Part shown: positions 1 through 10,733 of the stretch, in pieces | Numbering within the stretch: the first letter of the stretch is position 1 | How the letters are laid out: each line of letters begins with the position of its first letter | Assembly: GCA_042217545.1 (NCBI GenBank) | Contig: JBDGSM010000028.1 | Location: forward strand, 1 to 10,733 | Source: Candidatus Nanohalobium sp. | GTDB lineage: Archaea > Nanohalarchaeota > Nanosalinia > Nanosalinales > Nanosalinaceae | Length of the DNA: 10,733 nt | Direction of reading: 5' to 3' | Position numbers and translations under genes: made by a program | Notes under the pieces: model-generated | Databases searched by the model: none | What the model was told of the DNA's origin: nothing | What the model saw: only the letters and a program-made list of their open reading frames with translations

Positions 1-111
1 GGTATGTGGTTTGAAGGCCTGACTCCCGACCACGAGGTATACGCTTTTTCGGAGGGAGAGATTGATGAAGGTGTGCGTGAAATAGTTGAAAGTTATGCTG
101 AAGGCCTCTAG
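1..111 (+). CDS. 3' end of an acidic hypothetical protein (partial, runs off the window)
   Basis: Frame 1 is open from base 1: GMWFEGLTPDHEVYAFSEGEIDEGVREIVESYAEGL*. Composition is halophile-like, and its TAG overlaps the stop of the convergent ORF at CTAG 108-111. Confidence 0.65.
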   Translation, partial: GMWFEGLTPDHEVYAFSEGEIDEGVREIVESYAEGL

Positions 112-818
112 TTTTCAAATTCTTCTGCTTTCCTGATCTGTGCTGAGGCGTTCAGCAGAAGGAAGTCTAGGTTTTCTGCCTTTTCCAGCAGTTCACAGGA
201 TATTTCGGAGGTTTTTTCCTTCATGTCTTCTAGATTTCCGATCTTTTTCTTTGTCGCCTCGCTTTTCCCTTTAGTGTCCAGCTCTATGGTTTCAAGGTAT
301 CTTGAAGCAGACAAAAAGTGGTGTACGTGTTTTTCTCTGAGTTTGTGGAAGAGGTCGTTCTCTATCTCTTTTTCTATGCTGTTTAAGGCCTTTTCGTCAG
401 GGTATTTTCTGAAGCCGGTTTTCCACAGGTCTTTGACTTCGTATTCTTCACCATTCAGGAGTTTAACGGCGTTTTCCAGGCAGTTGATGGCTGTGCCGTA
501 GGCCTCGGTGAGGTGTGTGTTATCTTTTCTGCTGTGTTCTGCGTATTTTTCTTCCAGTTCTTCTACCTTTTCCTGAAGTTCCGATGTATCGGGGCTTTCC
601 ATGCTGTTTTTTGCTGTTTCCAGCTTTCTCTTTTTCCGGGTGTAGAAGTTGAGGGCGTTTAACTGCTCCTTTGTGTCTCCCGGGAAGTCGGCCTTAGCTA
701 GGGATAATTCGATGTCGTCTTCTGGTTCTCCTATCTCCTCTTCTATAGTTTCTCTACTTTTGTCTATCTGTTCCTGGCAAACTTCAATAAGATCTAATAT
801 TTTTTCTTCCGTTGTCAT
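108..818 (-). CDS. Family A helical/coiled-coil hypothetical protein (copy A7)
   Basis: 236 aa. Shares EEEIGE.E...AKADFPG.T and C-terminal ELL.KA..L..L with the other A copies. SD-like GAGGTGAG lies upstream of the ATG. Confidence 0.9.
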   Translation of the reverse strand: MTTEEKILDLIEVCQEQIDKSRETIEEEIGEPEDDIELSLAKADFPGDTKEQLNALNFYTRKKRKLETAKNSMESPDTSELQEKVEELEEKYAEHSRKDNTHLTEAYGTAINCLENAVKLLNGEEYEVKDLWKTGFRKYPDEKALNSIEKEIENDLFHKLREKHVHHFLSASRYLETIELDTKGKSEATKKKIGNLEDMKEKTSEISCELLEKAENLDFLLLNASAQIRKAEEFEN

Positions 819-857
819 GTTTTTCTCACCTCGTCTTTTATCCTGGTTTTGAGCAGT

Positions 858-1505
858 TTATCCAGTAATTTCTTTTCCTTCCTCATATCGGTTTTGGAAT
901 TCGTCTACTGCTCTTCCGAGGCCTTCCCATCTCAGAGTGTTTTCTCCTTCCAGTTCTTTTACGTCCTGGATGTAGGAGCTTACCTCTTCTAGGCCTTCTG
1001 TAAACTCGTATGCTCCTTCCAGCGAGAAGTAATCGTCTCCGGTCGTTCTCGGTAACTGAGGTTTCTCTTCTCCGGTGAACTTTTCTGGATCCTTGTCCGG
1101 GTTCCATATCTTTGGGTCGGAGTGGAAGAGGTAGTCTTCACCTGTTGAGTCTCTGTATCCTGTTATGTGTACCCCTAGAAGGCCTGAATCCAGGTCTGAG
1201 TTAGATATTTCGTCTCTTCCTATCTCTTTTTCTCCGGTGTCGAGTGTTTCTGTGATGTCTATGTTGTAGAAGAATCCGTCTTCATCTATATCTTCATCTC
1301 TTGATAGGAAGTTGTCTGCCTCATCTGCGTTAGGAGGGTTGGTGGTATTTATATCGACTTCATAGTTTAGTTGAGCTTCCTGACCGAACTCTTCTTCTGT
1401 ATCTACTTCACTTAATGTTTCTGTGTCTATCCCTCTCGTCAACGTCCTCAGGTTGTAGTTTTCCCACCTTGCAGGGAATACCGGGTCTTTGTAGTGGAAG
1501 CTCAC
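858..1505 (-). CDS. Family B acidic hypothetical protein (copy B4, intact)
   Basis: Motifs GFFY, GLLGVHITGYRD, DYLFHSDPKIW, RWEGL. I moved the start from TTG 1511 to GTG 1505: it gives MSF as in B1 and lies 28 nt after the TTTA box. Confidence 0.88.
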   Translation of the reverse strand: MSFHYKDPVFPARWENYNLRTLTRGIDTETLSEVDTEEEFGQEAQLNYEVDINTTNPPNADEADNFLSRDEDIDEDGFFYNIDITETLDTGEKEIGRDEISNSDLDSGLLGVHITGYRDSTGEDYLFHSDPKIWNPDKDPEKFTGEEKPQLPRTTGDDYFSLEGAYEFTEGLEEVSSYIQDVKELEGENTLRWEGLGRAVDEFQNRYEEGKEITG

Positions 1506-1514
1506 ATCCAAAAC

Positions 1515-1597
1515 TTACTCATCCAGACATAAATAGGTTGTCGTTACGAGAAGATAACAAAGAAAAAGTGATATGTGTTAGGCCTTTCTTCAGGCCT
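1515..1597 (-). promoter_or_regulatory. Duplicated promoter cassette of family B genes (copy 2): AGGCCT hairpin, T-rich tract, palindrome, TATA
   Basis: Near-identical to 6003-6082. TTTATG at 1533-1528, imperfect palindrome TCGTTA-N8-TAACAA at 1541-1560, hairpin TAGGCCT-ttcttc-AGGCCTA. Confidence 0.8.
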
Positions 1598-1668
1598 ATT
1601 TTTTCTTCGATTTTTCTCTCGATTTCCTCTTTTCTCTTTCTTACTTCTTCAAGCGTTTCCAGTTTCAT
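1519..1668 (-). pseudogene. Truncated family A 5' fragment (A6), broken at an AGGCCT site
   Basis: ATG overlaps the A5 stop (ATGA). Reads MKLETLEEVRKRKEEIERKIEEKIG, then runs into the promoter cassette and stops at 1519 (49 aa). Not in the ORF track. Confidence 0.8.
1599..1653. repeat. 55-bp direct repeat with 3422-3476
   Basis: 54/55 identical by hand alignment; encodes LEEVRKRKEEIERKIEEK in both A6 and A3. Confidence 0.9.
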
Positions 1669-2360
1669 AGTTTTTTCTTTTTTCCTCTTGTCTCTTTGAG
1701 TTGGACTGCTGCATTTGTTAATAAGTAGTCGAGGTCTTCTGCTCTTTTCCTTAATTCTTCTCTTAATCTTTTTTTATGATTTATCAGAGATTCTAAGCCT
1801 TTATTTTTGAGTTCTGTTTTCTGATTTGAATCTCCGAGAGTTTTTGAGGTCCTCAGGAGTAAATGCACGTTTTCTTCTCTGAATTCTTTTAGAAAGTCGT
1901 TTTTGAGGCCTAGTTGGTCTTCGATTTTCAGGTATGGGTCTGGGAATGTGATTGCTGCTGATCTTCCGAGGCGTTCTGCTCTGTATTCTTTTCCTTTTAG
2001 TAGTTTTTGTGCTTCTTCTAGGCTCTGGACTGTGGAGCTGTATCCGTACATTATCTGTTCTTTGCCTTTATTGTCTGTTTGCTGTCTTTCTTCCTTAATT
2101 TCCTTGATTTTTTCTTCTATTTTTGATGTCTCTATTTCTTGTAGAGCTTCTTTAACTGGCTCAAGAGATTTTTCTTCGGAATTAAGTGTCTTCAGGACCA
2201 TCATGTCCTTATCGGTGTTTCCCGGGTATCCTTGTTTGGTGGCCTCTCTTAGAATGTTTTCTTCTTTTGCTCCTAGTTCTTCCTGTATTTCTTCTTTGAT
2301 TTCTTCTTTCTTTTCTTCAATTACTTCCTCAAGGTCTTGAAGTTCTTCGAATAATTTCAT
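1665..2360 (-). CDS. Family A hypothetical protein (copy A5)
   Basis: 231 aa; EELGAKEE...KQGYPGNT and C-terminal EELRKRAEDLDYLL. Confidence 0.9.
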   Translation of the reverse strand: MKLFEELQDLEEVIEEKKEEIKEEIQEELGAKEENILREATKQGYPGNTDKDMMVLKTLNSEEKSLEPVKEALQEIETSKIEEKIKEIKEERQQTDNKGKEQIMYGYSSTVQSLEEAQKLLKGKEYRAERLGRSAAITFPDPYLKIEDQLGLKNDFLKEFREENVHLLLRTSKTLGDSNQKTELKNKGLESLINHKKRLREELRKRAEDLDYLLTNAAVQLKETRGKKKKL

Positions 2361-2382
2361 GGATTTTCAGTCCTCCAGTTCT
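2321..2382. repeat. 62-bp direct repeat with 3464-3525 spanning the A-A gene junction
   Basis: 56/62 identical; both copies read ...ELED* aaatcc (A/G)TG KLFEEL..LEEV. Confidence 0.9.
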
Positions 2383-3050
2383 CTGAGTTTTTTCGAGGTC
2401 TTATGCAGCATTGCGTTGATATCTTCTGCTCTCTGTTTTAGTTCGTCTCTTATTTCTTCTATTTCTCTATCTATTTTTTTCTTCTCCTCAAAGTCCTTCT
2501 CTCTGATTTTGGAGGTCTGTTCAAGATTTCCTTTTTTGTTCAGCAGTGATGATGAGTTCAGAAAGGCCTGAACGTATCTTCCTCGGATTTCTTTGAGTTC
2601 TTTCTTTTCCTCGTCGGCTATGATTTTGCCGGTTTCCGGGAATCTGTCTTTTGATTCCAGGTCTCCGAGTTTAGGGTCGTAGTCCTTTCCCTTCACAAGT
2701 TTAGCGGCGTTTTTCAGTAGTAGGCTAGCTCTGTTGGATTTTTTGGCGTCTTCGTCCCAGTTACCGGAGCTTCTTGGGTGCTCTTCGTCTAGCTTTGCCT
2801 TTCTGTCTTCGATCATCTCTGCATTGAGGTCCTGAAGTGTTTGCTGAACCGATTTAAGGATTTCAAGTCTTTCCTTATAGAATTCAAGTAACCTAGCGTG
2901 TCTCTGACCTTCTTCGGAGTTCTCCGGCTTGAGCGCCTCCATCTCTGGGTGTTCGAACTCTCCTATCTCTTCCTCAAGGTCCTTTCTGTTAGCTTCTACC
3001 TTCTCCTCGGTTTCCGATATAATTTTCTCGAGTTTTTCCCTGTATTTCAT
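2367..3050 (-). CDS. Family A hypothetical protein (copy A4)
   Basis: 227 aa; LEEEIGEFEHP and C-terminal DELKQRAEDINAML. Its ATG overlaps the stop of the B3 remnant. Confidence 0.9.
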   Translation of the reverse strand: MKYREKLEKIISETEEKVEANRKDLEEEIGEFEHPEMEALKPENSEEGQRHARLLEFYKERLEILKSVQQTLQDLNAEMIEDRKAKLDEEHPRSSGNWDEDAKKSNRASLLLKNAAKLVKGKDYDPKLGDLESKDRFPETGKIIADEEKKELKEIRGRYVQAFLNSSSLLNKKGNLEQTSKIREKDFEEKKKIDREIEEIRDELKQRAEDINAMLHKTSKKLRELED

Positions 3051-3244
3051 GTTTCCAGGTCTATAGGTCTGTCGTTTTCATAGCTTTTTCTGAAGGATTT
3101 TACCGCTCTCCCGAGACCTTCCCATCTCAGGCCTTCCGTCCCTCCTTCTCTGTCCGCTATATCTGTTAGATAGCTTTCTACCTGTTTAAGGCCTTCGGTG
3201 AACTCGTAGTTGTTTTCTACCGTGAACTCGTCTTCTCCCTCTGT
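3047..3244 (-). pseudogene. Start-less 3' remnant of a family B gene (B3)
   Basis: Translates TEGEDEFTVENNYEFTEGLKQVESYLTDIADREGGTEGLRWEGLGRAVKSFRKSYENDRPIDLET*, homologous to the B C-termini. Not in the ORF track. Confidence 0.85.
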
Positions 3245-3503
3245 ATTTTTCCAGAAGTTTTTCGTGTTCTTCTGTGTTTATTGATTCAGTTATTTTCTGG
3301 GCTTCTTCTATGTATCTTTCAGCACTTTGAAGCTTACTGTGGAGGCCTGCTTCCTCCTTGAGTTCCTCTGATAGCCCTGCGGAAGCTATCCTTCGAGTTA
3401 TAGGGCCTTCTTCTTTCCCTGTTTTTTCTTCGATTTTTCTCTCAATTTCCTCTTTTCTCTTTCTTACTTCTTCAAGGCCTTCAAGTTCTTCAAATAATTT
3501 CAC
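3186..3503 (-). pseudogene. 3'-truncated family A gene (A3) fused out of frame to the B3 remnant
   Basis: A-like up to ...EKLLEKYR (~3240). The tail GRRRVHGRKQLRVHRRP is B3 DNA read in the wrong frame. Confidence 0.8.
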
Positions 3504-3509
3504 GGATTT

Positions 3510-4154
3510 TCAGTCCTCAAGTTCTTCTATATTTTTCTGGGCGGCTCTTAGATAGTGTTCTGCATCTTGAGCTTTTTCCAGCAATTCTTTCCTTTCTTTT
3601 TCGATGGTTTCCGCAAGTTCATCGAGTTTTTCCTGGCTTTCTTCTGTTATGGCGTGTTTGTTTTCTGTTTTCAGAGTTTGTGATGCTGCAGAAAGCTTAT
3701 TTGCTGCCAGCAAAAGGTTTGAAACGGTTTTTTCGCGTTCAAGGCCTTCGAGTTCTCCTTCGAGGTCTGGTTCTGGGAACAGTCTCTTTTCCCGGTTTCC
3801 TTCTAGAGATTTTATCAGGAGGTTCAGGCTACGGTATATTTTGTCGCTTCTTTTGATCTCTTCGTCATTATAGCTGTCTGGGTCGCTGTATTTTCTTTTT
3901 TCCTCATGTTTATCTCTTAGTTTCCTGTAATACTGGATATCTACCTGATCGAGGTGTTTATCTGCTTTTTCCAGCGATGAGGTTACCGGACGGAGTTTGG
4001 ATAGAAGCGCTGATTCTTCCATGAATTCCTCGGTTCTTCCTTCTTTCGCCATCTTTGCGTCTACAGAGGCCTCTGGTTCTCCGAGTTCTTCCTTTACTTT
4101 TTTCTCTACATCTTCTTTCAGTTCTTCTGCCTGCTCCAGACTTTTAATCTCCAT
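3510..4154 (-). CDS. Family A hypothetical protein (copy A2)
   Basis: 214 aa; EELGEPEA and ERKELLEKAQDAEHYL. Overlaps the B2 end by 11 nt. Confidence 0.9.
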   Translation of the reverse strand: MEIKSLEQAEELKEDVEKKVKEELGEPEASVDAKMAKEGRTEEFMEESALLSKLRPVTSSLEKADKHLDQVDIQYYRKLRDKHEEKRKYSDPDSYNDEEIKRSDKIYRSLNLLIKSLEGNREKRLFPEPDLEGELEGLEREKTVSNLLLAANKLSAASQTLKTENKHAITEESQEKLDELAETIEKERKELLEKAQDAEHYLRAAQKNIEELED

Positions 4155-4740
4155 AACCTAATTCTTCTCTGGAAATTTTTACGTTTTCTCCTTTTTTGAT
4201 CGAGTCGTGGAATCCTGCTACTGCGTCTCTAAGGCCTCTCCATCTGTGACCTAGTCTTTCATCTCTATCTGCTATGTCTGTAAGGTAGTTTTCAATCTCG
4301 TTTAGGCCTTCGTCCAGGCTGTAGTTACCTTCAATTGAGAATGGCTCGTCGGTATACTGTAGTCCTGTTTCAACGTCGGGTAGTCCTTCGTCTGTTTCTT
4401 CGTAGTTCATTTCTCCTTCCTCTGTCCACATCTTGGGGTCAGAGTGGACAAGATAGTCGTCTCCATTTTCGTCTCTGTATCCTGTAAAGTGTACTGCTAG
4501 AAGGCCTTCGTCCACTTCTTTTCTGGCAGTTTTTCCTTCGTCGTTCACCATTTCTCTTATCTCTACGTTGTAGAGGAAGCCGTCTTCTGATTCCTCGAGT
4601 TCTGGACCTTCGCCTTCAAGTATGTTGTCTCCGTTTCCGTTCATTTTCGTCTCTATTTCGTAGTTTAGAAAGTCGAATTCTTCACCGAATTCATCCTCTA
4701 GACTGACATCTGCGTAGACCTCATCTGATTTCCTGTCTTG
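4144..4740 (-). pseudogene. 5'-truncated family B gene (B2); may still be expressed from internal ATG 4644
   Basis: B homology (SDEVYADVSLEDEFGEEFDFLNYEIET) continues upstream of ATG 4644 to ~4728. An in-frame TAG sits at 4741-4743. The first ~25 codons and the promoter are missing, but the core HFTGYRD/HSDPKMW is intact. Confidence 0.75.
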
Positions 4741-5338
4741 CTATGGTCAGGTAGGCCTCTATATCCTGTGCTTTTCTGAGCAGCTCTTCTCTTTCCTTAT
4801 CTATCTCTTCTGCGAGCTTCTCAAGTTTTGCATCTCCTTCTTCGTCGATATGCGGCATGTCTTTCTTTCTGAGTCTTCTTGAGGCCTCGTACATCTTTCT
4901 GGCTGCGTGAAGAAGTTTTGTGATTTCTTCATTGTCTTCGCTCTCTATTTCACTTTCTCTCAGTGTTAGAGGATGTTCTTTCGGTTCAGAGTTCAGCAGT
5001 TTCAGTGCGTTCTCAAGGGCTTTGTAGGCCTTATCGGCTTTTTCGTGTTCCTCTTCGTTTTCGTGGTAGGTTTCCTGGGATTTTTCGTCCATCTGGTCTC
5101 TGAGTTCCCTGATTTCGTCTGTATCTATCTTTTCCAGGATCTTCTCTGCTTTTTCCAGAGATCCCTCTGCCGTGGAGATTTTTGTGTGCATCTGCTCCAG
5201 CTTCCTTGTTTCTCCAGGAAAGTCGGCTTTCGCTGCCTCGAACTGTACTGGCTCTTCGAGTTCACCCACCTCTTCTTCTACACGTTTTTTTATCTCTTCT
5301 TTCAGTTCTCTGAGATGTTTCAGTGTTTCAAGCTCCAT
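4721..5338 (-). CDS. Family A hypothetical protein (copy A1)
   Basis: 205 aa; EEEVGELEEP..AKADFPGET and EREELLRKAQDIEAYL. Overlaps B1 by 11 nt. Confidence 0.9.
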   Translation of the reverse strand: MELETLKHLRELKEEIKKRVEEEVGELEEPVQFEAAKADFPGETRKLEQMHTKISTAEGSLEKAEKILEKIDTDEIRELRDQMDEKSQETYHENEEEHEKADKAYKALENALKLLNSEPKEHPLTLRESEIESEDNEEITKLLHAARKMYEASRRLRKKDMPHIDEEGDAKLEKLAEEIDKEREELLRKAQDIEAYLTIARQEIR

Positions 5339-5993
5339 ATCTCTGTTTTCCTCCGTTGATATTTACAGGTTTTCCTGTAGAGATGCCTTCTCTGAATGTG
5401 GAAAGTGCTTCTCTGAGGCCTCCCCATCGCGTACTCAGCGGTTCTTCTTCCTCTTCTGATATCTGCTTGAGGTATTCTTCTGCCTGTTTCAGGCCTTCAT
5501 CCATTCTGTAGTTCCTCTCGTCTGAGAACCATTCTTCTGTTTCTTTGAGGCCTGCTTCTATATCGGCGAACCCGTCTTTTTCCTCGTATTTTCTCTTTCC
5601 GTCTGATGTCCATTTCTTTGGGTCTGAGTGGACTATGTAGTCGTCTCCTTCTTCGTCTCGGTAGGCTGTGAAGTGTACCGTTAGCAATCCGTCGTCTACA
5701 AGGTGTCTTCCTTCTTTTCCTGAGCCTTTTTCGACCTGCTCCATGATTCTGAGGTCGTAGAAAAATCCGTCTTCACTCATTTCTAGGTCAGGTCCTTCTC
5801 CTTCCAGTAGCTTCTCATTCGTGTTGTTCTTCTTTGGAGTTACCTCTAGATCATAGTTCATCCAGTTATGTTCATCGCCAAATGTGTCTTGTATGTCTAT
5901 CTCTCTGTTGACTTCTGTGGAGAAGCCTAGACTGGTCGCTCCGCGGGCGTTCTGATACCAGCTGTCAGGATCCAGATGACTTGTAAAACTCAC
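5328..5993 (-). CDS. Family B acidic hypothetical protein (copy B1, intact)
   Basis: 221 aa; GFFY, GLLTVHFTAYRD, DYIVHSDPKKW, RWGGL. GTG start lies 28 nt after the TTTA box. Confidence 0.9.
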   Translation of the reverse strand: MSFTSHLDPDSWYQNARGATSLGFSTEVNREIDIQDTFGDEHNWMNYDLEVTPKKNNTNEKLLEGEGPDLEMSEDGFFYDLRIMEQVEKGSGKEGRHLVDDGLLTVHFTAYRDEEGDDYIVHSDPKKWTSDGKRKYEEKDGFADIEAGLKETEEWFSDERNYRMDEGLKQAEEYLKQISEEEEEPLSTRWGGLREALSTFREGISTGKPVNINGGKQRYGA

Positions 5994-6002
5994 ATAGGAA
6001 GG

Positions 6003-6082
6003 TTACTCATCCAGACATAAATAACTTGTTGTTACGAGAAGATAACAAAGAAAAGATGATGTGTGTGGGCCTTGAAAGGCCT
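6003..6082 (-). promoter_or_regulatory. Probable radA terminator plus family B promoter cassette (copy 1)
   Basis: After the radA stop come a GGCCTT/AAGGCC hairpin and a T-rich tract, then palindrome TTGTTA-N8-TAACAA (6029-6048) and TTTATG (6021-6016). Repeat of 1515-1597. Confidence 0.8.
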
Positions 6083-6089
6083 TGATTTT

Positions 6090-7040
6090 TTATCCGTCGA
6101 TTATTCCTGCGTCCTTGACTTTGAAGACTGCTTCTCCTTCAGGCATGTACGGTGAGTCGACGAGTCTTGCGATTCTCTTGTCTTTCTTGCTTTTTCTGAG
6201 GTAGACTCTGACTGCGGAGTTGTGTGCGACGATGTGGCCTCCGATCGCGCTTGTAGGGTCTCCGAACATCTGGTCTGGGTTGGACATGACCTGGTTGGTG
6301 ACCAGTACCGCAAGATTATGAGAGTTTGCAAGCCTCAGCAGAGTGTTCATGTGTTTGTTGAGCTTCTGTTGCCGCTTGGCTAGCTCTCCTCTTCCGACGT
6401 AGTCACTTCTGAACTGTGCTGTGAGCGAGTCGACTACGACGAGGCCTATGTCGTTGTTCTGGCAGATCTGCTGTGCTTCGTCCGCGAGAAGCATCTGGTG
6501 GTCCGAGTTGAACGCTCTTGCGACATGGATCCCTTCCAGTACTTCTTCTGGGTCCTGTCCGTTGGCTTCGGCCATGTCCTCGATTCTTTCGGGGATGAAA
6601 GTGTCCTCTGTGTCGAGATAGATCGCCTCGCGTCCGAGGCCTCCTTCCTCCTCAGATAGCTGAACGTTTGTCGCCAGCTGGTGGGAGATCTGTGTCTTTG
6701 CGCTTCCGTATTCTCCGTAGACTTCCGTTATGCACTGCGTTTCGACTCCGCCGCCGAGGATCTCGTCAAAGTTCTCACTGTTGGTGTGGATCCGTTTCAT
6801 GTCCTGTCTCTGATCGTAACGGTCCTTTGCGGATTCAAAGCCGATGTCCAGGTGCTTGCGAGCTTCTGTGATGATGCTCTGCGCCTTCTTGTCTCCAAGA
6901 TCGGCGACTTCTCCAAGTTCTCCAGAGCTCATGGTCGCTATGGACATCAGTTCCTCGTACCCTGCATCTCTAAGCTTCTCTGCAGTTTTTCCTCCTACTC
7001 CTTTGATATCCTCGAGATCAACGTCGTTGTTTTCTGCCAT
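6090..7040 (-). CDS. radA: DNA repair and recombination protein RadA
   Basis: N-terminal HhH (LEDIKGVG), FxxA polymerisation motif (GFESA), Walker A GEYGSAKT, Walker B VVVDSL, GRGELAKRQQKL, TNQV, GGHIVAH, RIARLVDSP. SD GGTGAT upstream. Confidence 0.98.
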   Translation of the reverse strand: MAENNDVDLEDIKGVGGKTAEKLRDAGYEELMSIATMSSGELGEVADLGDKKAQSIITEARKHLDIGFESAKDRYDQRQDMKRIHTNSENFDEILGGGVETQCITEVYGEYGSAKTQISHQLATNVQLSEEEGGLGREAIYLDTEDTFIPERIEDMAEANGQDPEEVLEGIHVARAFNSDHQMLLADEAQQICQNNDIGLVVVDSLTAQFRSDYVGRGELAKRQQKLNKHMNTLLRLANSHNLAVLVTNQVMSNPDQMFGDPTSAIGGHIVAHNSAVRVYLRKSKKDKRIARLVDSPYMPEGEAVFKVKDAGIIDG

Positions 7041-7088
7041 TCAAAGATCACCTTCCTGGTTTTCTGTTAAACAGTTCATAGTACTTTT

Positions 7089-8081
7089 TTAGGCCTCCAT
7101 GATGTCAAGGAGCTGTTCAAGTTCTTTTTCCGTGTCGAGGACTTCGTACTGGTTCGCGATAATTTCGATCCTTCCGAAGTAGTCGTTGTAACGTGTTCTT
7201 CCTTCGATCTCGACTTCCTTGCCTGTTGCTTTCTCAGCTCCTTCCTCCACTGCGTCGATATCGCCTTCAGTCTCCTCTTCCTCATCGATCTCCAGGAGTT
7301 CGCGGGCCTGGTCCCGGAAGAAAACTGTCCTGATCGAATCGGTTCCATCGTCCACGACTGCGGAGATCGCCAGGGCCTTGTTCGGCTCGACCTCTCCGTG
7401 CTCGTCACATACGAAATCGCCGTCATCGTTCTCTCGTACCGATGTTCCGCATTCCGGGCATGTGCTGTAGAAGGGATTTGAAGTATACACGTTCATTATC
7501 ATTCCTTTGATTCTGTAAGTGGCACCTTCATCGCTTACGCTGCTGATCGAGGCCTCCTGTGCCTCGTTCGGGTTCTTTACTTCTCCGATGTCGTCCTCGT
7601 CCGCCATCTTGACCTGGACTTCGTCTCCAAGCCTCAGCTCCGCGTTTCCCTGATTATCTTCTACTGTGTAGGCGCCTGAGATCTCGATGACATCATCTTC
7701 GTCGATCTTCTCTGCGATCTCTGTCTGTTCGTCCCAGAGCGTTACTCTGATAGTACCTGTTTCGTCGCCGAGGACAATGTTCTGTACCTTTCCGTCCTCT
7801 TCATCGTCGTCACGCTCGAAAGTGTTTACGTCGCTGATATCGACCACTCTGGCTTTCAAACGCACTTTCCTCATCTCCGGGACAATGTTCTCTACTTTGA
7901 GCTCTTGGTCGCCGCCTTCTGCGACTGCAACACCGTTCTCTTTGGCGACAAGATGTACGGCTCCTTCTTCGCTGACAAGGCCTTCGAACTCTTCCATTTT
8001 CTCCTCTATCTCTTCCTTTACTTCGTCTTCTTCGAGCTCTGTCTCGTCCACTATCTTGGCGATTATGTCCTCGACTTCCAT
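7089..8081 (-). CDS. rpa: Replication protein A (OB-fold ssDNA-binding protein with Zn finger)
   Basis: OB-fold motifs GDETGTIRVTLWD and DDGTDSIRTVFF, Zn ligands CPEC...CDEH, helical N-domain (GLVSEEGAVHLVA); directly upstream of radA. Confidence 0.92.
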   Translation of the reverse strand: MEVEDIIAKIVDETELEEDEVKEEIEEKMEEFEGLVSEEGAVHLVAKENGVAVAEGGDQELKVENIVPEMRKVRLKARVVDISDVNTFERDDDEEDGKVQNIVLGDETGTIRVTLWDEQTEIAEKIDEDDVIEISGAYTVEDNQGNAELRLGDEVQVKMADEDDIGEVKNPNEAQEASISSVSDEGATYRIKGMIMNVYTSNPFYSTCPECGTSVRENDDGDFVCDEHGEVEPNKALAISAVVDDGTDSIRTVFFRDQARELLEIDEEEETEGDIDAVEEGAEKATGKEVEIEGRTRYNDYFGRIEIIANQYEVLDTEKELEQLLDIMEA

Positions 8082-8178
8082 ACCAGAAAACTCGGATGGA
8101 AAGCTTAAATCCCTGATGTCTACCGGAAGTGACGGAAATAAGGCCCTTAGAAAAAGAAGATATGGGGGCGGGAAAAAA

Positions 8179-8376
8179 TTATTTCAGGGCTTCCCTGACG
8201 TCTTCCCCGCGGACCGTCTTCCTGCCTTTTTCTTCGGCAATTGCTATCGCTTCTTCCGCTACGTCTCCCGCGAAAGTTTCCAGGATGTCGCCGAGTTCCT
8301 CAGCTCCTTCCTCGGATACTCTCTTGTCTCCCTGAGTCTTGATCATGTCCTTCATCTTCGCTACGGAAAATTCCAT
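8179..8376 (-). CDS. Archaeal histone (single HMf-like fold)
   Basis: 65 aa with RVS and GRKTVxxED histone-fold motifs. SD AGGTGA and TTTAAA box at ~8413-8418. Confidence 0.93.
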   Translation of the reverse strand: MEFSVAKMKDMIKTQGDKRVSEEGAEELGDILETFAGDVAEEAIAIAEEKGRKTVRGEDVREALK

Positions 8377-8503
8377 TTTCTGTCACCTGTTAAACCAAGA
8401 CTTCCTGCAATAATTTAAACAGGACGGTTACCACGACATAATTCGGTTCAGGAGTTGGAGCGCCGTCCCTGAAAGTTATTAACCTGAAACCACAAGTATA
8501 ACT

Positions 8504-8803
8504 GTGGGGAAAAACGGGGGCAAGCAAGAGTCTCTGAAAGAGTTCTTTGTAAACGTCAAATCGGCGAAGATACTGGTATCTCTCAGCAATCCCACAACGG
8601 ATAACTACGCATCCCGGATCTCAAGCGATGTCGACTGCACTTATTCTCACACTGTCCGCATAATACAGAAGTTTGAGGACAGAGGCCTGATCAGTTCAAG
8701 GAAAGAAGGCAGGAAAAAGATGATAGAACTCACATCGGAGGGCATGGAGATAGCTGAGGATCTCGGCGACCTGATGCGCAGCCTTGAAGCCGCTGAAAGA
8801 TAG
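8504..8803 (+). CDS. Winged helix-turn-helix DNA-binding protein (MarR/ArsR-like fold)
   Basis: HTH YASRISSDVDCTYSHTVRIIQKFEDRGLI and wing KEGRKKMIELTSEG. GAAAG-TTATTAA promoter with the box 28 nt before the GTG. Divergent from the histone gene. Confidence 0.88.
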   Translation: MGKNGGKQESLKEFFVNVKSAKILVSLSNPTTDNYASRISSDVDCTYSHTVRIIQKFEDRGLISSRKEGRKKMIELTSEGMEIAEDLGDLMRSLEAAER

Positions 8804-8814
8804 AGGCCTTCGAG

Positions 8815-9204
8815 CTATTCCGGGTTGGATACCGTGACTTCGTATCCTTCAGGTGGCTCGGCTCCTCCTTCAAGTCCGTATCTCTCGATCTGTGTTACCA
8901 GGTCTTCAGCTACTTCTTCAGGTTCAAACTCTTCACCGTACATGCTGCTGGATACAGCCGTTCCGCTCATGAACTCCTCAAAGTCGTCGTTCTCCATCGC
9001 TTCGTAAGCATCTGAAAAGGTCACTTCGGAGACCTCGACATCCAACCTCGCCTTCTTAGAAGGGTTGTGCTTCCCTATATCGAAGATGTAACCTCTTCTA
9101 TTGTCCTCATCTACATCAGGTAAGTGACCTGGTTCACCGTAAAGAATCCTTTCGGGAGAATCCACGTCCCCCTCGATACCCTGGAGTTCAAAACTATCGC
9201 TCAT
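8815..9204 (-). CDS. Acidic hypothetical protein
   Basis: 129 aa, strongly D/E-rich; TTAAATA box ~31 nt upstream of the ATG. Confidence 0.8.
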   Translation of the reverse strand: MSDSFELQGIEGDVDSPERILYGEPGHLPDVDEDNRRGYIFDIGKHNPSKKARLDVEVSEVTFSDAYEAMENDDFEEFMSGTAVSSSMYGEEFEPEEVAEDLVTQIERYGLEGGAEPPEGYEVTVSNPE

Positions 9205-9318
9205 ATGTAACTAATAGGTAGCAAAAAATATTTAATGTTGTTTTCTGATGAGGCCTGGAAGCCTCACGGTTTCGCAGGGAGATATGTATCGATTACCCTG
9301 TGGCTCATCGAAGCAATG

Positions 9319-9599
9319 AGGTCGATCAAAAAGGAAGAAAGATCTTCAGGCCTTAAACCCAGATAATTTCCGCATTAGAGAGCTGTTGCTGCGCGGAGTA
9401 GATGATCTGTCTCTGCACCTGCCTGAGAAAGCAAGATTTCTTACAATCACATCCCGGCAATGATGGTTGCTGCCCTGCTCCGCAACCACTCTCCTGAAAC
9501 TTCTGGTGGTAACCAGGCTATGCTCTTGCGAGGGCAGAAATTCACAGTACCTGGGCAGAAGGCCTCCTCTAGTCGGGGCTAAAAGCTGATCAGAGACCT
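9319..9599 (+). ncRNA. Candidate structured non-coding RNA of unknown class
   Basis: No ORF of 60 aa or more. Nested helices found by eye: 9319-28/9587-99, 9348-54/9559-65, 9358-62/9551-55, 9365-70/9537-42, 9378-82/9489-93, 9393-9401/9475-83, plus local hairpins. G-U pairs favour the + strand. Confidence 0.45.
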
Positions 9600-9601
9600 G
9601 A

Positions 9602-10598
9602 TATTCTCACAATCCGAACAGAAAAGAGTGTTAATTATAGTCGAACATACAATGTTTTTAGAAAGGCTTTGGTGTTTCTCACAGGTAAAAACCTCTTGTT
9701 ATCCTGTAGTTTTTGGCGCTGGATTTTTACGGTAGAAGGCCTATACCTGTATTATGAAGATCACAAAGATCCAGGACGACGGTGAGCGGTTCATCATACA
9801 CGGCGATGGAAGGCTCCTGGAGGAGCTGAGAGATGTATTCGACAATATGGCTCTGGGAGTCTCCGTCACAGAGTCGGACAGAGGGGTCGCTAACATCCTC
9901 TATACGGAGAACAACAGGGATCTGGTGCTGAGGGTGCTTAACGATCACACTGAGAAATGAGACCCAATGAGTGTTGAAGGTAAATGAACAATCTGTAGGC
10001 CTTCTCCTGGTGTTCTGGTAATTCGCCGCACAACAGAGTTTCACAGGGTTAGAAGACTTTCCCGGTTACCTTGATAGGATATAGATAGGTAGAGAACAGC
10101 TAATAGCAGAGAGATCAAGGCCTGATACTTGCCCATTTGTTGTTTTCTCCGCTGTAGGCCTCCTGGTACTTCTCTGAGGATCCATTAGCTCGGCTATACT
10201 ATGGCGAGTTTCGCTGCTCCGGTCCTTTGGAGGCGGCATTTTGCCCTCTTCGCTCATGAAAGATTGTTTGGTTTTCAGCATTGTAATTTTAATGATGTTC
10301 GCTGATCTTCAACACTCAATTACCATGAGTGTTCAAAACTGGCGAACATCGAGGCTTATAGCGAAAGGCCTCAACATAAAGGAGGTATAGTAGAAATATG
10401 GCCGAGGCCGTTTCCTGGTATGTTCTTGGTGCATTAGGTTGGGGTCGCGCCCCAGATTCCTCACTAAATAAAGAAGGTATATCTTCGGCGTGTGAAAGGC
10501 CTGGTGTGATTTACCTGGTGTCAGTTATACCTTCTTTGTTAAGAAGGTTTTTCGATATTTAGGCCTGAAATCCTGTGAGTGTGTAAACTGTTTGAACA
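9602..10598. promoter_or_regulatory. Six dispersed copies of the palindrome TGTTC-N9-GAACA
   Basis: Copies at 9602-9620, 9629-9647, 9972-9990, 10296-10314, 10330-10348 and 10580-10598. Spacer length is fixed while its sequence varies. Confidence 0.7.
9754..9960 (+). CDS. Small hypothetical protein (68 aa)
   Basis: Acidic, globular-looking sequence, GC3-rich codons, TTTA box 28 nt before the ATG. Confidence 0.7.
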   Translation: MKITKIQDDGERFIIHGDGRLLEELRDVFDNMALGVSVTESDRGVANILYTENNRDLVLRVLNDHTEK

Positions 10599-10653
10599 CT
10601 CATTTAATTTTTCTGATGGTGCTTTTTATCTGGGCGGACTAAAACTTCTGTTT

Positions 10654-10733
10654 ATGGGAGTTGGTGAAAGCAAGCTGAACCTGTCGGTTCTTGGAGCGCT
10701 CTGGAAGGGCTGGAGCATACAGATCAAGGAAGA
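10654..10733 (+). CDS. 5' start of a hypothetical protein (partial)
   Basis: MGVGESKLNLSVLGALWKGWSIQIKE... is open to the window end; TTTATC box ~29 nt upstream. Confidence 0.45.
   Translation, partial: MGVGESKLNLSVLGALWKGWSIQIKE

Follow-up and report, generated by a model that had tools for sequence, protein, structure and literature searches.

Downstream of radA, in a 10,733-nt stretch of a Candidatus Nanohalobium sp. contig (hereafter the window), lies an array of two protein families, B and A. The two form a translationally coupled pair that has a promoter to itself and occupies a variable slot following radA, and this population has stacked and reshuffled several types of the pair. The array described in a first-pass annotation is real, and its minus-strand order is the one given there: B1, A1, dB2, A2, dA3 fused to dB3, A4, A5, dA6, B4 and A7 (d marks truncated or broken copies). 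Relatives are cited below by G or L numbers and sequencing runs by X numbers.

7089..8081, minus: RPA-like single-strand binding protein (Pfam OB-fold and Rep_fac-A_C), a conserved flank
6090..7040, minus: radA (Pfam Rad51, E 2e-85), conserved anchor preceding the variable slot
5986..6085, minus: terminator-like hairpin of radA with AGGCCT, then promoter copy 1 (repeat D7)
5328..5993, minus: B1, complete, 221 aa, alpha/beta protein; candidate site E85, H107, H122, D124, K135, R189
4721..5338, minus: A1, 205 aa, partner of B1; last few residues lost at the joint to dB2, a 5-nt microhomology
4144..4728, minus: dB2, lacking the promoter and the first ~24 codons; in-frame ATG at 4644
3510..4154, minus: A2, complete, 214 aa, partner of B2
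3464..3537, minus: A-end/A-start junction block, copy 2 (repeat D9), 85% like 2321-2394
3243..3503, minus: dA3, 5' part of an A gene, 83-85% identical to L026 A; type whole in L026 and L027
3047..3244, minus: dB3, last 65 codons of a B gene, fused to dA3 at a 6-nt microhomology
2367..3050, minus: A4, complete, 227 aa, partner of B3
2321..2394, minus: A-end/A-start junction block, copy 1 (repeat D9)
1665..2360, minus: A5, 231 aa, orphan (no B before it), lowest GC (0.37)
1580..1690, minus: B tail (7 codons) and dA6 (first ~29 codons), repeat D10; ends on AGGCCT at 1580-1585
1498..1585, minus: promoter copy 2, entered through AGGCCT
858..1505, minus: B4, complete, 215 aa from a conserved GTG; 75% identical to G001 B, dN/dS 0.14
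108..818, minus: A7, complete, 236 aa, partner of B4; modelled as all-helical
13..110, plus: 3' fragment of gene X, 32 codons, cut at its own AGGCCT (15-20)
1..20, minus: third promoter copy, start only, by sequence comparison; joint 6053>1, depth 148, run X2

Successive intergenic distances, in the order given, were -11, -8, -11, +6, -2 (fusion), -4, +6, -4, +74 (promoter) and +39 nt. Overlaps of 4-11 nt couple three of the pairs, and a 39-nt gap lies between B4 and A7. All five B genes or remnants of the window, and the B genes of all four other short-B loci, are followed directly by a partner A. Both complete B genes are preceded by an 81-nt repeat (5986-6066 and 1498-1578), which we take to be a promoter from the spacing usual in archaea; a TATA-like box lies 24-31 nt ahead of the GTG start of B1, and the element is kept before six of the six short-B starts compared.

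The array is flanked by radA, found at the same position in L012, L026, L028 and L035, and by a PRC-barrel gene. The rest of the flanking gene X was not found elsewhere in the assembly. Since the third promoter copy begins at positions 1-20, the array probably runs on past the contig end, to the left of the window. Read depth along the stretch ranged from 138 to 281 in the closest run and no contig piece listed spans all of it, so the exact order is provisional for a single molecule. One piece of run X2 matches 1624-3229 (dA6 start, A5, A4, dB3) with no difference and another piece covers 3447-4560; joints 1580, 3243 and 4724 are unbridged among the contig pieces listed. The genome itself is 92% complete. 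It carries two pilus-type ATPases, and the ComEC family PF03772 was found neither in it nor in the archaeal control genomes.

The polar motif ascribed to B in the first-pass annotation proved conserved: H107, H122, D124, G167 and R189 are invariant over 28 B sequences, and E85, Y79, Y111 (27/28 each) and K135 (26/28) nearly so. B is a single domain of 215-330 aa, and all copies align end to end, those in the array being 33-50% identical to each other. It has neither a signal peptide nor a membrane segment (highest 19-residue hydropathy, 0.09). The confident structural model (pLDDT 87) makes B a candidate new enzyme fold. Truncated dB2 retains every invariant residue, including all candidate catalytic residues, and in run X4 one contig connects 4731 with the promoter at 5985, which gives a whole B2 before A2. 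In dB3, 61-64 of the 65 residues are identical to seven full-length proteins, the type being whole elsewhere; a joint in run X2 (3244>1497) lies at its edge. The B tail preceding dA6 is of the L026 type, and tail and dA6 together match the B-end/A-start of L026 letter for letter. Genes of the same kinds exist intact elsewhere, and the truncated B copies are their decay products, not spare tips.

The earlier count of five intact A genes among seven holds in that five are essentially whole; A1 is ~4-5 residues short, and the last residues of A5 are replaced at a junction. Copies in the array are 23-39% identical to each other. A forms a helical bundle in which no polar residue is invariant, only G and L. 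A pore-forming role was rejected, as A has no hydrophobic segments. A2 bodies with an alternative start occur in P0036 and P0037.

Neither family is described in the libraries searched, in line with the first reading: no Pfam, NCBIfam or PADLOC family scored above cut-off. Pfam and NCBIfam returned no match for 22 A proteins; PADLOC (library dated 2023) gave two single-member matches for B (E 0.003-0.009) among 30 and none for A (0/22). PHROGs held no family match for B above cut-off, Rfam gave 0 matches, and the lone match among PDB sequences had E 0.11. ESM Atlas yielded no usable feature match (TM <0.4 on poor models). Foldseek of B against PDB and BFVD gave 0 matches at E<=0.001, and the VIA fold search no structural match (best Z 4.5 among 48,161 chains). 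For A, the best fold match (Z 10.5) was to generic bundles; a link to ESCRT-III (CHMP3/CdvB2, Z 8.8-9.0) was rejected as within the range common for helical proteins. A viral origin is unsupported, since B was absent from IMG/VR (93 pattern matches, 0 confirmed) and from GenBank phages. Close relatives of A and B carry nanohaloarchaeal names at NCBI, and the nanohaloarchaeal literature searched, with few subscription papers in it, contained no description of the locus.

B occurs in 9 of 70 genomes, after removal of one marginal match (G038, E 3e-4, an unrelated 536-aa protein). Short B and A co-occur in the same 4 of 70, with one marginal match set aside for each (for A, G045, 4e-4); also set aside were G005 and G018 for A' (below) and P0020 (coiled-coil, short match). 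Long B homologues in four genomes are followed by a different small helical protein, A', twice over in G000; A and A' show no homology (hhalign probability 0.1). In G047, two B homologues lack a partner gene downstream, so a guarding neighbour is not universal in the B family. In the searches made, neither B clade occurred outside the nanohaloarchaeal symbiotic phylum. A longer fused B form of 579-2000 aa was not found among 7997 candidates scored, which is weak evidence.

The radA-downstream locus varies between genomes and within populations, as a diversifying system was expected to. Four other loci hold a single B-A pair each, directly after radA and of differing allele types; at least five types exist. 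They cross genera, and several coexist within one brine population. In the genus-mate G002 the same slot holds a MazE-like and PIN pair. The small gene preceding B in G001 was tentatively labelled DUF433, without confirmation from Pfam. Between G068 and G070, RadA is 98.7% identical, B 38.5% and A 30.4%; between G001 and L026 the figures are 95.6%, 39% and 32%. Such swapping of one version at a time between lineages would be a pattern typical of poison-and-antidote genes.

Pairing is type-specific, as the term cognate in the first-pass annotation implied: partners recur together in relatives and in other runs. B4-A7 recurs in G001, where A is 62% identical to A7 (dN/dS 0.17), and B3-A4 in L028/G068, where the A behind the B3-type gene is 72-73% identical to A4. 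L026-type B goes with dA3-type A in L026 and in L027/G070, and contig pieces of other runs carry B2-A2 and B1-A1, the latter together on one piece in runs X3 and X6. Within a type the pairing is loose, because L026 and L027 are 95% identical in B but just 70% in A. Each of the five whole short-B genes of known context is followed by a whole A, A lacks a whole B in four places (A2, A4, A5, G068), and neither broken A (dA3, dA6) has a whole B before it; these pairing and asymmetry counts are small and come partly from related genomes. For the five types, the B tree and the A tree agree in shape (one of 15 possible), and the distance test was not significant (Mantel, r 0.69, p 0.10). Matched trees are no proof of binding, since neighbouring genes travel together. 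Within types, dN/dS of 0.05-0.30 indicates purifying selection on B and A, and in each matched pair B is the slower to change (dN of A and B, 0.22 vs 0.16 and 0.17 vs 0.03). In L028/G068 B is frameshifted.

AGGCCT, the over-represented palindrome of the lineage, stands at both promoter-duplication joints; nothing on AGGCCT in archaea was found in the literature searched. A 74-nt block (D9) lies at two A-A joints, and other runs have alternative joints at or next to it (4125>3467, 5323>3493, 3529>1679, 2387>3471). A-A joints and chains recur in runs of independent studies, and other brine metagenomes contain the same modules in different orders.

With moderate confidence, we propose to read the array as an allelic series of toxin-antidote-like pairs acting in the cytoplasm, piled up through recombination anchored at radA in which old B genes are disabled and their A genes retained. 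Incoming foreign DNA would pair with the resident radA end, its far end being joined illegitimately. Joining at the AGGCCT just before the resident promoter would add a whole unit and duplicate the promoter; joining within the resident B, at a microhomology of 5-6 nt, would delete the promoter and the old B 5' end and keep A. The A-end/A-start blocks could afterwards shuffle A genes. Truncated B with whole A thus needs no selection, because this insertion geometry alone deletes the resident B promoter and 5' end. B may be a metal-dependent enzyme, as E85, H107, H122 and D124 fall on adjacent strands in the strand order of the model, and K135 and R189 could bind phosphate. B would harm cells lacking the matching A, a putative stoichiometric inhibitor. 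After acquisition of a new pair, the cell would have to retain the old A for as long as the old B persists, and spare A genes would guard it against further B alleles brought in by gene transfer; old B genes would therefore decay and A genes accumulate. Addiction modules resist allelic replacement. The type pairing, the agreeing tree shapes, the co-occurrence of short B and A, the purifying selection within types, the allele swaps, the asymmetry between B and A losses, the polar invariants of B against only G and L in A, the PIN/MazE-like pair in the slot and the A' behind long B count for this proposal. The retention of all candidate catalytic residues in dB2, the lack of an export signal and of a fold relative for B, the partner-less homologues in G047, the insertion geometry, the loose pairing within a type, the non-significant distance test and the small counts count against it.

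It is unlikely that the locus is instead a two-gene antiviral or antiplasmid defence module, with B as effector, A as variable sensor or regulator, and extra A genes widening recognition and serving any B. The patchy distribution, the PIN/MazE-like pair in a hot-spot slot, the faster change of A and the excess of A over B copies would fit; PADLOC gave no match beyond the two single-member ones for B, strict type pairing argues that A acts on its own B, and the loci read hold no further defence genes. Quite unlikely is a dispensable two-subunit enzyme, or enzyme with chaperone, whose alleles pile up passively through additive radA-anchored illegitimate recombination. Every joint is mechanically explicable in that way (AGGCCT twice, 5-6 nt microhomologies, A-junction blocks), and it would suit the frameshifted B genes, the absence of B from most genomes and the partner-less homologues in G047. 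It leaves unexplained why five or more deep types are under purifying selection and exchanged between genera, and why A-A chains recur in independent studies.

Very doubtful, too, is an effector role in which B enters the haloarchaeal host or co-attached rival symbionts via the attachment site, A serves as its antidote or chaperone and the types form lock-and-key exclusion groups. Spare A genes would then have lasting value, and the restriction of both B clades to a symbiotic phylum in our searches and the several types within one brine population agree with it; against it, B has no signal peptide, membrane segment or delivery domain, and the loci read contain no transport genes. An assembly chimera threading through strains with one or two pairs each is highly improbable. 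Depth steps, alternative joints in run X2 and the unspanned stretch and unbridged joints among the pieces listed would be expected of it. The two continuous pieces, the A-A joints recurring in other studies' runs and the biological signatures at the joints are not, and chimerism would affect the exact order at most.

Among known systems, type II toxin-antitoxins resemble the proposed pairs as small cytoplasmic two-gene operons with their own promoter, overlapping stop and start, matched pairs and patchy occurrence. In those systems the antitoxin, which carries a DNA-binding domain, usually comes first, and specificity within their paralogue families is reportedly insulated. Profile searches gave neither B nor A a described family above cut-off and fold searches gave nothing clear; a remote relation to a described toxin or antitoxin may exist. 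Here, in contrast, the putative antidote comes second, is as long as B and has no recognised DNA-binding domain, and B-A alleles replace each other or stack at one site.

Membership in the CDI/Rhs/MafB polymorphic toxins, to which the first-pass annotation likened the locus, is not supported. Those systems fuse a conserved N-terminal trafficking region to unrelated toxin tips, and they share with the array a first gene plus small partner, start-less remnants followed by whole partner genes, and repertoires varying between strains (PMC4436062). B lacks a conserved N-terminal delivery part and all B are homologous end to end, so this is not a polymorphic toxin system; orphan modules there are unrelated toxin tips able to take the place of the active one, whereas B remnants are pieces of homologous genes. 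Parallels are also offered by the immunity-gene strings of type VII secretion (esaD-esaG, telC-tipC), whose toxins are secreted and of known activity: these have tandem non-identical partner paralogues, first-gene fragments inside the string, and short conserved gene-end blocks driving recombination, copy number and chimeras (PMC9484751). Unlike them, B has no delivery part, the families are unrelated by profile and fold search, whole promoter-B-A units are added at AGGCCT, and the flanks are radA and a PRC-barrel gene. The VARTIG modules of Thermococcales are likewise archaeal, hypervariable, recombination-shuffled and likened to polymorphic toxins, but are built on large Ig-domain proteins (PMC8416519); B and A show neither Ig nor membrane features. 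HIP1-linked site-specific recombination in cyanobacteria makes its joints at a palindrome that is over-represented (PMC4390886), and homology-facilitated illegitimate recombination uses a one-sided homology anchor with 3-10 nt microhomology (PMC6382021). Both are shown in bacteria, whereas here two AGGCCT and two microhomology joints point to them in an archaeon.

A further, improbable extension is that B is an enzyme toxin of new fold and that the B-A types act as lock-and-key compatibility groups among nanohaloarchaeal symbionts, for which Wolbachia CifA/CifB is an analogue. A matching A would then, improbably again, be needed to survive DNA or protein coming from strains of other types, for instance where they share a host cell. 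If this were true, the radA-AGGCCT slot would be a polarised memory, with new types at its head and old antidotes kept, and the iterated palindrome of the lineage would gain its first concrete role, as a recombination joint. The two AGGCCT joints are in any case a testable lead on the function of an archaeal highly iterated palindrome. With two small soluble families, at least five matched pairs, orphan partners and specificity controls, a conflict role is directly testable in a haloarchaeon. How DPANN symbionts compete or act on their hosts is largely unexplained, and the locus bears on this question.

The array lies on the minus strand downstream of radA, which was identified by a Pfam Rad51 match, on contig C21 of the Nanohalobium genome (G000), the first 10,733 bases of which form the window. 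Gene coordinates bore out the order, families and spacing described in the first-pass annotation for the enzyme-like family (B) and its helical partner family (A):

5993-5328, minus strand: B1
5338-4721, minus strand: A1
4728-4144, minus strand: dB2, broken B copy
4154-3510, minus strand: A2
3503-3243, minus strand: dA3, broken A copy fused to dB3
3244-3047, minus strand: dB3, broken B copy fused to dA3
3050-2367, minus strand: A4
2360-1665, minus strand: A5
from 1668, minus strand: dA6, broken A copy
1505-858, minus strand: B4
818-108, minus strand: A7

Overlaps of 4-11 nt or gaps of 6 nt join neighbouring genes; only B4 and A7 are preceded by wider gaps, of 74 and 39 nt. An 81-nt repeat is located upstream of both complete B genes (B1 and B4). 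Within it, a TATA-like box precedes the GTG start by 24-31 nt in 6/6 upstream regions compared of short B genes (the clade of the array copies, with A as partner). This spacing is that of a leaderless archaeal promoter, and the repeat fits a candidate promoter of this kind. A mini frame of six codons (ATG ... TGA; window 5992-6012 and 1504-1524, minus strand) shares bases with the GTG start at both B1 and B4; it is also present at the B gene of locus L026, is absent in G001 and L028, and may be a chance product within the promoter repeat.

Neither family had been recognised at first pass, and neither gave a match above the cut-off in Pfam, NCBIfam or PADLOC, nor did B in PHROGs. A three-copy B profile retrieved 21 proteins among 1.84 billion representatives; the matches with an organism name were Nanohaloarchaea, and one coiled-coil match was set aside. 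Across 28 B sequences, H107, H122, D124, G167 and R189 were invariant, and E85, Y79, Y111, P125, W190 (27/28) and K135 (26/28) nearly so. The B model (pLDDT 87.1, pTM 0.86) comprises strands 42-54, 77-89, 104-112, 118-129 and 132-136 and two C-terminal helices. Consecutive strands carry E85, H107, H122 and D124, which would form one putative metal site. Foldseek returned 0 matches for the B fold at E ≤ 0.001 against PDB and BFVD, and VIA-align reached a best Z of only 4.5 over 48,161 chains, an absence that, by the tool's own warning, is no proof of a new fold. Only G30, L114, L169 and L221 were invariant among 22 A sequences; the A model is all helix (pLDDT 85.5), and its fold matches were generic bundles only (best Z 10.5). 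No hydrophobic segment was found in either protein. On these features, B resembles a soluble enzyme and A a soluble binding protein. They are two undescribed families, B having no fold match.

A search of 70 genomes from the phylum detected B in 10 and A in 5, or in 9 and 4 after dropping one marginal match each. The A-bearing genomes (G000, G001, G068 and G070) are the same ones that carry the short B clade (support 98/100); this co-occurrence in 4/70 genomes agrees with the partnership proposed at first pass. A metagenome scan yielded five pattern matches, corresponding to three loci. Four other loci were counted, namely G001, L026, L027 (nearly identical to G070, one count) and L028 (nearly identical to G068, one count), each with one single B-A pair after radA. 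The G001 pair is of the B4-A7 type (B 75%, A 62% identical) and the L028/G068 pair of the B3-A4 type (B frameshifted, A 72% identical), while L026 and L027/G070 share a B type, their A proteins being 83% and 69% identical to dA3. The B-end/A-start of the L026 type is matched letter for letter at dA6, and dB3 shares 61-64 of 65 residues with seven whole proteins. Contigs of other runs contain a whole B2 behind the promoter and before A2, and also B1 with A1. With these recurrences, all five pairings are found elsewhere.

Beyond the array copies, the G000 assembly contains no A and one longer B homologue (C21:11731-12600). Long B genes are followed by a different helical protein of 130-150 aa (A') in G000 (two copies), G004, G032 and G064; no relation between A' and A was detectable. 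The G000 locus, a 289-aa long-type B followed by two paralogous small helical A' genes (L018:1732-3995 = G000:C21:11731-13994), sits 1 kb outside the window. The G014 homologue lies at a contig end.

The locus downstream of radA, proposed at first pass for comparison, proved variable between genomes. Within B and A types, dN/dS is 0.05-0.30. The B and A trees have the same five-type shape, ((1,(2,L026)),(3/4,4/7)), which linkage alone can produce; the correlation of B and A distances over the five types was not significant (p 0.10). Genomes G068 and G070 are 98.7% identical in RadA, 38.5% in B and 30.4% in A, and G001 and L026 are 95.6%, 39% and 32% identical, respectively; types are therefore exchanged rather than inherited with the genome. 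Between L026 and L027/G070, dS is 1.86 in radA and 0.35-0.70 in B, where a 150-nt stretch is 100% identical. Three AGGCCT sites (0.17 expected) occur in that B, in a lineage with 7 in 27.9 kb of sampled loci, which suggests that the type moved out of the AGGCCT-rich lineage.

The population survey covered four of 17 listed runs. Run X2 contains 95% of the window's sequence words and possibly comes from the source campaign, and is thus not independent. Its depth was 281 at radA, 262 at B1-A1, 138 at dB2-A2, 185 at A4-A5 and 192 at B4-A7; joint 3244>1497 (depth 67) gives B3 a promoter and start of its own, and joint 6053>1 has a depth of 148. At 5985 there is a loose end resembling one more B start. 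Runs X4 and X6, from other studies, contain the same modules reordered (4731>5985, 5323>3493, 4125>3467, 3529>1679, 3054>124, 1672>4431, 2387>3471); according to a tool warning, low-likeness joints may stem from other organisms, here meaning other strains or species. Among the pieces listed, none covers the whole array and joints 1580, 3243 and 4724 have no bridging piece, so the order on one chromosome is provisional; that the array is a chimeric assembly appears highly improbable.

AGGCCT is 15-fold over-represented in G000 (3,699 sites in 1.03 Mb; 44 in the window). Its density is likewise high in L012 and L026, reaches an intermediate level in L063 and L065 (8 and 13 in 3.9 kb) and is close to background in loci from most other genera. 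At window 1580-1585, A-like sequence of dA6 stops on AGGCCT and a promoter copy starts; at 15-20, the remaining 3' fragment of flanking gene X stops on an AGGCCT belonging to X, where a third promoter copy starts. The chance of a random donor end meeting AGGCCT is ~4%, but the two joints are suggestive only, since the radA terminator supplies a constant recipient site and a 6-nt match is itself microhomology. Microhomologies of 5-6 nt occur at the A1/dB2 and dA3/dB3 joints, fitting the reported process of homology-facilitated illegitimate recombination (PMC6382021). A 74-nt A-end/A-start block lies at or beside four alternative joints of other runs, as a short block at gene ends lies next to recombination joints in esaG and tipC strings (PMC9484751). 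The array would have grown by such recombination anchored in radA, with the AGGCCT palindrome serving as the joint when units are added, a role reported for HIP1 (PMC4390886).

Five B-less genomes were searched for the content of the slot after radA, and radA was found in four. Genus-mate G002, without B and A, carries a MazE-like gene (below cut-off) and a PIN gene there (L063:2507-3098); the other three carry unrelated genes. Slot occupants in G001 (L012:9069-9320), G069 (L064:2986-3630) and G003 (L065:2483-3148) are small and acidic with no Pfam match, and the G069 and G003 proteins resemble each other. Upstream of RPA-radA, an archaeal histone and a winged-helix gene (window 8179-8376 and 8504-8803) form a block syntenic across the relatives read. 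Within the gene-poor stretch 9200-10733, conserved in L026 (87% over 10312-10603) and without an Rfam match, two arms (10294-10318 and 10326-10350) make up a 25-nt inverted repeat, and a related third copy lies near 9968-9990; the feature may belong to a replication origin or a structured RNA. The window's last 55 bases (10679-10733) recur exactly ~155 bases further on (L018:734-889). In the spacer after A in L026 (L026:11330-11470), the opposite strand includes a stretch that, by eye, resembles a 5S rRNA gene.

That B and A are toxin-antidote pairs has, in our assessment, about an even chance of being correct. It is favoured by the rule that a whole short B is followed by a whole A (5/5), by the persistence of A without its B in four places, and by both broken A genes (dA3, dA6) having no whole B in front. 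Of the two proteins only B looks catalytic, the types are deep, conserved and mobile, and the slot of genus-mate G002 contains a toxin-antitoxin-like pair. Against it, insertion geometry by itself predicts 5'-truncated B genes without selection, some B homologues lack a partner (two in G047), which speaks against an obligatory pair, and the underlying counts are small. Passive accumulation of pairs is quite unlikely. A defence module with A proteins as variable sensors seems unlikely.

Delivery of B as an effector or exclusion factor is very unlikely in our view. The first-pass comparison with CDI/Rhs/MafB loci does not extend to membership: the trafficking region with variable tips that defines polymorphic toxin systems (PMC4436062) is absent from the array. 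The array is also unrelated to VARTIG (PMC8416519). Literature searches on nanohaloarchaea turned up no description of the locus, and the word 'toxin' does not occur in the main text of 10.1101/2025.02.15.638363.

Under the toxin-antidote reading, an addiction effect on the replacement of alleles would account for the keeping of old A genes, and secretion would not be needed. The array works in like manner to an orphan-immunity string, and represents two undescribed families in a new arrangement of a known kind of system.

Follow-up and report, generated by a model that had tools for sequence, protein, structure and literature searches.

The window analysed here, a stretch of 10,733 nt, carries genes for RadA, RPA and an archaeal histone together with a winged-helix ORF, and is strewn with the palindrome AGGCCT (Table 1). 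In total, 44 copies (4.1 per kb) span positions 15..10566, each where the preliminary description had placed it, against 2.3 expected from dinucleotide shuffles of the window (mean 2.27, maximum 7). According to the listed ORFs, 27 sites are coding, reading xGL in 17 cases, [EKQ]Ax in nine and RP in one weak ORF, and 17 of the 44 are non-coding; the EGL, EAS and KAL contexts cited earlier as evidence for different frames are each present. An Rfam search of the window gave no match.

Table 1. Positions of selected AGGCCT sites and neighboring genes in the window
Feature	Position	Strand	Remark
AGGCCT site	102..107	.	immediately past TAG stop of ORF 108-818(-)
Close AGGCCT pair, 12 bp apart, in spacer	1580..1597	.	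such pairs rare, depleted genome-wide
AGGCCT site, flanks near-ideal symmetric (ttca-AGGCCT-tcaa)	3471..3484	.
AGGCCT site, EGL context, favoured left flank ttca	3738..3751	.
RadA (context)	6090..7040	-	sites 6442 (IGL), 6637 (GGL)
RPA (context)	7089..8081	-	sites 7091 (EA-stop), 7550 (EAS), 7978 (EGL)
Archaeal histone (context)	8179..8376	-	no trait-tracking residue across relatives by eye
AGGCCT site	8804..8809	.	immediately past TAG stop of winged-helix ORF 8504-8803(+)
Ten AGGCCT sites, mostly non-coding DNA	9251..10566	.

The excess is not confined to the window, since AGGCCT occurs 3,699 times in 1.03 Mb (approximately one per 280 bases) and on all 82 contigs, with per-contig densities of 1.33-5.85 per kb. 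Genome-wide it reaches 15-fold over base composition, and the whole-genome observed/expected (O/E) ratios under Markov models of order 0 to 4 are 15.1, 13.0, 5.1, 2.4 and 1.11. The order-4 ratio falls to 1.11 because most AGGCC pentamers are the motif itself (7,398 of 9,205 lie inside AGGCCT), and even at this order AGGCCT is the top hexamer (z 33). Twenty within-gene synonymous shuffles, which took in 1,022 of the 1,154 genes called by our own codon model with no curated annotation, produced 558 copies (maximum 591) against 2,969 observed, a 5.3-fold excess that amounts to 4.5-5.7-fold per frame and again ranks AGGCCT first. In non-coding spacers the motif exceeds expectation 20-38-fold (20-fold in the genome holding the window), and sites adjacent to stop codons are enriched genome-wide. 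The enrichment thus persists under both kinds of null model, and codon bias is insufficient to explain it, as had been proposed.

A survey of 50 genomes of the family found the trait in 12 and scored 37 as negative, with a patchy distribution even inside one genus and a bimodal density among relatives. On a quick tree excluding G004 and G062, sister species differ: G003 and G023 are positive and G056-G059 negative, and likewise G043 is positive and G042 negative. With its more than 10-fold excess, independent of frame and extending to non-coding DNA, AGGCCT in nanohaloarchaea is confirmed as a HIP1-like iterated palindrome, yet one that is methylase-free as far as searched; our literature search found no paper on the AGGCCT motif. 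HIP1 (GCGATCGC) and the alternate HIPs are hyperabundant short palindromes of cyanobacteria (PMC4390886; PMC5861425), and the density that Elhai cites for HIP1 is roughly one per kb. Like HIP1, AGGCCT is a short palindrome in excess in every reading frame as well as in non-coding DNA, deviates at its outer bases and is sporadic among relatives. Unlike HIP1, it is an archaeal hexamer, is denser (approximately one per 220-510 bp across positives), comes without a cognate methyltransferase in the four families searched, shows neighbor exclusion within about 28 bp and a symmetric flank code, and has positions that appear barely conserved beyond saturation.

The core GGCC is strict and the outer base pair soft. 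Variants are graded, AGGCCT standing far above GGGCCT/AGGCCC, which in turn exceed the other single outer changes, while inner changes are not favored; single-base deviations are concentrated at the first and last base, as is typical of HIP1, GGCC shows no excess except as part of the complete motif, and with both outer bases altered it lies below baseline. Even where the full motif is unreachable, proline codons following GGG end in T in 110 of 143 cases in G000 and 187 of 207 in G003. The preference continues into the flanks with two-fold symmetry for 4-5 bases on each side (approximately 14-16 bp in all), is reverse-complement symmetric and persists under codon-context controls; A at +3/+4 is mostly enriched 1.25-2-fold (z up to 14, with one G003 cell at 1.06), and +1 favors T in G000 and C in G003. 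Across all opportunities, occupied or empty, the flank bias is 1.3-1.5-fold, against 1.06-1.11 in motif-poor G021. Neighboring sites exclude each other, with pair O/E of 0.34 at 6-10 bp, 0.59 at 10-14, 0.66 at 14-18, 0.74 at 18-23 and 0.73 at 23-28, rising to 0.85-1.0 beyond 28 bp, whereas control repeats of other 4-GC hexamers less than 30 bp apart show no exclusion (0.89-1.10). In 20-kb bins of G003, site density ranges from 2.6 to 4.9 per kb. A histone-like 10-bp A/T phasing around sites was rejected as a site-specific signal, being no stronger than that around other GC-core hexamers, and therefore lends no specific chromatin support.

Permissive places are filled to 69% in G000 (2,969/4,291) and 74% in G003 (3,412/4,635), against 3.5% in G021 (79/2,237). 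Occupancy is even (67-73%) whatever the conservation class, lineage-specific genes among them; genes that have no homologue in relatives reach 0.667, against 0.68-0.73 elsewhere. The motif has also left an imprint on the proteome, in that 429 ortholog triads hold 1,651 and 1,718 permissive peptides against 1,024 in the motif-free relative, approximately 1.6-fold more. Changes toward the motif, transitions and transversions alike, are drained, and AGACCT is depleted in G003 (0.7 against 1.7-2.4 in negatives).

Site positions turn over while density is conserved, and shared sites barely exceed what saturation predicts (238 against 226 expected and 455 against 441). In our class-conditioned test, which differs from the conservation test in PMC5861425, within-class turnover r is 0.34 (CI 0.17-0.52) for G000-G001, which includes the selection prediction of 0.47, and 0.12 (CI 0.01-0.24) for G000-G003, where the selection prediction of 0.36 lies above the interval. 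Neutral predictions are 0.21-0.27 and 0.12-0.16, respectively, and a model of accelerated creation ("gain-boost") predicts 0.18 and 0.12, within both intervals. A "protected site" model, in which sites are shielded from mutation, predicts 0.70-0.78 and is rejected.

The preliminary interpretation is supported in part: of the roles first suggested, protein binding fits best, given the symmetric flanks, graded variants and exclusion within about 28 bp, while methylation and a recombination or deletion role gained no support. We tentatively favor, at a little less than even confidence, the reading that AGGCCT is the docking site of a putative two-fold symmetric dsDNA-binding protein, probably with weak selection for additional and improved sites. 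The dimer would contact approximately 14-16 bp and occlude about 28 bp, because of which a second site within that distance would add little. A per-site log-odds advantage of perhaps 3-4 would suffice for synonymous as well as conservative amino-acid changes to become fixed, and the benefit would follow density rather than place, as for a nucleoid-organizing protein or a chromosomal "self" tag; the motif would appear or vanish in lineages that acquire, lose or retune its reader. The contrast in occupancy with G021 and its uniformity over gene classes, the T-ending proline codons after GGG, the flank bias at empty opportunities, the exclusion absent from generic repeats, the surplus of permissive peptides and the G000-G001 interval all argue for such a binder. 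The G000-G003 turnover instead fits accelerated creation, unless the trait was gained separately in both lineages, and the generic phasing also counts against a binder.

A further point against it is that none of the candidate readers profiled tracked the trait. PolB2, Mre11, a 348-aa protein of no named family, a SWIM protein, an RHH protein, a winged-helix protein and an HD dNTPase all fail a five-genome profile (G019 and G022 positive; G052, G020 and G057 negative). So does an eighth candidate, the VirB4/HerA-like ATPase of a giant protein, which negative G052 carries and positive G022 almost wholly lacks; a PD-(D/E)XK nuclease occurs in 5 of 50 genomes without tracking, and DnaG occurs in motif-poor loci. 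An AbrB-like protein, found in genus g2 only in its two positives, is present in 32 of 50 genomes including many negatives and absent from the closed positive G054. NucS is present in 46 of 50 genomes, with no diagnostic column in 35 sequences, and histones compared by eye across relatives revealed no trait-linked residue. The scan covered 228 of 284 G003-only proteins, genes shared with G021 lying outside it. Of 105 hits in a virus scan, 80 of which had long flanks, none combined an acidic proteome with genome-like enrichment; this is a weak test, as the scan was not aimed at host-matched viruses.

The main rival to selection by a binder, which we consider rather unlikely, is neutral biased conversion, where a site-reading nuclease or repair factor settles heteroduplexes, arising from replication errors or conversion between copies, toward the AGGCCT strand, so that functionless sites are created fast and decay normally. 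The gain-boost fit, the uniform occupancy, the draining of both transitions and transversions and the AGACCT depletion are all consistent with such a drive. Against it stand the biased flanks at unoccupied opportunities, and neighbor exclusion would need lasting occupancy or a repair patch, of which synonymous identity gives no sign (0.41-0.44 at 6-45 bp from shared sites, 0.43 far away). Nor do its possible agents follow the trait, as seen above for the near-universal NucS, Mre11, PolB2 and the PD-(D/E)XK nuclease.

An Elhai-type ratchet, in which a methyltransferase or other modifier (e.g., phosphorothioation) marks GGCC, modification-directed repair adds the outer A/T, and the enzyme is unrecognised or recently lost, appears improbable. 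It would suit the outer-base deviations and the core not enriched outside the full motif, as for HIP1 (Elhai 2015), and positive G022 has an m5C methylase as a candidate enzyme. However, the GGCC/AGGCCT methyltransferase predicted in the preliminary description was searched for and not found: PF00145 and a strong PF01555 match each occur in 1 of 7 positives searched, PF02384 in 2 of 12 and PF02086 in none of 12, and positive G001 (single contig, 98% complete) lacks all four. The PF02384 copy of G003 adjoins HsdS and is thus assigned to type I, while the PF01555 match in the window's own genome, in our reading, looks like a Trm11-type tRNA methylase rather than a DNA methylase. A motif-regex scan of G000 found no DNA-methylase architecture, and no Dnd genes were among 314 G003 proteins scanned. 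Because no cognate methyltransferase tracks the trait in these four families, a methylation role is not supported, and rejection of the "protected site" model also weighs against the ratchet.

Slightly less probable still is a DNA-uptake or exchange sequence built up by biased uptake and recombination, as with Neisseria DUS, Haemophilus USS or a role proposed for HIP1, which published work links to transformation. The AGGCCT imprint is similar in size to that of DUS/USS, for which about a doubling of matching tripeptides is given (PMC2817400), and G021 has few sites, some of which form four clusters lying in accessory genes. AGGCCT resembles DUS and Pasteurellaceae USS in a genome-wide build-up that reshapes the proteome, but differs in being palindromic and shorter, and saturation is as high in genes without homologues as in the core, unlike with USS. 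ComEC is found in none of 5 positives, DprA in 1 of 50 genomes, a negative one, and the VirB4/HerA-like ATPase is distributed against the trait. Finally, a codon, amino-acid or hairpin artefact, despite the order-4 ratio and the generic 10-bp S/W periodicity of these genomes, is refuted by the synonymous shuffles in every frame, the spacer excess, the bimodality among relatives and the lack of close-spacing avoidance in generic inverted repeats.

In being short and dense, and in a putative value set by density over position, AGGCCT resembles Chi-like and nucleoid-protein binding motifs. Chi sites, by contrast, lack palindromic symmetry and are recognized by RecBCD/AddAB, and no reader of that type was identified here. 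To our knowledge, HIP1, which is linked to methylases, has gone three decades lacking a settled explanation; here a denser motif occurs in Archaea, and the searches turned up neither a cognate methylase nor competence genes. The host genomes are 1 Mb with approximately 1,150 genes and include positive and negative sister species; therefore, comparative genomics and pull-down should be able to reveal the reader, and selection can be tested directly against drive. The motif biases amino-acid evolution, which bears on the disputed phylogeny of the lineage, and could serve as a marker for binning and gene transfer. More speculatively, some nanohaloarchaea may run a methylation-independent, sequence-specific chromosome tagging, in which a putative dimer would read a ~14-bp palindrome every ~280 bp for nucleoid organization or for discriminating own from host DNA, a system that would rewrite the proteome and switch on and off between sister species.

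AGGCCT is a real, strong and lineage-patchy iterated palindrome in Archaea. The 44 copies reported for the window in the preliminary description are all present, where shuffling gives a mean of 2.27 and a maximum of 7, and the iteration does extend further, since the 1.03-Mb, 92%-complete source genome (G000) holds 3,699 copies, one per 279 bp, on every one of its 82 contigs. Observed/expected ratios (O/E) under Markov orders 0-4 are 15.1, 13.0, 5.1, 2.4 and 1.11, and AGGCCT is the top hexamer even at order 4, where the ratio is so low because the relevant pentamers consist mostly of AGGCCT itself. The excess also withstands the codon-preserving null that had been proposed as a check: within gene calls made in this analysis, 2,969 copies are observed vs. 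558 in synonymous shuffles, 4.5-5.7x in every frame. Density in G000 is 3.47 per kb in coding and 3.95 per kb in non-coding DNA, and spacer O/E is 20x, compared with 38x in the motif-rich relative G003 and 0.5x in the motif-poor G021.

Within the window, which corresponds to C21:1-10733 of G000, a tandem array alternates two acidic protein families, A and B, neither with a Pfam match, and the best relatives of the encoded RadA among named records are nanohaloarchaeal.

Features of the window (positions in nucleotides)
Feature	Position	Strand
Tandem array, families A and B	108-5993	-
Family A (about 205-236 aa)	108-818, 1665-2360, 2367-3050, 3510-4154, 4721-5338	-
Family B (about 166-221 aa)	858-1511, 4144-4644, 5328-5993	-
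Apparent remnant in array	near 3050-3500	
81-nt element preceding two family-B genes (two copies, 85% identical; upstream)	1498-1578, 5986-6066	
RadA, RPA and histone		

Recognition combines a strict GGCC core with a soft outer base pair: variants with one outer base changed remain favoured (proline codons after GGG, where the full motif is out of reach, end in T in 77% of cases in G000 and 90% in G003), GGCC with both outer bases changed falls below baseline, and inner-base variants show no enrichment. Among the loci sampled, genus g18 is more relaxed toward variants and g21 stricter. The flanks carry a bias that is symmetric about the motif (+1 T in G000 or C in G003; +2 not C; +3/+4 A), a preference that persists when conditioned on neighbouring codon context, is likewise present in spacers and over occupied and unoccupied opportunities together, and would account for the excess of AGGCCT found immediately after stop codons. 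Pairs less than about 28 bp apart are depleted (O/E 0.34 rising to 0.73, beyond that 0.85-1.0), with no such depletion seen in other GC-matched hexamer repeats, direct or inverted. We do not count the 10-bp A/T phasing around the motif (z about -8) as evidence, because other GC-core hexamers show phasing at least as strong, in G021 as well. A homodimeric protein binding double-stranded DNA would leave two-fold symmetry, a graded variant hierarchy and exclusion on a steric scale, and on our best, still tentative reading AGGCCT marks the site of such a putative dimeric protein, under weak selection.

Where the protein sequence permits the motif, AGGCCT fills 69% of synonymous opportunities in G000, 74% in G003 and 3.5% in G021, evenly across gene conservation classes. 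Motif-poor stretches (contigs C3:8000-14000, C77 and C57) and two low-occupancy genes (C46:654-2351 and C47:4738-5913) of G000 are candidate recent acquisitions. Peptides allowing the motif number 1,651, 1,718 and 1,024 in 429 ortholog triads of the same three genomes (O/E 1.44, 1.55 and 0.96), and from this excess we infer that AGGCCT has driven amino-acid change, G021 being an imperfect neutral control because it avoids GGCC. Shared opportunities are occupied in both genomes in 238 of 355 cases between G000 and the motif-rich G001 (226 expected) and in 455 of 767 between G000 and G003 (441 expected), only slightly above expectation, and positions turn over. For these two pairs a Markov turnover model predicts residual correlations of 0.78/0.70 if sites are protected, 0.47/0.36 under selection or biased conversion and 0.18/0.12 under accelerated creation; the observed 0.34 (0.17-0.52) and 0.12 (0.01-0.24) reject protected sites. 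The G000-G003 value favours accelerated creation or separate origins and so counts against our best reading. We rank a neutral drive behind the accumulation close behind a dimeric binder but consider it rather unlikely. At distances of 6-45 bp around shared sites, synonymous identity is not elevated, a result that argues against a repair patch directed by the site.

The likeness to HIP1, the iterated palindrome of cyanobacteria (PMC4390886; PMC5861425) that has been connected with transformation (PMC13756078; 10.1101/2024.09.10.611283), drawn in the preliminary description stands, and of the roles it offered (methylation, protein binding or recombination) protein binding fits best, given the symmetric flanks and the exclusion. 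AGGCCT works similarly to HIP1 but fails its methylase test, as no cognate methyltransferase was found in the four families searched: PF00145 occurs in 1 of 7 motif-rich genomes, strong PF01555 in 1 of 7, PF02384 in 2 of 12 and PF02086 in none of 12, and the single-contig G001 has none of them. It works similarly to uptake sequences (PMC2817400) as well but fails their competence test, with ComEC in none of 5 motif-rich genomes and DprA in 1 of the 50 family genomes, a motif-poor one. A term search for GGCC gave no hit in the available text of PMC11001535, PMC10266531, 10.1101/2025.02.15.638363 and PMC7962313, the first two of which describe, in that text, one nanohaloarchaeon with a different, rare methylated motif. 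Supplements and subscription papers aside, no paper among the matches listed contains AGGCCT, and none, judged by title or listing, concerns an archaeal iterated palindrome.

As a source of the putative dimeric binder, 106 genes are common to G000 and G003 and missing or diverged in G021, of which 86 were scanned; eleven candidates, including one G003-only nuclease, were tested and none follows the trait. NucS occurs in 46 of 50 family genomes, with no residue found to be diagnostic of the trait, and it is missing from the G000 assembly, so the binder's gene may be absent there too. Alternatively, a core gene may have been retuned to serve as the binder, a case that filtering by presence would miss. 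Histone paralogues number three per genome in G000 (C21 and C56), G003 and G021. G000 also carries a gene for a giant protein of 8,305 aa, after which comes a gene for a VirB4/HerA-like ATPase (C9:32587-59378), and a PolB2-like polymerase with two upstream genes that is patchy in the family (C37:1863-5787).

Twelve of the 50 family genomes are motif-rich (1,481-4,489 copies each, about 2-4.8 per kb), while G042, with 762, falls in between and the remaining 37 hold 55-892; 16 further genomes of the order hold 32-500, and in 58 loci that ranked lower than the nanohaloarchaeal matches the density never exceeds 0.7 per kb. In a quick tree built from the RpoA1 of 48 genomes (without G004 and G062) all motif-rich genomes lie inside one 26-genome clade (SH-aLRT 100) alongside 13 motif-poor ones, genus g2 being mixed (two and four, respectively), and several gains or losses of the iteration are needed on this tree. 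Samples of 3-23 kb from the motif-poor genomes revealed no further palindrome with conspicuously strong iteration. AGGCCT is mildly raised in G051 (892 vs. control 547), whose NucS (L409) is unusually similar to that of G001 (L085), and this may reflect transfer or bin mixing. On contig C1 of G021, 18 of its 97 copies lie in four accessory-gene clusters (532.7 kb, 672-673 kb, 909 kb and 962-964 kb), possible imports from motif-rich relatives. Across its whole chromosome (L155-L203) G021 avoids GGCC (O/E 0.41) and ACGT (0.32); this genome has an m5C methylase. Copies of AGGCCT are also very few in G017 (73) and G018 (55), so that the family ranges from avoidance to hyperabundance of the motif.
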